31,753 bases of DNA from an uncultured Conexibacteraceae bacterium (GTDB lineage Bacteria; Actinomycetota; Thermoleophilia; Solirubrobacterales; 70-9). A model generated the notes under the pieces. The model was not told where the DNA came from, ran no database searches, and worked only from the letters and a program-made list of their open reading frames with translations. Shown piece by piece: positions 1 to 31,753 of the stretch. The stretch lies in NCBI GenBank assembly GCA_964591825.1, contig CAZQET010000376.1, positions 1 through 31,753 of the forward strand. Reading direction: 5' to 3'. The translations under genes were made by a program, and so were the position numbers. Positions within the stretch are counted from its first letter, which is position 1. Each line of letters begins with the position of its first letter.

Positions 1-152
1 AACCCGTCGAAGATCTTCTCCTTGCCGGCATAGAAGAACAGCACGCCGACGAGGAGGTAGACGCCGGCAAGCACCAGCCCGTAGACGACCCCGTCCTCCC
101 AGCGCATCGCCTGCCTCCCCGGCGGGTGTTTTACAGCCCCACGTGCCTCCAT
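1..152 (-). CDS. DoxX-like membrane protein, N-terminal part (runs off the left edge)
   Basis: Not in the ORF track. Manual translation from ATG at 152, with AGGAGG 6 nt upstream, gives MEARGAVKHPPGRQAMRWEDGVVYGLVLAGVYLLVGVLFFYAGKEKIFDG. A hydrophobic helix followed by F-x-x-x-G-x-x-K resembles the first DoxX helix. Alternative in-frame ATG at 107. Confidence 0.6.
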   Translation of the reverse strand, partial: MEARGAVKHPPGRQAMRWEDGVVYGLVLAGVYLLVGVLFFYAGKEKIFDG

Positions 153-242
153 GCCGAACCTCCTAACGGTCGATTACTCGATGCCTTCGACCGTAACCGG
201 GACCTGCCCACGTGTCCACCGACGCATCCCGCGTCCCAACGG

Positions 243-260
243 CTAGATGAAGTACATGCC
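243..260 (-). repeat. att-core-like direct repeat, distal copy (duplicate of the rrf2 3' end, reads GMYFI-stop)
   Basis: Reverse complement GGC ATG TAC TTC ATC TAG versus GGC ATG TAC TTC ATT TAG in rrf2; the single difference is synonymous. Confidence 0.85.
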
Positions 261-278
261 GAGTCGCGGCGCGCAATC

Positions 279-293
279 CCGCATGAGCAAGCG
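279..293. repeat. Shared end motif CCGCATGAGCAAGCG (left copy)
   Basis: 13/15 identical to CCGCTTGAACAAGCG at 928-942; lies between the core repeat and the tandem 10-mers. Confidence 0.6.
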
Positions 294-306
294 ATTTGCC
301 GTTTCC

Positions 307-339
307 GTGCGCCTGTTATGCGCCAGTTGGTGCGCCAGT
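307..339 (+). repeat. Three tandem 10-mers, arm-type-site-like (GTGCGCCTGT, ATGCGCCAGT, GTGCGCCAGT)
   Basis: Copies at 307-316, 318-327 and 330-339, spaced 11-12 bp apart. Confidence 0.75.
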
Positions 340-391
340 AAGCACCGCGCCAGCCGCGCGGGCGGCTTCTTCATCCCGCTCTCTTTGAGCT

Positions 392-607
392 TCACGCGGG
401 CGTTAGCGGTCGATCCGTCAACGTCGCCGTGGCGACGTGCAGTGGGCCGCTCTCCCCGCCCTCGTCAGCTATATAGAGGGCGACTCCCTCTTGTAGAGAT
501 TCAAAAAGCTCGTCAAGAGTGTCCCCGGAGGCGAAGCAGCCGGGCAACTCCGGAACGTCGGCCCAGTAGCTGCCGTCCTCGATATGGATACGCGCGGTTA
601 GCTCCAT
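392..607 (-). CDS. hicB: HicB-family antitoxin, short form (71 aa)
   Basis: EDGSYWADVPELPGCFASGDTLDELFESLQEGVALY is the typical HicB N-terminal partial RNase H fold signature; lies directly downstream of hicA; no C-terminal DNA-binding domain. Confidence 0.9.
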   Translation of the reverse strand: MELTARIHIEDGSYWADVPELPGCFASGDTLDELFESLQEGVALYIADEGGESGPLHVATATLTDRPLTPA

Positions 608-620
608 AGGTGAAGTTCCT

Positions 621-815
621 TCATCTTAGCTCTGCCTGTTTGAGAATCGCCTGGGCCAAGCCAGTTGGGTAGTCGCGCCCCTTGTGCTGCGGGAGCGTGA
701 TCGGACGACGGCCGGGCTTGGTCATCTTGACCTGATGCTTGCCCCCGCGAGCCTGCGTCCAGCCATTTTCCTTCAACAGCTTGATCGCCTTCTTCTGACT
801 CAGCGTGCCCTTCAT
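621..815 (-). CDS. hicA: HicA-family toxin (mRNA interferase, dsRBD fold)
   Basis: 64-aa basic protein with LLKENGW..RGGKHQVKM.KPGRRPITLPQHKGRDYPTGLAQAILKQA; the conserved His motif (GKH for GSH) is intact. Confidence 0.9.
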   Translation of the reverse strand: MKGTLSQKKAIKLLKENGWTQARGGKHQVKMTKPGRRPITLPQHKGRDYPTGLAQAILKQAELR

Positions 816-870
816 CGACCCGAGCGACGGTAGCCCTCAGTGCGGCGGAAACGTTTCGGCAGCGTGCCTC

Positions 871-891
871 ATGCGCCACTGGTGCGCCAGT
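871..891 (+). repeat. Two tandem 10-mers, arm-type-site-like (ATGCGCCACT, GTGCGCCAGT)
   Basis: Copies at 871-880 and 882-891; same motif and orientation as 307-339. Confidence 0.75.
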
Positions 892-927
892 ACGACCGGA
901 AATAACCGGACTCAGCCGGGGTGCGAA

Positions 928-943
928 CCGCTTGAACAAGCGG
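928..943. repeat. Perfect palindrome CCGCTTG-AA-CAAGCGG (right copy of the shared end motif)
   Basis: 7+2+7 palindrome between the tandem 10-mers and the core repeat; mirrors the placement of 279-293. Confidence 0.6.
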
Positions 944-968
944 AATCGCAAGGCCCATGCGGCTCGCT

Positions 969-986
969 CTAAATGAAGTACATGCC
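969..986 (-). repeat. att-core-like direct repeat, proximal copy (last five codons plus stop of rrf2)
   Basis: See 243-260. Confidence 0.85.
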
Positions 987-1367
987 CGAGCCGGCGGCCT
1001 CGGCTTCGCGGCGGGCGACCTCGGCGATCGTCGTCTGGGCGAAGACCTTGCGCAGGGCTGTGACGCCCTCGGCCCAGATGCCGCCGGCCTCGTCGGCCTC
1101 CTGCCCGACCTTGCCGTCGAGCGCCTGGACCACCTCCAGCACGGAGATCTCCTCGGCTGGGCGAGCGAGCGTGTAGCCGCCTCGCATGCCGCGGTGGCTG
1201 GTGAGCAGGCCGGCGCGGCGCAGCGTCGAGAAGAGCTGCTCGAGGAACTGCTCGGGGATGCCGCGACGCTCGGCCAGCTCCTTGATCGGCACCGGGCGCT
1301 CGCCCGAGCCCGCCAGCTCCGCCATCGCGACCACTGCGTAGCGCGACTTCGAGGTGATCGAGATCAC
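969..1367 (-). CDS. Rrf2-family transcriptional regulator (no Cys ligands, CymR-like)
   Basis: ITSKSRYAVVAMAELA...IPEQFLEQLFSTLRRAGLLTSHRGMRGGYTLARPAEEISVLEVVQALDG is the Rrf2 winged-HTH signature; no cysteines. Confidence 0.95.
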   Translation of the reverse strand: MISITSKSRYAVVAMAELAGSGERPVPIKELAERRGIPEQFLEQLFSTLRRAGLLTSHRGMRGGYTLARPAEEISVLEVVQALDGKVGQEADEAGGIWAEGVTALRKVFAQTTIAEVARREAEAAGSGMYFI

Positions 1368-1470
1368 CCGAATTTTCTACCGCACCGATCGGACCCGGCT
1401 GGGTTAGGATCGGTTCGGGCTCCAGGGCTGACGATGGAGCCGTCGCCGAACCTCGGAAATCGGAGCAGTC

Positions 1471-2094
1471 CTGAGCGAGCGTCCACAGTGCCTAGTCGTC
1501 GACGGTCATCCGATCGTTCGGATCGGGATGCGCCGCGCGCTTCAGGATCGCTTCGAGGTCCAGGAGGCCGACAGCCGAAGCGAGGCCGTGGACCTGATTC
1601 GCGACGTGGGCAGCTTCGACGTCGCGATCGTCGAAATGCGCCGTGGGCTCGACGAGGCGGATCCGCCGAGACTGGATGGCACCGAGGCGATCAGGGCGAT
1701 GCTCAAGTCCGAACCTGGCATCGGCATCGTCGCGCACGGCGAGCGCGCCGAGCGCCACCTCGCCAGCGCAGCCCTGCAGGCGGGCGCCGCGGCCTACATC
1801 TCCAGGACAGCGGACAGCGACCATCTGCTGCGCGCCGCCCAGGCGGCGCTGGCCCAGGAACGCTTCGTTGACCCCGACGTGCCGCCGCGCGGCAGTCGCG
1901 GCAAGCTGACCAAGCGCCAGCGCGAAATCCTCCAGCTCCTCGCCAACGGCGAATCGACCACCGTCGCCGCCCGCGAGCTCGACCTCAGCGAAGAGACGGT
2001 CAAGACCCACACCAAGAACGCCCTCGCGCGACTGGGCGCCCGCAACCGAACCCACGCCGTGGCGATCGCCCTGCGCGAGTCCTTGATCGAGTAG
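1471..2094 (+). CDS. NarL/LuxR-type response regulator with atypical receiver domain; start uncertain
   Basis: C-terminal LTKRQREILQLLANGEST..AARELDLSEETVKTHTKNALARLG is a LuxR HTH. The receiver beta1-alpha1 (CLVVDGHPIVRIGMRRAL) lies upstream of the called ATG at 1528 in the same open frame. The only plausible in-frame start is CTG 1471, 5 nt after GGAG. Confidence 0.85.
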   Translation: MSERPQCLVVDGHPIVRIGMRRALQDRFEVQEADSRSEAVDLIRDVGSFDVAIVEMRRGLDEADPPRLDGTEAIRAMLKSEPGIGIVAHGERAERHLASAALQAGAAAYISRTADSDHLLRAAQAALAQERFVDPDVPPRGSRGKLTKRQREILQLLANGESTTVAARELDLSEETVKTHTKNALARLGARNRTHAVAIALRESLIE

Positions 2095-2098
2095 CCGC

Positions 2099-2194
2099 GG
2101 CCCGCGGGTCCTGTCGCCGCAGGGGACCCCCCACCCCCTGCGGTCGCTAAAGCGTCCTCGGGGGCGGGCCCCCCTACGGCGCCACCCGCGGGAG
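2099..2194 (+). repeat. 96-bp GC-rich palindromic repeat, copy 1
   Basis: GGCCCGCGGGTCCTG...CACCCGCGGGAG; 87/96 ungapped identity to 28974-29069 by manual alignment. Confidence 0.9.
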
Positions 2195-2293
2195 CAGCCA
2201 CAGACAAGGACCCGCGTAGTCCGCTACGGCGAGGAGACGCTCGCACAGGCGGTCCCAGTCGCTGATGGCGACAGCTTCTAGGGACGAACGCCT

Positions 2294-2392
2294 CTCCCGC
2301 GGGTGACGCGGTGGCGGGGGTCCCCCATAGCGGAGGACGCCGAAGGCGTCCGAGCACATGGGGGATGGCCGCCGCGGCAGGACCCGCGGGCC
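2294..2392 (-). repeat. Inverted, diverged copy 2 of the 96-bp repeat (99 bp)
   Basis: Reverse complement begins GGCCCGCGGGTCCTGCCGCGGC (20/22 with copy 1), retains GCGTCCTC internally and ends CACCCGCGGGAG. Confidence 0.75.
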
Positions 2393-2406
2393 AGATACGT
2401 CCGTCC

Positions 2407-3486
2407 TTAGATCCAGCCGCGATCTCGGGCGGTTAGTACCGCCTGCGCCCGGTCGACGGCGCCGATCTTGCCGTAGACGTTGTGCAGGTGCGTGCGGATG
2501 GTCGAGACGGAGAGCTGCATTTCTCCAGCGATCTGCTTGTAGACCATGCCCTCGGAGAGATGACGCAGGACGTCGAGCTCACGAGCCGAGAGCGGGCAGG
2601 GCTCGGTCACGCGTGAGACATCGCTGCGGGCATAGGGAAGCTGGTAGAGCAGGTCGCGCAGGGCGTCGGGGCTGAGGCCGCATCGTTTCGCCGCCGCGTG
2701 CAACCGTTCTGGCGATACCGCCTCACCCTGGCTGTAGTGGGCGACCATGTCGGCGGTGGCGACGAGAGCGGCGAGGCCCTCGGCGTCGTCGGCGTGGTGG
2801 CGCTCGATCGCCACCGCGATCCGCTGCGGCAGGTTCCAGCGCCGTGCCAGCACGCCACCGACGAGCGCGTGGTCGATGCCGAGGCGCTCGCGTTCCTCGC
2901 GCAGGCGCTGCTCCGGAGCCTTGGAGACGGCCTCGAGCGCGCCCCGGTCGCCCGGGTGGAGATTGCAGATGACCAGTCGACCGACGTCGTGCAGCAGCGA
3001 GGCGACGGCCAGTTCGTCACGATCCTCCCAACCGATCGCGCGACCTATTTCATCGGCGGCCTGCTGCGTCGCCAGGGCGTGGACGCGGAAGCGCTCCGGG
3101 CGCATCTCGCGTCCGCCGTTGCTCTCGAAGAAATCAAAGACGGGCGCGGTGCCGGCGATGGCGAGCACGCCGGAGGACTTGAGAGCGTCGATCGCCGCCG
3201 GAACGGTGCCGATGCTGCCGACCGGCACCGCGGTGCGGTTGGCGAAGCGCAGCACCGCAATCGAGAGACCGACGTCCGCCTCGACCGCTTCGATCAAATC
3301 GGTGACCCGGCCGGTCTCCGCCGTGGCCGCCTGCATCACCCTTGCCCGCGACTCCAAGAGGACGGGGAATTTCTCCACCGCCTCGAAGGCGGCGGCGAGG
3401 CGCGCTCCGGGGGCGGGACGAGCGCCGCCCTTGCTGGCCTCGCCGGGCTTGGTCTTGCCGTTGGTATGGGGTTTCGTGGTCTCCAT
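2407..3486 (-). CDS. HDOD-domain + LuxR HTH transcriptional regulator
   Basis: HDOD motifs DVGLSIAVLRFAN, ASLLHDVGRLV and DHALVGGVLARRWNLP..IAVAIERHH; C-terminal LSARELDVLRHLSEGMVYKQIAGEMQLSVSTIRTHLHNVYGKIG. Start moved to ATG 3486 (AAGGAG upstream). Confidence 0.9.
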   Translation of the reverse strand: METTKPHTNGKTKPGEASKGGARPAPGARLAAAFEAVEKFPVLLESRARVMQAATAETGRVTDLIEAVEADVGLSIAVLRFANRTAVPVGSIGTVPAAIDALKSSGVLAIAGTAPVFDFFESNGGREMRPERFRVHALATQQAADEIGRAIGWEDRDELAVASLLHDVGRLVICNLHPGDRGALEAVSKAPEQRLREERERLGIDHALVGGVLARRWNLPQRIAVAIERHHADDAEGLAALVATADMVAHYSQGEAVSPERLHAAAKRCGLSPDALRDLLYQLPYARSDVSRVTEPCPLSARELDVLRHLSEGMVYKQIAGEMQLSVSTIRTHLHNVYGKIGAVDRAQAVLTARDRGWI

Positions 3487-3617
3487 TGAGCGAAAACTCC
3501 TTGACCGCCTCATCGGCAGCAAAGGACGCACGGTTTAGCGGAGCCATCCCCAAAATTAAGGTCGAGAATCTAGTCATTTGTCCATTTGGGTGGACCAAAA
3601 CGGTTCTCGTTGTCCCG

Positions 3618-4979
3618 TCAGGCCGTGATCCGGGCAAGCGCCGCGTCGATACGGAGCAACGACTCCTCGCGCCCGAGAGCTGCCAGGGACTCGAAGATCC
3701 CGGGCGAGACCGAGGTGCCGGTGATCGCCACCCGGATCGGCTGGTAGACGCGTCCCGGCTTGGTCCCGAGGATGTCCGGGATCGGACTCAGCGCCGCCTC
3801 GATCGCCTCGACATCGAACTCGCACGCCTGCAGCGCCTCTCGCGCCGCCTGCAGCGCCGGCTCGGCACCATCCTTCATCACCTTGGCCCACGCCTTCGGG
3901 TCCTCGACGGGCGGCTCGAAGAGGAAACGAATCAGCACCCAGACCTCCTCGAGGGTCTGGGCTTTCTCCTGGGCAATCGCGCAGGCTGCGCGCAGCCGCT
4001 CGTCGAGCTCGCGACCCAGATGATCGGCGACCGCGGCCGCGTACTCGTCCAGCGGCATCTCGCGCATGAAGCGCCCGTTCAGCCAGCGCAGCTTCTTCTC
4101 GTCGAAGATCGCCGCGGCGCGGCCGACGTCCTCGACCTCGAAGCGCCGCACCAGCTCCTCGGTCCTCATCACCGTGGTGTCGTCGTCCGTGCCCCAGCCG
4201 AGCAGGGCCAGGTAGTTGCGCACGGCGGCCGGAAGGTAGCCAGCCTCACGCAGCTCCTGCACGGATGCCGCGCCATGGCGCTTGGAGAGCTTCTTGCCGT
4301 CAGGACCGTGCAGGAGCGGCAGGTGCGCGTAGCGCGGCGGCTCGTGCCCGAGCGCAGCGAGGACGAGCAGCTGCTTGGGGGTGTTGGAGAGGTGGTCGTC
4401 GCCCCGCACCACCTCGGTGATGCCCATCTCGGCGTCGTCGACCGCGACGGCGAAGTTGTAGAGCACCGAGCCGTCGCCGCGGGCGATGACGAAGTCGTCG
4501 TAGCTGCGGTTGGGGAAGCTGACCGGCCCGCGGATCAGGTCGTGCACCACCGTCTCCCCCTCGTCGGGCACCCGCAGGCGCACCGCCGCACCCGGCGCGT
4601 CGGTCGGCTCGCCGCGATATCCCCGATCCGCCCCGTGCTCGGCCTTCCAGGCCTCGACGTCCCTGGCGGTGGCCGCGTCGGGGTATGCCGCCCCCGATTC
4701 GAGCAGCTCCTGCAGAGCCTCCGCATGTCGCTCGGCCCGCCCGGCCTGCGAGACCGGGCCCTCGTCCCAGTCCAGCTCCAGCCACTCCATCGCGTCGATG
4801 ATCTGCGCCACGTTCTCCTCGGTCGAGCGCTCGCGATCGGTGTCCTCGATCCGCAGCACCAGCTCCCCTCCGCCGTGACGAGCGGCAAGCCAGTTGTAGA
4901 GCGCGGTCCGCGCACCACCGATATGCAGGGCGCCGGTGGGCGACGGAGCGAATCTGAGGCGGAGCGAGGAGTCAGACAC
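3618..4979 (-). CDS. gltX: Glutamate--tRNA ligase
   Basis: RFAPSPTGALHIGGARTALYNWL, LRIEDTDRERS and KLSKR class I motifs. Start estimated at GTG 4979; alternatives at 4997 and 5006. Confidence 0.95.
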   Translation of the reverse strand: MSDSSLRLRFAPSPTGALHIGGARTALYNWLAARHGGGELVLRIEDTDRERSTEENVAQIIDAMEWLELDWDEGPVSQAGRAERHAEALQELLESGAAYPDAATARDVEAWKAEHGADRGYRGEPTDAPGAAVRLRVPDEGETVVHDLIRGPVSFPNRSYDDFVIARGDGSVLYNFAVAVDDAEMGITEVVRGDDHLSNTPKQLLVLAALGHEPPRYAHLPLLHGPDGKKLSKRHGAASVQELREAGYLPAAVRNYLALLGWGTDDDTTVMRTEELVRRFEVEDVGRAAAIFDEKKLRWLNGRFMREMPLDEYAAAVADHLGRELDERLRAACAIAQEKAQTLEEVWVLIRFLFEPPVEDPKAWAKVMKDGAEPALQAAREALQACEFDVEAIEAALSPIPDILGTKPGRVYQPIRVAITGTSVSPGIFESLAALGREESLLRIDAALARITA

Positions 4980-5020
4980 GGGCGCGCATGTTTCCACAGC
5001 GACCATAGGATGCGTGACCG

Positions 5021-5884
5021 ATGCTGATCGGTGCCCATGTCTCAACGGCCGGCGGGCTCAACAAGGCGATCGAGCGGGGAACCGAGCGCGGTTGCGAATC
5101 GATTCAGATCTTCAATCAGAGCCCGCGCATGTGGCGCCCGACCAAATACGGGCCGGATGACTTCACCGCCTTCAAAGAGGCCATGGCCGACTCACCAGTC
5201 GAAGCGGTGGTGATCCACGCCGTCTACCTGATCAACTGCGCGACCAAAGACGGCGAGCTGCGCAAGAAGTCGCTCGCGTCTCTCACCCACGCCCTGCGAA
5301 TCGGCGACCAGATAGGCGCCGCGGGCGTGGTCCTCCATCCCGGCGCTCAGAAGGGCGAGGCGCTCAGCCCGTCGATGAAACGCGCCGCGAAGGTGATCGC
5401 CGCGGCGCTCAAGGACTCCGACAGCTGCCCGCTCCTGCTGGAGCAGACCGCCGGCCACAAAGGGCTGCTCGGCCGCGACTTCGACCAGACCGCCGAGCTG
5501 ATCGACCTCGCCGGCGGCGGCAAGCGCCTCGGTCTCTGCCTCGACTCCTGCCATCTCTTCGTGCAGGGCTTCGACGTCACCGACGAGGCCCATCTGGCCG
5601 CGATCGTCGACGAAGCCGACGCCAAGGTCGGCCTCGAGCGCCTCCGCTGCCTCCACGTCAACGACGCCGCAGCCCCGCTCGGCTCCTGCCGCGACCGCCA
5701 CGCCAACATCGGCACGGGCGAGATGGGCAAGCGCGGCCTGGAGGCCTTCCTCTCCGAGCCCCGCTTCGAGGGCCTGCCGGCAACGCTTGAGACCCCAGGG
5801 CCCGTCAAGAAAGGTCCCGACCGCAGCGAAGTGCTGGCAGCCAAGCGGCTCCGAAAAGCAGGCTTGAAACGGCGCCAGCGTTAG
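5021..5884 (+). CDS. nfo: Deoxyribonuclease IV (AP endonuclease family 2)
   Basis: IGAHVSTAGG, HAVYLINCA, VVLHPG, LLLEQTAG, CLDSCH, LHVND, DRHANIG and LETP metal-binding motifs; TAGGAT -10-like hexamer 9 nt upstream. Confidence 0.95.
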   Translation: MLIGAHVSTAGGLNKAIERGTERGCESIQIFNQSPRMWRPTKYGPDDFTAFKEAMADSPVEAVVIHAVYLINCATKDGELRKKSLASLTHALRIGDQIGAAGVVLHPGAQKGEALSPSMKRAAKVIAAALKDSDSCPLLLEQTAGHKGLLGRDFDQTAELIDLAGGGKRLGLCLDSCHLFVQGFDVTDEAHLAAIVDEADAKVGLERLRCLHVNDAAAPLGSCRDRHANIGTGEMGKRGLEAFLSEPRFEGLPATLETPGPVKKGPDRSEVLAAKRLRKAGLKRRQR

Positions 5885-5903
5885 CATCGATTCAACCCGT
5901 GCT

Positions 5904-5932
5904 GTATTGACCATCTATGCCATGGTCAATAC
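5904..5932. terminator. Hairpin between convergent nfo and acyl-CoA dehydrogenase (possible bidirectional terminator)
   Basis: GTATTGACCAT-7 nt-ATGGTCAATAC, perfect 11-bp stem; no clear U-tract. Confidence 0.55.
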
Positions 5933-5956
5933 GGAAACCGTTGGCAGGTATCGCGG

Positions 5957-7252
5957 CTACTTGACGTGCATGCCTGAGATCGCGCGGCTGATCACCAGGC
6001 GCTGGATCTCGGAGGTGCCCTCGAAGATCGTGTAGATCTTGGCGTCGCGGTGCATGCGCTCGACCGGGAACTCGCGGGTGTAGCCGTTGCCGCCGAGGAT
6101 CTGGATCGCGCGCTCGGTCGACCAGACGGCGACCTCGCCGGCCTTGAGCTTCGACATCGAGCCCTCGGCGTTTTCGAACTTGTGGCCGTTGCGGCCCATC
6201 CAGGCGGCGCGCCAGACGAGCAGGCGAGCGGCGTCGATCTCGAGCTTCATATCGGCGAGGGTGAAGGCAATCGCCTGATTTTCGACGATCGGCCGGCCGA
6301 ACTGGGAGCGCTCTTTGGCGTACTCGAGCGCGTACTCGTAGGCGGCGCGAGCAATGCCGACCGCCTGAGCGCCGACCGTGGGGCGACTGGCCTCGAAAGT
6401 CTGCATCGCCGCCTGGGACTTGCCCTTCTTGCCTTCGCGCACCCGGGCGAGGCGCTCGTTGAGCTTCTCCTTGCCGCCGAGCAGACAGGAGCCGGGAACG
6501 CGACAGTCATCCAGGTGGACGTCGGCGGTGTGCGAGGCGCGCAGGCCGTGCTTCTTCACCTTGGCGCCCTGCTCGCAGCCCTTGGTTCCGGGCGGGATGA
6601 CGAAGGCAACGTGGCCGCGCGAGCCAAGCTCACGGTCAACGGAGGCGATGACCACGTGGACGTCGGCGATGCCGCCGTTGGTGGCCCAGGCCTTCTGGCC
6701 GTTCAGCACCCACTCGTCGGTGGCCTCGTCGTACTTGGCGGTGGTGCGAATCGCCGAGACGTCGGAGCCGGCGTCGGGCTCTGAGGAGCAGAAGGCGGCG
6801 ACCTTGGGGTCCTCGGCGCTGCCGAAGCACTGCGGGATCCACTCGCCGATCTGTTCGCCGGTGCCCTGGCCGAAGATCGCGGCCACCGCGAGCGAGGTTC
6901 CCATGATCGCCATGCCGATGCCGGCGTCACCCCAGAAAAGCTCCTCGTTGGCGATCGGCAGGGTCAGGCCGGTCGGATCGGCGAAGAACTGGCCCAACGC
7001 TTCGAAGCTGTAGAGGCCGATCTTTGCCGCCTCCTGAATTACCGGCCAGGGTGTCTCCTCGCGCTCATCCCATTCCGCCGCAGCAGGCCGGACGACGCCC
7101 TCGGCGAAGCCGTGCACCCACTCGCGAATGTCCTTCTGATCCTGGTTCAGCTCGAGCGTGAAGACGGGGCCCTCGGGGGTCCCGTCGCCGCCCGCGACCT
7201 CCTCCACGATGCTCTCCTTCGCTGCGTCTGCCACTGCCGCTGTATCGCTCAT
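5957..7252 (-). CDS. Acyl-CoA dehydrogenase
   Basis: AAFCSSEPDAGSD, WVLNGQKAWATNGG, GGNGYTREFPVERMHRDAKIYTIFEGTSEIQRLVI motifs. Confidence 0.95.
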   Translation of the reverse strand: MSDTAAVADAAKESIVEEVAGGDGTPEGPVFTLELNQDQKDIREWVHGFAEGVVRPAAAEWDEREETPWPVIQEAAKIGLYSFEALGQFFADPTGLTLPIANEELFWGDAGIGMAIMGTSLAVAAIFGQGTGEQIGEWIPQCFGSAEDPKVAAFCSSEPDAGSDVSAIRTTAKYDEATDEWVLNGQKAWATNGGIADVHVVIASVDRELGSRGHVAFVIPPGTKGCEQGAKVKKHGLRASHTADVHLDDCRVPGSCLLGGKEKLNERLARVREGKKGKSQAAMQTFEASRPTVGAQAVGIARAAYEYALEYAKERSQFGRPIVENQAIAFTLADMKLEIDAARLLVWRAAWMGRNGHKFENAEGSMSKLKAGEVAVWSTERAIQILGGNGYTREFPVERMHRDAKIYTIFEGTSEIQRLVISRAISGMHVK

Positions 7253-7291
7253 GGCGCGGCATCGTACGGCATAGATCGGTACCCGGATTCG

Positions 7292-7342
7292 CGAACTGCA
7301 TCAAATTCTGGCTCTAACCGGTAGAGAATTTGATGCAGTTCG
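7292..7342. repeat. AT-rich inverted repeat (18-bp perfect stem)
   Basis: CGAACTGCATCAAATTCT (7292-7309) and AGAATTTGATGCAGTTCG (7325-7342), 15-nt loop. Confidence 0.85.
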
Positions 7343-7352
7343 GGGGGCGTGC

Positions 7353-7727
7353 TCAGACGTCGCGCAGGTCGAAGGCGCGGATGCCCTCGGGGCCGCTGTC
7401 GGCGCAGTCGAAGAAGCGGCGGTTTACGCAAGCGTAGGACTCGCCTTCGCCCTCGTAGGCGCGCTCGACCGAGAACTGACATTGGGGCAGCGACTCACCG
7501 GTCATCTTGACGCCGCCGAAGCCTCCCGGTTGCAGGACCGCGTCGAGCTCGACCTTAGCTGAGAAGACATCCTGCATGCAGCCCACGTACTGATTGCCGG
7601 TCAGCATGTCGACGAAGCTGTAGAGGTAGCGGCAGCGCATTTCCACGCAGCCCCGCGGCTCGACCATCTTGTCGCAGAAGGAGCGGCACTGACGGCACTC
7701 ACCGGCCTTGGTGCGCGTTGCTGGCAT
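7353..7727 (-). CDS. Cys-rich hypothetical protein (124 aa)
   Basis: Gene-like codon usage; TAGACT hexamer 6 nt before the ATG; nine Cys, including CRQCRSFC. Confidence 0.8.
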   Translation of the reverse strand: MPATRTKAGECRQCRSFCDKMVEPRGCVEMRCRYLYSFVDMLTGNQYVGCMQDVFSAKVELDAVLQPGGFGGVKMTGESLPQCQFSVERAYEGEGESYACVNRRFFDCADSGPEGIRAFDLRDV

Positions 7728-7745
7728 AAAGGAAGTCTACGGACC

Positions 7746-7848
7746 CCTGACCGCGAAAACCAAGCAGTTCGGAGGACATAGGGAGTGTGGCGTGCTTCGC
7801 ACGTGAGCGACCGAGGACTCCGAAATGCGCCAGTTTGCAGCGGTCAGG
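7746..7848. repeat. Nested imperfect inverted repeat overlapping the dnaE stop codon
   Basis: Outer CCTGACCGC/GCGGTCAGG (9 bp), middle GCAGTTCGGAG/CTCCGAAATGC (10/11), inner CGTGC-TTC-GCACG. Confidence 0.6.
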
Positions 7849-10800
7849 CAGCGATCGCGGCGGCGCTGCCGAGAACGTGATCGAGCTCGCTGCGCAGGTG
7901 GGCGGAGGGTCGCACGCGATAGGCCTCACCGAGCTGCAGGCGCCTTGGCTCGGGGCCGCCGTTGCGAATCGCCAGGTGCACCTCGGACTCCCCGCGGTGA
8001 TGCTCGAGCACGGCTTTGAGCTCCTCGATCAGGCCCTCGGACAGCATCGCGGCGTCGATCTCGACCTCGAAGGGACCGCGCGCGGCGCTCGCCACCGAGG
8101 GCGCTGCGGCGATCTCCTCGGCGTCGGGTTCGAAGCGCTCGGCCTCCTGTACGACCAGCTTCGTCTCACCCCGCTCCTTATGGTCGAGACGACCGCGGAC
8201 GAGGACGATCGCGTCGGGCTCGATCACCGACGCGCTCTCGGCCTGGTCGGCCTTGAAGACCAGCATCTCGACCTGACCCTCGACGTCGTCGAGAGTGGCG
8301 AACATCATCTGGTTGCCGCTCTTGGTGCGGATCTTCTTGCACTCGGTGACGATCCCGCCCACCGTCACCCAGGAACCATCCTGCTTCCTCGCCAGGTCGG
8401 CGAGGCTGCAGTCGACCCGCGCTCGCAGCGCGCCCCGCACCGCCGTCAACGGGTGCTCGGAGAGGTAGGTCCCCAGCGTCTCCTTCTCCATCGCCAGCAG
8501 CTCGGCCCGCTCGAACTCGACCGCCGAGATCGGCGGGCGGTGCTGGGCCTGACCCCCACCCTGGCCGCCGCCCGGCTCGTCGCCGAAGTCGAAGATCGAT
8601 CCCTGCCCCATCTGCGCATCCTCCTGCGCCTTCTGGCCCGCCGACTGGGCCGCGGGCAGCGCTTCCAGCATTCCCTTGCGCGTCGCCTCGGTCGAGTCGA
8701 GGGCACCGCATTTGATCAGGCATTCGATCGCGCGCTTGTTGACCGCGCGCGAGTCGACCCGCTCGCAGAAGTCCCAGATCGAGGCGATCGAGTTGTCCTC
8801 GCGCGCACGCAGGATCGCCTCCACGGCCTGATGGCCGACGTTCTTGACCGCGTCGAGGCCGAAGCGGATCGCGTTCTCGGAGACGACGAAGCTGTGGTCG
8901 GAGGAGTTGACGTCGGGCGGCAGCACCTCGATGCCCATCTCCTCGCAGCGATTGACAAAGAAGGGCACCTTGTCCTTGGTGTTCATCACCGAGGAGATCA
9001 CCGCCGCCATGTACTCCGCCGGATAGTTGGCCTTCAGGTAGGCGGTGCGATAGGAGATCAGCGCGTAGCAGGCGGCGTGGGACTTGTTGAAGGAGTAGTC
9101 GGCCGCCGCTTCGTTCAGCTTCCAGAGGTCGGCGGCGACGTTCGAGGCCGTCCCCGACTCCTTCAGGCCGGCGATGAATTTGTCCTTCATCGTCGCCATT
9201 AGGTCGCGCTTCTTCTTGCCGACGGCCTTGCGCAGGTCGTCCGCCTCGGCCCCCGAGAAGCCGGCCATCTCGCGGGCGATGGCCATCAACTGCTCCTGAT
9301 AGATGACGCAGCCGTAGGTCTCCTCGGTGATCGCCCGCATGCGCTCGTCGGGGTAGGTGACCGTCTCGGGGTTGCGCTTGCCCTTGGCGTAGGTGGGGAT
9401 GTAGGCCATCGCACCGGGCCGGTAGAGGGCGCCGAGGGCGACCAGGTCAGCGAACTCGGTCGGGCCGACCTTGCGCAGCGCCTCGCGCATGCCCTCGGAC
9501 TCGAACTGGAAGACGCCGGTCGAGTCGCCGGCGGCGAGCATCGCGTAGGTCTTCGAGTCGTCGAGCGGGATCTCCTCGATGTCGATCTCCTCACCGCGCG
9601 AGCGCTGGATGATGTCGATCGCGTCCTCGATCACGTCGAGGTTGCGCAAGCCAAGGAAGTCCATCTTCAGCAGGCCGATCTCCTCAATCGGGACCATCGA
9701 GTACTGGGTCACGATCTTGTACTGGCGCTCGCCCTTGGCGGAGCCGCTGGCGCCGCCGTTGCCGTTCGCTGCCAGGGAGCCGCGGTCCTCGGCCAGCTGC
9801 AGCGGCACGATCTCGCGCAGCGGGCGGTCGGCGATCACCACCGCGGCGGCGTGGATCGAGTTGTTGCGGACGATCCCCTCGAGGCCCTGGGCGACGTCGA
9901 CGATCTTCTTCGCGTCGGGCTCGGCGTCGTAGGTCTTGCGCAGCTCCTGGCCCGGCTGCAGGCATTCCTCGAAGGAGGGGCTGCGGCCCATGATCGGCTC
10001 GGGGATCAGCTTCGCGATCCGGTCGCCGGTCGCGTAGTCGTAGCCGAGGACGCGCGCCGCGTCCCGCGTCGCGGCCCGCGGCGCCATCTTGCCGAAGGTG
10101 ATGATCTGGGCGACGGACTCGCGACCGTATTTGTCGGCGACGTAGCGAATCATCCGCTCGCGCCCGCGGACCGAGAAGTCGATGTCGATGTCGGGCATCG
10201 ATTTGCGTCCCGGGTTGAGGAAGCGCTCGAAGAGCAGGTCGTTGGCGAGTGGATCAAGGTCGGTGATGTTGAGCGCGTAGGAGACGATCGAGCCCGCCGC
10301 CGATCCACGCCCTGGCCCCACCGCGATGCCGTTCTCCTTGGCGTAGCGGACGAAGTCCCAGACGATCAGGAAGTAGGAGGAGAAGCCCATGTCCTCGATC
10401 ACCCCGAGCTCGAACTCGAGCCGCTCGCGCGCCGCGGCTGGAATCGGGTCTCCGTAGCGGGCCCGCATCCCCTCGTCGGCGACGCGGCGCAGCATCGCCT
10501 CGGGCTCCTCGCCGTCGGGCGTCGGGTAGCGCGGCAGCAGCAGCTTGCCGAGCTCGATCTCGACGTTGCAGCGCTCGGCGATCTCCAGCGTGGTCGGCAC
10601 CGCCTCCGGCCACTCGGCGAAGGAAGACGCCATTTCCTCGGAGTCCTTGAGGTAGAACTCGTTGGTGTCGAAGCTCATCTTCGGCATCTGCAGCGTCGAC
10701 TTCGTCTGCACGCAGAGCAGCGCCGCGTGGTTGTCGAAGTCCTCGCGCCGCAGGTAGTGGACGTCGGCTGTGCCGACCAGCGGCCGACCCAGCTCGCGGG

Positions 10801-11386
10801 CGAAGCGGACGATCCCCTCGTTGGCCTTGTCCTGCTCGGCGATGCCGTTCTTCTGCACCTCGAAGTAGACCTGCTCGGGCCCAAAGGCCTGGATCAGGTC
10901 GTCGAGGTGGGCGCGGGCGTCATCGTCGCGCTCTTCGATCAGGCGCCGGCAGAAACGCGACTGCAGGCAACCGGTGAGGACGATCACGCCCTCGGCGTGG
11001 GCGGCGAGCGTCTCCATGTCGACGTTGGCCTTGCCCCGGTGGAAGCCCTCGAGGAAGCCGGCCGAGGTGAGCTTGACCAGATTGGCGAAGCCGGTGTCGT
11101 TCTCGGCCAGCAGGGTGAGGTGGTTGCGCTCGTATTTGGGCTTCTCCTTGACCCCCTGAACGTCGTCGACGAAGTAGGCCTCAAAGCCTGCGATCGGCTT
11201 GATTCCGTGCTTCTCGCAGGCCTTGTAGAGGTCCACCGCGCCGTTCATCACGCCGTGGTCGGTGAGCCCGAGAGCCGGCTGGCCCATCTCCGCAGCCCGC
11301 GCCGCCATCGCCTCGATCTTGCAATGGCCGTCGAGCAGCGAGTACTCGCTGTGGGCGTGCAGGTGGACGGCGGGCGAGCTGCTCAC
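7844..11386 (-). CDS. dnaE: DNA polymerase III alpha subunit
   Basis: PHP motif VHLHAHSEYSLLDG, GPGRGSAAGS, catalytic SMPDIDIDF, YSFNKSHAACY and a C-terminal OB fold. No intein-length insertion. Start set at GTG 11386; the track gives TTG 11392. Confidence 0.97.
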   Translation of the reverse strand: MSSSPAVHLHAHSEYSLLDGHCKIEAMAARAAEMGQPALGLTDHGVMNGAVDLYKACEKHGIKPIAGFEAYFVDDVQGVKEKPKYERNHLTLLAENDTGFANLVKLTSAGFLEGFHRGKANVDMETLAAHAEGVIVLTGCLQSRFCRRLIEERDDDARAHLDDLIQAFGPEQVYFEVQKNGIAEQDKANEGIVRFARELGRPLVGTADVHYLRREDFDNHAALLCVQTKSTLQMPKMSFDTNEFYLKDSEEMASSFAEWPEAVPTTLEIAERCNVEIELGKLLLPRYPTPDGEEPEAMLRRVADEGMRARYGDPIPAAARERLEFELGVIEDMGFSSYFLIVWDFVRYAKENGIAVGPGRGSAAGSIVSYALNITDLDPLANDLLFERFLNPGRKSMPDIDIDFSVRGRERMIRYVADKYGRESVAQIITFGKMAPRAATRDAARVLGYDYATGDRIAKLIPEPIMGRSPSFEECLQPGQELRKTYDAEPDAKKIVDVAQGLEGIVRNNSIHAAAVVIADRPLREIVPLQLAEDRGSLAANGNGGASGSAKGERQYKIVTQYSMVPIEEIGLLKMDFLGLRNLDVIEDAIDIIQRSRGEEIDIEEIPLDDSKTYAMLAAGDSTGVFQFESEGMREALRKVGPTEFADLVALGALYRPGAMAYIPTYAKGKRNPETVTYPDERMRAITEETYGCVIYQEQLMAIAREMAGFSGAEADDLRKAVGKKKRDLMATMKDKFIAGLKESGTASNVAADLWKLNEAAADYSFNKSHAACYALISYRTAYLKANYPAEYMAAVISSVMNTKDKVPFFVNRCEEMGIEVLPPDVNSSDHSFVVSENAIRFGLDAVKNVGHQAVEAILRAREDNSIASIWDFCERVDSRAVNKRAIECLIKCGALDSTEATRKGMLEALPAAQSAGQKAQEDAQMGQGSIFDFGDEPGGGQGGGQAQHRPPISAVEFERAELLAMEKETLGTYLSEHPLTAVRGALRARVDCSLADLARKQDGSWVTVGGIVTECKKIRTKSGNQMMFATLDDVEGQVEMLVFKADQAESASVIEPDAIVLVRGRLDHKERGETKLVVQEAERFEPDAEEIAAAPSVASAARGPFEVEIDAAMLSEGLIEELKAVLEHHRGESEVHLAIRNGGPEPRRLQLGEAYRVRPSAHLRSELDHVLGSAAAIAA

Positions 11387-11492
11387 AGGCAAGCGATCAT
11401 GCCAAGCGAGTCAGATGGCACGAGTCGATTTCGTAACACTTACGCGCTAGTTCCGAGGTATTCGAGAGCGGCGATCTGGGCAGGGGTTCCGC

Positions 11493-12509
11493 TCAACCGC
11501 AGACCCAGGCACTTGGCCCGGAATCCGCCCAGATTTCGGCGGCGATGCGGTCCTGTTCGGGCTTCGGAGCGTTCTGGGGCTCTCCCTTGCCACCGTAGAG
11601 CCTCCAGGTGGAGGGGAGGATCTGGTACGCGCCACCGGCTCCGGAAGAGGAATTGACGGCACCGTAGTTGCCCCCCGACTCGCACATCACGATGTAGGTG
11701 GGAATCGAGTAAGGGCCGCCCAGCCAGCGTTCGACTTCGCCTTCGGCTTCGGCTCGGCTGGCCGCTTCAGCCGTCTCGACGTCCTCGACCCACTGGCCTA
11801 TCTTCGACTTCAGCGTCGCCAGGGCCGCCGAGCGAGTCGCGGCGACGGATTCGAGGTGCGCCGTGGCCGCTTCGGCGGCGGCGCGCACGGAGGAGATTTC
11901 CCCCCTGGCCGCGGCCAGGCGCTCGTCGTAGGCGTCGGCACGGGCCTTGAGCGTGGCCACGCGCCGCAGCGCCCGCGTCACCGAGCGGCGCACCTGCGCC
12001 ACCCGCTCGGCGAGGTCGGCGTCGGACTGCTGGATCCGGTCGAGGTATTCGGTGCGCGTGGCCAGTTCGTCGATGCTGCCCGAGGCGAGGATGACGCTCG
12101 CGGTGCTGGGCGAGCCGCTCTCATAGATCGCGACCAGGCGCTCGGCCAGCGCCGCCCGCGCCCGCCGCAGCCGCGCCTTGGCGACCACCAACTGCTTGCG
12201 TGTCCTGCGAACTTCGGCGGCCAGCCGCGCCGCCTTTTCCTCGCCGCGCTCGAGCAGGGCACTGAGCTTGCGCTCACGCGCCGCCGCGGCCTTCGCTTCC
12301 CCTTCAGCCGTGGCGATTTCCTGCTGAGCGGACTGCAGGCGACTGGCCAGTGAGCTCGCTTCGTCCCGTCCCGTGGCGACCTTCTGCCGCAACGCGGAGA
12401 TGCTGGCGCCACCGGCTGGCGCTGCGAGCGCTGCGGTGACAATCAGCAGGCAGAGGGCCGCAGCGAGAATCCCGCGGCTTGCGGCGGTTTTCGCGAGCGT
12501 TCGCGCCAC
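11493..12509 (-). CDS. Secreted coiled-coil protein with C-terminal Rpf-like lytic transglycosylase domain
   Basis: Signal-like GILAAALCLLIVTAALAAPAGG, long heptad region including VILASGSIDELATRTEYLDRI, and C-terminal IVMCESGGNY...AGGAYQILPSTWRLYGG..EQDRIAAEIWADSGPSAW. Start re-called at GTG 12509. Confidence 0.88.
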   Translation of the reverse strand: MARTLAKTAASRGILAAALCLLIVTAALAAPAGGASISALRQKVATGRDEASSLASRLQSAQQEIATAEGEAKAAAARERKLSALLERGEEKAARLAAEVRRTRKQLVVAKARLRRARAALAERLVAIYESGSPSTASVILASGSIDELATRTEYLDRIQQSDADLAERVAQVRRSVTRALRRVATLKARADAYDERLAAARGEISSVRAAAEAATAHLESVAATRSAALATLKSKIGQWVEDVETAEAASRAEAEGEVERWLGGPYSIPTYIVMCESGGNYGAVNSSSGAGGAYQILPSTWRLYGGKGEPQNAPKPEQDRIAAEIWADSGPSAWVCG

Positions 12510-12536
12510 GGAGCAGCCGAGGGTACGGCACGACCT

Positions 12537-12585
12537 CGGGTGCAACGCGTTTTCCGGCTCATGGGTGGAAAAAACGTTGCACCCG
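12537..12585. repeat. Intergenic hairpin
   Basis: CGGGTGCAACG..TTTTCC / GGAAAA..CGTTGCACCCG, 11+6 bp stems. Confidence 0.75.
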
Positions 12586-12597
12586 GAGAGTGTGGGG

Positions 12598-12753
12598 TCA
12601 GCCCTCGGGGACGTTGCGGCTGGCCAGGTAGGCGGCCACGGCAATGCTGATGATCGCCAGGCCGGCGCCGATGCGGATCTGACGTCGATAGCGACGCCGC
12701 ACATACTTGAACGCGAAACGAATCGCCAGCTTGCCCAGGCTGTCGTAGGCCAT
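12598..12753 (-). CDS. Small membrane protein, 51 aa (below the ORF-track cutoff)
   Basis: MAYDSLGKLAIRFAFKYVRRRYRRQIRIGAGLAIISIAVAAYLASRNVPEG. The ATG is 3 nt after the argG stop with GAGGAG 6 nt upstream; a basic stretch precedes one TM helix. Confidence 0.8.
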   Translation of the reverse strand: MAYDSLGKLAIRFAFKYVRRRYRRQIRIGAGLAIISIAVAAYLASRNVPEG

Positions 12754-12756
12754 CGC

Positions 12757-14025
12757 CTACTCCTCTACCCCGCGCTGGCGAATCCTGTACGCCATCCGCG
12801 ACTGCAGTGACCAGAGCTCGATGAAGCCGGGTGAGGCGGACTGCGAGAAGAGCCCGCCCGACTCAGCGAAGCTGGCGAGATCGGCGTCGTAGACGGCGTT
12901 GGGCGAGGAGCGGGTGACGACGCGAACGCTGCCCTTGAAGAGCTTGAGGCCGACCGTGCCGGTGACCTGGGAGTTGACCGCCTCCATGTAGGCGTCGAGG
13001 TCGCTGCGCAGCGGCTCCCACCAGAGCCCGGCGTAGACGAGGTAGGCCCACTTGCGGTCGAGCTCTGGCTTGAACTGATTCTGGTGGATCGTGCCGACCA
13101 GCTTCTCCAGCTCCGCGTGCGCGTTGAGCAGGATCGCCGCCGCCGGCACCTCGTAGATGTCGCGCACCTTGAGGCCGACGATGCGGTCCTCGATGTGGTC
13201 GACGATGCCGACGCCGTGGCGGCAGCCGATCTCCGCCGCCCGTTCGAGCAGCTCGACCGGGGCGAGCCGCTCACCGTTCAGGGCCACCGGCACACCCGCC
13301 TCGAACTCGACCGTGACCGTCTCCGGCTCATCGGGCGCCTCCTCCGGCCGGGTCACCAGCTGGAAGACGTCGTCCTCGGGGGCGTGGTCGAGGTCCTCGA
13401 TCCAGCGCCCCTCCGAGGAGCGTCCCCAGAGGTTGTCGTCGATCGAGTAGGGCGCGACCTCGGTGCCGCCCTTGACCGGGATGCCGTGCTCACGGGCGTA
13501 GGCGATCTCCTCCTCGCGCCCCATCTGCCAGGAGCGGACCGGAGCGATCGTCTTCAGCTCGGGGGCGAGGGTGGCGACGGTGGCCTCGATCCGCACCTGG
13601 TCGTTGCCCTTGCCGGTGCAACCATGGGCGATCGTGTCGCAGCCGCTGCGGCGCGCGTACTCGACTGCCAGCTTCGCGATCAGCGGCCGCCCAAGGGCGG
13701 TGAAGAGCGGGTAGCCGAGCCCGTAGAGGGCGTTGGCCCTGATCGCCGGCAGAACGTAGTCGCGGACGAACTCCTCGCGGGCGTCGACGACGTGGCACTC
13801 CAGCGCGCCCAGCCGCTTCGCCTTGTCCTCGATCACGGCGTAGTCCTCGCCGGGCTGGCCGAGGTTGACCGTGAGGCAGACGACCTCGGCCTGGTAGGAG
13901 TCCTGGATCCACTTCAGCATCACGCTGGTGTCGAGGCCGCCGGAGTAGAGCAGCAGCACGCGCCGCACCTCGGCGGGATCGGCCTCGTAGGAGGCCGTGC
14001 GAATGTCAGCCGGTGAATCTGGCAC
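12757..14025 (-). CDS. argG: Argininosuccinate synthase
   Basis: LLYSGGLDTS, AHGCTGKGNDQVR, YSIDDNLWGRSSEG, VGLKVRDIYEVPAA. Confidence 0.97.
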   Translation of the reverse strand: MPDSPADIRTASYEADPAEVRRVLLLYSGGLDTSVMLKWIQDSYQAEVVCLTVNLGQPGEDYAVIEDKAKRLGALECHVVDAREEFVRDYVLPAIRANALYGLGYPLFTALGRPLIAKLAVEYARRSGCDTIAHGCTGKGNDQVRIEATVATLAPELKTIAPVRSWQMGREEEIAYAREHGIPVKGGTEVAPYSIDDNLWGRSSEGRWIEDLDHAPEDDVFQLVTRPEEAPDEPETVTVEFEAGVPVALNGERLAPVELLERAAEIGCRHGVGIVDHIEDRIVGLKVRDIYEVPAAAILLNAHAELEKLVGTIHQNQFKPELDRKWAYLVYAGLWWEPLRSDLDAYMEAVNSQVTGTVGLKLFKGSVRVVTRSSPNAVYDADLASFAESGGLFSQSASPGFIELWSLQSRMAYRIRQRGVEE

Positions 14026-14384
14026 TAGGGCGCGCCGATGCCGCCGCTGCCATTGCCTTCTTCTTCGGCGGGCGGCGTCGTTGGGGTGGTGGTCGTAGTC
14101 GTGGGTTCGGTCGGGGTGGTTTCCGTCGTTTCGGTCGGTTCGGTCGAGGTCGTGGTCTCCGTGGTCGCGCCGGTGGTCGTCTCGGTCTGCGCGGTGGTTT
14201 CGCCGGGGGTCGTGGTGACGGTCGAGGTGGCGTCGCTGCCGCCGCTGCCGGCGATGACGACGACGGCGATCACCAGGCCGACGATCACCGCGATCAGGCC
14301 CGCGACCAGCAGGCGCATGTTGCCGTGCGGCCGGTGCTGATCGCCGTCGGGCTGGGGCATCATCCGCGTCGGATCCTCGTGCAT
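14025..14384 (-). CDS. Single-TM protein with Thr/Glu/Pro-rich tail (119 aa)
   Basis: ATG 14384 with GGAGGAG upstream; TM LLVAGLIAVIVGLVIAVVVIAG; stop overlaps the argG GTG (TAGTG). Confidence 0.8.
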   Translation of the reverse strand: MHEDPTRMMPQPDGDQHRPHGNMRLLVAGLIAVIVGLVIAVVVIAGSGGSDATSTVTTTPGETTAQTETTTGATTETTTSTEPTETTETTPTEPTTTTTTPTTPPAEEEGNGSGGIGAP

Positions 14385-14388
14385 GGGC

Positions 14389-14826
14389 TCACTCCTCCGG
14401 TCCGAGTATTGCGTCGAGTATCTGGCCCGGGTCATCGATCTCGAATTTGCTCCGCAGACGCTCGGCGATCTCCTCCCGGCTGCTTCCCGAAACCGCCATC
14501 TGGGTTGCCAGCAGGCGAGCGCCGGCGGCACCGGAGCGAGGTCCGGCTGCGGGCAGCTCCACCTCGTGCTCGACCGCGCGCAGGTATGGCTCGCGCGGCG
14601 CCGGGCTGCCGGGGTCGAGCTCGTCGGCCAGGGCGCGCAGGCGCTCGGCGACGATCCGATCGGCGCGCTCGCTCGCTTCCGCCAGCTGCCTGCGGGCCTG
14701 CTCCTCGGCGTCGTCGATCACCTTCGCCGCCGCCTGCTCGGCGGCCTCGACGATCGCCGCCAGACGCTCGGCGGTGGCGCTGGTCAGCGCGCGCGGCTCC
14801 GATGGTCGCTTGCCGGACTTGCTCAT
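14389..14826 (-). CDS. Hypothetical coiled-coil protein (145 aa)
   Basis: ATG 14826 with AAGGA upstream; AAEQAAAKVIDDAEEQARRQLAEASERADRIVAERL helix plus a compact C-terminal domain. Confidence 0.75.
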   Translation of the reverse strand: MSKSGKRPSEPRALTSATAERLAAIVEAAEQAAAKVIDDAEEQARRQLAEASERADRIVAERLRALADELDPGSPAPREPYLRAVEHEVELPAAGPRSGAAGARLLATQMAVSGSSREEIAERLRSKFEIDDPGQILDAILGPEE

Positions 14827-14896
14827 TGCAGATTTCCTTCGCGCGCAAATCGCCACGGACTCGAATAACCGGTGATCAGCGTGTCGACTTGCGCGC

Positions 14897-16093
14897 TCAT
14901 TGCGGCGCGTAGCTTAGGAGCGCGGACTCGATCGTGGCAACGGCGCGATCGACCTGAGCGGAATCGACCGTCAGCGGCGGCAGCAGTCGCAGGGTGCCCG
15001 GCTCGGGCACGTTGACGATCAGGCCGCGCTCGAGCAGATCGCTACCGATTGCCGCCGCGTCGATGTGGTCCTCGAGCCCGACGCCAAGCATCAGGCCGCG
15101 ACCCCGTACCTCCCTGACCCCGTCGAGGGCAAGCAGTGCCTCGCGGAGCCGGGATCCGAGCTCGCGCACACCGCGCAGCAGGGCGGGATCGTCGACGATG
15201 CCCAGCACCGCCAGCGCGGCGGCCGAGGCAACCGGGCCACCGGCGAAGGTCGAGCCGTGATCGCCCGGCTCGAGCACCTCGCTTGCCGCCGGGGAGGCGA
15301 TGCAGGCGCCAATCGGCATGCCGCCGCCGAGGGCCTTGGCGCTGGTGATCACGTCGGGGCGCACCGGCGTCTGCTCGTAGGCCCAGAGCGAGCCCGTGCG
15401 CCCGACGCCGGTCTGGATCTCGTCGAGGATCAGCAGCGCCCCGGCAGCGTCGCAGGCCTCCCGCGCGGCGAGCAGGATGTCGTCCTCGAGCGGGTAGATC
15501 CCCGCCTCGCCCTGGATCGCCTCGATCAGGACGGCCGCCGTGCGCTCGCCCACCGCGGCGCGCAGGGCGCCGGCGTCGTTGAAGGGCACCGAGCGAAAGC
15601 CGGGCAGCATCGGGCCGAGGTCGGGATTGCCGGCGAGCGCCGGCGTGGCCGCGAGCGAGCCGTAGCTGCGGCCGTGGAAGTCGCGCTCGAAGCTGACGAT
15701 CTCGGGCAGCTCGATCCCGCGCCGGTGGGCGTGCTTGCGGGCGATCTTGATCGCGCACTCGTTGGCCTCGGTGCCGGAGTTGGCGAAAAAGACCCGGCCG
15801 CCAAGGCTGGACTCCGAGAGTCGCTCGGCGAGCCGCACCATCGGCTCGGTGTAGAAGAGGTTGGAGGTGTGCATGAGGCGGCCGGCCTGCTCGCGCACCG
15901 CCTCGACCACGGCCGGGTTGCAATGCCCCACCGAGCAGACCGAGATGCCGCCGAGGAAGTCGAGATACTCCCTTCCCTCGGCGTCCCAGAGCAGGGCCCC
16001 CTCGCCGCGCACGAACTCGACCGCGGCACGCTTGTAGGTGCGCATCAGGTAGCGCTCCTCGAGCGCCTGCAACTCGGTCAAGCTGACGCTCAC
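14897..16093 (-). CDS. argD: Acetylornithine aminotransferase
   Basis: YLDFLGGISV, FFANSGTEANE, FHGRSYG, LILDEIQTGVGRTG, SAKALGGGMPIG; position in the arg cluster. Confidence 0.95.
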   Translation of the reverse strand: MSVSLTELQALEERYLMRTYKRAAVEFVRGEGALLWDAEGREYLDFLGGISVCSVGHCNPAVVEAVREQAGRLMHTSNLFYTEPMVRLAERLSESSLGGRVFFANSGTEANECAIKIARKHAHRRGIELPEIVSFERDFHGRSYGSLAATPALAGNPDLGPMLPGFRSVPFNDAGALRAAVGERTAAVLIEAIQGEAGIYPLEDDILLAAREACDAAGALLILDEIQTGVGRTGSLWAYEQTPVRPDVITSAKALGGGMPIGACIASPAASEVLEPGDHGSTFAGGPVASAAALAVLGIVDDPALLRGVRELGSRLREALLALDGVREVRGRGLMLGVGLEDHIDAAAIGSDLLERGLIVNVPEPGTLRLLPPLTVDSAQVDRAVATIESALLSYAPQ

Positions 16094-16959
16094 GGCGTCA
16101 CCATCGTGCCGATCCCGGCGTCGGTGAAGAGCTCGACCAGGAGCGAGTGCGGGCGGCGGCCGTCGATAATGTGAGCGGCCCCGGCGCCACCGCGGATCGC
16201 GTCGGCGCAGGCCGTCAGCTTGGGCCGCATGCCGCCATCGATCGAGGACAGCTTGCCCTCGACCTCCTCGACCGTCGCCCGCGCGATCAGCGAGTCCGTG
16301 TCGCCGGGATCCGCCAGCCAGCCCTCGACGTCGGTGAGGAAGATCGCCTTGTGGGCCCCGAGCTCGGCGGCGACCTTGCCCGCCGCCTCATCGGCGTTGA
16401 CGTTGTAGGACTGGCCGTCGCGGTCCGACGCCGAGGAGGCGATCACCGGGATGTAGTCGGCGGCGATGTGGTTGAGCACGTCGACGTCGACCCGCTCGAT
16501 CGAGCCGACGAAGCCGACCTCGTCCGCGTTGGGCACGGGCGAGGCGCGAAAGAGCGTGCCGTCCTCGCCGGAAAGCCCCACGGCCGGTTGCCCGTGGGCG
16601 TTGAGGCGCTGGACTATTTCCGAGTTGAGCTTGCCGACCAGGACCATCCGCGCGACCTCGACCGTCTCCGCATCGGAGACCCGTAGCCCCTCGTGGAAGC
16701 GCACCTCGAGGCCGAGGCGATCCATGTACTGACTGATTTCGGGACCACCGCCGTGGACGACGATCGGGTTCATGCCGACGTACTTGAGCAGGACGACGTC
16801 GGTGGCAAACGCTTCGCGCAGCGCCTCTTCGCGCATCGCGGCGCCGCCGTACTTGATCACCACCGTCTGGCCATGGAACTGCTTGATGTAGGGCAGCGCC
16901 TCGAGCAGGGTCTCGACGTTCACCCCGGCTGCCCGCGACTGCGGCGCCTGCTCAGTCAT
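16090..16959 (-). CDS. argB: Acetylglutamate kinase
   Basis: VVIKYGGAAM, IVVHGGGPEI, YNVNADEAA, GGMRPKL; start re-called at ATG 16959. Confidence 0.96.
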   Translation of the reverse strand: MTEQAPQSRAAGVNVETLLEALPYIKQFHGQTVVIKYGGAAMREEALREAFATDVVLLKYVGMNPIVVHGGGPEISQYMDRLGLEVRFHEGLRVSDAETVEVARMVLVGKLNSEIVQRLNAHGQPAVGLSGEDGTLFRASPVPNADEVGFVGSIERVDVDVLNHIAADYIPVIASSASDRDGQSYNVNADEAAGKVAAELGAHKAIFLTDVEGWLADPGDTDSLIARATVEEVEGKLSSIDGGMRPKLTACADAIRGGAGAAHIIDGRRPHSLLVELFTDAGIGTMVTP

Positions 16960-16975
16960 CTCTGGGCCCCCTCGC

Positions 16976-18166
16976 TCATGTCGTGTACTCGGCGTTGATC
17001 CGCACGTACTCATAGCCCAGATCGGAGAACCAGACATGGGCGCTGTGCTCGCCGCGCTCGAGCCGCAGCCCGATCTCTGCCTCCGGCAGGTCGGCGGCCA
17101 ACTCGGCGTTGTCGATCGAATCGCCGCCGATCTCCTCCAGGTCCTCGCCGGCAAGAGCCTGTCCAGCCGCCTGGGCGATCCGCCCCCAGTTCTGGTCGCG
17201 ACCGAAGAGCGCCGTCTTCACCAGGGGTGAGTTGGCGATCGCGCGGGCGACCCGCTCGGCCTCGGCGGCCGATGCGGCGCCGTCGACCTGCACGCGGCCG
17301 ACCCGGCTGGCGCCCTCGCCGTCGGCGACGACCTCGAGCGCGAGCTGCAGCAGCACCGCGTCGAGCAGCCCGTCGGGCAGCGGCGCCCCGCTGGCGCCGG
17401 TCGCCTGCAGCACCAGGGTGTCGTTGGTGCTCATCTGGCCGTCCACAGTGATCCGCTCGAAGGAGGCGTCGCAGGCGATCCGCAGCGCGGCGCCGGGGTC
17501 CTCGACCACGGCGTCGGTCTGCACGAAGCAGAGCATCGTCGCCATGTTCGGCTGGATCATGCCGCCGCCCTTGGCCTGGGCCGAGATGGTCACGCCGCCG
17601 GCGCGCAGGGTGCAGCGCTTGGGCCAGCGGTCGGTGGTGAGGATCGCGTCGGAGAAAGCGGCGCCGCCCGCGGGCGTGAGCGTCGCCGCCGCCTCACCGA
17701 TGCCACCCAGCACAGCGTCGATCGGCAAGGGCACGCCGATCACGCCCGTCTCGGCGACTGCGACCTGCTCGGCGCGCAGACCGAGCTGCGCCGCCGCCTC
17801 AGCGCACATCGCAACCGCGTCGGCGTAGCCCTGCTCGCCGGTCTCCGCATTGGCGTTGCCGGCGTTGACGACGACGGCGCGGATGCCGCCGCGCTCGCAA
17901 CGATCGCGGCAGACGCGCACCGGCGCCGCCGAGGAAGCGTTGCGGGTGAGCAGCAGCGCCGAGGAGACCCGCTCCGCGTCGCAGACGAGCAGGCCGACGT
18001 CGGTCTTGCCGCCTCCCTTCAGTCCGCAGTGCGCGGCGCCGGCCCGGAAGCCCGGCGCGAGCTGAGCGGGATCCAGCTCCTCCACCCCGCTCGGCGGCTC
18101 GACCCAGCGCGACCTGAAAAATCCGTCCTGCCTGTTGTGCGTCGCGTCGGCGGGCAGCGGAATCAC
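16976..18166 (-). CDS. argJ: Ornithine acetyltransferase / N-acetylglutamate synthase
   Basis: VVVNAGNANAETG, AKGGGMIQPNMATML, ITVDGQMSTNDT, SPLVKTALFG, YVRINAEYTT; GTG 18166 overlaps the argC stop (GTGA). Confidence 0.96.
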   Translation of the reverse strand: MIPLPADATHNRQDGFFRSRWVEPPSGVEELDPAQLAPGFRAGAAHCGLKGGGKTDVGLLVCDAERVSSALLLTRNASSAAPVRVCRDRCERGGIRAVVVNAGNANAETGEQGYADAVAMCAEAAAQLGLRAEQVAVAETGVIGVPLPIDAVLGGIGEAAATLTPAGGAAFSDAILTTDRWPKRCTLRAGGVTISAQAKGGGMIQPNMATMLCFVQTDAVVEDPGAALRIACDASFERITVDGQMSTNDTLVLQATGASGAPLPDGLLDAVLLQLALEVVADGEGASRVGRVQVDGAASAAEAERVARAIANSPLVKTALFGRDQNWGRIAQAAGQALAGEDLEEIGGDSIDNAELAADLPEAEIGLRLERGEHSAHVWFSDLGYEYVRINAEYTT

Positions 18167-19194
18167 GACAACCCCTCCGTCTCGTCCAGGCCAAGCATCA
18201 GGTTGAGGTTCTGCACGCCCTGGCCGGAGGCGCCCTTCCAGATGTTGTCGATCGCGGCGAAGGCCATCACCCTGCCCCGCTCCTCGACGGTCACGTAGAG
18301 GTGGCACTCGTTCGTCTCGCGCACGGCGCGCAGGTCTGGTGGGCGATCCAGCACGCGAACGAAGGGCTCACCCTCGAAGCGCTGCCGGTATAGGGCCTGC
18401 GCCTCCTGCTTGGAGATCGGCTCGCTGAGCTGCGCGAAGCAGGTCGCCAGCTCGCCCTGATCGAGCGGCAGCAGGTGGGGAACGAGGACGACCGGCGCGG
18501 GACTACCGAGCGCCGCCAGCTCCTGTTCGATCTCGGGCCGATGGCGATGGCCCTCGGTCTTGTAGGGGAAGGCGTTCTCGGTCATCGCGCTGAAGTGGAC
18601 GATGTCGTCGCTGCTGCGCCCGTACCCCGAGGTGCCCTGCATCGCGGCGATGAAGACCTCGGTGAGCAGGCCGCGCTCGGCGAGCGGCGCCAGGGCGAGC
18701 AGGCTGGCGGTCGGGTAGCAGCCCGGCGTCGCCACCAGCTCCGCCTCGCGCAACTGCTCGCGGTAGAGCTCGGTCAGGCCGTACACGGCGCCCTCGAGCA
18801 ACTCCAGCGCTCCGTGCTCTCCGTACCAGCGCTCGTAGGTGGGCAGGTCGCGCAGGCGGAAGTCGGCGGAGAGATCGACGACCAGCGCGCCGAGCCCGCG
18901 CAGGGCGGCAACGGTCGGCGCCGAGGCGCCGTGCGGATAGGCGACGATCGCCGCGTCGATCTCCTCGATCTGGTCGAGGTCGAGCTCGGTCAGCTCCAGC
19001 GGTACCCGGTGGCGGGGGTAGAGGCTTTCGAGCGTGCGCCCCGCGTCGCTGCGCGAGGTGGCGGCGACCAGCTCCAGCCTCGGGTGGCGCCAGACGATCT
19101 GCGCGGCCAGAGCGCCGGTGAAGCCCGAGGCGCCAGCGACCAGCACCCGCGCCGCCGGGTCGCCGTCGAGCGGTTGTCGGAGCTGCTCAGCCAC
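18163..19194 (-). CDS. argC: N-acetyl-gamma-glutamyl-phosphate reductase
   Basis: VLVAGASGFTG, DLSADFRL, VATPGCYPTA, IDNIWKGASGQGVQNLNLMLG; GTG 19194 overlaps the pheT end. Confidence 0.96.
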   Translation of the reverse strand: MAEQLRQPLDGDPAARVLVAGASGFTGALAAQIVWRHPRLELVAATSRSDAGRTLESLYPRHRVPLELTELDLDQIEEIDAAIVAYPHGASAPTVAALRGLGALVVDLSADFRLRDLPTYERWYGEHGALELLEGAVYGLTELYREQLREAELVATPGCYPTASLLALAPLAERGLLTEVFIAAMQGTSGYGRSSDDIVHFSAMTENAFPYKTEGHRHRPEIEQELAALGSPAPVVLVPHLLPLDQGELATCFAQLSEPISKQEAQALYRQRFEGEPFVRVLDRPPDLRAVRETNECHLYVTVEERGRVMAFAAIDNIWKGASGQGVQNLNLMLGLDETEGLS

Positions 19195-21628
19195 GCAGCT
19201 GACCTCCGATCTCGGCCAGGGATCCTTCGATCGCGGTCCGCCGCGCGGCGACCTCTTCATCGGTGAGCGTGCGGTCGGGGGCTCGGAACTCGAGCCTCAG
19301 GGCAACGCTCTTGCGCCCCTCGCCGAGCTGCTCACCGGCATAGAGGTCGAAGACCTCAGCCGAGCGCAGCAGCTCGCCGCCACCGAGCAGGACGAGGCGG
19401 CGCACCTCGGCCGCTGCCACGCCCTCGGGCACGACCACTGCGAGATCCTGGTGCACGGCTGGGAAGGTGATCACGTCCTCGTAGATCTCCTCGCCCGCCC
19501 GCGCCGCGGCCACGAGCGTGGCGAGCTCGACTTCGAACCCGACCGCTGCCTCGATGTCCCAGGCGCGGGCGACGAGCGGATGCAGCTCGCCGATCCAGCC
19601 AGCCCCCTCTTCGCCGACGAGAACGGTGGCAGCGCGTCCGGGATGCAGAAAGGGCTGGCCGCCCGGCTCGAAGCCGAGCGAGATGCCGAGCTGCCCAGCG
19701 AGCCCTTCGAGCGCTCCCTTCAGGGAGAAGAAGTCAGCCGTCACGCCGTCGTCCCGCCACGAGCCGGGCACCAGCGACCCGGCCGCCAGGCAGCCGATCC
19801 GGTGCGGCTCGTGGTCGGGCGCCGGCCGCTCGCCGGGAAAGGCCTCCGTCTGCGGGCCGCCCAGGTAGACGCGGCCCGACTCGAAGAGCGAGACCGCGGC
19901 GGCACCCCGGGCGAGATTGCGCTGGGCCACGTCCAGAAGGGATCCGAGCACGGTGGTCCGCATCATCGACTGCTCTTCGGAGAGCGGGTTGGAGAGCGCG
20001 ACCGGCTTCGCCCTCGGATCGTCTGGCGGGATCCGCAAGCGCCCGGCCTCTCCAGGGTCGGTGAAGCTCCAGCCGACGACCTCGTCGAAGCCGAGGTCCC
20101 GCATCGTGTCCTCGGCGCGGCGACGCAGCCGCTGCTCGCGACTGAGGCCGCCGATCCGACCGGCCACGGCGGGCAGGGTGCTGGGCAGGTTCTCGTCGAG
20201 CCCGTGCACCCGGCCGACCTCCTCGATCAGGTCGACCTCGCGGGTGACGTCGTGGTAGCGGTCGGGGGGCACGGTGACGTTGAGGTCGTCTCCGCTCTCG
20301 GCGACCCCGAAGCCGAGCCGCTCCAGGTAGATCCTCTGCTCCGCCTGAGCGATCGGCATGCCGAGCAGCCCCTCGACCCGCGCGGCGCGCAGGTCGATCG
20401 TCGGCATCGCCGGGATCTCGGCGGCGACGTCGATCGTCCCCGGCACCAGCTTCGCTCCGCAGAGCTCGACCATCAGCCTCGAGGCAATCCGCTGCACCCG
20501 CATGCAGAGCTCGGGGTGCAGCTGCTTCTCGAAGCGCGAGGAGGCCTCCGAGCGCAGCGAGAGCAGGCGCGAGGTGCGCAGGATGTTGGTCCCCTTCCAG
20601 TTGGCGACCTCGAGCAGCACGCTGGTCGTCTCGCCGGAGACCTCGGAGACCTGGCCGCCCATGATCCCGGCGATCCCCGAGGGGCCGTCGCGATCGCAGA
20701 CCAGCACCGTCTCGGCGTCGAAGCTGCGCTCGACATCGTCGAGCGTGGTCATCTTCTCGCCGTCGGTAGCGGTCCGCACCGTCAGCGCCCCGTCGGGCAC
20801 CCTGTCGAGGTCGAAGGCGTGCAGGGGCTGGGCCGTGAGCAGCATCACGTAGTTGGTGATGTCGACGACGTTGTTGATCGGCCGCTGCCCGGCGGCAGCG
20901 AGTCGCGACTGCAGCCAGATCGGCGAGGGCGCGATCGTGACGTCGGTGAAAGCGCGGGCGGTGAAGCGCGGACAGAGCTCTGACACCTCGACCGCCACCG
21001 AGGCGTAGTCGCCGACCTCGCCCTCGCCTTCGGCGGGAGCATCCTCGAGCCAGGGCTCCTGCGCCAGCGCCGCGCCGCTGACGGCGTGGACCTCGCGGGC
21101 GACGCCGTAGACGCCAAGGCAATCGACCCGGTTGGGGGTGACCTCGAGCTCGAGTACTGGCTCGGAGAGCGGCAGCACTTCGTCGAGCGGCGTGCCCGGT
21201 CGCAGCCCGTCCTGCTCGAGGACCATGATGCCGTCGGGACTCTCGCCGAGCCCGAGCTCCGCGGCCGAGCAGATCATCCCCGCCGAGCGGACGCCGCGCA
21301 GCTTCGCTTCGCCGATCTTCTGCCCACCCGGCATGGTCGCCCCCGGCAACGCGACCGCAACCGTCTGACCGGCGGCGACGTTGGGGGCGCCGCAGACGAC
21401 GGTGCGCTCGCCGTCTCCGGTGTCGAGCTGGCAGACGCGCAGCCGGTCGGCGCCAGGGTGCTTCTCGGCGCTCAGCACCCTGCCGATCACGAAGCCCTCG
21501 GGTGAGGGCGGGCCGACGGCGCCGATCCGCTCGACCTCGGTGCCGGTCATCGCCAACCGCTCGGCCAGCTGCTCCGGGTCGACGCCGGGGTCGCAGTACT
21601 CGCGCAGCCAGGAGTAGGGAACCCTCAT
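19187..21628 (-). CDS. pheT: Phenylalanine--tRNA ligase beta subunit
   Basis: MRVPYSWLREY, LEVTPNRVDCLGVYGVARE, INNVVDITNYVML, RSAEVFDLYAG..RKSVALRLEFR. Confidence 0.98.
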   Translation of the reverse strand: MRVPYSWLREYCDPGVDPEQLAERLAMTGTEVERIGAVGPPSPEGFVIGRVLSAEKHPGADRLRVCQLDTGDGERTVVCGAPNVAAGQTVAVALPGATMPGGQKIGEAKLRGVRSAGMICSAAELGLGESPDGIMVLEQDGLRPGTPLDEVLPLSEPVLELEVTPNRVDCLGVYGVAREVHAVSGAALAQEPWLEDAPAEGEGEVGDYASVAVEVSELCPRFTARAFTDVTIAPSPIWLQSRLAAAGQRPINNVVDITNYVMLLTAQPLHAFDLDRVPDGALTVRTATDGEKMTTLDDVERSFDAETVLVCDRDGPSGIAGIMGGQVSEVSGETTSVLLEVANWKGTNILRTSRLLSLRSEASSRFEKQLHPELCMRVQRIASRLMVELCGAKLVPGTIDVAAEIPAMPTIDLRAARVEGLLGMPIAQAEQRIYLERLGFGVAESGDDLNVTVPPDRYHDVTREVDLIEEVGRVHGLDENLPSTLPAVAGRIGGLSREQRLRRRAEDTMRDLGFDEVVGWSFTDPGEAGRLRIPPDDPRAKPVALSNPLSEEQSMMRTTVLGSLLDVAQRNLARGAAAVSLFESGRVYLGGPQTEAFPGERPAPDHEPHRIGCLAAGSLVPGSWRDDGVTADFFSLKGALEGLAGQLGISLGFEPGGQPFLHPGRAATVLVGEEGAGWIGELHPLVARAWDIEAAVGFEVELATLVAAARAGEEIYEDVITFPAVHQDLAVVVPEGVAAAEVRRLVLLGGGELLRSAEVFDLYAGEQLGEGRKSVALRLEFRAPDRTLTDEEVAARRTAIEGSLAEIGGQLRG

Positions 21629-22683
21629 GAGAACTGCTCCAGCACGCGCACGTCGTTGTCGAAGAAGCGGCGCAGATCTGGGACGCCATGGCGCAGCATC
21701 GCGATCCGCTCCACGCCCATGCCGAAGGCGAAGCCCTGCACTCGCTCAGGGTCATAGCCATTGGACTCGACGAAGCCGAGCACGTTGGGGTCGACCATGC
21801 CGGCGCCGCCGACCTCGATCCAGCCGATTCCCTTGCAGAGGTTGCAGCGCTCCCCGTCGGTCAGGGCGCCGCTGCCCTCGCACTGGAAGCAGGAGACGTC
21901 GAACTCGACGCTGGGCTCGGTGAAGGGGAAGAAGTGCGGTCGCATGCGCGCTTCGCGACCCGGGCCGAAGATCGCGCTGAGCATCTCGGTCAGCGTTCCC
22001 TGCAGGTCGGCGAGCGTGATCCCCTCGCCAATCGCCAGCCCCTCCACCTGGTGGAACATCGGGCTGTGGGTCGCGTCGGAGTCGCGCCTGTAGACCTTGC
22101 CGGGGGCGATCATGAAGATCGGCGGCGGCTGTGCCTCCATGCTGCGCACCTGCACCGGCGAGGTGTGCGTGCGCAGCAGCACCTCGGGGTCGGATTGCAG
22201 GTAGAAGGTGTCCTGGAGCATCCGCGCCGGGTGGCCCGGCGGGTGGTTCAGGGCGGTGAAGTTGTAGTAGTCATGCTCGACCTCGGGGCCCTCCATCACC
22301 CGGTAGCCGAGGCCGATCATCACATCCTCGATCTGGCGCGTCGTGCGGGTGATCAGGTGGAGGTGGCCGACCGGACGCGGCGGCGCACCCGGCAGGGTGA
22401 CGTCGATGCGATCGGCGGCCAGCTCCGCCTCCAGCTCGCTCGCATCGAGCGTCGCGCCGCGCTCCTCGATCAGCTCTTCCAGCTCCTTGCGGGCCCGATT
22501 GGCCGTCGAGCCGACGGGCCCCCGCTCCTCGGCCGGCAGCTCCGCGATCCCGCGCAGGATCCCGGTCAGCTCGGCCTTGCGGCCGAGGTAGCGCACGCGC
22601 AGCCCCTCCACGGCAGCGGAGTCCGGTGCGGCGGAGACCGCGACAGCGGCCTCACCCTTGATCTCCTCGATCCGATCAAGCAT
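21625..22683 (-). CDS. pheS: Phenylalanine--tRNA ligase alpha subunit
   Basis: LLRTHTSPVQVR, YRRDSDATHSPMFHQVEG, FFPFTEPS, GFAFGMGVER; start re-called at ATG 22683. Confidence 0.98.
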   Translation of the reverse strand: MLDRIEEIKGEAAVAVSAAPDSAAVEGLRVRYLGRKAELTGILRGIAELPAEERGPVGSTANRARKELEELIEERGATLDASELEAELAADRIDVTLPGAPPRPVGHLHLITRTTRQIEDVMIGLGYRVMEGPEVEHDYYNFTALNHPPGHPARMLQDTFYLQSDPEVLLRTHTSPVQVRSMEAQPPPIFMIAPGKVYRRDSDATHSPMFHQVEGLAIGEGITLADLQGTLTEMLSAIFGPGREARMRPHFFPFTEPSVEFDVSCFQCEGSGALTDGERCNLCKGIGWIEVGGAGMVDPNVLGFVESNGYDPERVQGFAFGMGVERIAMLRHGVPDLRRFFDNDVRVLEQFS

Positions 22684-23395
22684 CTGGCCCGGCCTCCGGC
22701 ATGGCGAGCGACGATATCTTCTCCGCGCAAATTGCGGCCACGGCCGCGACGTTGAGCGACTCGGCACCCCCCGGGCGCAGCGGGATCGTCACCCGAGCGT
22801 CGCACTCGGCGAGCACCTCATCGGGCAGGCCCTCGCGCTCGGCGCCCAGGCAGATCGTCGCGGCGCCGTCGAGCGCGTCCGTGCCCGCTCCGCCGTGGGC
22901 CACCAGAGCGACGCGCGGCTTCGGGGTCTCGTCGACGCCGGCGCGCATCGGCGACTGAGCGAAGATCGAGCCCATGCTGGCCCGCACCGCCTTGGGCGAG
23001 AAGGGATCGGCGCAGCCCGGGCCGAGCACGACCGTCCCGCCCAGCAGCGCGTGTGCCGTGCGCACGATCGCCCCGACGTTGCCGGGATCGGCGAGGCCGT
23101 GCAGATACAGGCTGGGAGTCTCGACCGCCTCGCTCCCCCGCTGCGGCCAGACCGCGATCGCCCGCGTCCCCGAGCCCAGCGCCGATACGGAAGCGAGCAG
23201 TTGGGGGGCGACCTCCTCGCCCTGCAGGCCGGATCCGGCCGCGACCAGGACGAAGCGCGGCTCAACGCCGGCGGCCAGTCCCGCCGCGAGCAGGTCCTCG
23301 CCCTCGCTGAGGAAGAGCTCCTCGCGCTGGCGGTGCTTGCGCTCGTGCAGCTTGCGCACCAGCTTCAGCTTCTCGTTGTGGGGACTCTCGATCAT
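22676..23395 (-). CDS. TrmH/SpoU-family RNA methyltransferase
   Basis: LADPGNVGAIVRTA, KAVRASMGS, LGAEREGL, AESLNVAAVAAI; canonical position between rplT and pheS. Confidence 0.93.
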   Translation of the reverse strand: MIESPHNEKLKLVRKLHERKHRQREELFLSEGEDLLAAGLAAGVEPRFVLVAAGSGLQGEEVAPQLLASVSALGSGTRAIAVWPQRGSEAVETPSLYLHGLADPGNVGAIVRTAHALLGGTVVLGPGCADPFSPKAVRASMGSIFAQSPMRAGVDETPKPRVALVAHGGAGTDALDGAATICLGAEREGLPDEVLAECDARVTIPLRPGGAESLNVAAVAAICAEKISSLAMPEAGPDA

Positions 23396-23460
23396 CTCGT
23401 TTCTCTTCGGTAGCTCGGCTGGGTTCTTCTGGTCGGCGGTTTCTTCTCCTGGAACGAGAA

Positions 23461-23482
23461 CGGGCCGCCAATTGGCGGCCCG
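23461..23482 (-). terminator. Probable terminator downstream of rplT
   Basis: Perfect 22-bp palindrome CGGGCCGCCAATTGGCGGCCCG followed on the minus strand by TTCTCGTT. Confidence 0.6.
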
Positions 23483-23509
23483 CCCGGGAAAGTGGAATGT
23501 CGGCTGCGA

Positions 23510-23869
23510 CTAGGCGGCCGCACCCTCCCGGGCAAGCTCCACGAATCGGCGGAAGGCATCGCGGTCGTTGACCGCGATGTCGGCGAGCATCTTGCGGTTC
23601 ACCTCGACCCCGGCCTCACCGAGGCCGTGGATCAGCTCGGAGTAGCTCATGCCCTCCAGCCGCGCGGCGGCGTTGATGCGGGTGATCCAGAGTCGGCGGA
23701 ACTCGCGCTTGCGGTTGCGCCGGTCGCGGTAGGCGTACATCCCCGAGCGCTGCACCTGCTCTTTGGCGAAGCGGTAGGAGGAGTGCTTGCGGCCGTAATA
23801 GCCCTTCGCTTCCTTGAGGACTTTGCGCCGCTTCTTGCGCGCGTGTACGGAGCGCTTGACGCGGCTCAC
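23510..23869 (-). CDS. rplT: 50S ribosomal protein L20
   Basis: [26 protein letters not shown]...[18 protein letters not shown]. Confidence 0.99.
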
Positions 23870-24066
23870 TTCGTGCCTCCGAGCAGCGTCCGAACCGTCT
23901 TCACGTCGGACGGCGCGATCTCCACCGGCCGCGCCATGCGCCGCTTGCGCTTCGGCGACTTCTTCTCGAGGATGTGGCTCGAGTAGGCCCGCCGGCCGCG
24001 AAGCTTGCCGGTGGCGGTCTTGCGGAAGCGCTTCTTGGCGCCCGAGTGTGTCTTCATCTTCGGCAC
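23866..24066 (-). CDS. rpmI: 50S ribosomal protein L35
   Basis: (M)[20 protein letters not shown]...[13 protein letters not shown] is the last 66 codons of track ORF 23866..24915; its stop overlaps the rplT start. Confidence 0.98.
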
Positions 24067-24162
24067 GGGCTCGCTATTGAAGCAGACGGAACCCGTTCGG
24101 CGCACGAGCGCCCCTGTCTGACGCGTCCTTGTCTGACAGACAGCGCGGGTACTGTGGCGCGA

Positions 24163-25236
24163 ATGCGCATCGTCTACGTGGTCGGAACGCGGCCCAACTT
24201 CGTCAAGACCGCCCCGGTGATCGCCGCCCTTCGAGAGCGCTTGCCGAACGGCCGCCACGCGATCGTCCACACCGGCCAGCACTACGACCGGTTGATGTCC
24301 ACAATCTTCCTCGAGGAGCTCGGCGTGCCCGCACCGGATCACATGCTCGAGGTCGGCTCGGGCAGCCACGCTCAGCAGACCGCCCGGGTGATCGAGCGGC
24401 TCGAGCCGGTGCTCGCCGAGGAGCGGCCCGACCTGGTGCTGGTGCCGGGAGACGTCAACTCGACCGCGGCAGCGGCACTGACGGCGGCAAAGATGCAGAT
24501 TCCCGTCGGCCACGTCGAGGCCGGGCTGCGCAGCTTCGACCGCACGATGCCCGAGGAGCTGAACCGGATCGTCGCCGACCAGCTCTCCGACCAGCTCTAC
24601 ATCCACAGCCCCGAGGCCAGCGACAACCTGCACGCCGAGGGCATCCCCGCCGAGCGCATCCACCTGGTCGGCAACACGATGATCGACACCCTGGTTGCCC
24701 TGGAGGAGCGCTTCCGCGCCGCGGGCAGCGCGGCACGTCTCGGCGTCGAGCCGGGTGGCTTCCTGCTCGTCACCCTGCACCGCCCCGCCCTCGTCGACGG
24801 CCCGCTTCTCAGCGAGACGATGAGCCGCCTCGCGGCACTCGCCCGGGAGCTGCCCGTCGTCTTCCCCGTCCACCCCCGCACCCGGGCGATGCTCGAGTCG
24901 ATCGACTCCAAGCACCCGGGCCTGCTCCTCTGCGAGCCCGTCGGCTATCTCGACTTCCTCTCCCTGCTCGCCGATGCCGGCGCCGTCCTCACCGACTCCG
25001 GCGGCATCCAGGAGGAGACCACCTACCTCGGCATCCCCTGCTTCACCCTGCGAGCCAACACCGAGCGCCCGATCACGCTCACCGCCGGCACCAACACCCT
25101 CTTGGGTCTAGATCCCGCAGCGATCGACACGATCCCCGCATCCCTAGCCAAGCTTCCTGCGCAGCGTCCAGATCCGCCGTCCCTCTGGGACGGCCACGCA
25201 TCAGAGCGAATCGCAGACATCGTCGCGCAGCCTTAG
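24163..25236 (+). CDS. wecB: UDP-N-acetylglucosamine 2-epimerase (non-hydrolysing)
   Basis: MRIVYVVGTRPNFVK, VHTGQHYD, GHVEAGLRS, LVTLHRP, FPVHPRT, TDSGGIQEE, WDGHASERI; TACTGT hexamer 7 nt before ATG 24163. Confidence 0.95.
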   Translation: MRIVYVVGTRPNFVKTAPVIAALRERLPNGRHAIVHTGQHYDRLMSTIFLEELGVPAPDHMLEVGSGSHAQQTARVIERLEPVLAEERPDLVLVPGDVNSTAAAALTAAKMQIPVGHVEAGLRSFDRTMPEELNRIVADQLSDQLYIHSPEASDNLHAEGIPAERIHLVGNTMIDTLVALEERFRAAGSAARLGVEPGGFLLVTLHRPALVDGPLLSETMSRLAALARELPVVFPVHPRTRAMLESIDSKHPGLLLCEPVGYLDFLSLLADAGAVLTDSGGIQEETTYLGIPCFTLRANTERPITLTAGTNTLLGLDPAAIDTIPASLAKLPAQRPDPPSLWDGHASERIADIVAQP

Positions 25237-25250
25237 GGCGAGGTAAGGAA

Positions 25251-25328
25251 GGAGCGTCGGGTGGCCCTCCCCAAAACACTCAAGCGAGGCTCCTGCCGAG
25301 CGTTTTGGGGAGGGTCGCCCGACGCTCC
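25251..25328. repeat. Long inverted repeat between convergent wecB and infC
   Basis: 31-bp arms (25251-25281, 25298-25328), 28/31 complementary, 16-nt loop. Confidence 0.85.
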
Positions 25329-25342
25329 TCGCTCGCTTCGCG

Positions 25343-25942
25343 TCAGGCTGCCGCGTCGTCAGCCGGTTTCTCGTCCGTGGACTTCTCAACGGCGACCGCT
25401 TTTCCGGGCGCCAGCAGCATGCTCATGTTGCGCCCTTCCTGCAGCGGTTGCTGCTCGATCACGGCAAGCCCGTCGAGGTCCTCGAAGAGCCGCTGCAGGA
25501 GGTCGCGGCCACGCTCGGGGTGGGCCTGCTCGCGACCGCGGAACATGATCGTGATCTTGACCTTGTCCTGATGGCGCAGGAAGCGTTCGACGTGGCCCTT
25601 CTTGGTCTCGTAGTCGTGGACGGCGATCTTCGGCCGCAGCTTGATCTCGCGCACGTTGACCTGTTGCTGGTGCTTGCGCGCCTGCTTCTGCTTCTGCTCC
25701 TGCTCGTACTTGTACTTCGAGTAGTCGAGCAGCCTGGTGACCGGCGGCTTGGAGTTGGGGGCGACCTCGACCAGGTCGAGGTCGGCCTCCTGGGCGCGCT
25801 TCAGCGCTTCCGCGGTGTCGACGATGCCGAGCTGCTCCCCGTCGGCGCCGATCAGGCGGACTTTGGGGACCCGGATCCGCTCGTTGATTCGAGTGGAGTC
25901 GCGCTCTGGGGGGCGCCGATCGAACCTGCGCGGGACCGGCAC
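25343..25942 (-). CDS. infC: Translation initiation factor IF-3
   Basis: [64 protein letters not shown]. Confidence 0.98.
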
Positions 25943-26046
25943 TAGTGAAGGAAGGTCTGGAGCTTCAAGCGGACGAGGAGTCGGGAGGCAGGCACGGGAC
26001 GCTCAGCGGCGCGGGATGTGTGGGGTACCTGCAATCAAGTGCCCGG

Positions 26047-26052
26047 AGTATA
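26047..26052 (-). promoter_or_regulatory. Putative sigma-A -10 element (TATACT) for infC
   Basis: Near-consensus TANNNT hexamer in the thrS-infC spacer, about 100 nt before the infC GTG. Confidence 0.5.
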
Positions 26053-26083
26053 GACAGAGGGCTGGCTCTGACTGCCGCCGGGC

Positions 26084-27994
26084 TCAGCTCGGCTCGCTCT
26101 CAGCCGCAACGCGGGCGGCGAAATCGGCGACCGACATCGCCCCCAGCTCCCCGTCCACATGCGAGCGCACAGAGACGGCTCCCTCATCCCGCTCGCGGTC
26201 GCCGACGACCAGCATGTAGGGGTAGCGGCCGAGCTCGGCGTCGCGGATCTTCTTGCCGACCGAGCCCGAGCGGGCGTCACGCTCGACCCGCACTCTCGAC
26301 TCGCGCAGCTCCGCGGCAACCCGCGCCGCGTACTCGTTGTGGGAGTCGGAGACGGGCAGGACGATCGCCTGGACGGGCGCCAACCACACCGGGAAGCGAC
26401 CGGCGTAGTGCTCGATCAGGATGCCGGCGAAACGCTCCATCGAGCCGAGCAGGGCGCGGTGGATCATCACCGGGCGGTGGGCTTGGTCGTCGGCGCCGAC
26501 GTAGGAGAGGTCGAAGCGCTCCGGCATCTGGAAGTCGAGCTGGCAGGTGCCGCACTGCCAGGAGCGGCCGAGCGCGTCGGTGACGTGGAAGTCGATCTTC
26601 GGCCCATAGAAGGCCCCGTCCCCGGGATTGAGCTCGTAGGCGCGGCCCTGGCGCTCGAGCGCCTCGGTCAACGCCGCCTCGGCCTTCTCCCACTGCTCCT
26701 CGGAGCCCATCGACTTCTCCGGCCGAGTCGAGAGCTCGACCCGCACGTCCTCGAAGCCGAAGCGCGCGTAGAGCTCGTCGATCGCCGCGCAGATGTCGGC
26801 CACCTCGTCGGCGATCTGCTCCTCGGTGCAGTAGACGTGGGCGTCGTCCTGGGTGAAGGCGCGGACGCGCAGCAGGCCGTGGAGGACGCCCTCGCGCTCG
26901 TTGCGGGAGACGCGGCCGAACTCGGCCAGGCGCAGCGGCAGCTCGCGGTAGGAATGGCGCTCGGAGTCGAAGACGAGGCAGGCGCCGGGGCAATTCATCG
27001 GCCGCAGCGCCAGGCGGCGCTCATCGGACTGCATGAAGTACATGTCGTCGCGGTAGTTGTCCCAGTGCCCAGAGCGATGCCAGAGCTCCTCGTCGAGCAC
27101 CTGCGGCGTGGCGATCTCCCTGTAGCCGCGCTTGCGCAGCTGAGCCTGGACCTCGGCCTCGATCAGGTGCAGCAGCGTCGTGCCGTTGGGCAACCAGAAG
27201 GGCATCCCGGGAGACTCCTCGCGCAGCATGAAGATGCCGAGCTGGGGCCCGAGCCGCCGGTGGTCGCGCTTCTTCGCCTCCTCGATCCGCTCCAGGTGAG
27301 CCGCCAGGTCCTTCTTCGAGAAGAAGGCGGTGCCGTAGATCCGGGTCAGCATCTGGCGCTTCTCGTCGCCGCGCCAGTAGGCGCCGGCGAGCGAGCTCAG
27401 CTTGATCGCCCTGATCCGGCCGGTCGAGGGGCCGTGCGGGCCCCGGCAGAGGTCCTCAAAGGGGCCGTTGCGGTAGAGCGAGACGGTCTCGACGCCTTCG
27501 TTCGCGATCAGGTCCTCGATCAGCTCGACCTTGTAGTCCTCGCCCTGCGCTTTGAAGATCTCGATCGCCTCGGCGACCGGGACGTCGCGCCGCTCGAAAC
27601 GCTCGTCTGCCTCGATGTGCGTCCGCATCGCCGTCTCGATCTTCTCCAGGTCGGCGTCGCTCACCTTGACGTCCTCGGGGAAGTCGAAGTCGTAATAGAA
27701 GCCGTTCTCGATCGCCGGCCCGATCGTCACCTTGGTCCCCGGATAGAGCTCCTGCACCGCCTCCGCCATCACGTGGGCGGCGTCGTGACGGATCAGGTCC
27801 AGCGCCTCGGGATCGCGGTCGGTGAGGATCGCGATCTCGGCCCCGTCGGGCAGGGCCGCGGAGAGGTCGCGCAGCTCCCCGTCGACCCCGATCGCCAGCG
27901 CCGCCTTCGCCAGCCCGGGGCCGATCGCCGCCGCCGCGTCCGCGCCGGAAGCGCCGCCGTCGAGCTCCAACGGCGTCCCGTCGGGCAACTTCAC
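26084..27994 (-). CDS. thrS: Threonine--tRNA ligase
   Basis: TGS N-terminus, IRHDAAHVMA, DLCRGPH, RDHRRLG, LRPMNCPG, GAFYGPKID, IHRALLGSMERF. Confidence 0.98.
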   Translation of the reverse strand: MKLPDGTPLELDGGASGADAAAAIGPGLAKAALAIGVDGELRDLSAALPDGAEIAILTDRDPEALDLIRHDAAHVMAEAVQELYPGTKVTIGPAIENGFYYDFDFPEDVKVSDADLEKIETAMRTHIEADERFERRDVPVAEAIEIFKAQGEDYKVELIEDLIANEGVETVSLYRNGPFEDLCRGPHGPSTGRIRAIKLSSLAGAYWRGDEKRQMLTRIYGTAFFSKKDLAAHLERIEEAKKRDHRRLGPQLGIFMLREESPGMPFWLPNGTTLLHLIEAEVQAQLRKRGYREIATPQVLDEELWHRSGHWDNYRDDMYFMQSDERRLALRPMNCPGACLVFDSERHSYRELPLRLAEFGRVSRNEREGVLHGLLRVRAFTQDDAHVYCTEEQIADEVADICAAIDELYARFGFEDVRVELSTRPEKSMGSEEQWEKAEAALTEALERQGRAYELNPGDGAFYGPKIDFHVTDALGRSWQCGTCQLDFQMPERFDLSYVGADDQAHRPVMIHRALLGSMERFAGILIEHYAGRFPVWLAPVQAIVLPVSDSHNEYAARVAAELRESRVRVERDARSGSVGKKIRDAELGRYPYMLVVGDRERDEGAVSVRSHVDGELGAMSVADFAARVAAESEPS

Positions 27995-28046
27995 CGTGAT
28001 CTTCCGAGTCGCCGCCTCGATGCGGCCATGCTACCCACGCCCCCAG

Positions 28047-28099
28047 CCGCTGAGTTCGTGTTTTCTCTCGGATAGCGAGAGAAAACACGAACTCAGCGG
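28047..28099. repeat. Perfect 24-bp inverted repeat with 5-nt loop, overlapping the stop codon of the membrane-protein gene
   Basis: CCGCTGAGTTCGTGTTTTCTCTCG-GATAG-CGAGAGAAAACACGAACTCAGCGG. Confidence 0.9.
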
Positions 28100-29937
28100 T
28101 TTGGGGAGCCCTGGCGGGCTTGGCGGACAGCGATGAGTGGGCAGGGGCTTGGGCCCTTCTCCGCCGATCGTTCCCAGAGGGCGTAGGGCGGAGCGTGGCG
28201 TACCAGGCGCAGGCCGGGGAGTGGCGGCGCTTCACCGTTCGATTCGGCGATCACGTAGCGGACGCCGTGCGGGGGTCGGCCGTTCGCGTCCTCCGCGGTC
28301 TCGATGCAGACGCGGCCGCCGCGCAGCTCCCAGGAGATGTAGGGGACGCCGTGTTCGTCTTCGAGCAGCTGCCTGGAGGCGAGGACCAGGGTCGGGCCCT
28401 CGCCGACCTCGTCGCGCAGGCCGGTGAGCGCCGGCGAGTAGGAGCGCGGGCCCACCGGAGCGTTGGCAAAGGCGAGCAGCGAGCAGCCGGCCGCTGCTGC
28501 AAGGTAGAGCCAGGCGACCGGCCGCCGCAGCAGAGGCAGGACGATGACGAGCGCCGCGAGGGGCGCTCCGACCTCGATCGCCTTGGCGGCGGTGTAGGGG
28601 GTGCCGCTGACCCGGGCCGCTGCGTAGGCGAGCGCGGCTGCCGCCACACCTGCCAGCAAGGTCGTCTCCCGGCGGCGCCAGCAGACCACCAGGCCATAGA
28701 GGAGCAGGATCGTAGCGAAGGCGGCGCCGGCGTAGTAGCCGATCGCCGGCACAGCGCCGTCGCCGGGGCTGAGGCGAAAATCGCCGGAGGGCCAGATGCC
28801 GAGGGCCTCGAAGGGGGAGATCTGGCCGAACAGGTTTCCGAGTCCCGGGCCGTTGGGGTTGAACGTCTCGAAGCTGTGGAAGTCGATCATGCGGCCGAGC
28901 TCGGGGGCGATCAGGACGGAGAAGAGGAGGAAGGCGAACGCAAGGGCGCGGGCTGGCGAGGGACCAAGGCCCCGGCCCGCGGGTCCTGTCGCGGCAGGGG
29001 ACCCACCGCCCCTTCCGGTCGCTAAAGCGTCCTCAGGGGCGGTACCCCCTACCGCGCCACCCGCGGGAGGGGCGTTGGTTCGCGCCAGGAGCGTTTCGAC
29101 GAGCAACCAGACGACAGCCGAAACACCTAGCCAGATCAGACCCGGGAAGCTGTAGACGTAGACGCTGCCCACGGCGAGGAGAGCTGCCGGGACGAAGCGG
29201 AGGGGCAGCTTCTGCCACCCGGGATTGGTGGATGCCTCGCTCAGGGCCAGGACGAAGGCCAGGAAAAAGAGGGCCTGGAGGGTCTCCTTGAAGGCGCCCT
29301 GAGCGAAGTAGGAGGCGACCATGTAGGTGAGGGCGACGACGAGGGCGGCGGGGATGCGGAGGACGGCGGGCTGGTCGTGGAAGGCGACGAGCGCGGTCAG
29401 GGCGGCAAGCGCGGCGGTGGCAATCGTCAGGCCGGTGAAGCCCTGGACGAGGCCGATGCCGAGGCCCTTGCCCAGGGCAACGACTACGGCGTGCGGGCCA
29501 AGCGGGTAGCCCTGGCGCAGCAGTTGCGAGGGCTCGCCGTGGGCTAGGCGATCGGCGGCGAGCAGGTGCTGAGACATATCGGGGTTGAAGCCGGTGCCGA
29601 GGATGCCGAAGTGGCCTTCGGCGAGGAAGGGCAGGGCGGTGGCGGCGAGCGCGAGCAGGGCCACGGGCGCACCAATTCGCAGCGCTCCTCCCCCGCCCTC
29701 GAGCCGGCGCCACAGATACGCGACGCAGGCGATCACCGCCAGGGGCACGAGGACTGCGGGGGCCACGCCGTCTCCCGGCAGCCGCACCGTCGCCCAGCAG
29801 ATTGCACAGAGCAGCGCCAATCCGACCGCGGGCGCGAGCCAAGACCAGCGCCGCACCCCGCAGAGCGCGACCGCCGCCTGGCCGATCGCCAGCGAGGCGC
29901 CGCAGACGGCCAGCACGGCTGCGTAGGTCCCGACCAC
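28093..29937 (-). CDS. Polytopic membrane protein (614 aa), possibly GT-C-like; carries an in-frame repeat insertion
   Basis: Many hydrophobic helices; extracytoplasmic-type loop GTGFNPDMSQHLLAADRL..GYPLGPH; soluble C-terminal domain; TAGGCT 9 nt before the GTG. The family assignment is inference only. Confidence 0.8.
   Translation of the reverse strand: MVGTYAAVLAVCGASLAIGQAAVALCGVRRWSWLAPAVGLALLCAICWATVRLPGDGVAPAVLVPLAVIACVAYLWRRLEGGGGALRIGAPVALLALAATALPFLAEGHFGILGTGFNPDMSQHLLAADRLAHGEPSQLLRQGYPLGPHAVVVALGKGLGIGLVQGFTGLTIATAALAALTALVAFHDQPAVLRIPAALVVALTYMVASYFAQGAFKETLQALFFLAFVLALSEASTNPGWQKLPLRFVPAALLAVGSVYVYSFPGLIWLGVSAVVWLLVETLLARTNAPPAGGAVGGTAPEDALATGRGGGSPAATGPAGRGLGPSPARALAFAFLLFSVLIAPELGRMIDFHSFETFNPNGPGLGNLFGQISPFEALGIWPSGDFRLSPGDGAVPAIGYYAGAAFATILLLYGLVVCWRRRETTLLAGVAAAALAYAAARVSGTPYTAAKAIEVGAPLAALVIVLPLLRRPVAWLYLAAAAGCSLLAFANAPVGPRSYSPALTGLRDEVGEGPTLVLASRQLLEDEHGVPYISWELRGGRVCIETAEDANGRPPHGVRYVIAESNGEAPPLPGLRLVRHAPPYALWERSAEKGPSPCPLIAVRQARQGSPNR
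28974..29069 (+). repeat. 96-bp palindromic repeat, copy 3, in frame within a CDS
   Basis: 87/96 identical to 2099-2194; on the coding strand it contributes most of PPAGGAVGGTAPEDALATGRGGGSPAATGPAGR. Confidence 0.9.
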
Positions 29938-29970
29938 GAGGCCGCGAGCCTAGACGGCCGACAGGAGAGA

Positions 29971-30043
29971 TGGGCGCTACTGGGCTCGAACCAGTGACCT
30001 CCAGCTTGTCGAGCTGGCGCTCTCCCAACTGAGCTAAGCGCCC
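29971..30043 (-). tRNA. tRNA-Val (anticodon GAC), CCA not encoded
   Basis: GGGCGCT acceptor, TAGCTCAGTTGGGAGAGC D-arm, CCAGC-TCGACAA-GCTGG anticodon arm, GGTTCGAGCCC T-arm, AGCGCCC-A end. Confidence 0.97.
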
Positions 30044-30169
30044 GGGGAAACTTGAATCTAGCGGAGAAGGCGCGGAGGGCTCGCGACGAGCTCCCGACCT
30101 CGGCGCTCAAGTTCGGGGCTGCAACGACCGATGCAACCGGTGCAACTTTTCAGCAAACGTGGTGTTTCC

Positions 30170-30276
30170 ATATCGAAGCTCCGATCAAGTCTTGAGGACC
30201 GACGAGCCAGGGAAACAGAGTCTCGCTGGTGGCACGTCCTTCGGAAGCCAAAAGGGCCCCGTCTCGGGGCCCTTTT
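30170..30276 (+). ncRNA. Candidate small RNA
   Basis: ORF-free spacer with a GCAAC-N17-GTT promoter-like motif upstream, nested stems GAGGAC/GTCCTT and GCCAG/CTGGT, and a U-tailed hairpin at the end; ends inferred. Confidence 0.35.
30250..30276. terminator. Bidirectional intrinsic terminator
   Basis: AAAAGGGCCCC-GTCTC-GGGGCCCTTTT, U-tract on both strands, 4 nt after the yjbQ stop. Confidence 0.9.
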
Positions 30277-30280
30277 CCGT

Positions 30281-30697
30281 TCAGCCGACGACCTGGATCG
30301 TGACCGTGCGCTGACGCGGACGGTCGTCGAAGTCGAGCAGGACGACCTGTTGCCAGGTGCCGAGATCAAGGCGCCCTTCGATCACCGGCATGATCAGCGA
30401 GGGGCCGATCACCGAGGCGCGCTGATGCGCGTGCGAGTTGGTGTCGTGGTTCAGCCGGTTGTGCTCGTAGTCGCCGCGGCTGGGGATCAAGCGCTCGAGC
30501 ATCGACCCCAGGTCCTGGACTCCCCCGGGCTCGTACTCCATCGTCGTGATCGCGGCGGTCGAGCCGCGCACGAAGGCACTTGCCTGCCCTTCGGCGATCT
30601 CCGCCGCGGCGACGGCGCGCTGCAGCTCGGCGGTGATGTCGATGGCATCGCCATCGCCCTGGGTCGAGACCTCGATCGTCGTGGTGCGCACGGTCAT
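30281..30697 (-). CDS. YjbQ/UPF0047 family protein (secondary thiamine-phosphate synthase-like)
   Basis: DITAELQRAV, GSTAAITTMEYEP, YEHN...NSHAHQRASVIG, LDLGTWQQVVLLDFD.RPRQRTV; start overlaps the zwf stop (ATGA). Confidence 0.92.
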   Translation of the reverse strand: MTVRTTTIEVSTQGDGDAIDITAELQRAVAAAEIAEGQASAFVRGSTAAITTMEYEPGGVQDLGSMLERLIPSRGDYEHNRLNHDTNSHAHQRASVIGPSLIMPVIEGRLDLGTWQQVVLLDFDDRPRQRTVTIQVVG

Positions 30698-31753
30698 GGA
30701 TGATCGCTCGGGGCGTGCCAGCGATGCGGGGCGAGCAAGAGGTCGGCCGCTTCGGGCCCCCAGGATCCCGGCTCATAACAGTGCAGCGGCGGCGGCTCCC
30801 GCACCACATGGTCAGAGATCTCCCAGAGGCGCTCGATCGCGGCCGAGGTCGTGAACAGCGTGCGGTCGCCGACCATCACGTCGTGGATCAGGCGCTCATA
30901 GGCGTCGAGCGCCTGCTCGGGCCCGCCGAAGCTGTCCGCGTAGCTGAAGCGCATGTGAGCCTGGCCCAGCTGCATCCGCGGACCCGGCACCTTGGCCAGG
31001 AAGGTGGCCGAGATGCTGCCTGGGTCGCCCAGCTCGAAGGTGAGGTGGTCATGGCCGAGCGACTCCGCCACCTGGCTGCAGTCGATCGGGAACATGCGGC
31101 GGGGCGGCTCGGAGAAGGCAACGGTGAGCAGGTGCTTGTTCTCCGCCAGCCGCTTGCCCGAGCGCAGGAAGAAGGGCACCCCCTCCCAGCGCCAGTTGTC
31201 GATGAAGGCGCGCAGCGCGACGAACGTCTCGACCTCCGAGTTGGGCGCCACGCCGCCCTCGTCCCGGTAGCCGCGGTACTGGCCTCGCACCACGTCGTCC
31301 GGCGCCAGGCGATGCATCGATTCGAAGACCTTCTCCCGCTCGACCATCAGCGCTTTGGCGCTGAGCGAGGTCGGTGGCTCCATCGCAACGAAGCTGAGCA
31401 CCTGGAAGAGGTGGGTGACGATCATGTCGCGGAAGGCGCCGGTTTCCTCATAGAAGGAGCCGCGCATCTCGATCGAGAGCGTCTCTGGAATGTCGATCTG
31501 AACGTGATCGATGTGGCTACGGTTCCAGACCGGCTCGAACATGCCGTTGGCGAAGCGCAGGGCGAGGAGGTTCTGGACTGCCTCCCTTCCCAGGTAGTGG
31601 TCGATGCGGAAGATGCAGTGCTCGGCGAAGACCTGGTGCAGCCGGCCGTTCAGCGACCGCGCCGAGGCGAGGTCGGTCCCGAACGGCTTCTCGGTGATCA
31701 CCCGCGCGCCGTCACCGAGCCGGTGCGCGCCGATCTCCTCGACGGTCCCGGCG
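30694..31753 (-). CDS. zwf: Glucose-6-phosphate dehydrogenase, 5'-truncated by the window edge
   Basis: ITEKPFGTDL, RIDHYLG(R)E, EPVWNR..IDHVQI, FYEETGAFRDMIVTH, WRWEGVPFFLRSGKRL, YEPGSWGP; the frame stays open to the window end. Confidence 0.95.
   Translation of the reverse strand, partial: AGTVEEIGAHRLGDGARVITEKPFGTDLASARSLNGRLHQVFAEHCIFRIDHYLGREAVQNLLALRFANGMFEPVWNRSHIDHVQIDIPETLSIEMRGSFYEETGAFRDMIVTHLFQVLSFVAMEPPTSLSAKALMVEREKVFESMHRLAPDDVVRGQYRGYRDEGGVAPNSEVETFVALRAFIDNWRWEGVPFFLRSGKRLAENKHLLTVAFSEPPRRMFPIDCSQVAESLGHDHLTFELGDPGSISATFLAKVPGPRMQLGQAHMRFSYADSFGGPEQALDAYERLIHDVMVGDRTLFTTSAAIERLWEISDHVVREPPPLHCYEPGSWGPEAADLLLAPHRWHAPSDHP

What the first reader, a model, noticed from the sequence alone, without database searches (positions are those of the whole stretch)
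243..986. Integrase-less 726-bp integrative mini-element carrying only a HicAB toxin-antitoxin pair
Seen: the last 18 nt of rrf2 are duplicated 726 bp downstream with a single synonymous difference, so both copies encode GMYFI-stop. Between them lie only hicA, hicB and repeated end motifs, and the cargo is visibly more AT-rich than its neighbours. Known: tyrosine-integrase elements duplicate a short core on insertion and often restore the 3' end of the target gene. Inference: this is a minimal non-autonomous integrative element, a site-specific analogue of a MITE, mobilised in trans and held in place by TA addiction. Alternatively it is the end product of deletion of a larger island in which both att ends survived. 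Its excised circle would be only 726 bp. A CDS target (rrf2) rather than a tRNA is also notable.
Basis: partly seen in the sequence, partly recalled or inferred. Interest (0 to 1): 0.88.

Follow-up and report, generated by a model that had tools for sequence, protein, structure and literature searches.

The report
Decayed integrative element keeping only HicAB
The 726-bp unit is real, but it is the worn-down stub of a roughly 6-kb integrase-carrying mobile element that inserts at the end of the rrf2 (cymR-like) gene in soil Solirubrobacterales, so it is a neat but ordinary example of mobile-element decay.

Summary
An 18-nt copy of the rrf2 3' end (969-986) recurs at 243-260, 726 bp away. Only hicA, hicB and conserved end sequences lie between the two copies.

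Comparison with 80 related Solirubrobacterales genomes gave three results.
- Empty sites exist in 11 species. There the rrf2 stop overlaps the cysK start (TGATG).
- The roughly 110-nt left end and roughly 130-nt right end of the window's unit are the conserved attL and attR arms of an element family with variable cargo at this site.
- Complete members, such as metagenome locus L085 (6147 bp), carry a 400-aa tyrosine integrase next to attR, an excisionase-like HTH protein, XRE regulators and a Replic_Relax (MOB_C-type) relaxase. That makes them integrative mobilizable elements (IMEs).

The window keeps the last 24 codons of that integrase (316-390, 100% amino-acid identity). Part of the "RTGCGCCAGT tandems" in the right arm are these integrase codons (LTGAPTGA-stop).

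So the mini-element is an in-situ deletion remnant, a CIME-like element with attL and attR but no integrase. Other lineages show different deletion endpoints. No second copy or circle junction was found.

It is a new member of a known kind, of modest interest.

The parts
969..1367 (-). rrf2 gene (CymR-like regulator), the integration target. In empty-site relatives its stop codon overlaps the cysK start.
   Evidence: Pfam Rrf2 2e-29. The NCBIfam CymR model is matched over its full length but below the cut-off. The gene order rrf2-cysK-cysE is seen.
969..986 (-). attL core: the last 5 codons plus stop of rrf2 (GGCATGTACTTCATTTAG).
   Evidence: The same position holds a core copy in all 80 relatives.
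860..968 (-). Left (P') arm of attL, with conserved hairpin-like motifs (CCGCTTGTTCAAGCGG, CCGGCTGAGTCCGG).
   Evidence: About 28 of 80 relatives carry this arm next to rrf2, most without hicAB, at 72-89% identity.
871..891 (-). Two tandem ACTGGCGCA repeats at about 11-nt spacing, putative arm-type integrase sites. The family consensus has three.
621..815 (-). hicA toxin gene, 64 aa, apparently intact.
   Evidence: Pfam HicA_toxin 4e-13, profile positions 2-58 of 58. Full-length homologues occur in relatives.
392..607 (-). hicB antitoxin gene, 71 aa. This is the short form, with no Pfam DNA-binding domain found.
   Evidence: Pfam HicB_lk_antitox 1e-7 and UPF0150.
316..390 (-). Stub of the tyrosine integrase gene: the last 24 codons (ERDEEAARAAGAVLTGAPTGA and preceding residues) plus the TAA stop. 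The deletion junction lies directly after the hicB stop.
   Evidence: tblastn of the L085 Int places residues 377-400 on window 319-390(-) at 100% identity, E 2e-8. Frame translations are compared.
261..390 (-). Right (P) arm of attR. It includes three tandem ACTGGCGCA repeats (307-340) that overlap the end of the integrase gene.
   Evidence: 92-94% identical to the right arms of L085 (complete element), L136, L019 and L021.
243..260 (-). attR core: the distal copy of the rrf2 3' end (GGCATGTACTTCATCTAG).
   Evidence: In relatives the distal copy abuts cysK as ...CATCTGATG.
1..242 (-). Flank beyond the element: the leader and first 36 codons (1-108) of a membrane/STAS-domain protein gene, not cysK. 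At least one further, older insertion therefore lies between this element and cysK, outside the window.
   Evidence: Homologous to L040 5071-5284. The L040 protein has Pfam SpoIIAA-like 4e-23.

Best explanation
Window 243-986 is the in-situ deletion remnant of an integrative mobilizable element (IME). This element family inserts by tyrosine-integrase site-specific recombination into the last roughly 16-18 nt of the rrf2 (cymR-like) gene of Solirubrobacterales, exactly at the translationally coupled rrf2/cysK junction.

Integration duplicates the core. The rrf2-proximal copy is completed by element sequence and carries a TAG stop. The distal copy is the former gene end.

Complete relatives have the order attL, variable cargo, MOB_C-type (Replic_Relax) relaxase, Xis-like HTH protein, XRE regulators, 400-aa Int, attR.

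In the window's lineage everything between the hicB stop codon and the last 24 codons of int was deleted. What remains is attL (core plus P' arm), the cargo hicAB toxin-antitoxin pair, the int stub, and attR (P arm plus core). This makes it a CIME-like element: both att sites, no recombinase.

What is shown: the homology of both ends to attL and attR of integrase-bearing elements, the empty sites, the int stub, and the variable cargo.

What is inferred:
- that the ACTGGCGCA tandems are arm-type Int sites;
- that hicAB biased which deletions survived, since loss of the antitoxin gene alone would be penalised;
- that the remnant could still be excised only if a cognate Int/Xis were supplied by a newly arriving element inserting in tandem.
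For: 1. Empty site. Eleven of 78 related genomes have rrf2...GGSATGTACTTCATCTGATG...cysK with nothing between the genes. Other inserts range from 14 bp to more than 4 kb.

2. The distal core keeps the native CTGATG junction to cysK in L019, L052, L085, L083, L084 and L136, while the rrf2-proximal copy ends in TAG. This is what crossover within the core predicts.

3. The left arm is conserved next to rrf2 in about 28 of 80 loci with unrelated cargo. The right arm plus core is conserved in L019, L021, L047, L052, L078, L083, L085 and L136.

4. Complete element. In L085 the cores are 6147 bp apart. Int is 400 aa, with Pfam Phage_integrase covering profile positions 4-168 of 172. Replic_Relax scores 3e-27. 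An HTH_17-like 69-aa protein and XRE regulators are also present.

5. The window carries the Int C-terminal 24 codons at 100% identity. Truncation is graded elsewhere: L021 165 aa (Pfam 4e-14), L019 about 110 aa, L052 about 50 aa, L054 about 9 codons.

6. The arms are 82-94% identical between genomes, while a flanking response-regulator gene is only 73-83% identical.

7. Tandem or nested arrangements in L021 and L090, and the window's own distal core that abuts non-cysK DNA, fit repeated use of the same attB.

8. A wider integrase clade (55-63% identity) is also followed by a copy of a divergent rrf2 end, for example in L118, L107 and L109.
Against: - No excision product, attP junction or restored attB of this particular element was seen. 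None of the fetched loci shows a right arm joined to a left arm.
- The recombination chemistry and the role of the repeats are inferred from homology only.
- In L006, L009, L082 and L023, and at the distal position in L021, hicAB sits between rrf2 and cysK without recognisable arms. hicAB could therefore have an independent history at this hotspot rather than always being element cargo.
- The window's left arm has only two of the three consensus repeats, so attL may be impaired.
- The rest of the genome was not available to look for a cognate integrase.
Confidence: 0.85

Rival explanations
1. An active minimal non-autonomous element. On this reading the 726-bp att-hicAB-att unit is itself a mobile entity, excised as a 726-bp circle and re-integrated by an integrase supplied in trans. 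It would be analogous to a MITE and be maintained by toxin-antitoxin addiction.
For: Both att sites are largely intact and very close to those of a complete element: the right arm is 94% identical to L085. Cognate integrases exist in related genomes. The arms are more conserved than the flanking genes.
Against: - The exact HicA was found only on two contigs that are 100% identical to the window.
- No other locus has the same deletion junction. L054, L019, L052 and L021 have different junctions.
- No circle junction was seen.
- All family members target one single-copy attB, so copy-number spread within a genome, as MITEs show, is not possible.
- The int stub points to decay in place.
Confidence: 0.12
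2. hicAB is an independent insertion at the rrf2-cysK hotspot, and its position between the att arms is secondary. For example, an integrase element inserted next to a resident hicAB and later rearranged. On this reading the 726-bp unit is a composite, not a single decayed element.
For: hicAB occurs without arms in L006, L009, L082 and L023, and lies outside the attR core in L021. hicAB in L014 is 95% identical to the window while the flanks are 83% identical, which suggests separate horizontal movement.
Against: The left arm and hicAB are contiguous and collinear in five lineages: the window, L019, L044, L068 and L078. In L078 and L019 they lie inside elements bounded by both arms. The arm-less copies are equally well explained by further deletion of the arms, and hicA is already frameshifted or truncated in L006, L014 and L054.
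Confidence: 0.1
3. The unit is a cassette moved by host or other recombinases: an integron cassette, a Xer-dependent dif module (IMEX), or a transposon with a target-site duplication.
For: The small size and promoter-poor toxin-antitoxin cargo resemble integron or dif-module cassettes. This is a resemblance only.
Against: - There are no terminal inverted repeats or attC-like palindromes at the ends.
- The ends are long asymmetric arms with direct tandem repeats, homologous to sequence flanking a dedicated Int gene.
- An 18-nt duplication that recreates a gene end is typical of integrase cores, not of transposase target-site duplications.
- No IntI or integron array is present in the 31.7-kb window.
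Confidence: 0.02

Closest known systems
CIMEs (cis-mobilizable elements), e.g. CIME19258 and CIME302 of Streptococcus thermophilus. They are defined as elements that have lost their integration and transfer genes but retain attL and attR (PMC5704250).
   Same: The unit is flanked by attL and attR derived from an integrative element. It has no functional integrase or transfer gene and sits at the 3' end of a protein-coding target gene. Related loci show tandem accretion with other elements (L021, L090).
   Different: It is much smaller (726 bp) and its only cargo is a toxin-antitoxin pair. The host is an uncultured actinobacterial order. Cis-mobilisation by accretion has not been demonstrated. 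It descends from an IME (relaxase only) rather than from a conjugative ICE.
Integrative and mobilizable elements (IMEs) with a tyrosine integrase and a MOB_C / Replic_Relax relaxase (PMC5357655)
   Same: The complete relatives, such as L085, encode Int, a Xis-like HTH protein and a Replic_Relax protein. They carry no conjugation-pore genes within about 6 kb. They integrate in the 3' end of a housekeeping or regulatory gene and restore it.
   Different: The window's unit has lost all of these genes. The Int is at most about 30% identical to any annotated plasmid or phage integrase. As far as my searches show, the cymR-like rrf2/cysK junction has not been reported as a target.
HicAB type II toxin-antitoxin modules on mobile elements
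   Same: The gene order is hicA then hicB. Both proteins pass the Pfam cut-offs. The location is on a horizontally acquired segment.
   Different: HicB is the short 71-aa form in which no Pfam DNA-binding domain was found. Activity is untested.

Membership tests
CIME-like decayed integrative element | Bounded by attL and attR, seen as direct repeats of the target core plus element-specific arms | tested here: met
   The cores lie at 969-986 and 243-260. The arms are homologous to those of integrase-bearing elements.
CIME-like decayed integrative element | Lacks functional integrase and transfer genes | tested here: met
   Only hicA, hicB and a 24-codon int stub lie between the cores. No int or Replic_Relax homologue occurs elsewhere in the window.
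CIME-like decayed integrative element | Derived by deletion from an autonomous ICE or IME of the same att specificity | tested here: met
   Complete element in L085 and near-complete element in L083. Int truncations are graded, and the int stub in the window is 100% identical at the amino-acid level.
CIME-like decayed integrative element | Can be excised or mobilised when a cognate element supplies Int/Xis, in cis after accretion or in trans | not testable with these tools
   Only indirect evidence exists: tandem arrangements in L021 and L090. No attP or circle junction was seen.
Tyrosine-integrase site-specific integration (lambda-type, with arm sites) | An empty attB exists whose sequence equals the core shared by attL and attR | tested here: met
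   Eleven species have an uninterrupted rrf2-TGATG-cysK junction.
Tyrosine-integrase site-specific integration (lambda-type, with arm sites) | A cognate integrase with the catalytic R..HxxR..Y domain is encoded adjacent to an att site | tested here: met
   This holds for relatives only. L085 Int is 400 aa, with Pfam PF00589 covering positions 4-168 of 172, and contains HECRHTFAS...DRYGHL. It is absent from the window.
Tyrosine-integrase site-specific integration (lambda-type, with arm sites) | Arm-type binding sites bound by an N-terminal Int domain | not testable with these tools
   Conserved ACTGGCGCA tandems occur in both arms, and Int has roughly 110 extra N-terminal residues. Binding is untested.
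HicAB type II toxin-antitoxin | A HicA_toxin-domain protein encoded immediately upstream of a HicB-fold antitoxin | tested here: met
   PF07927 at 49.6 bits (cut-off 27) and PF15919 at 32.4 bits (cut-off 27). The gap between hicA and hicB is 13 nt.
HicAB type II toxin-antitoxin | Toxin arrests growth and the antitoxin neutralises it | not testable with these tools
   This needs an expression assay.
MITE-like non-autonomous transposable element | Terminal inverted repeats, a short target-site duplication, and multiple dispersed copies | tested here: not met
   The ends carry no terminal inverted repeats. There is a single copy in the window and the public hits are only identical contigs. Every family member found here beside rrf2 or cysK sits at that one attB.
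Integron gene cassette or Xer-dependent dif module | attC-type imperfect palindrome or 28-bp XerC/D sites at the boundaries, with IntI or Xer as the recombinase | tested here: not met
   No such palindromes occur at the boundaries. The boundaries are the arms of a dedicated Int element.

The most novel reading that the evidence does not exclude
The 726-bp att-hicAB-att unit could still be a working cis- or trans-mobilizable element. A cognate L085-type IME arriving at the occupied rrf2 site would insert in tandem and supply Int/Xis. It could then excise the stub alone, as a 726-bp circle, or together with itself. HicAB would survive as a hitch-hiking minimal selfish unit, and the rrf2/cysK junction would act as an accretion array that collects toxin-antitoxin and defence cargo across Solirubrobacterales.
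Probability: 0.2. Interest if true: 0.5.

Novelty: new member of a known kind. Interest (0 to 1): 0.3.

Why it matters
The finding documents an apparently undescribed family of small integrative mobilizable elements, and a widely used insertion hotspot, in an abundant but uncultured soil actinobacterial order. The hotspot is the translationally coupled cymR-like rrf2/cysK junction.

It also offers an unusually clean natural series, from a complete 6-kb element down to a 726-bp att-TA-att stub and then to arm-less hicAB. That series illustrates how toxin-antitoxin genes are the last cargo to survive as a mobile element decays.

It does not reveal a new mobility mechanism.

Tried and rejected
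- The exact-sequence look-up of Rrf2 found nothing, probably because the GTG start was translated as V.
- The exact HicA look-up returned only two contigs, both identical to the window. No population-level empty allele of this very lineage was obtained.
- The short 35-aa fragment of the downstream membrane protein was too short to trace synteny, except in L040.
- Pfam scans of the cargo of the five arm-bounded small elements found no complete integrase. The integrase was found only after translating the right arms in all frames.
- Replic_Relax was considered as a possible recombinase. I rejected this once full elements with a separate Int were found and the literature placed the family among MOB_C relaxases.
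- Integron, dif-module and MITE readings were rejected on end structure.
- An RNA gene or tRNA as the target was rejected: no Rfam hit at E<=1 and no tRNA.
- No plasmid match to the 744-bp unit was found.
- The closest annotated plasmid and phage integrases are at most about 30% identical and were uninformative.
- The sigma-70 consensus scan found no promoter. It is uninformative for this high-GC actinobacterium.

Full report
**Observation**

The window's minus strand encodes an Rrf2-family regulator at 969-1367, HicA at 621-815 and HicB at 392-607. The last 18 nt of rrf2 (969-986) recur at 243-260 in direct orientation, 726 bp away. The single difference is synonymous (ATT versus ATC), so both copies read GMYFI-stop. 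No such pair occurred in 100 shuffles.

RTGCGCCAGT-like repeats cluster near both ends, at 307-340 and 871-891, all in one orientation. The segment has 58-65% GC, against 68-75% in rrf2 and beyond.

**Relatives and the empty site**

A scan of species-representative genomes with the Rrf2 protein returned 80 Solirubrobacterales loci with 90-96% identical Rrf2. The conserved gene downstream is cysK, followed by cysE.

In 11 species nothing lies between the genes. The rrf2 stop overlaps the cysK start (...GGSATGTACTTCATCTGATG...), which is a translationally coupled operon and the empty attB. The remaining loci divide as follows:

| Insert between rrf2 and cysK | Loci (of 78) |
|---|---|
| none (empty site) | 11 |
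| 14-54 bp | 4 |
| 373-3839 bp | 48 |
| more than about 4 kb | 15 |

Where a second core copy survives (L019, L052, L047, and decayed copies in L010, L012, L013, L026, L054), it sits immediately before cysK and keeps the native CTGATG. The rrf2-proximal copy ends in TAG or TAA. This is the signature of crossover inside a core shared by an element and the gene end.

**Conserved ends with variable cargo**

I compared the window's unit with these loci by blastn.
- The roughly 110 nt after the rrf2 stop (window 860-968) are conserved next to rrf2 in about 28 loci. Most of these carry no hicAB and have unrelated cargo (alignment A1).
- The roughly 130 nt before the distal core (window 261-390) are conserved before the distal core in L019, L021, L047, L052 and L078 (alignment A2).
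- Both arms carry tandem ACTGGCGCA repeats at about 11-nt spacing in the same orientation.

Cargo in the inserts is diverse. It includes methyltransferases, CHAT, PIN, a TIR effector domain, APH, HAD hydrolases and DUF5131. hicAB occurs in only 11 of 80 loci.

**The integrase**

Translating the right arms in all frames showed that they contain the 3' end of a tyrosine integrase gene.
- L021 has a 165-aa fragment: Pfam Phage_integrase 4e-14, containing HECRHTFAS...DRYGHL and ending ...ERDEEAARAAGAVLTGAPTGA-stop.
- L019 keeps about 110 codons, L052 about 50 and L054 about 9.
- The window keeps 24 codons plus the stop (316-390).

tblastn of a full-length homologue matches its residues 377-400 to window 319-390(-) at 100% identity, E 2e-8. 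Two of the three right-arm tandem repeats are the codons LTGAPTGA-stop. The third repeat lies just after the stop. The window contains no other integrase or Replic_Relax homologue.

**Complete elements**

A protein search with the L021 fragment found many homologues. Their contexts were then examined.
- Metagenome locus L085 has the order rrf2, attL core, left arm, cargo, Replic_Relax protein, 69-aa HTH_17-like (excisionase-like) protein, XRE regulators, 400-aa Int with a complete catalytic domain, right arm, core with CTGATG, cysK. The cores are 6147 bp apart.
- L083 is a 5.6-kb version. The N-terminus of its Int is replaced by the first 27 residues of the Replic_Relax protein, which is a deletion fusing two neighbouring genes.
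- In L078 the Replic_Relax gene runs into the right arm and the integrase is gone.

Replic_Relax (PF13814) is classed with MOB_C relaxases (PMC5357655) and with the PD-(D/E)XK fold (PMC3424549). The complete element is therefore best described as an IME.

More distant integrases (55-63% identity) are also followed by a copy of a divergent rrf2 end. In L118 Rrf2 is 53% identical, the element is about 10 kb, and the core is GTATTACATCTAG. The target preference is therefore old and clade-wide.

**What the window's unit is**

It contains attL (core plus P' arm), hicAB, a 24-codon int stub, and attR (P arm plus core). The deletion junction lies directly after the hicB stop codon.

Other lineages have different junctions. 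The exact unit was found only in two contigs 100% identical to the window. None of the fetched loci shows a right arm joined to a left arm, which would be an attP or circle junction.

The MITE analogy fails on end structure, on copy number and on the single target site.

**Repeated use of the site**

In the window the distal core ends in TAG and is followed not by cysK but by the leader and start of a membrane/STAS-domain protein gene. That gene is also found between rrf2 and cysK in L040. The integrase element therefore entered an rrf2 end that already had an older insertion behind it.

L021 has the order element, core, arm-less hicAB, cysK. L090 has two right arms. Both show tandem or nested arrangements.

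**Is it still mobile?**

The right arm is 94% identical to that of the complete L085 element. The left arm is 86% identical but has two instead of three repeats.

The arms are more conserved between genomes (82-94%) than a neighbouring response-regulator gene (73-83%). This suggests either constraint or more recent horizontal spread. hicAB in L014 is 95% identical to the window's while the flanks are 83% identical.

Excision by an Int supplied in trans is therefore possible in principle but unproven. I give it about 0.2.

**Role of hicAB**

Both genes look intact. In several relatives hicA is truncated or frameshifted (L006, L014, L054).

Independent deletions in the window and in L054 both stop at the hicB stop codon. 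This fits selection against deletions that remove the antitoxin, but it is an inference. Arm-less hicAB copies (L006, L009, L082, L023, and the distal position in L021) can be read either as a further step of decay or as an independent history. I rate the second at about 0.1.

**Negative checks**

- No Rfam family was matched at E<=1 and no tRNA was found in 1-3000.
- The unit has no plasmid match.
- The nearest annotated plasmid or phage integrases are at most about 30% identical.
- The Rrf2 matches the NCBIfam CymR model over its full length but below the cut-off, which agrees with its cysK-cysE context.

**Verdict**

This is a real feature, correctly observed. It is explained as a decayed, CIME-like remnant of a previously undescribed but conventional tyrosine-integrase IME family that targets the rrf2/cysK junction. 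It is a new member of a known kind, of modest interest.

Noticed in passing
L005, L017, L042, L045, L046, L051, L070-L072, L075, L079 at about 4395-4405; many occupied loci just upstream of cysK: In empty sites rrf2 and cysK are translationally coupled (TGATG). In many occupied loci cysK is instead preceded by a -10-like TAGAGT, TAAAGT or TAGGGT motif. About 7-10 nt after that motif comes a very short ORF that ends in TGATG. This looks like a leaderless mini-ORF that restores coupling and expression of cysK after the operon was split.
   Followed up: no
L078 6564-8153; L008, L031, L053, L068, L073; L083 10001-10090: A Replic_Relax (MOB_C-type) gene with a conserved partner of about 200 aa upstream recurs in these elements. 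In L078 it abuts the right arm where int should be. In L083 its first 27 codons are fused in frame to an N-terminally truncated int. Both arrangements are deletion scars.
   Followed up: partly
Cargo regions of L003-L082, downstream of position 4400: Cargo at this hotspot includes defence- or stress-type genes: a CAP12/Pycsar-type TIR effector domain, a CHAT protease domain, PIN, DNA methylases, an APH phosphotransferase and DUF5131. The site behaves like a small variable or defence island across the order.
   Followed up: no
L014 4409-4854 versus window 392-860: hicAB of L014 is 95% identical in DNA to the window's, while the flanking genes are about 83% identical. A 50-nt piece upstream of hicA is inverted in L014, and hicA lacks its first 12 codons. 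This suggests recent horizontal exchange followed by rearrangement.
   Followed up: no
window 243-395 (-): A 50-aa ORF ending in GMYFI-stop is called as a gene in the JGI record (L001 5421-5573). It reads through the int stub in another frame and through the attR core. It has no Pfam hit and is probably spurious, although an open frame in this register is also present in L019, L021 and L078.
   Followed up: partly
L118 800-1000 and 10930-11100; L092, L093, L107, L109, L125: Integrases only 55-63% identical to the L085 Int are also followed by tandem GCGCCAGT-type repeats and a copy of their own host's divergent rrf2 end (MYYI-stop). Targeting of the rrf2 C-terminus is therefore conserved over a broad integrase clade.
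   Followed up: partly
window 27029-27046 (+): A 3-mismatch match to the 18-nt core (CTGCATGAAGTACATGTC) lies inside a long ORF region. It is probably chance and was not examined.
   Followed up: no
window 1-242 and L040 4400-6102: The gene after the window's attR encodes a membrane protein with a SpoIIAA/STAS-like domain (in the L040 homologue). It lies between rrf2 and cysK without recognisable att arms and appears to be an older insertion of unknown origin at the same junction.
   Followed up: partly

Follow-up and report, generated by a model that had tools for sequence, protein, structure and literature searches.

Cis-mobilizable elements (CIMEs) are described, in the account of Pavlovic et al. 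2004 given within PMC5704250, as deriving from ICEs and IMEs, for example those related to ICESt1/ICESt3 of Streptococcus thermophilus. The feature described here occupies positions 243-986 of the window (the whole stretch of DNA that was analysed, 31.7 kb) and is very probably the equivalent of a CIME, a decayed and integrase-less copy of a site-specific integrative element. As in the S. thermophilus CIMEs, there are attL/attR flanks, the insertion lies at the 3' end of a protein-coding gene, and tandem arrays (accretion) occur. The window copy differs in its setting in Actinomycetota, Solirubrobacterales, in its target, a Rrf2/CymR-like gene upstream of cysK, and in being just 726 bp long with hicAB as its sole surviving cargo and a mobilization that is putative.

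The family to which this copy belongs, integrative elements of ~7 kb in Solirubrobacterales, also shares much with lambda, mycobacteriophage L5, Tn916/Tn1549 and the pSAM2 attP: the core lies between two arms of tandem non-core repeats in an attP of ~240 bp, the integrase has an extra N-terminal domain ahead of its core-binding and catalytic domains, and a small Xis-like HTH gene lies upstream of int. It departs from these systems in having 3+3 arm sites in a single orientation, in placing one arm set inside the integrase C-terminal coding sequence, where it gives TGAxTGA peptide repeats, in having a similar 16-bp palindrome on each side of the core, and in an invariant H-C-C-C motif in the integrase N-domain. 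AICEs, the integrative and conjugative or mobilizable elements of actinomycetes (pSAM2, SLP1, pMEA300; PMC2440964), are likewise small and actinobacterial, with modular int-xis-replication organization, and by inserting site-specifically they restore the 3' end of their target gene. The present family inserts into a protein-coding gene and not a tRNA gene, L098, L099 and L102 showed no FtsK/TraSA-type transfer gene, and the gene related to replication encodes Replic_Relax (PF13814) or AAA_25. The attachment system at this locus is of the conventional tyrosine-integrase type and the window copy is a relic.

Table 1. Coordinates of features at the insert, and of the blocks aligned with the complete element L099.
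Feature	Position in window	Strand	Detail
Distal (integrase-side) core	243-260	-	CTAGATGAAGTACATGCC; minus strand reads GGCATGTACTTCATCTAG
Core-palindrome spacer, conserved	261..278	-	family consensus GATTGCGC.CCCCGACTC (integrase-side alignment, 21-23 loci)
Integrase-side imperfect palindrome	279-293 / 279..294	.	CCGCATGAGCAAGCG / CCGCATGAGCAAGCGA; conserved in ~20 loci
Three tandem arm repeats	307..339	-	minus strand ACTGGCGCAC CA ACTGGCGCAT AAC AGGCGCAC
Integrase pseudogene remnant	316..390	-	last 24 codons (AQRERDEEAARAAGAVLTGAPTGA) and TAA stop; tblastn
hicB antitoxin, 71 aa	392..607	-	short form without DNA-binding domain; Pfam PF15919, PF21748
hicA toxin, 64 aa	621..815	-	Pfam PF07927, E 4e-13
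Perfect palindrome upstream of hicA	848..857	.	GAAACGTTTC
Two tandem arm repeats, Rrf2-side end	871..891	-	minus strand ACTGGCGCAC CAGTGGCGCAT
TGCGCC[A/T]GT cores of the arm repeats	308-316, 319-327, 331-339; 872-880, 883-891	+	
Three TCCGG-type repeats	896..920	-	CCCGGCTGAGTCCGGTTATTTCCGG; 10-bp spacing; 0.03 expected
Rrf2-side perfect palindrome	928-943	.	CCGCTTGAACAAGCGG; conserved in 31-33 loci
Palindrome-core spacer	944..968	-	core-adjacent bases conserved (family consensus TAGATCGGGCCGCAT), remainder variable
Rrf2-proximal core	969-986	-	CTAAATGAAGTACATGCC; minus strand GGCATGTACTTCATTTAG
Rrf2-family (CymR-like) regulator, target gene	969..1367	-	Pfam PF02082, E 2e-29
Block aligned with L099 3458-3979	1393-872		86% identity
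Block aligned with L099 4586-5049	859-396		90% identity
Block aligned with L099 11137-11274	382-245		85.5% identity

The insert is bounded by two cores that form a 17/18 direct repeat 726 bp apart. The Rrf2 gene now ends (GMYFI*) in the Rrf2-proximal core, and the minus strand of the distal core is a copy of the final five Rrf2 codons and stop; for the core 14-mer ATGAAGTACATGCC the expectation is 0.02 occurrences per window, and in intact family members such as L099 the core reads GGCATGTACTTCATC. The Rrf2 gene scores above the cutoff of the NCBIfam rrf2_super model and below that of the CymR model, and an exact-product look-up of its protein returned no record. A third core-like 14-mer at 27033-27046, with one mismatch, was dismissed as a chance match inside an ORF (26084-27994, minus strand) with no arm motifs near. 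An RNA target was also sought, with no Rfam match on positions 1-1500; the sole tRNA found is at 29971-30043. An inverted-repeat scan around the crossover gave no inverted core-type sites at the script threshold. By eye, CCCGA...TCGGG flanks the core, an observation on which we build no claim.

The target site was compared across ~100 related Solirubrobacterales loci, with 80 species-level genomes used for site counts. In 14 of the 80 the site is empty and Rrf2 runs ...ATGTACTTCATCTGATG directly into cysK, and in 24 an arm of ~115 bp follows right after Rrf2, with wholly divergent cargo beyond. The distal junction runs in the order arms, palindrome, core and TGATG-cysK in L019, L052 and L026, and also in L086, L089, L094, L096, L097 and L099; the core ATGTACTTCATC is common to both junctions and to the empty Rrf2-cysK sites of the 14 genomes. 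The insertion point is the last codons of the Rrf2 (CymR-like) gene, immediately upstream of cysK, whose start the Rrf2 stop normally overlaps. Integration would recombine the attP core of ~15-19 bp with the identical sequence that closes the Rrf2 gene on the chromosome, and the element would supply this gene with a replacement ...GMYFI-TAG end. At the left end of the window insert, TAG and a gene for a membrane protein come after the core in place of cysK, and this junction may not be a pristine attR.

All of the motifs listed in a preliminary description of this DNA are present where it placed them, and they are non-random. It portrayed the two ends as mirror images, which is accurate for the order of the layers; the five 10-mers, however, all point in the same direction, as direct rather than inverted repeats. 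Counted over the whole window the 10-mers are unremarkable (18 versus 11.2 expected), and their signal is that each end of the insert has them clustered in tandem with 11-12 bp spacing. Family arm repeats, ACTGGCGCA in tandem, are usually 3+3, so the 2+3 layout, which the preliminary description had likened to that of lambda, is incidental and reflects one repeat missing relative to the family norm; L098, which has an intact integrase, is likewise 2+3. The arms recur in 33 (Rrf2-side) and 23 (integrase-side) independent loci, with 82 and 70 columns respectively at least 85% conserved, which leaves no doubt that the motifs are non-random, and the window arms are changed at 4 and 1 of these columns. 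In L099 the ACTGGCGCA repeats are in tandem at both ends, with 11-12 bp spacing, and nowhere else across 21 kb.

The repeats covary with the element. In L102, whose integrase is 67% identical and uses the same Rrf2 site, both ends have ACTGGGGAA repeats and tandem ACTGGCGCA is absent; L099 shows the converse, and a third lineage, L101, has repeats ACTGGCGAA. Of the evidence that the 10-mers serve as recognition sites specific to the element, this covariation is the strongest, and most likely it is the integrase that binds them; the ACTGGCGCA tandems flanking the core would then be arm-type sites for its N-terminal domain. The set forms a natural specificity series of three arm-site variants, every one paired with its own diverged integrase, in which two variants share an attB.

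The family integrases are 400-aa proteins (PF00589) ending ...LTGAPTGA*, a terminus encoded by the arm repeats themselves, and the gene ends inside the three-repeat arm in L087, L089, L094, L097, L098 and L099. The preliminary description would have abandoned the att interpretation had the motifs never occurred with tyrosine recombinases, and in these relatives they are linked to just such an enzyme; the comparison thus supports both ends of the 726-bp hicAB insert as attL/attR of a tyrosine-integrase mobile element. In the window two of the three left-hand repeats encode this C-terminus, overlapping the integrase reading-frame remnant. When the full-length integrase was compared with the window by tblastn, residues 377-400 matched with 96% identity at 390-319, and no other integrase was found in its 31.7 kb. 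Another integrase context (P0073, in L083) was set aside as an instance of the same site, as it has a different attB adjoining a Mg-chelatase/ComM-like gene, and it provides a fourth example of arm repeats after int. We also discarded the idea of a short Xer-like enzyme; a 165-aa fragment used as query had given proteins of at most 289 aa among its best 120 matches, and the 400-aa proteins were found later.

Residues 1-63 of the integrase, ahead of the core-binding domain, are predicted to form a three-stranded sheet and a helix, and an AF2 model has strand-strand-strand-helix at residues 3-63 (pLDDT about 73-85). A Foldseek search with the isolated N-domain gave no PDB match below E 0.8, and no Pfam arm-domain model matched it; its best BFVD neighbours are phage integrase N-termini and a 'Min27-like integrase DNA-binding domain', with weak E values of 0.02-0.2. 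The closest solved structures to the full integrase model are the Tn1549 and lambda integrases. To our knowledge an H-C-C-C motif such as that of the N-domain, a putative zinc site of H9/C13/C21/C23, has not been described for lambda or Tn916 Int. We propose that the family integrase, whose gene ends inside one att arm, is of the heterobivalent type; with an arm set written into the integrase's own C-terminal codons, arm recognition by the putative zinc-motif N-domain would become testable. The 69-aa gene upstream of int resembles HTH_17 (E 2.4e-4) and the TIGR01764 excisionase (E 1.9e-3), both below curated cutoffs.

L099 is a complete element of 7,394 bp that carries hicAB, Replic_Relax, the Xis-like gene, HTH genes and int between 3+3 repeats, and it is used here as an intact reference that need not be the direct parent of the window copy. 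The stretches of L099 that separate the aligned blocks (Table 1) measure about 0.6 kb and 6.1 kb, the latter being the backbone of Replic_Relax, the Xis-like gene, HTH genes and int. The window copy is thus a double-deletion derivative whose only survivors are hicAB, both arms and the final 24 codons of the integrase, and two deletions would have stripped everything from the ancestor except the att arms, these codons and the hicAB addiction module. With its integrase lost it is an ordinary decayed relic and not an active element. The preliminary description took the preservation of all layers as suggesting an element that is recent or still recombination-competent. Recency is doubtful, given surviving segments only 85-90% identical to L099 and a Rrf2-side arm changed at 4 of 82 conserved columns, compared with 0-1 changes in elements with an intact integrase. 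Competence is lacking in the copy by itself, which is non-autonomous because it keeps only integrase residues 377-400 and the window holds no other integrase; excision by this element alone is impossible, and it could move only with a cognate integrase in trans. The suggestion that joining of the ends restores an attP-like site is borne out by computed reconstruction (~240 bp). Both attL and attR are kept, as in CIMEs, and the window copy matches the CIME definition, with mobilization by a related recombinase as a prediction.

Palindromes of the type CCGCTTG..CAAGCGG are present at both ends of intact members, with the family consensus CCGCTTGCTCATGCGG on the Rrf2-sense strand at the integrase side. 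Four matches at up to 3 mismatches were found versus 0.65 expected, and none of 100 shuffles reached 4. The possibility that they are a host Rrf2 operator was rejected because they are missing from empty sites and so belong to the element, and consensus scans of positions 200-1000 for a promoter or terminator role gave nothing. The two CCGCTTG..C.AGCGG palindromes would bind a dimeric accessory or bending factor, and the integrase-side one is a candidate accessory-factor site. The right end has a further layer that was overlooked in the preliminary description, the three TCCGG repeats, which have no left-end counterpart and are confined to the Rrf2 side in intact members too. Aligned Rrf2-side arms show these repeats conserved to 90% or more, and the diverged lineage L102 keeps them. 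Adjoining the arm sites, they are a better Xis candidate than the palindrome, which had been put forward for that role, and would likely be excisionase (RDF) sites.

The cargo is a HicAB type II toxin-antitoxin pair, with adjacent PF07927 and PF15919 genes that are both above Pfam gathering cutoffs; the GC content of hicA is lower than that of its flanks. The palindrome GAAACGTTTC is conserved upstream of hicA in L019, L044, L068, L078 and L021 and is likely part of the hicAB promoter/operator, outside the att site.

The 726-bp unit could instead be a functional miniature cassette, maintained by selection and moved in trans by related resident or incoming integrases, although we consider this unlikely. 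Its nearly intact arms (the 4/82 and 1/70 changes) and the identical 2+3 arrangement beside an intact integrase in L098 are in its favor, as is the documented cis- and trans-mobilization of CIMEs in other bacteria (PMC5704250). Arms and core are also kept without a full-length integrase in L078, L085, L088, L090, L091 and L093, but metagenome matches were chosen by arm pattern, so their arm retention reflects the method of selection. The window is moreover devoid of a cognate integrase, no circular or excised form was present among the assembled contigs of the one run, from a wetland sample, that fully contains the element, identical hicA products occur only at the same locus, and decayed copies show all grades of erosion (L004, L019, L030), as neutral decay predicts. 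More doubtful again is an extended proposal in which attL-hicAB-attR would be a selected minimal mobile cassette, comparable to an integron cassette although served by a lambda-type integrase, that is shuttled in trans among Solirubrobacterales by residents of the same arm lineage, with the toxin-antitoxin pair stabilising the Rrf2/cysK hotspot and the arm 'dialects' ACTGGCGCA, ACTGGGGAA and ACTGGCGAA acting as incompatibility groups.

Other explanations concern the motifs separately. Direct repeats spaced by about one helical turn are typical of iterons, and because L102 departs from L099 both in its repeats and in a replication module with AAA_25 in place of Replic_Relax, covariation alone cannot separate integrase sites from iterons. 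It is nonetheless improbable that the 11-bp tandem repeats serve Replic_Relax or an XRE/HTH regulator as iterons or operators and lie near the ends by chance: their distances from the core are fixed on both sides in all lineages, one of the two sets invariably overlaps the integrase stop codon, even with different or deleted replication genes, and in L083, with its other attB, three repeats directly follow int with no Replic_Relax called within 10 kb on either side. We give very little credence to the right-hand 10-mers and palindrome as the hicAB promoter/operator, with the left-hand copies coincidental. The right-hand repeats are indeed found 55-75 bp ahead of where hicA starts, but the arms are also present in elements that lack hicAB and therefore cannot be an operator for HicB; unrelated cargo follows the same arm in L008, L016, L018, L031, L037, L052, L053 and L073, a 171-aa gene separates arm and hicA in L099, the 71-aa HicB form has no DNA-binding domain, and hicA is accompanied by its own palindrome. 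A short insert between direct repeats also recalls a transposon or MITE-like element with the 18-bp repeat as target-site duplication, and this we regard as next to inconceivable given the absence of terminal inverted repeats, end motifs that are direct, insertion into one and the same gene, always at identical nucleotide positions, in dozens of species, a repeat shared with an element-borne attP and differing in its stop codon (TAG versus TGA), and an associated enzyme that is a tyrosine integrase and no transposase.

Interpretation of the ends as att sites accounts both for the 726-bp insert and for a spurious 50-aa gene call. It also shows the Rrf2-cysK junction of Solirubrobacterales to be a busy integration hotspot, with a recognisable arm in at least 24 of the 80 species-level genomes and scars in many others. 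Tandem arrays of decayed copies are found in L087, L085 and L021, in agreement with the CIME accretion model (PMC5704250), and the cargo at the hotspot is varied, including toxin-antitoxin pairs and a CHAT-domain protein.

Eighty species-level loci, nearly all labelled as Solirubrobacterales MAGs, were retrieved with the Rrf2 protein (90-96% identity). In 14 of these 80 genomes the Rrf2 gene (...ATGTACTTCATCTGATG) runs directly into cysK with its stop overlapping the cysK start; this junction is the unoccupied attB. In 24 genomes Rrf2 instead ends ...TTCAT[C/T]TAG, with a conserved ~115-bp arm coming after it (ATCGGGCCGCAT..., TTCCGCTTGTTCAAGCGG..., GTCCGGCTGAATCCGGTTATTTCCGGTC.., then ACTGGCGCAC G ACTGGCGCAC C AGTGGCGCA), beyond which the occupied loci are mutually unrelated. 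In the remaining 42 a full arm and an adjoining cysK are both absent; four retain partial arms, and many start with TAGATCGG..., the initial bases of the arm, suggesting scars. Sequence comparison shows that insertion is site-specific into the Rrf2 3' end, which is regenerated with an element-borne TAG stop, that the cargo between the conserved arms is variable, and that decay and tandem accretion are frequent (L021, L085, L087 with its three cores, and L098 with an arm remnant inside the element).

The intact reference element, L099, lies on a 306-kb contig and is 7,394 bp long from core to core. The window aligns to it in three blocks (Rrf2 and the adjoining arm, 86%; the hicAB region, 90%; integrase 3' end, arm and core, 85.5%), identifying the window element as a deletion derivative without L099 segments of ~0.6 kb and ~6.1 kb. 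The gene order in the window is AP-endonuclease-like, GluRS, HDOD-LuxR, LuxR response regulator and Rrf2, and the same AP-endonuclease-like-to-Rrf2 order occurs in L098, L099 and L102. The integrase is also intact in L098, which lies on a 2.83-Mb chromosome and has only two Rrf2-side repeats, as in the window; L094 is collinear with L053 and thus represents a hicAB-less variant of ~7 kb.

Coordinates of features at the window locus and in the reference element L099
Locus	Feature	Position	Strand	Remark
Window	Membrane-protein gene start	from about 107	minus	extends past window edge
Window	Core, 18-nt direct repeat	243-260 and 969-986		17/18 positions identical
Window	Insert between both core copies	261-968		after Rrf2 in minus-strand order
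Window	hicB	392-607	minus	PF15919
Window	hicA	621-815	minus	PF07927
Window	Rrf2-family regulator gene	969-1367	minus	PF02082, E 2e-29
L099	Rrf2 gene	3526-3882
L099	Rrf2-side core	3865
L099	Rrf2-side palindrome	3908
L099	TCCGG x3	3931
L099	Rrf2-side arm repeats	3960, 3971, 3982
L099	171-aa gene	4048-4563
L099	hicA and hicB	4630-5053
L099	Four uncharacterised genes	5207-7736
L099	Replic_Relax gene	7785-8705
L099	69-aa Xis-like gene	8702-8911
L099	Small genes of 66 aa and 97 aa, and XRE-type HTH gene	8939-9964
L099	Integrase	10001-11203
L099	Integrase-side arm repeats	11180, 11192, 11203
L099	Integrase-side palindrome	11225
L099	Distal core	11259		then TGATG-cysK

All of the att motifs that the preliminary description listed for the window are present where it placed them. 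Its mirror-image account of the insert ends holds for the order of the layers; orientation is not mirrored, since all five 10-mers share one polarity. The core reads GGCATGTACTTCAT[C/T]TAG on the minus strand, corresponding to the last five Rrf2 codons (GMYFI) and the stop; for its 14-mer the expected count in the window is 0.02. The palindrome pattern has four matches against 0.65 expected, and the five TGCGCC[A/T]GT units are grouped in two tandem clusters (spacing 11-12 bp) precisely at both insert ends. An array of three TCCGG motifs at 10-bp spacing (896-920; 0.03 expected) has no counterpart at the left end of the insert. Beyond the left core there is a TAG and the membrane-protein gene rather than cysK. 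Starting 28 nt past this core, the sequence has its homologue in L040 ~670 bp downstream of Rrf2, so remodelling may have altered the left junction, or the downstream neighbour may differ in this lineage. The insert is also present in two public contigs, 99.8% and 100% identical to the window.

At the distal junction three arm repeats (ACTGGCGCACCAACTGGCGCATAACTGGCGCA) are followed by the palindrome CCGCTTGCTCATGCGG, GATTGCGC.CCCCGACTC, the core GGCATGTACTTCATC and host TGATG-cysK, and this layout is fixed wherever the second junction is visible (L019, L052, L026, L086, L089, L094, L096, L097 and L099). The frame entering the distal repeats is a tyrosine recombinase C-terminus (...GHANISITLDRYGHLMPGSEAE...AARAAGAVLTGAPTGA*), of which the window retains residues 377-400 (390-319, minus strand, 96% identity); a search with the full-length integrase found no second integrase in the 31.7-kb window. 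Among 14 loci recovered by scanning metagenomes with the arm pattern, three (L087, L089 and L094) have a complete integrase frame of ~400 aa; L097 covers all 400 aligned residues, with the upstream frame extending to the contig start, and the others have truncated frames, with L086 and L092 cut by the contig end. A protein search yields many full-length 400-aa relatives.

Four lines of evidence bear on whether the 10-mers are arm-type sites: position, conservation, covariation and the integrase N-terminus. The repeats occur in tandem at the two ends of the element and nowhere else, and their distances from the core are fixed. Together with TCCGG x3 and the palindromes they are at least 90% conserved in 31-33 (Rrf2-side) and 21-23 (integrase-side) independent copies, while the spacers between motifs vary and conservation collapses directly beyond the last repeat. 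L102, whose integrase is 67% identical (C-terminus ...LTGERTGERVGDE) and uses the same Rrf2 site, has ACTGGGGAA three to four times at the Rrf2 end and ACTGGGGA[G/A] three times at the integrase end; it contains no tandem ACTGGCGCA, and L099 shows the converse. L101, at another attB, has two ACTGGCGAA repeats, and L083, at a ComM-like site, has three repeats after int. Because the L102 and L099 elements have different replication modules besides different integrases, the repeats could, with low probability, be replication iterons instead. Lying inside coding sequence, the arm-type DNA repeats give rise to the TG[A/E]xTG[A/E] peptide repeat at the integrase C-terminus; this is present in most of 26 aligned homologues (protein alignment A1, columns about 418-427), making DNA repeats within the gene end a family trait. 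TGA in the peptide becomes TGE where the DNA repeat is ACTGGGGAA or ACTGGCGAA instead of ACTGGCGCA (L102 11170-11210; L101 11170-11200).

At the integrase N-terminus, ~95 residues precede the region matching core-binding domains, and H9, C13, C21 and C23 are invariant (A1, numbered by integrase P0125), suggesting a zinc-binding arm-binding domain. AlphaFold predicts strand-strand-strand-helix for residues 3-63, consistent with the topology of the lambda and Tn916 arm-binding domains; the N-domains of lambda Int and Tn916 Int are not known to have a His-Cys-Cys-Cys motif. A Foldseek search with this domain gave no significant PDB neighbour and only weak BFVD neighbours (E 0.02-0.2), the best being phage integrase N-termini and a "Min27-like integrase DNA-binding domain". 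Recombinases with arm-binding domains are typical mobile-element integrases (Smyshlyaev et al., PMC8138268). The 69-aa gene 5' of int has HTH_17 and excisionase matches, both sub-threshold.

Full-text literature searches returned nothing on such elements in Solirubrobacter; tyrosine-integrase elements with arm-type sites, and CIME relics, are already well known as a kind. The main interest lies in the natural covariation series of arm sites and in the placement of arm sites within the coding end of the integrase gene itself.

TCCGG x3 adjoins the arm repeats on just one of the two arms; L102 retains it. The lambda and L5 excisionases bind tandem direct repeats beside arm sites, and we thus propose TCCGG x3 as a candidate RDF site. 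The two palindromes flank the core at ~20-27 bp. L102 conserves them (CCGCTTAGACAAGCGG), L101 does so in part, and L083 has a different inverted repeat at this position. As putative sites they would fit an accessory or bending protein that binds as a dimer; the preliminary description's assignment of them to Xis is no more than possible.

Integrase would bridge the arm repeats and core to form an intasome on an attP of ~240 bp, with strand exchange within ATGTACTTCAT and with Xis at TCCGG x3 directing excision. The hicAB pair would act as an addiction module, which would explain its survival amid deletion of the rest. The window arms are only lightly eroded (4/82 conserved columns changed on the Rrf2 side, 1/70 on the integrase side), so that mobilization in trans is conceivable; no excised form was found in contigs of the one run fully containing the window element.

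Both hic genes are lower in GC than their surroundings, the window HicB has no DNA-binding domain, and scans of the insert region for tRNAs, Rfam families, promoter consensus sequences and terminators found none. A perfect 10-bp palindrome, GAAACGTTTC, at 848-857 (within 842-863), ~35-45 bp 5' of the hicA start, also precedes hicA in L019, L044, L068, L078 and the second hicA of L021; it probably belongs to the hicAB promoter or operator. A 50-aa ORF (243-395, minus strand; L001 10421-10573), called as a gene in a JGI contig, has a GTG start overlapping the hicB stop; since it covers the arm repeats, the core and, in another frame, the integrase remnant, the call is almost certainly an artefact. 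A third near-core 14-mer, ATGAAGTACATGTC, at 27033-27046 lies inside a 636-aa ORF without arm motifs nearby and is probably due to chance.

Complete and decayed elements form tandem or nested arrays in L087 (cores 2831 and 4353, further arm 5134-5196), L085 and L021 (7286 onwards), and the arm remnant of L098 (5627-5678) sits within an otherwise intact element. An IS481-family transposase gene (11283-12236) directly follows the distal core of L098, between element and cysK. In L078 a Replic_Relax ORF (6564-8153) continues in frame into the last integrase codons (...TGAPTGA*), the result of an independent deletion in which xis and int were lost and the arm was kept, in parallel with that in the window.

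At ten empty sites (L005, L017, L042, L045, L046, L070-L072, L075 and L079, around 4396-4400) the stop codon of Rrf2 and the start of cysK overlap (ATCTGATG), with cysE next after cysK, so the Rrf2 gene probably encodes a CymR-like cysteine regulator co-transcribed with cysK. Inserted elements part the two genes by 0.7 to >7 kb and may thereby be polar. A CHAT-domain protein and a DUF5131 (phage Gp37/Gp68-like) gene are among the cargo carried between the arms (L047 6184-7428; L053 5288-7113; L094 16-1082). The DUF5131 gene is adjoined by a 365-aa gene whose product may be a TcmP-like partner protein, and the Rrf2-cysK hotspot may collect defence-like modules.

Follow-up and report, generated by a model that had tools for sequence, protein, structure and literature searches.

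Rickettsia palindromic elements (RPEs) are palindromic repeats that lie both in intergenic DNA and in frame within many housekeeping genes (Ogata et al. 2000 Science 290:347; Ogata et al. 2002 Genome Res 12:808; PMC10969869). MITEs, among them Correia/NEMIS, ERIC, Nezha and the Anabaena MITEs, are small, dispersed elements with occasional in-frame intragenic copies (PMC10969869). REP and BIME sequences are extragenic GC-rich imperfect palindromes associated with RAYT transposases (Di Nocera et al. 2013, PMC3733652), and in fungal and sponge mitochondria mobile GC-rich hairpin clusters or double-hairpin elements enter intergenic as well as coding DNA (PMC2800124). Our literature search found such repeats described nowhere for Solirubrobacterales or Thermoleophilia.

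Here we describe a new family of RPE-like kind from this lineage. The 31,753-nt window (the whole stretch of DNA analysed) holds three of its copies, one of which, copy B, lies inside a membrane-protein gene. We consider it likely, with a probability of roughly 0.8, that copy B is a lineage-specific hairpin repeat that was inserted in frame and whose loop was later remodelled.

Three hairpin copies in the window

The features discussed below are listed here, E+ and E- denoting the two orientations of the element.

1528..2094, plus strand: LuxR-family response-regulator gene, its 3' end adjoining copy A (Pfam Response_reg and GerE)
2101..2192, minus strand: copy A, intergenic, same subfamily as copy B (terminus pattern and family HMM)
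2296..2390, plus strand: copy C, intergenic, 95 nt, subfamily 2, inverted relative to copy A (terminus pattern and family HMM)
2407..3531, minus strand: HDOD/GerE regulator gene, its 3' end adjoining copy C (Pfam HDOD, HD and GerE)
28093..29937, minus strand: host membrane-protein gene, 614 aa, polytopic (ORF call)
28953..29088, minus strand: extended palindrome around copy B (144-nt fold of -101.5 kcal/mol, z -5.5; alignment with L001 and L004)
28976..29067, minus strand: copy B core, 92-nt hairpin, CCCGCGGGTGGCG...CGACAGGACCCGCGGG, E+ on the coding strand (terminus-pattern match)
Predicted tryptic peptides of the translated insert: TNAPPAGGAVGGTAPEDALATGR and GGGSPAATGPAGR

The host gene is conserved and syntenic in Solirubrobacterales, with G6PD and tRNA-Val upstream and thrS-infC-rpmI-rplT downstream. 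Since sequence searches of Pfam, NCBIfam and PDB gave no match, the protein is left without a name. An earlier note on this DNA had reported a repeat inside a 614-aa coding sequence, between two transmembrane (TM) helices. Both placements hold: the open reading frame (ORF) at 28093-29937 on the minus strand contains copy B, and hydrophobic segments at residues 258-286 and 324-351 bracket it (hydropathy). Coil is predicted for residues 288-327 by a poor AlphaFold2 model (built on 28 close orthologues, mean pLDDT 45.8), which serves here for this prediction alone.

Copy B corresponds to nucleotides 871-962 of the gene (codons 291-321); it begins at a codon boundary and is in frame, and the earlier claim that it is stop-free on the coding strand is correct. 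It encodes PAGGAVGGTAPEDALATGRGGGSPAATGPA(G), and Gly, Ala and Pro make up 22 of the 31 residues of its peptide, PAGGAVGGTAPEDALATGRGGGSPAATGPAG, in agreement with the enrichment described before. The codon usage of the insert is foreign. The codons TTA, GTA and AGG, previously remarked on as locally rare, are found at 0/584, 2/584 and 1/584 in the rest of the host gene (ACA, 0/584), TTA is also absent from four other ORFs (0/2987), and GC3 is 0.63 in the insert vs 0.87 outside it. Frame 0 is stop-free in both orientations of the element, encoding a flexible Gly/Ala/Pro-rich peptide in each; the two peptides are unrelated to each other, and copy B has one more open frame.

The 91% identity between two ungapped copies given in the earlier note was reproduced as 87/96 (2099-2194 vs 28974-29069), with 91/101 over a wider block (2094-2194 vs 28969-29069). 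The accompanying statement that the insert measures exactly 32 codons is right for this 96-nt block of similarity and does not apply to the insertion: the natural unit, counted with the CCCGCGGG at each end, measures 92 nt, and copy B adds a net 84 nt (28 codons) relative to the L001 allele and at most 43 codons relative to the shortest loops. Copy B folds at -83.5 kcal/mol (z -6.2) and matches the family HMM with an nhmmer E of 1.7e-17. Outer stems (CTGGCG..AACCAA.GCCCC / GGGGC.TTGGT..CGCCAG) prolong its hairpin by about 20 bp past each CCCGCGGG.

Copies A and C sit between the convergent response-regulator and HDOD/GerE genes. Copy A starts 7 nt past the stop codon of the former and copy C ends 17 nt before that of the latter, each being E- relative to the adjoining transcript. 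Copy C, which is absent from the listing of the earlier note, has the termini of A and B and a different interior with compensating stem changes. A reading of copies A and C as intrinsic terminators was rejected: a consensus scan calls neither and no T run follows, so that the reading fails for want of a U tract. The terminus pattern built from the copies has three matches in the window vs none expected (100 shuffles), and the hairpins of these elements (92 nt, or 105 nt with flanks) range from -68 to -84 kcal/mol, with z from -3.8 to -6.6, on both strands. Most repeat families in the window are spurious repeats or palindromes of the sort common in GC-rich genomes.

A dispersed family in Solirubrobacterales

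An exact-pattern scan of genome contigs found at least 118 stretches carrying the family, which is present in more than 100 independent assemblies. Among the matches listed, almost all are Solirubrobacterales MAGs, closed chromosomes (OY969915.1, OY970392.1 and OY969423.1, for instance) included, and on these matches the family appears specific to uncultured Solirubrobacterales. They comprise 124 copies (118 unique) of 81-111 nt, most often 92 nt (65 copies). The termini, 5' CCCGCGGG-TGGCG and CGACAGGA-CCCGCGGG 3', are conserved and slightly asymmetric, and the terminal inverted repeats CCCGCGGGT / ACCCGCGGG are invariant in 117/117 aligned copies, as the search pattern itself required of the termini. 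The interior is variable yet always self-complementary, its internal loop (GG / ACAGG) is invariant across subfamilies, and identical subfamilies recur at unrelated loci.

Coding copies were called where a long ORF with coding-like GC1/2/3 continues on either side of the element. By this heuristic about a third of the copies among the matches listed are coding (43/124), 29 of the 43 in frame 0 and with mixed orientation (23 E+, 20 E-), and 81/124 lie outside long coding-like ORFs. Hosts confirmed by Pfam are Lhr (two copies), DnaX, RecG, a Wzy_C protein, a 2-oxoglutarate dehydrogenase E1/E2 fusion and NuoD, and in these the inserts fall between domains (Pfam coordinates). Most in-frame copies are found in a linker or loop, a single gene holding as many as three, and membrane proteins are also among the hosts. 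Intergenic copies lie mostly just past stop codons; among the matches listed, those within 50 nt downstream of a stop codon have a 23:7 orientation bias, to which copies A and C conform. Copy number is low: besides the host-gene site, copies A and C were the only ones in 680 kb (the window and 89 orthologue loci). Since the family occupies many unrelated sites in either orientation, some between genes and others in frame within genes that Pfam confirms, it is a dispersed palindromic repeat.

In 1.08 Mb around the copies we found no transposase and no pair of termini 0.1-8 kb apart that could mark an autonomous partner. The search for solo ends in the same 1.08 Mb returned only near-complete copies (one mismatch) and two 5'-motif matches that are likely due to chance (L003, L061). 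Clustering of the ORFs around the copies gave no transposase-like cluster, only host and housekeeping neighbours (DnaJ, DnaK, ClpB and LepA, by eye), and plasmid, phage and IMG/VR searches gave no match to the element. In Rfam 15 no family matched: tRNA-Val alone reached the gathering score, and a permissive search yielded far sub-threshold miRNA-precursor matches. The earlier note had called the repeat mobile. Its dispersal over many unrelated sites in both orientations agrees with this, and mobility itself we infer, since neither a transposase nor an unambiguous target-site duplication was found.

Insertion, turnover and conservation at the occupied loop

An alignment with orthologues, suggested in the earlier note as a check, shows a clean gap exactly at this loop in the distant orthologues P0122, P0124, P0125, P0127, P0133, the syntenic L126 and others (35-66% identity), which matches the insertion reading; several closer orthologues also show it. 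Naive loops measure 33-44 aa vs 62-87 aa when occupied, and 11/78 metagenomic orthologues have loops of 33-38 aa. A comparison of filled with empty orthologous sites likewise found in-frame copies to be absent from orthologues. Together with the dispersed copies, the gap bears out the proposal of an RPE-like palindromic repeat that occupies both intergenic DNA and protein loops.

Many 'empty' sites turned out to be remnants, and for this reason no fresh transposition event is documented. The L001 allele retains the outer hairpin with exactly one CCCGCGGG at its apex, where L004 and the window carry the element plus two CCCGCGGG. We do not take L001 (P0090) for an untouched empty site whose target is 8 bp long, since its flanks pair into the outer hairpin and the element is present in its nearest relatives. 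Because this 8-mer repeats in direct as well as inverted orientation, conserved bases run past it (..CTCT / CCAG..) and pairing persists in the L001 flanks, a deletion between CCCGCGGG repeats is equally possible; an 8-bp target duplication is indistinguishable from the element's own terminal palindrome. L002 (P0099) was likewise rejected as a site without insert: it retains GCGACAGGCCCCGCC, the 3' tail of the element, and is therefore a deletion derivative.

The loop has also turned over. At least six different hairpin interiors occur at this one site, all E+ and with shared termini, and types A, B and C and naive loops are interleaved on a tree built from the flanks. This interleaving led us to set aside a single ancient insertion with vertical descent, and the constant E+ orientation to set aside many independent insertions. 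As the two observations together fit neither pure model, we prefer turnover at the shared termini.

Sequence and structure are conserved at the nucleotide level. Identity within the element is 90.2% over 17 orthologous type-A copies, a value subject to ascertainment bias since the copies were chosen as type A, vs 78% for flanking codons and 57.6% for four-fold sites, and synonymous positions inside the element are conserved as much as the others. The consensus stem of 32 bp is 99.4% paired (3/512 cells unpaired), with compensatory double changes at six pairs; its covariation score was reached by 0/500 shuffles, with slid controls at about 0. One strand carries a conserved G.U pair (pair 23/67; 16 of 16). 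Compensatory changes in a DNA palindrome can also come from template switching without selection.

We propose that one element entered a short turn between two TM helices in an ancestor of the clade. Its net length, of which 84 nt (28 codons) is the commonest, and a frame 0 that is stop-free in both orientations would have let the host reading frame survive, and translation of the element would add a loop of about 28 aa. Linkers and loops in numerous other genes would have received elements in the same way. Even within ORFs the hairpin is maintained at the nucleotide level, together with much of its sequence, and the occupied loop has since been remodelled by deletions and by swaps of interiors between subfamilies, probably via recombination or re-insertion at the shared termini.

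That nothing was inserted, the loop being ancestral low-complexity sequence or the similarity a product of chance or assembly, is scarcely credible: spurious repeats and palindromes are indeed frequent in GC-rich genomes, but chance predicts no match, outgroups show a clean gap, and the element recurs in independent assemblies that include closed chromosomes. It is highly improbable that the peptide is the selected unit, a Gly/Ala/Pro-rich linker module spreading through its benefit to proteins. The prevalence of frame 0 among the matches listed and the location of inserts in linkers and loops would suit it; synonymous positions as conserved as the rest, unrelated peptides from the two orientations, at least six unrelated peptides in the same loop, the many orthologues without an insert and the identical DNA in intergenic sites all argue against it.

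The conservation of the DNA itself may have other sources. Possible, if tentative, is that the host keeps the hairpins as functional modules of nucleic acid, coding copies being kept for their DNA or RNA and not for their peptide; they could bind a dedicated protein, act at 3' ends or in stabilising mRNA, or make ribosomes pause at domain boundaries. An element far more conserved than neutral sites within an ORF, the covariation that preserves its stem, an internal loop and termini that are invariant across subfamilies (the termini by demand of the search pattern), the orientation bias past stop codons, shared by both window copies, and the placement of in-gene copies at domain or helix boundaries speak for such a role. 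Against it stand the mixed in-gene orientation among the matches listed, orthologues that do well without the element, and the lack of a U-tract terminator signature or Rfam family; recent turnover from conserved master copies could instead yield the conservation. A rather doubtful explanation is that intra-strand template switching (quasipalindrome correction) keeps the stem and gene conversion the similarity, with no selection on structure. Changes that come almost solely as matched pairs, whole interiors exchanged between loci with fixed termini, and the same subfamilies at unrelated loci speak for it. Yet species whose neutral sites are saturated still share about 90% identity in subfamily A, for which within-genome conversion does not account, and template switching should have perfected away the conserved G.U pair. 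We think it unlikely, finally, that the hairpins make up a system of maintained cassettes. In such a system the invariant asymmetric termini would be recognised by a dedicated protein, which would swap or re-seed interiors at fixed sites while keeping orientation, and the hairpins would be under purifying selection for a nucleic-acid role in essential genes; programmed pauses in translation where domains or helices meet, the processing of transcripts or a part in chromosome structure could be such roles.

Comparison with known systems

An in-frame hairpin insertion followed by remodelling would give a second natural system for studying the origin of new protein segments from selfish or structural DNA, with insertions that reach core replication, repair and respiration genes. 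An element 90% identical beside neutral flanks at 58%, with many interiors at one site, makes selection on DNA or RNA structure within ORFs testable. The low-complexity loops and atypical codons of the elements can also mislead gene calling, domain annotation and searches for horizontal transfer in Solirubrobacterales MAGs.

Like MITEs, the elements are small, non-coding, dispersed and capable of forming hairpins, with terminal inverted repeats. They differ in that a search of 1.08 Mb surrounding the copies gave no parent insertion sequence whose ends match theirs, any target-site duplication is ambiguous, the hairpin spans the whole element rather than its ends alone, and the in-frame coding share is far higher (about one third, among the matches listed). 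With REP and BIME sequences they share GC-rich imperfect palindromes kept as hairpins, often just past genes and with an orientation preference. REPs, however, measure 20-40 nt, are defined as extragenic and usually number hundreds of copies, whereas the elements here are 81-111 nt long and about 35% intragenic (among the matches listed); the REP tag GTAG/CGTC occurs in subfamily 1 only (GGTAGGGGG). The mitochondrial GC clusters are organellar, eukaryotic and unrelated in sequence, and offer an analogy only.

The RPEs are closest. By its features, namely a hairpin palindrome of about 100 nt with in-frame, stop-free copies in unrelated genes and non-coding copies too, the family appears to belong to the same functional class; its host being Solirubrobacterales, membership in RPE-1 to RPE-10 is not claimed. 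The two are alike in being short palindromes with few copies (tens per genome), with no transposase identified in either, and both lie in intergenic DNA and in frame in unrelated housekeeping genes, adding a peptide segment compatible with function; here such segments, if translated as predicted, would form inter-helix or inter-domain linkers (hydropathy and Pfam coordinates). In both, copies are inherited at orthologous sites. RPEs belong to obligate intracellular, AT-rich Alphaproteobacteria, whereas the phenomenon now extends to a free-living, high-GC and uncultured soil order of Actinomycetota, and their length of about 100-150 bp compares with about 92 nt here; the two groups would not be expected to be related in sequence. 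RPEs are recognised mainly at the peptide level; in the present family, by contrast, conservation within ORFs is strong for the nucleotide sequence and the stem, and one site carries many alternative interiors between fixed termini.

Hairpin copies in the window and in related genomes

The repeat pair described in an earlier note, two ungapped copies 27 kb apart, was confirmed: 2099-2194 and 28974-29069 are identical at 87/96 positions, or at 91/101 after a five-base extension. A third, inverted copy with the same ends and a different interior was missing from that listing. The three elements are as follows.

2101-2192, minus strand: copy A, intergenic
28976-29067, minus strand: copy B, 92 nt, in frame in a membrane-protein gene
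2296-2390, plus strand: copy C, intergenic

The shared ends define a terminus pattern, CCCGCGGGTGRCG-N55-85-CAGGACCCGCGGG, that matches the window at these copies only (expectation 0 in 100 dinucleotide-preserving shuffles), and all but one of the seven CCCGCGGG octamers in the window belong to element termini. Each copy forms a single long hairpin on both strands (-68 to -84 kcal/mol, z -3.8 to -6.6). We refer to the strand reading CCCGCGGGTGGCG... as E+ and to its complement as E-.

At least 118 stretches matched when GTDB species-representative genomes were scanned with this pattern. Among the matches listed, nearly all are labelled Solirubrobacterales or unnamed Actinomycetes/Thermoleophilia MAGs, and closed chromosomes with several copies each are included. 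Three matches outside Actinomycetota (L022, L025 and L038) come from bins assigned to Rokuibacteriota, Acidobacteriota and Chloroflexota and could result from mis-binning; the copy in L038 is typical of subfamily 1, pointing to a Solirubrobacterales contig. At least 124 copies were collected among the matches listed (118 unique; 65 are 92 nt long), and 92 nt minus one terminal octamer is 84 nt (28 codons). By interior the copies split into several unrelated subfamilies. What all subfamilies have in common is a hairpin with a 9-bp terminal stem and a 2-by-5-nt internal loop (GG / ACAGG), with strong covariation of outer stem positions between them. Comparison with Rfam, plasmids, phages and IMG/VR gave no match, and no description of the hairpin family was found in the literature. 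Copy number is low: in 680 kb (the window and 89 orthologue loci), a family HMM matched only orthologues of the copy B host gene and window copies A and C.

Copies A and C sit between convergent genes, and each is E- with respect to the gene running into it.

1528-2094: LuxR-type response regulator gene, copy A 7 nt from its stop codon
2407-3531: HDOD/GerE gene, copy C 17 nt from its stop codon

They agree with the wider set: among the matches listed, 30 of 81 non-ORF copies follow a confident gene end by no more than 50 nt, 23 as E- versus 7 as E+. Since no T-run was seen after copies in this position, a reading of the intergenic copies as canonical intrinsic terminators was ruled out.

Copy B as an insertion in the 614-aa membrane protein

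28093-29937, minus strand: host ORF, encoding 614 aa
Gene nt 871-962, codons 291-321: copy B, starting on a codon boundary

The earlier note had proposed a Gly/Ala/Pro-rich, in-frame insert between two membrane helices, using rare codons such as TTA. This description holds: the copy B peptide, PAGGAVGGTAPEDALATGRGGGSPAATGPA(G), has Gly, Ala or Pro at 22 of 31 residues and is flanked by hydrophobic segments (258-286 and 324-351, by hydropathy); the only TTA and ACA codons of the host gene sit in copy B, and four other ORFs, 2,987 codons in all, have no TTA. GC3 is 0.63 in copy B versus 0.87 in the remainder of the gene, and three of its six frames are open (E+0, E-0 and E-1).

The host protein has no relative in Pfam, NCBIfam or PDB; its homologues number thousands in Solirubrobacterales and Thermoleophilia MAGs. 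All seven close orthologues fetched (L001-L007) are syntenic, upstream of thrS-infC-rpmI-rplT. At 73-85% identity, the majority of close orthologues have the same peptide, some have another and three are gapped, and all representatives at 35-66% identity show a clean gap of ~27-32 aa exactly at the copy B loop. This alignment, the check suggested for the inserted segment, supports insertion. The loop DNA inspected in one syntenic locus (L126) contains no CCCGCGGG and no element trace, and in 80 further metagenomic orthologous loci the YSFPGL-to-APE segment spans 33-38 aa in 11 loci versus 62-87 aa if occupied.

Several further features were observed around this gene. The flanks of copy B (28953-28975 and 29068-29088) pair with each other as an outer palindrome, which may be the leftover of an older or nested element, and a GLGPSPxRA motif, encoded by the right flank, recurs in a subset of orthologues across different clades. 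Orthologues of other lineages have a second site at about codon 440-480, in a loop also variable in distant homologues; in L169 an element is present at each of the two sites.

Elements at the second site
L039:2249-2340
L044:409-500
L169:4427-4516
L180:4331-4420
L201:4405-4490
L202:4303-4396

Other features near the gene
29971-30043, same strand as the gene: tRNA-Val(GAC), 34 nt upstream of the GTG start of the membrane-protein gene
28040-28106: near-perfect hairpin with 31-nt arms (94% complementary), AT-richer than its surroundings, overlapping the gene's stop codon upstream of thrS
25238-25341: inverted repeat with 44-nt arms (-90 kcal/mol), filling the infC-rpmI spacer
23866-24915: mechanical 349-aa ORF, matching ribosomal protein L35 in its last 61 residues only

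Orthologous spacers of L002, L003 and L005-L007 have long hairpins of different sequence from 28040-28106, and a CGTGGGTAGCATGGCC motif is conserved in 7/7 fetched spacers (L001-L007; slightly diverged in L005); the region could act as a leader or terminator for thrS. The infC-rpmI inverted repeat, without a match in Rfam, could be an attenuator or L20-type leader. The true rpmI is short and the 349-aa ORF is a high-GC artefact.

Turnover and nucleotide conservation at the loop

Across orthologues, at least six unrelated interiors occupy this one loop.

Loop interior peptides
1: ...GGAVGGTAPEDALATGRGGGSP...
2: ...GGADAGGPRTEAKPPPAGPPA...
3: ...GVSGEARRPVFRP...GEKPSAKTDTP...
4: ...GGSPPPGGCGGQG...
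5: ...GRGSENGASLPRPQDP...
6: ...APHSAGRGAPEHMGE...

All of these peptides start (S/P)AGG and end TGPA, all interiors are long hairpins within family termini, and some belong to subfamilies also found at other loci. At this loop the family HMM detected copies in E+ orientation only, and E+ termini are shared by the remaining interior types. On a neighbour-joining tree of flanking protein sequence, interior types, short remnants and naive (element-free) loops are interleaved. L001 has exactly one CCCGCGGG in place of its nearest relatives' element and retains the outer palindrome, so a deletion between terminal repeats is more likely than a virgin target; in L002 and others only the 3' tail is left, GCGACAGG.CCCGC. 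These data fit neither one insertion frozen in place nor a large number of random ones. From the variety of interiors, the constancy of E+, the interleaving and the deletion alleles, we infer that the loop was repeatedly remodelled by deletions and by exchange of interiors at shared asymmetric termini, which could proceed by recombination or re-insertion.

Among 17 orthologues that have subfamily A at the site, mean pairwise identity is 90.2% over the element, with some ascertainment bias because copies were chosen as type A. For 400 codons flanking it, the corresponding value is 78% over all positions, 63% at third positions and 57.6% at four-fold degenerate sites.

Left of the element, conservation falls rapidly. 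Variation within it is mostly at paired positions: across 32 consensus pairs, 99.4% of cells are paired, with double compensatory changes at 6 pairs (35 cells), and the covariation score was equalled in 0/500 shuffles, slid controls being near zero. Palindrome self-correction through template switching can also keep stem pairing. Copies at the site are either at least 82% identical or different in interior, with no intermediates, which suggests that they are under constraint or were recently replaced from conserved master copies. The conservation may stem from a role in the host or from the requirements of a mobilising enzyme; conversion from master copies may also account for it.

Coding copies elsewhere and the kind of element

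A conservative heuristic (an open frame running at least 60 codons to each side, with coding-like GC1/GC2/GC3) placed 43 of 124 copies, among the matches listed, within genes of ~14 families. Frame 0 is used by 29 of the 43, 16 as E+0 (PAGGAVGG...) and 13 as E-0 (PAGPVAAGDPPPLPVAKASSGAVPPTAPPA). Pfam confirms host genes, with inserts placed between domains.

Intragenic copies in other genes
Lhr helicase (L008, L023): two in-frame copies of opposite orientation, one interrupting the DEAD domain match and the other the Helicase_C match (Pfam)
DnaX: one or two copies, between domain III and the C-terminal domain (Pfam)
RecG: one copy, after the wedge domain (Pfam)
Wzy_C membrane protein: one copy (Pfam)
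2-oxoglutarate dehydrogenase E1/E2 fusion: one copy, between lipoyl and E3-binding domains (Pfam)
NuoD: one copy, N-terminus (Pfam)
L090:3437-5906, membrane protein: three in-frame copies in one gene

Orthologous membrane proteins of two species (L082:3962-4053 and L095:4225-4316) have the element at the same site in opposite orientation, and their loop peptides are therefore unrelated (PAGPVAAGDPPPLPV... vs PAGGAAGGTTPEEALA...). Two individual genes are also of note: a DnaX with two in-frame copies of different subfamilies (L108:1447-3562), and the Lhr gene of L008, where the element 3' end is partly tandem-duplicated just downstream of 4097-4188 (GSPAATGPAG twice).

Random insertion would place ~90% of copies in coding DNA, given the rough coding density of bacteria; with about one third coding, the elements are depleted from coding DNA. 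The family is best supported as an RPE-like (Rickettsia palindromic element) or MITE-like palindromic repeat, and the proposal of a palindromic repeat in both intergenic DNA and protein loops is supported. In-frame copies would persist because the commonest length is a multiple of three and frame 0, in either orientation, would yield stop-free flexible peptides that loops and linkers can accommodate. A search of 1.08 Mb around copies revealed no transposase partner, and target duplication is ambiguous, so mobility is deduced from the way copies are dispersed, from sites that differ in having or lacking the element, from its occurrence in both orientations and from the structure of the subfamilies.

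The coding share is far above that described for REPs or typical MITEs and resembles that of Rickettsia palindromic elements (PMC10969869). The hairpins add a new family, from a new phylum, to a rare but known kind of element. Descriptions of the known examples do not extend to the probable constraint on nucleotides within ORFs, nor to turnover of a cassette-like type at one fixed site.
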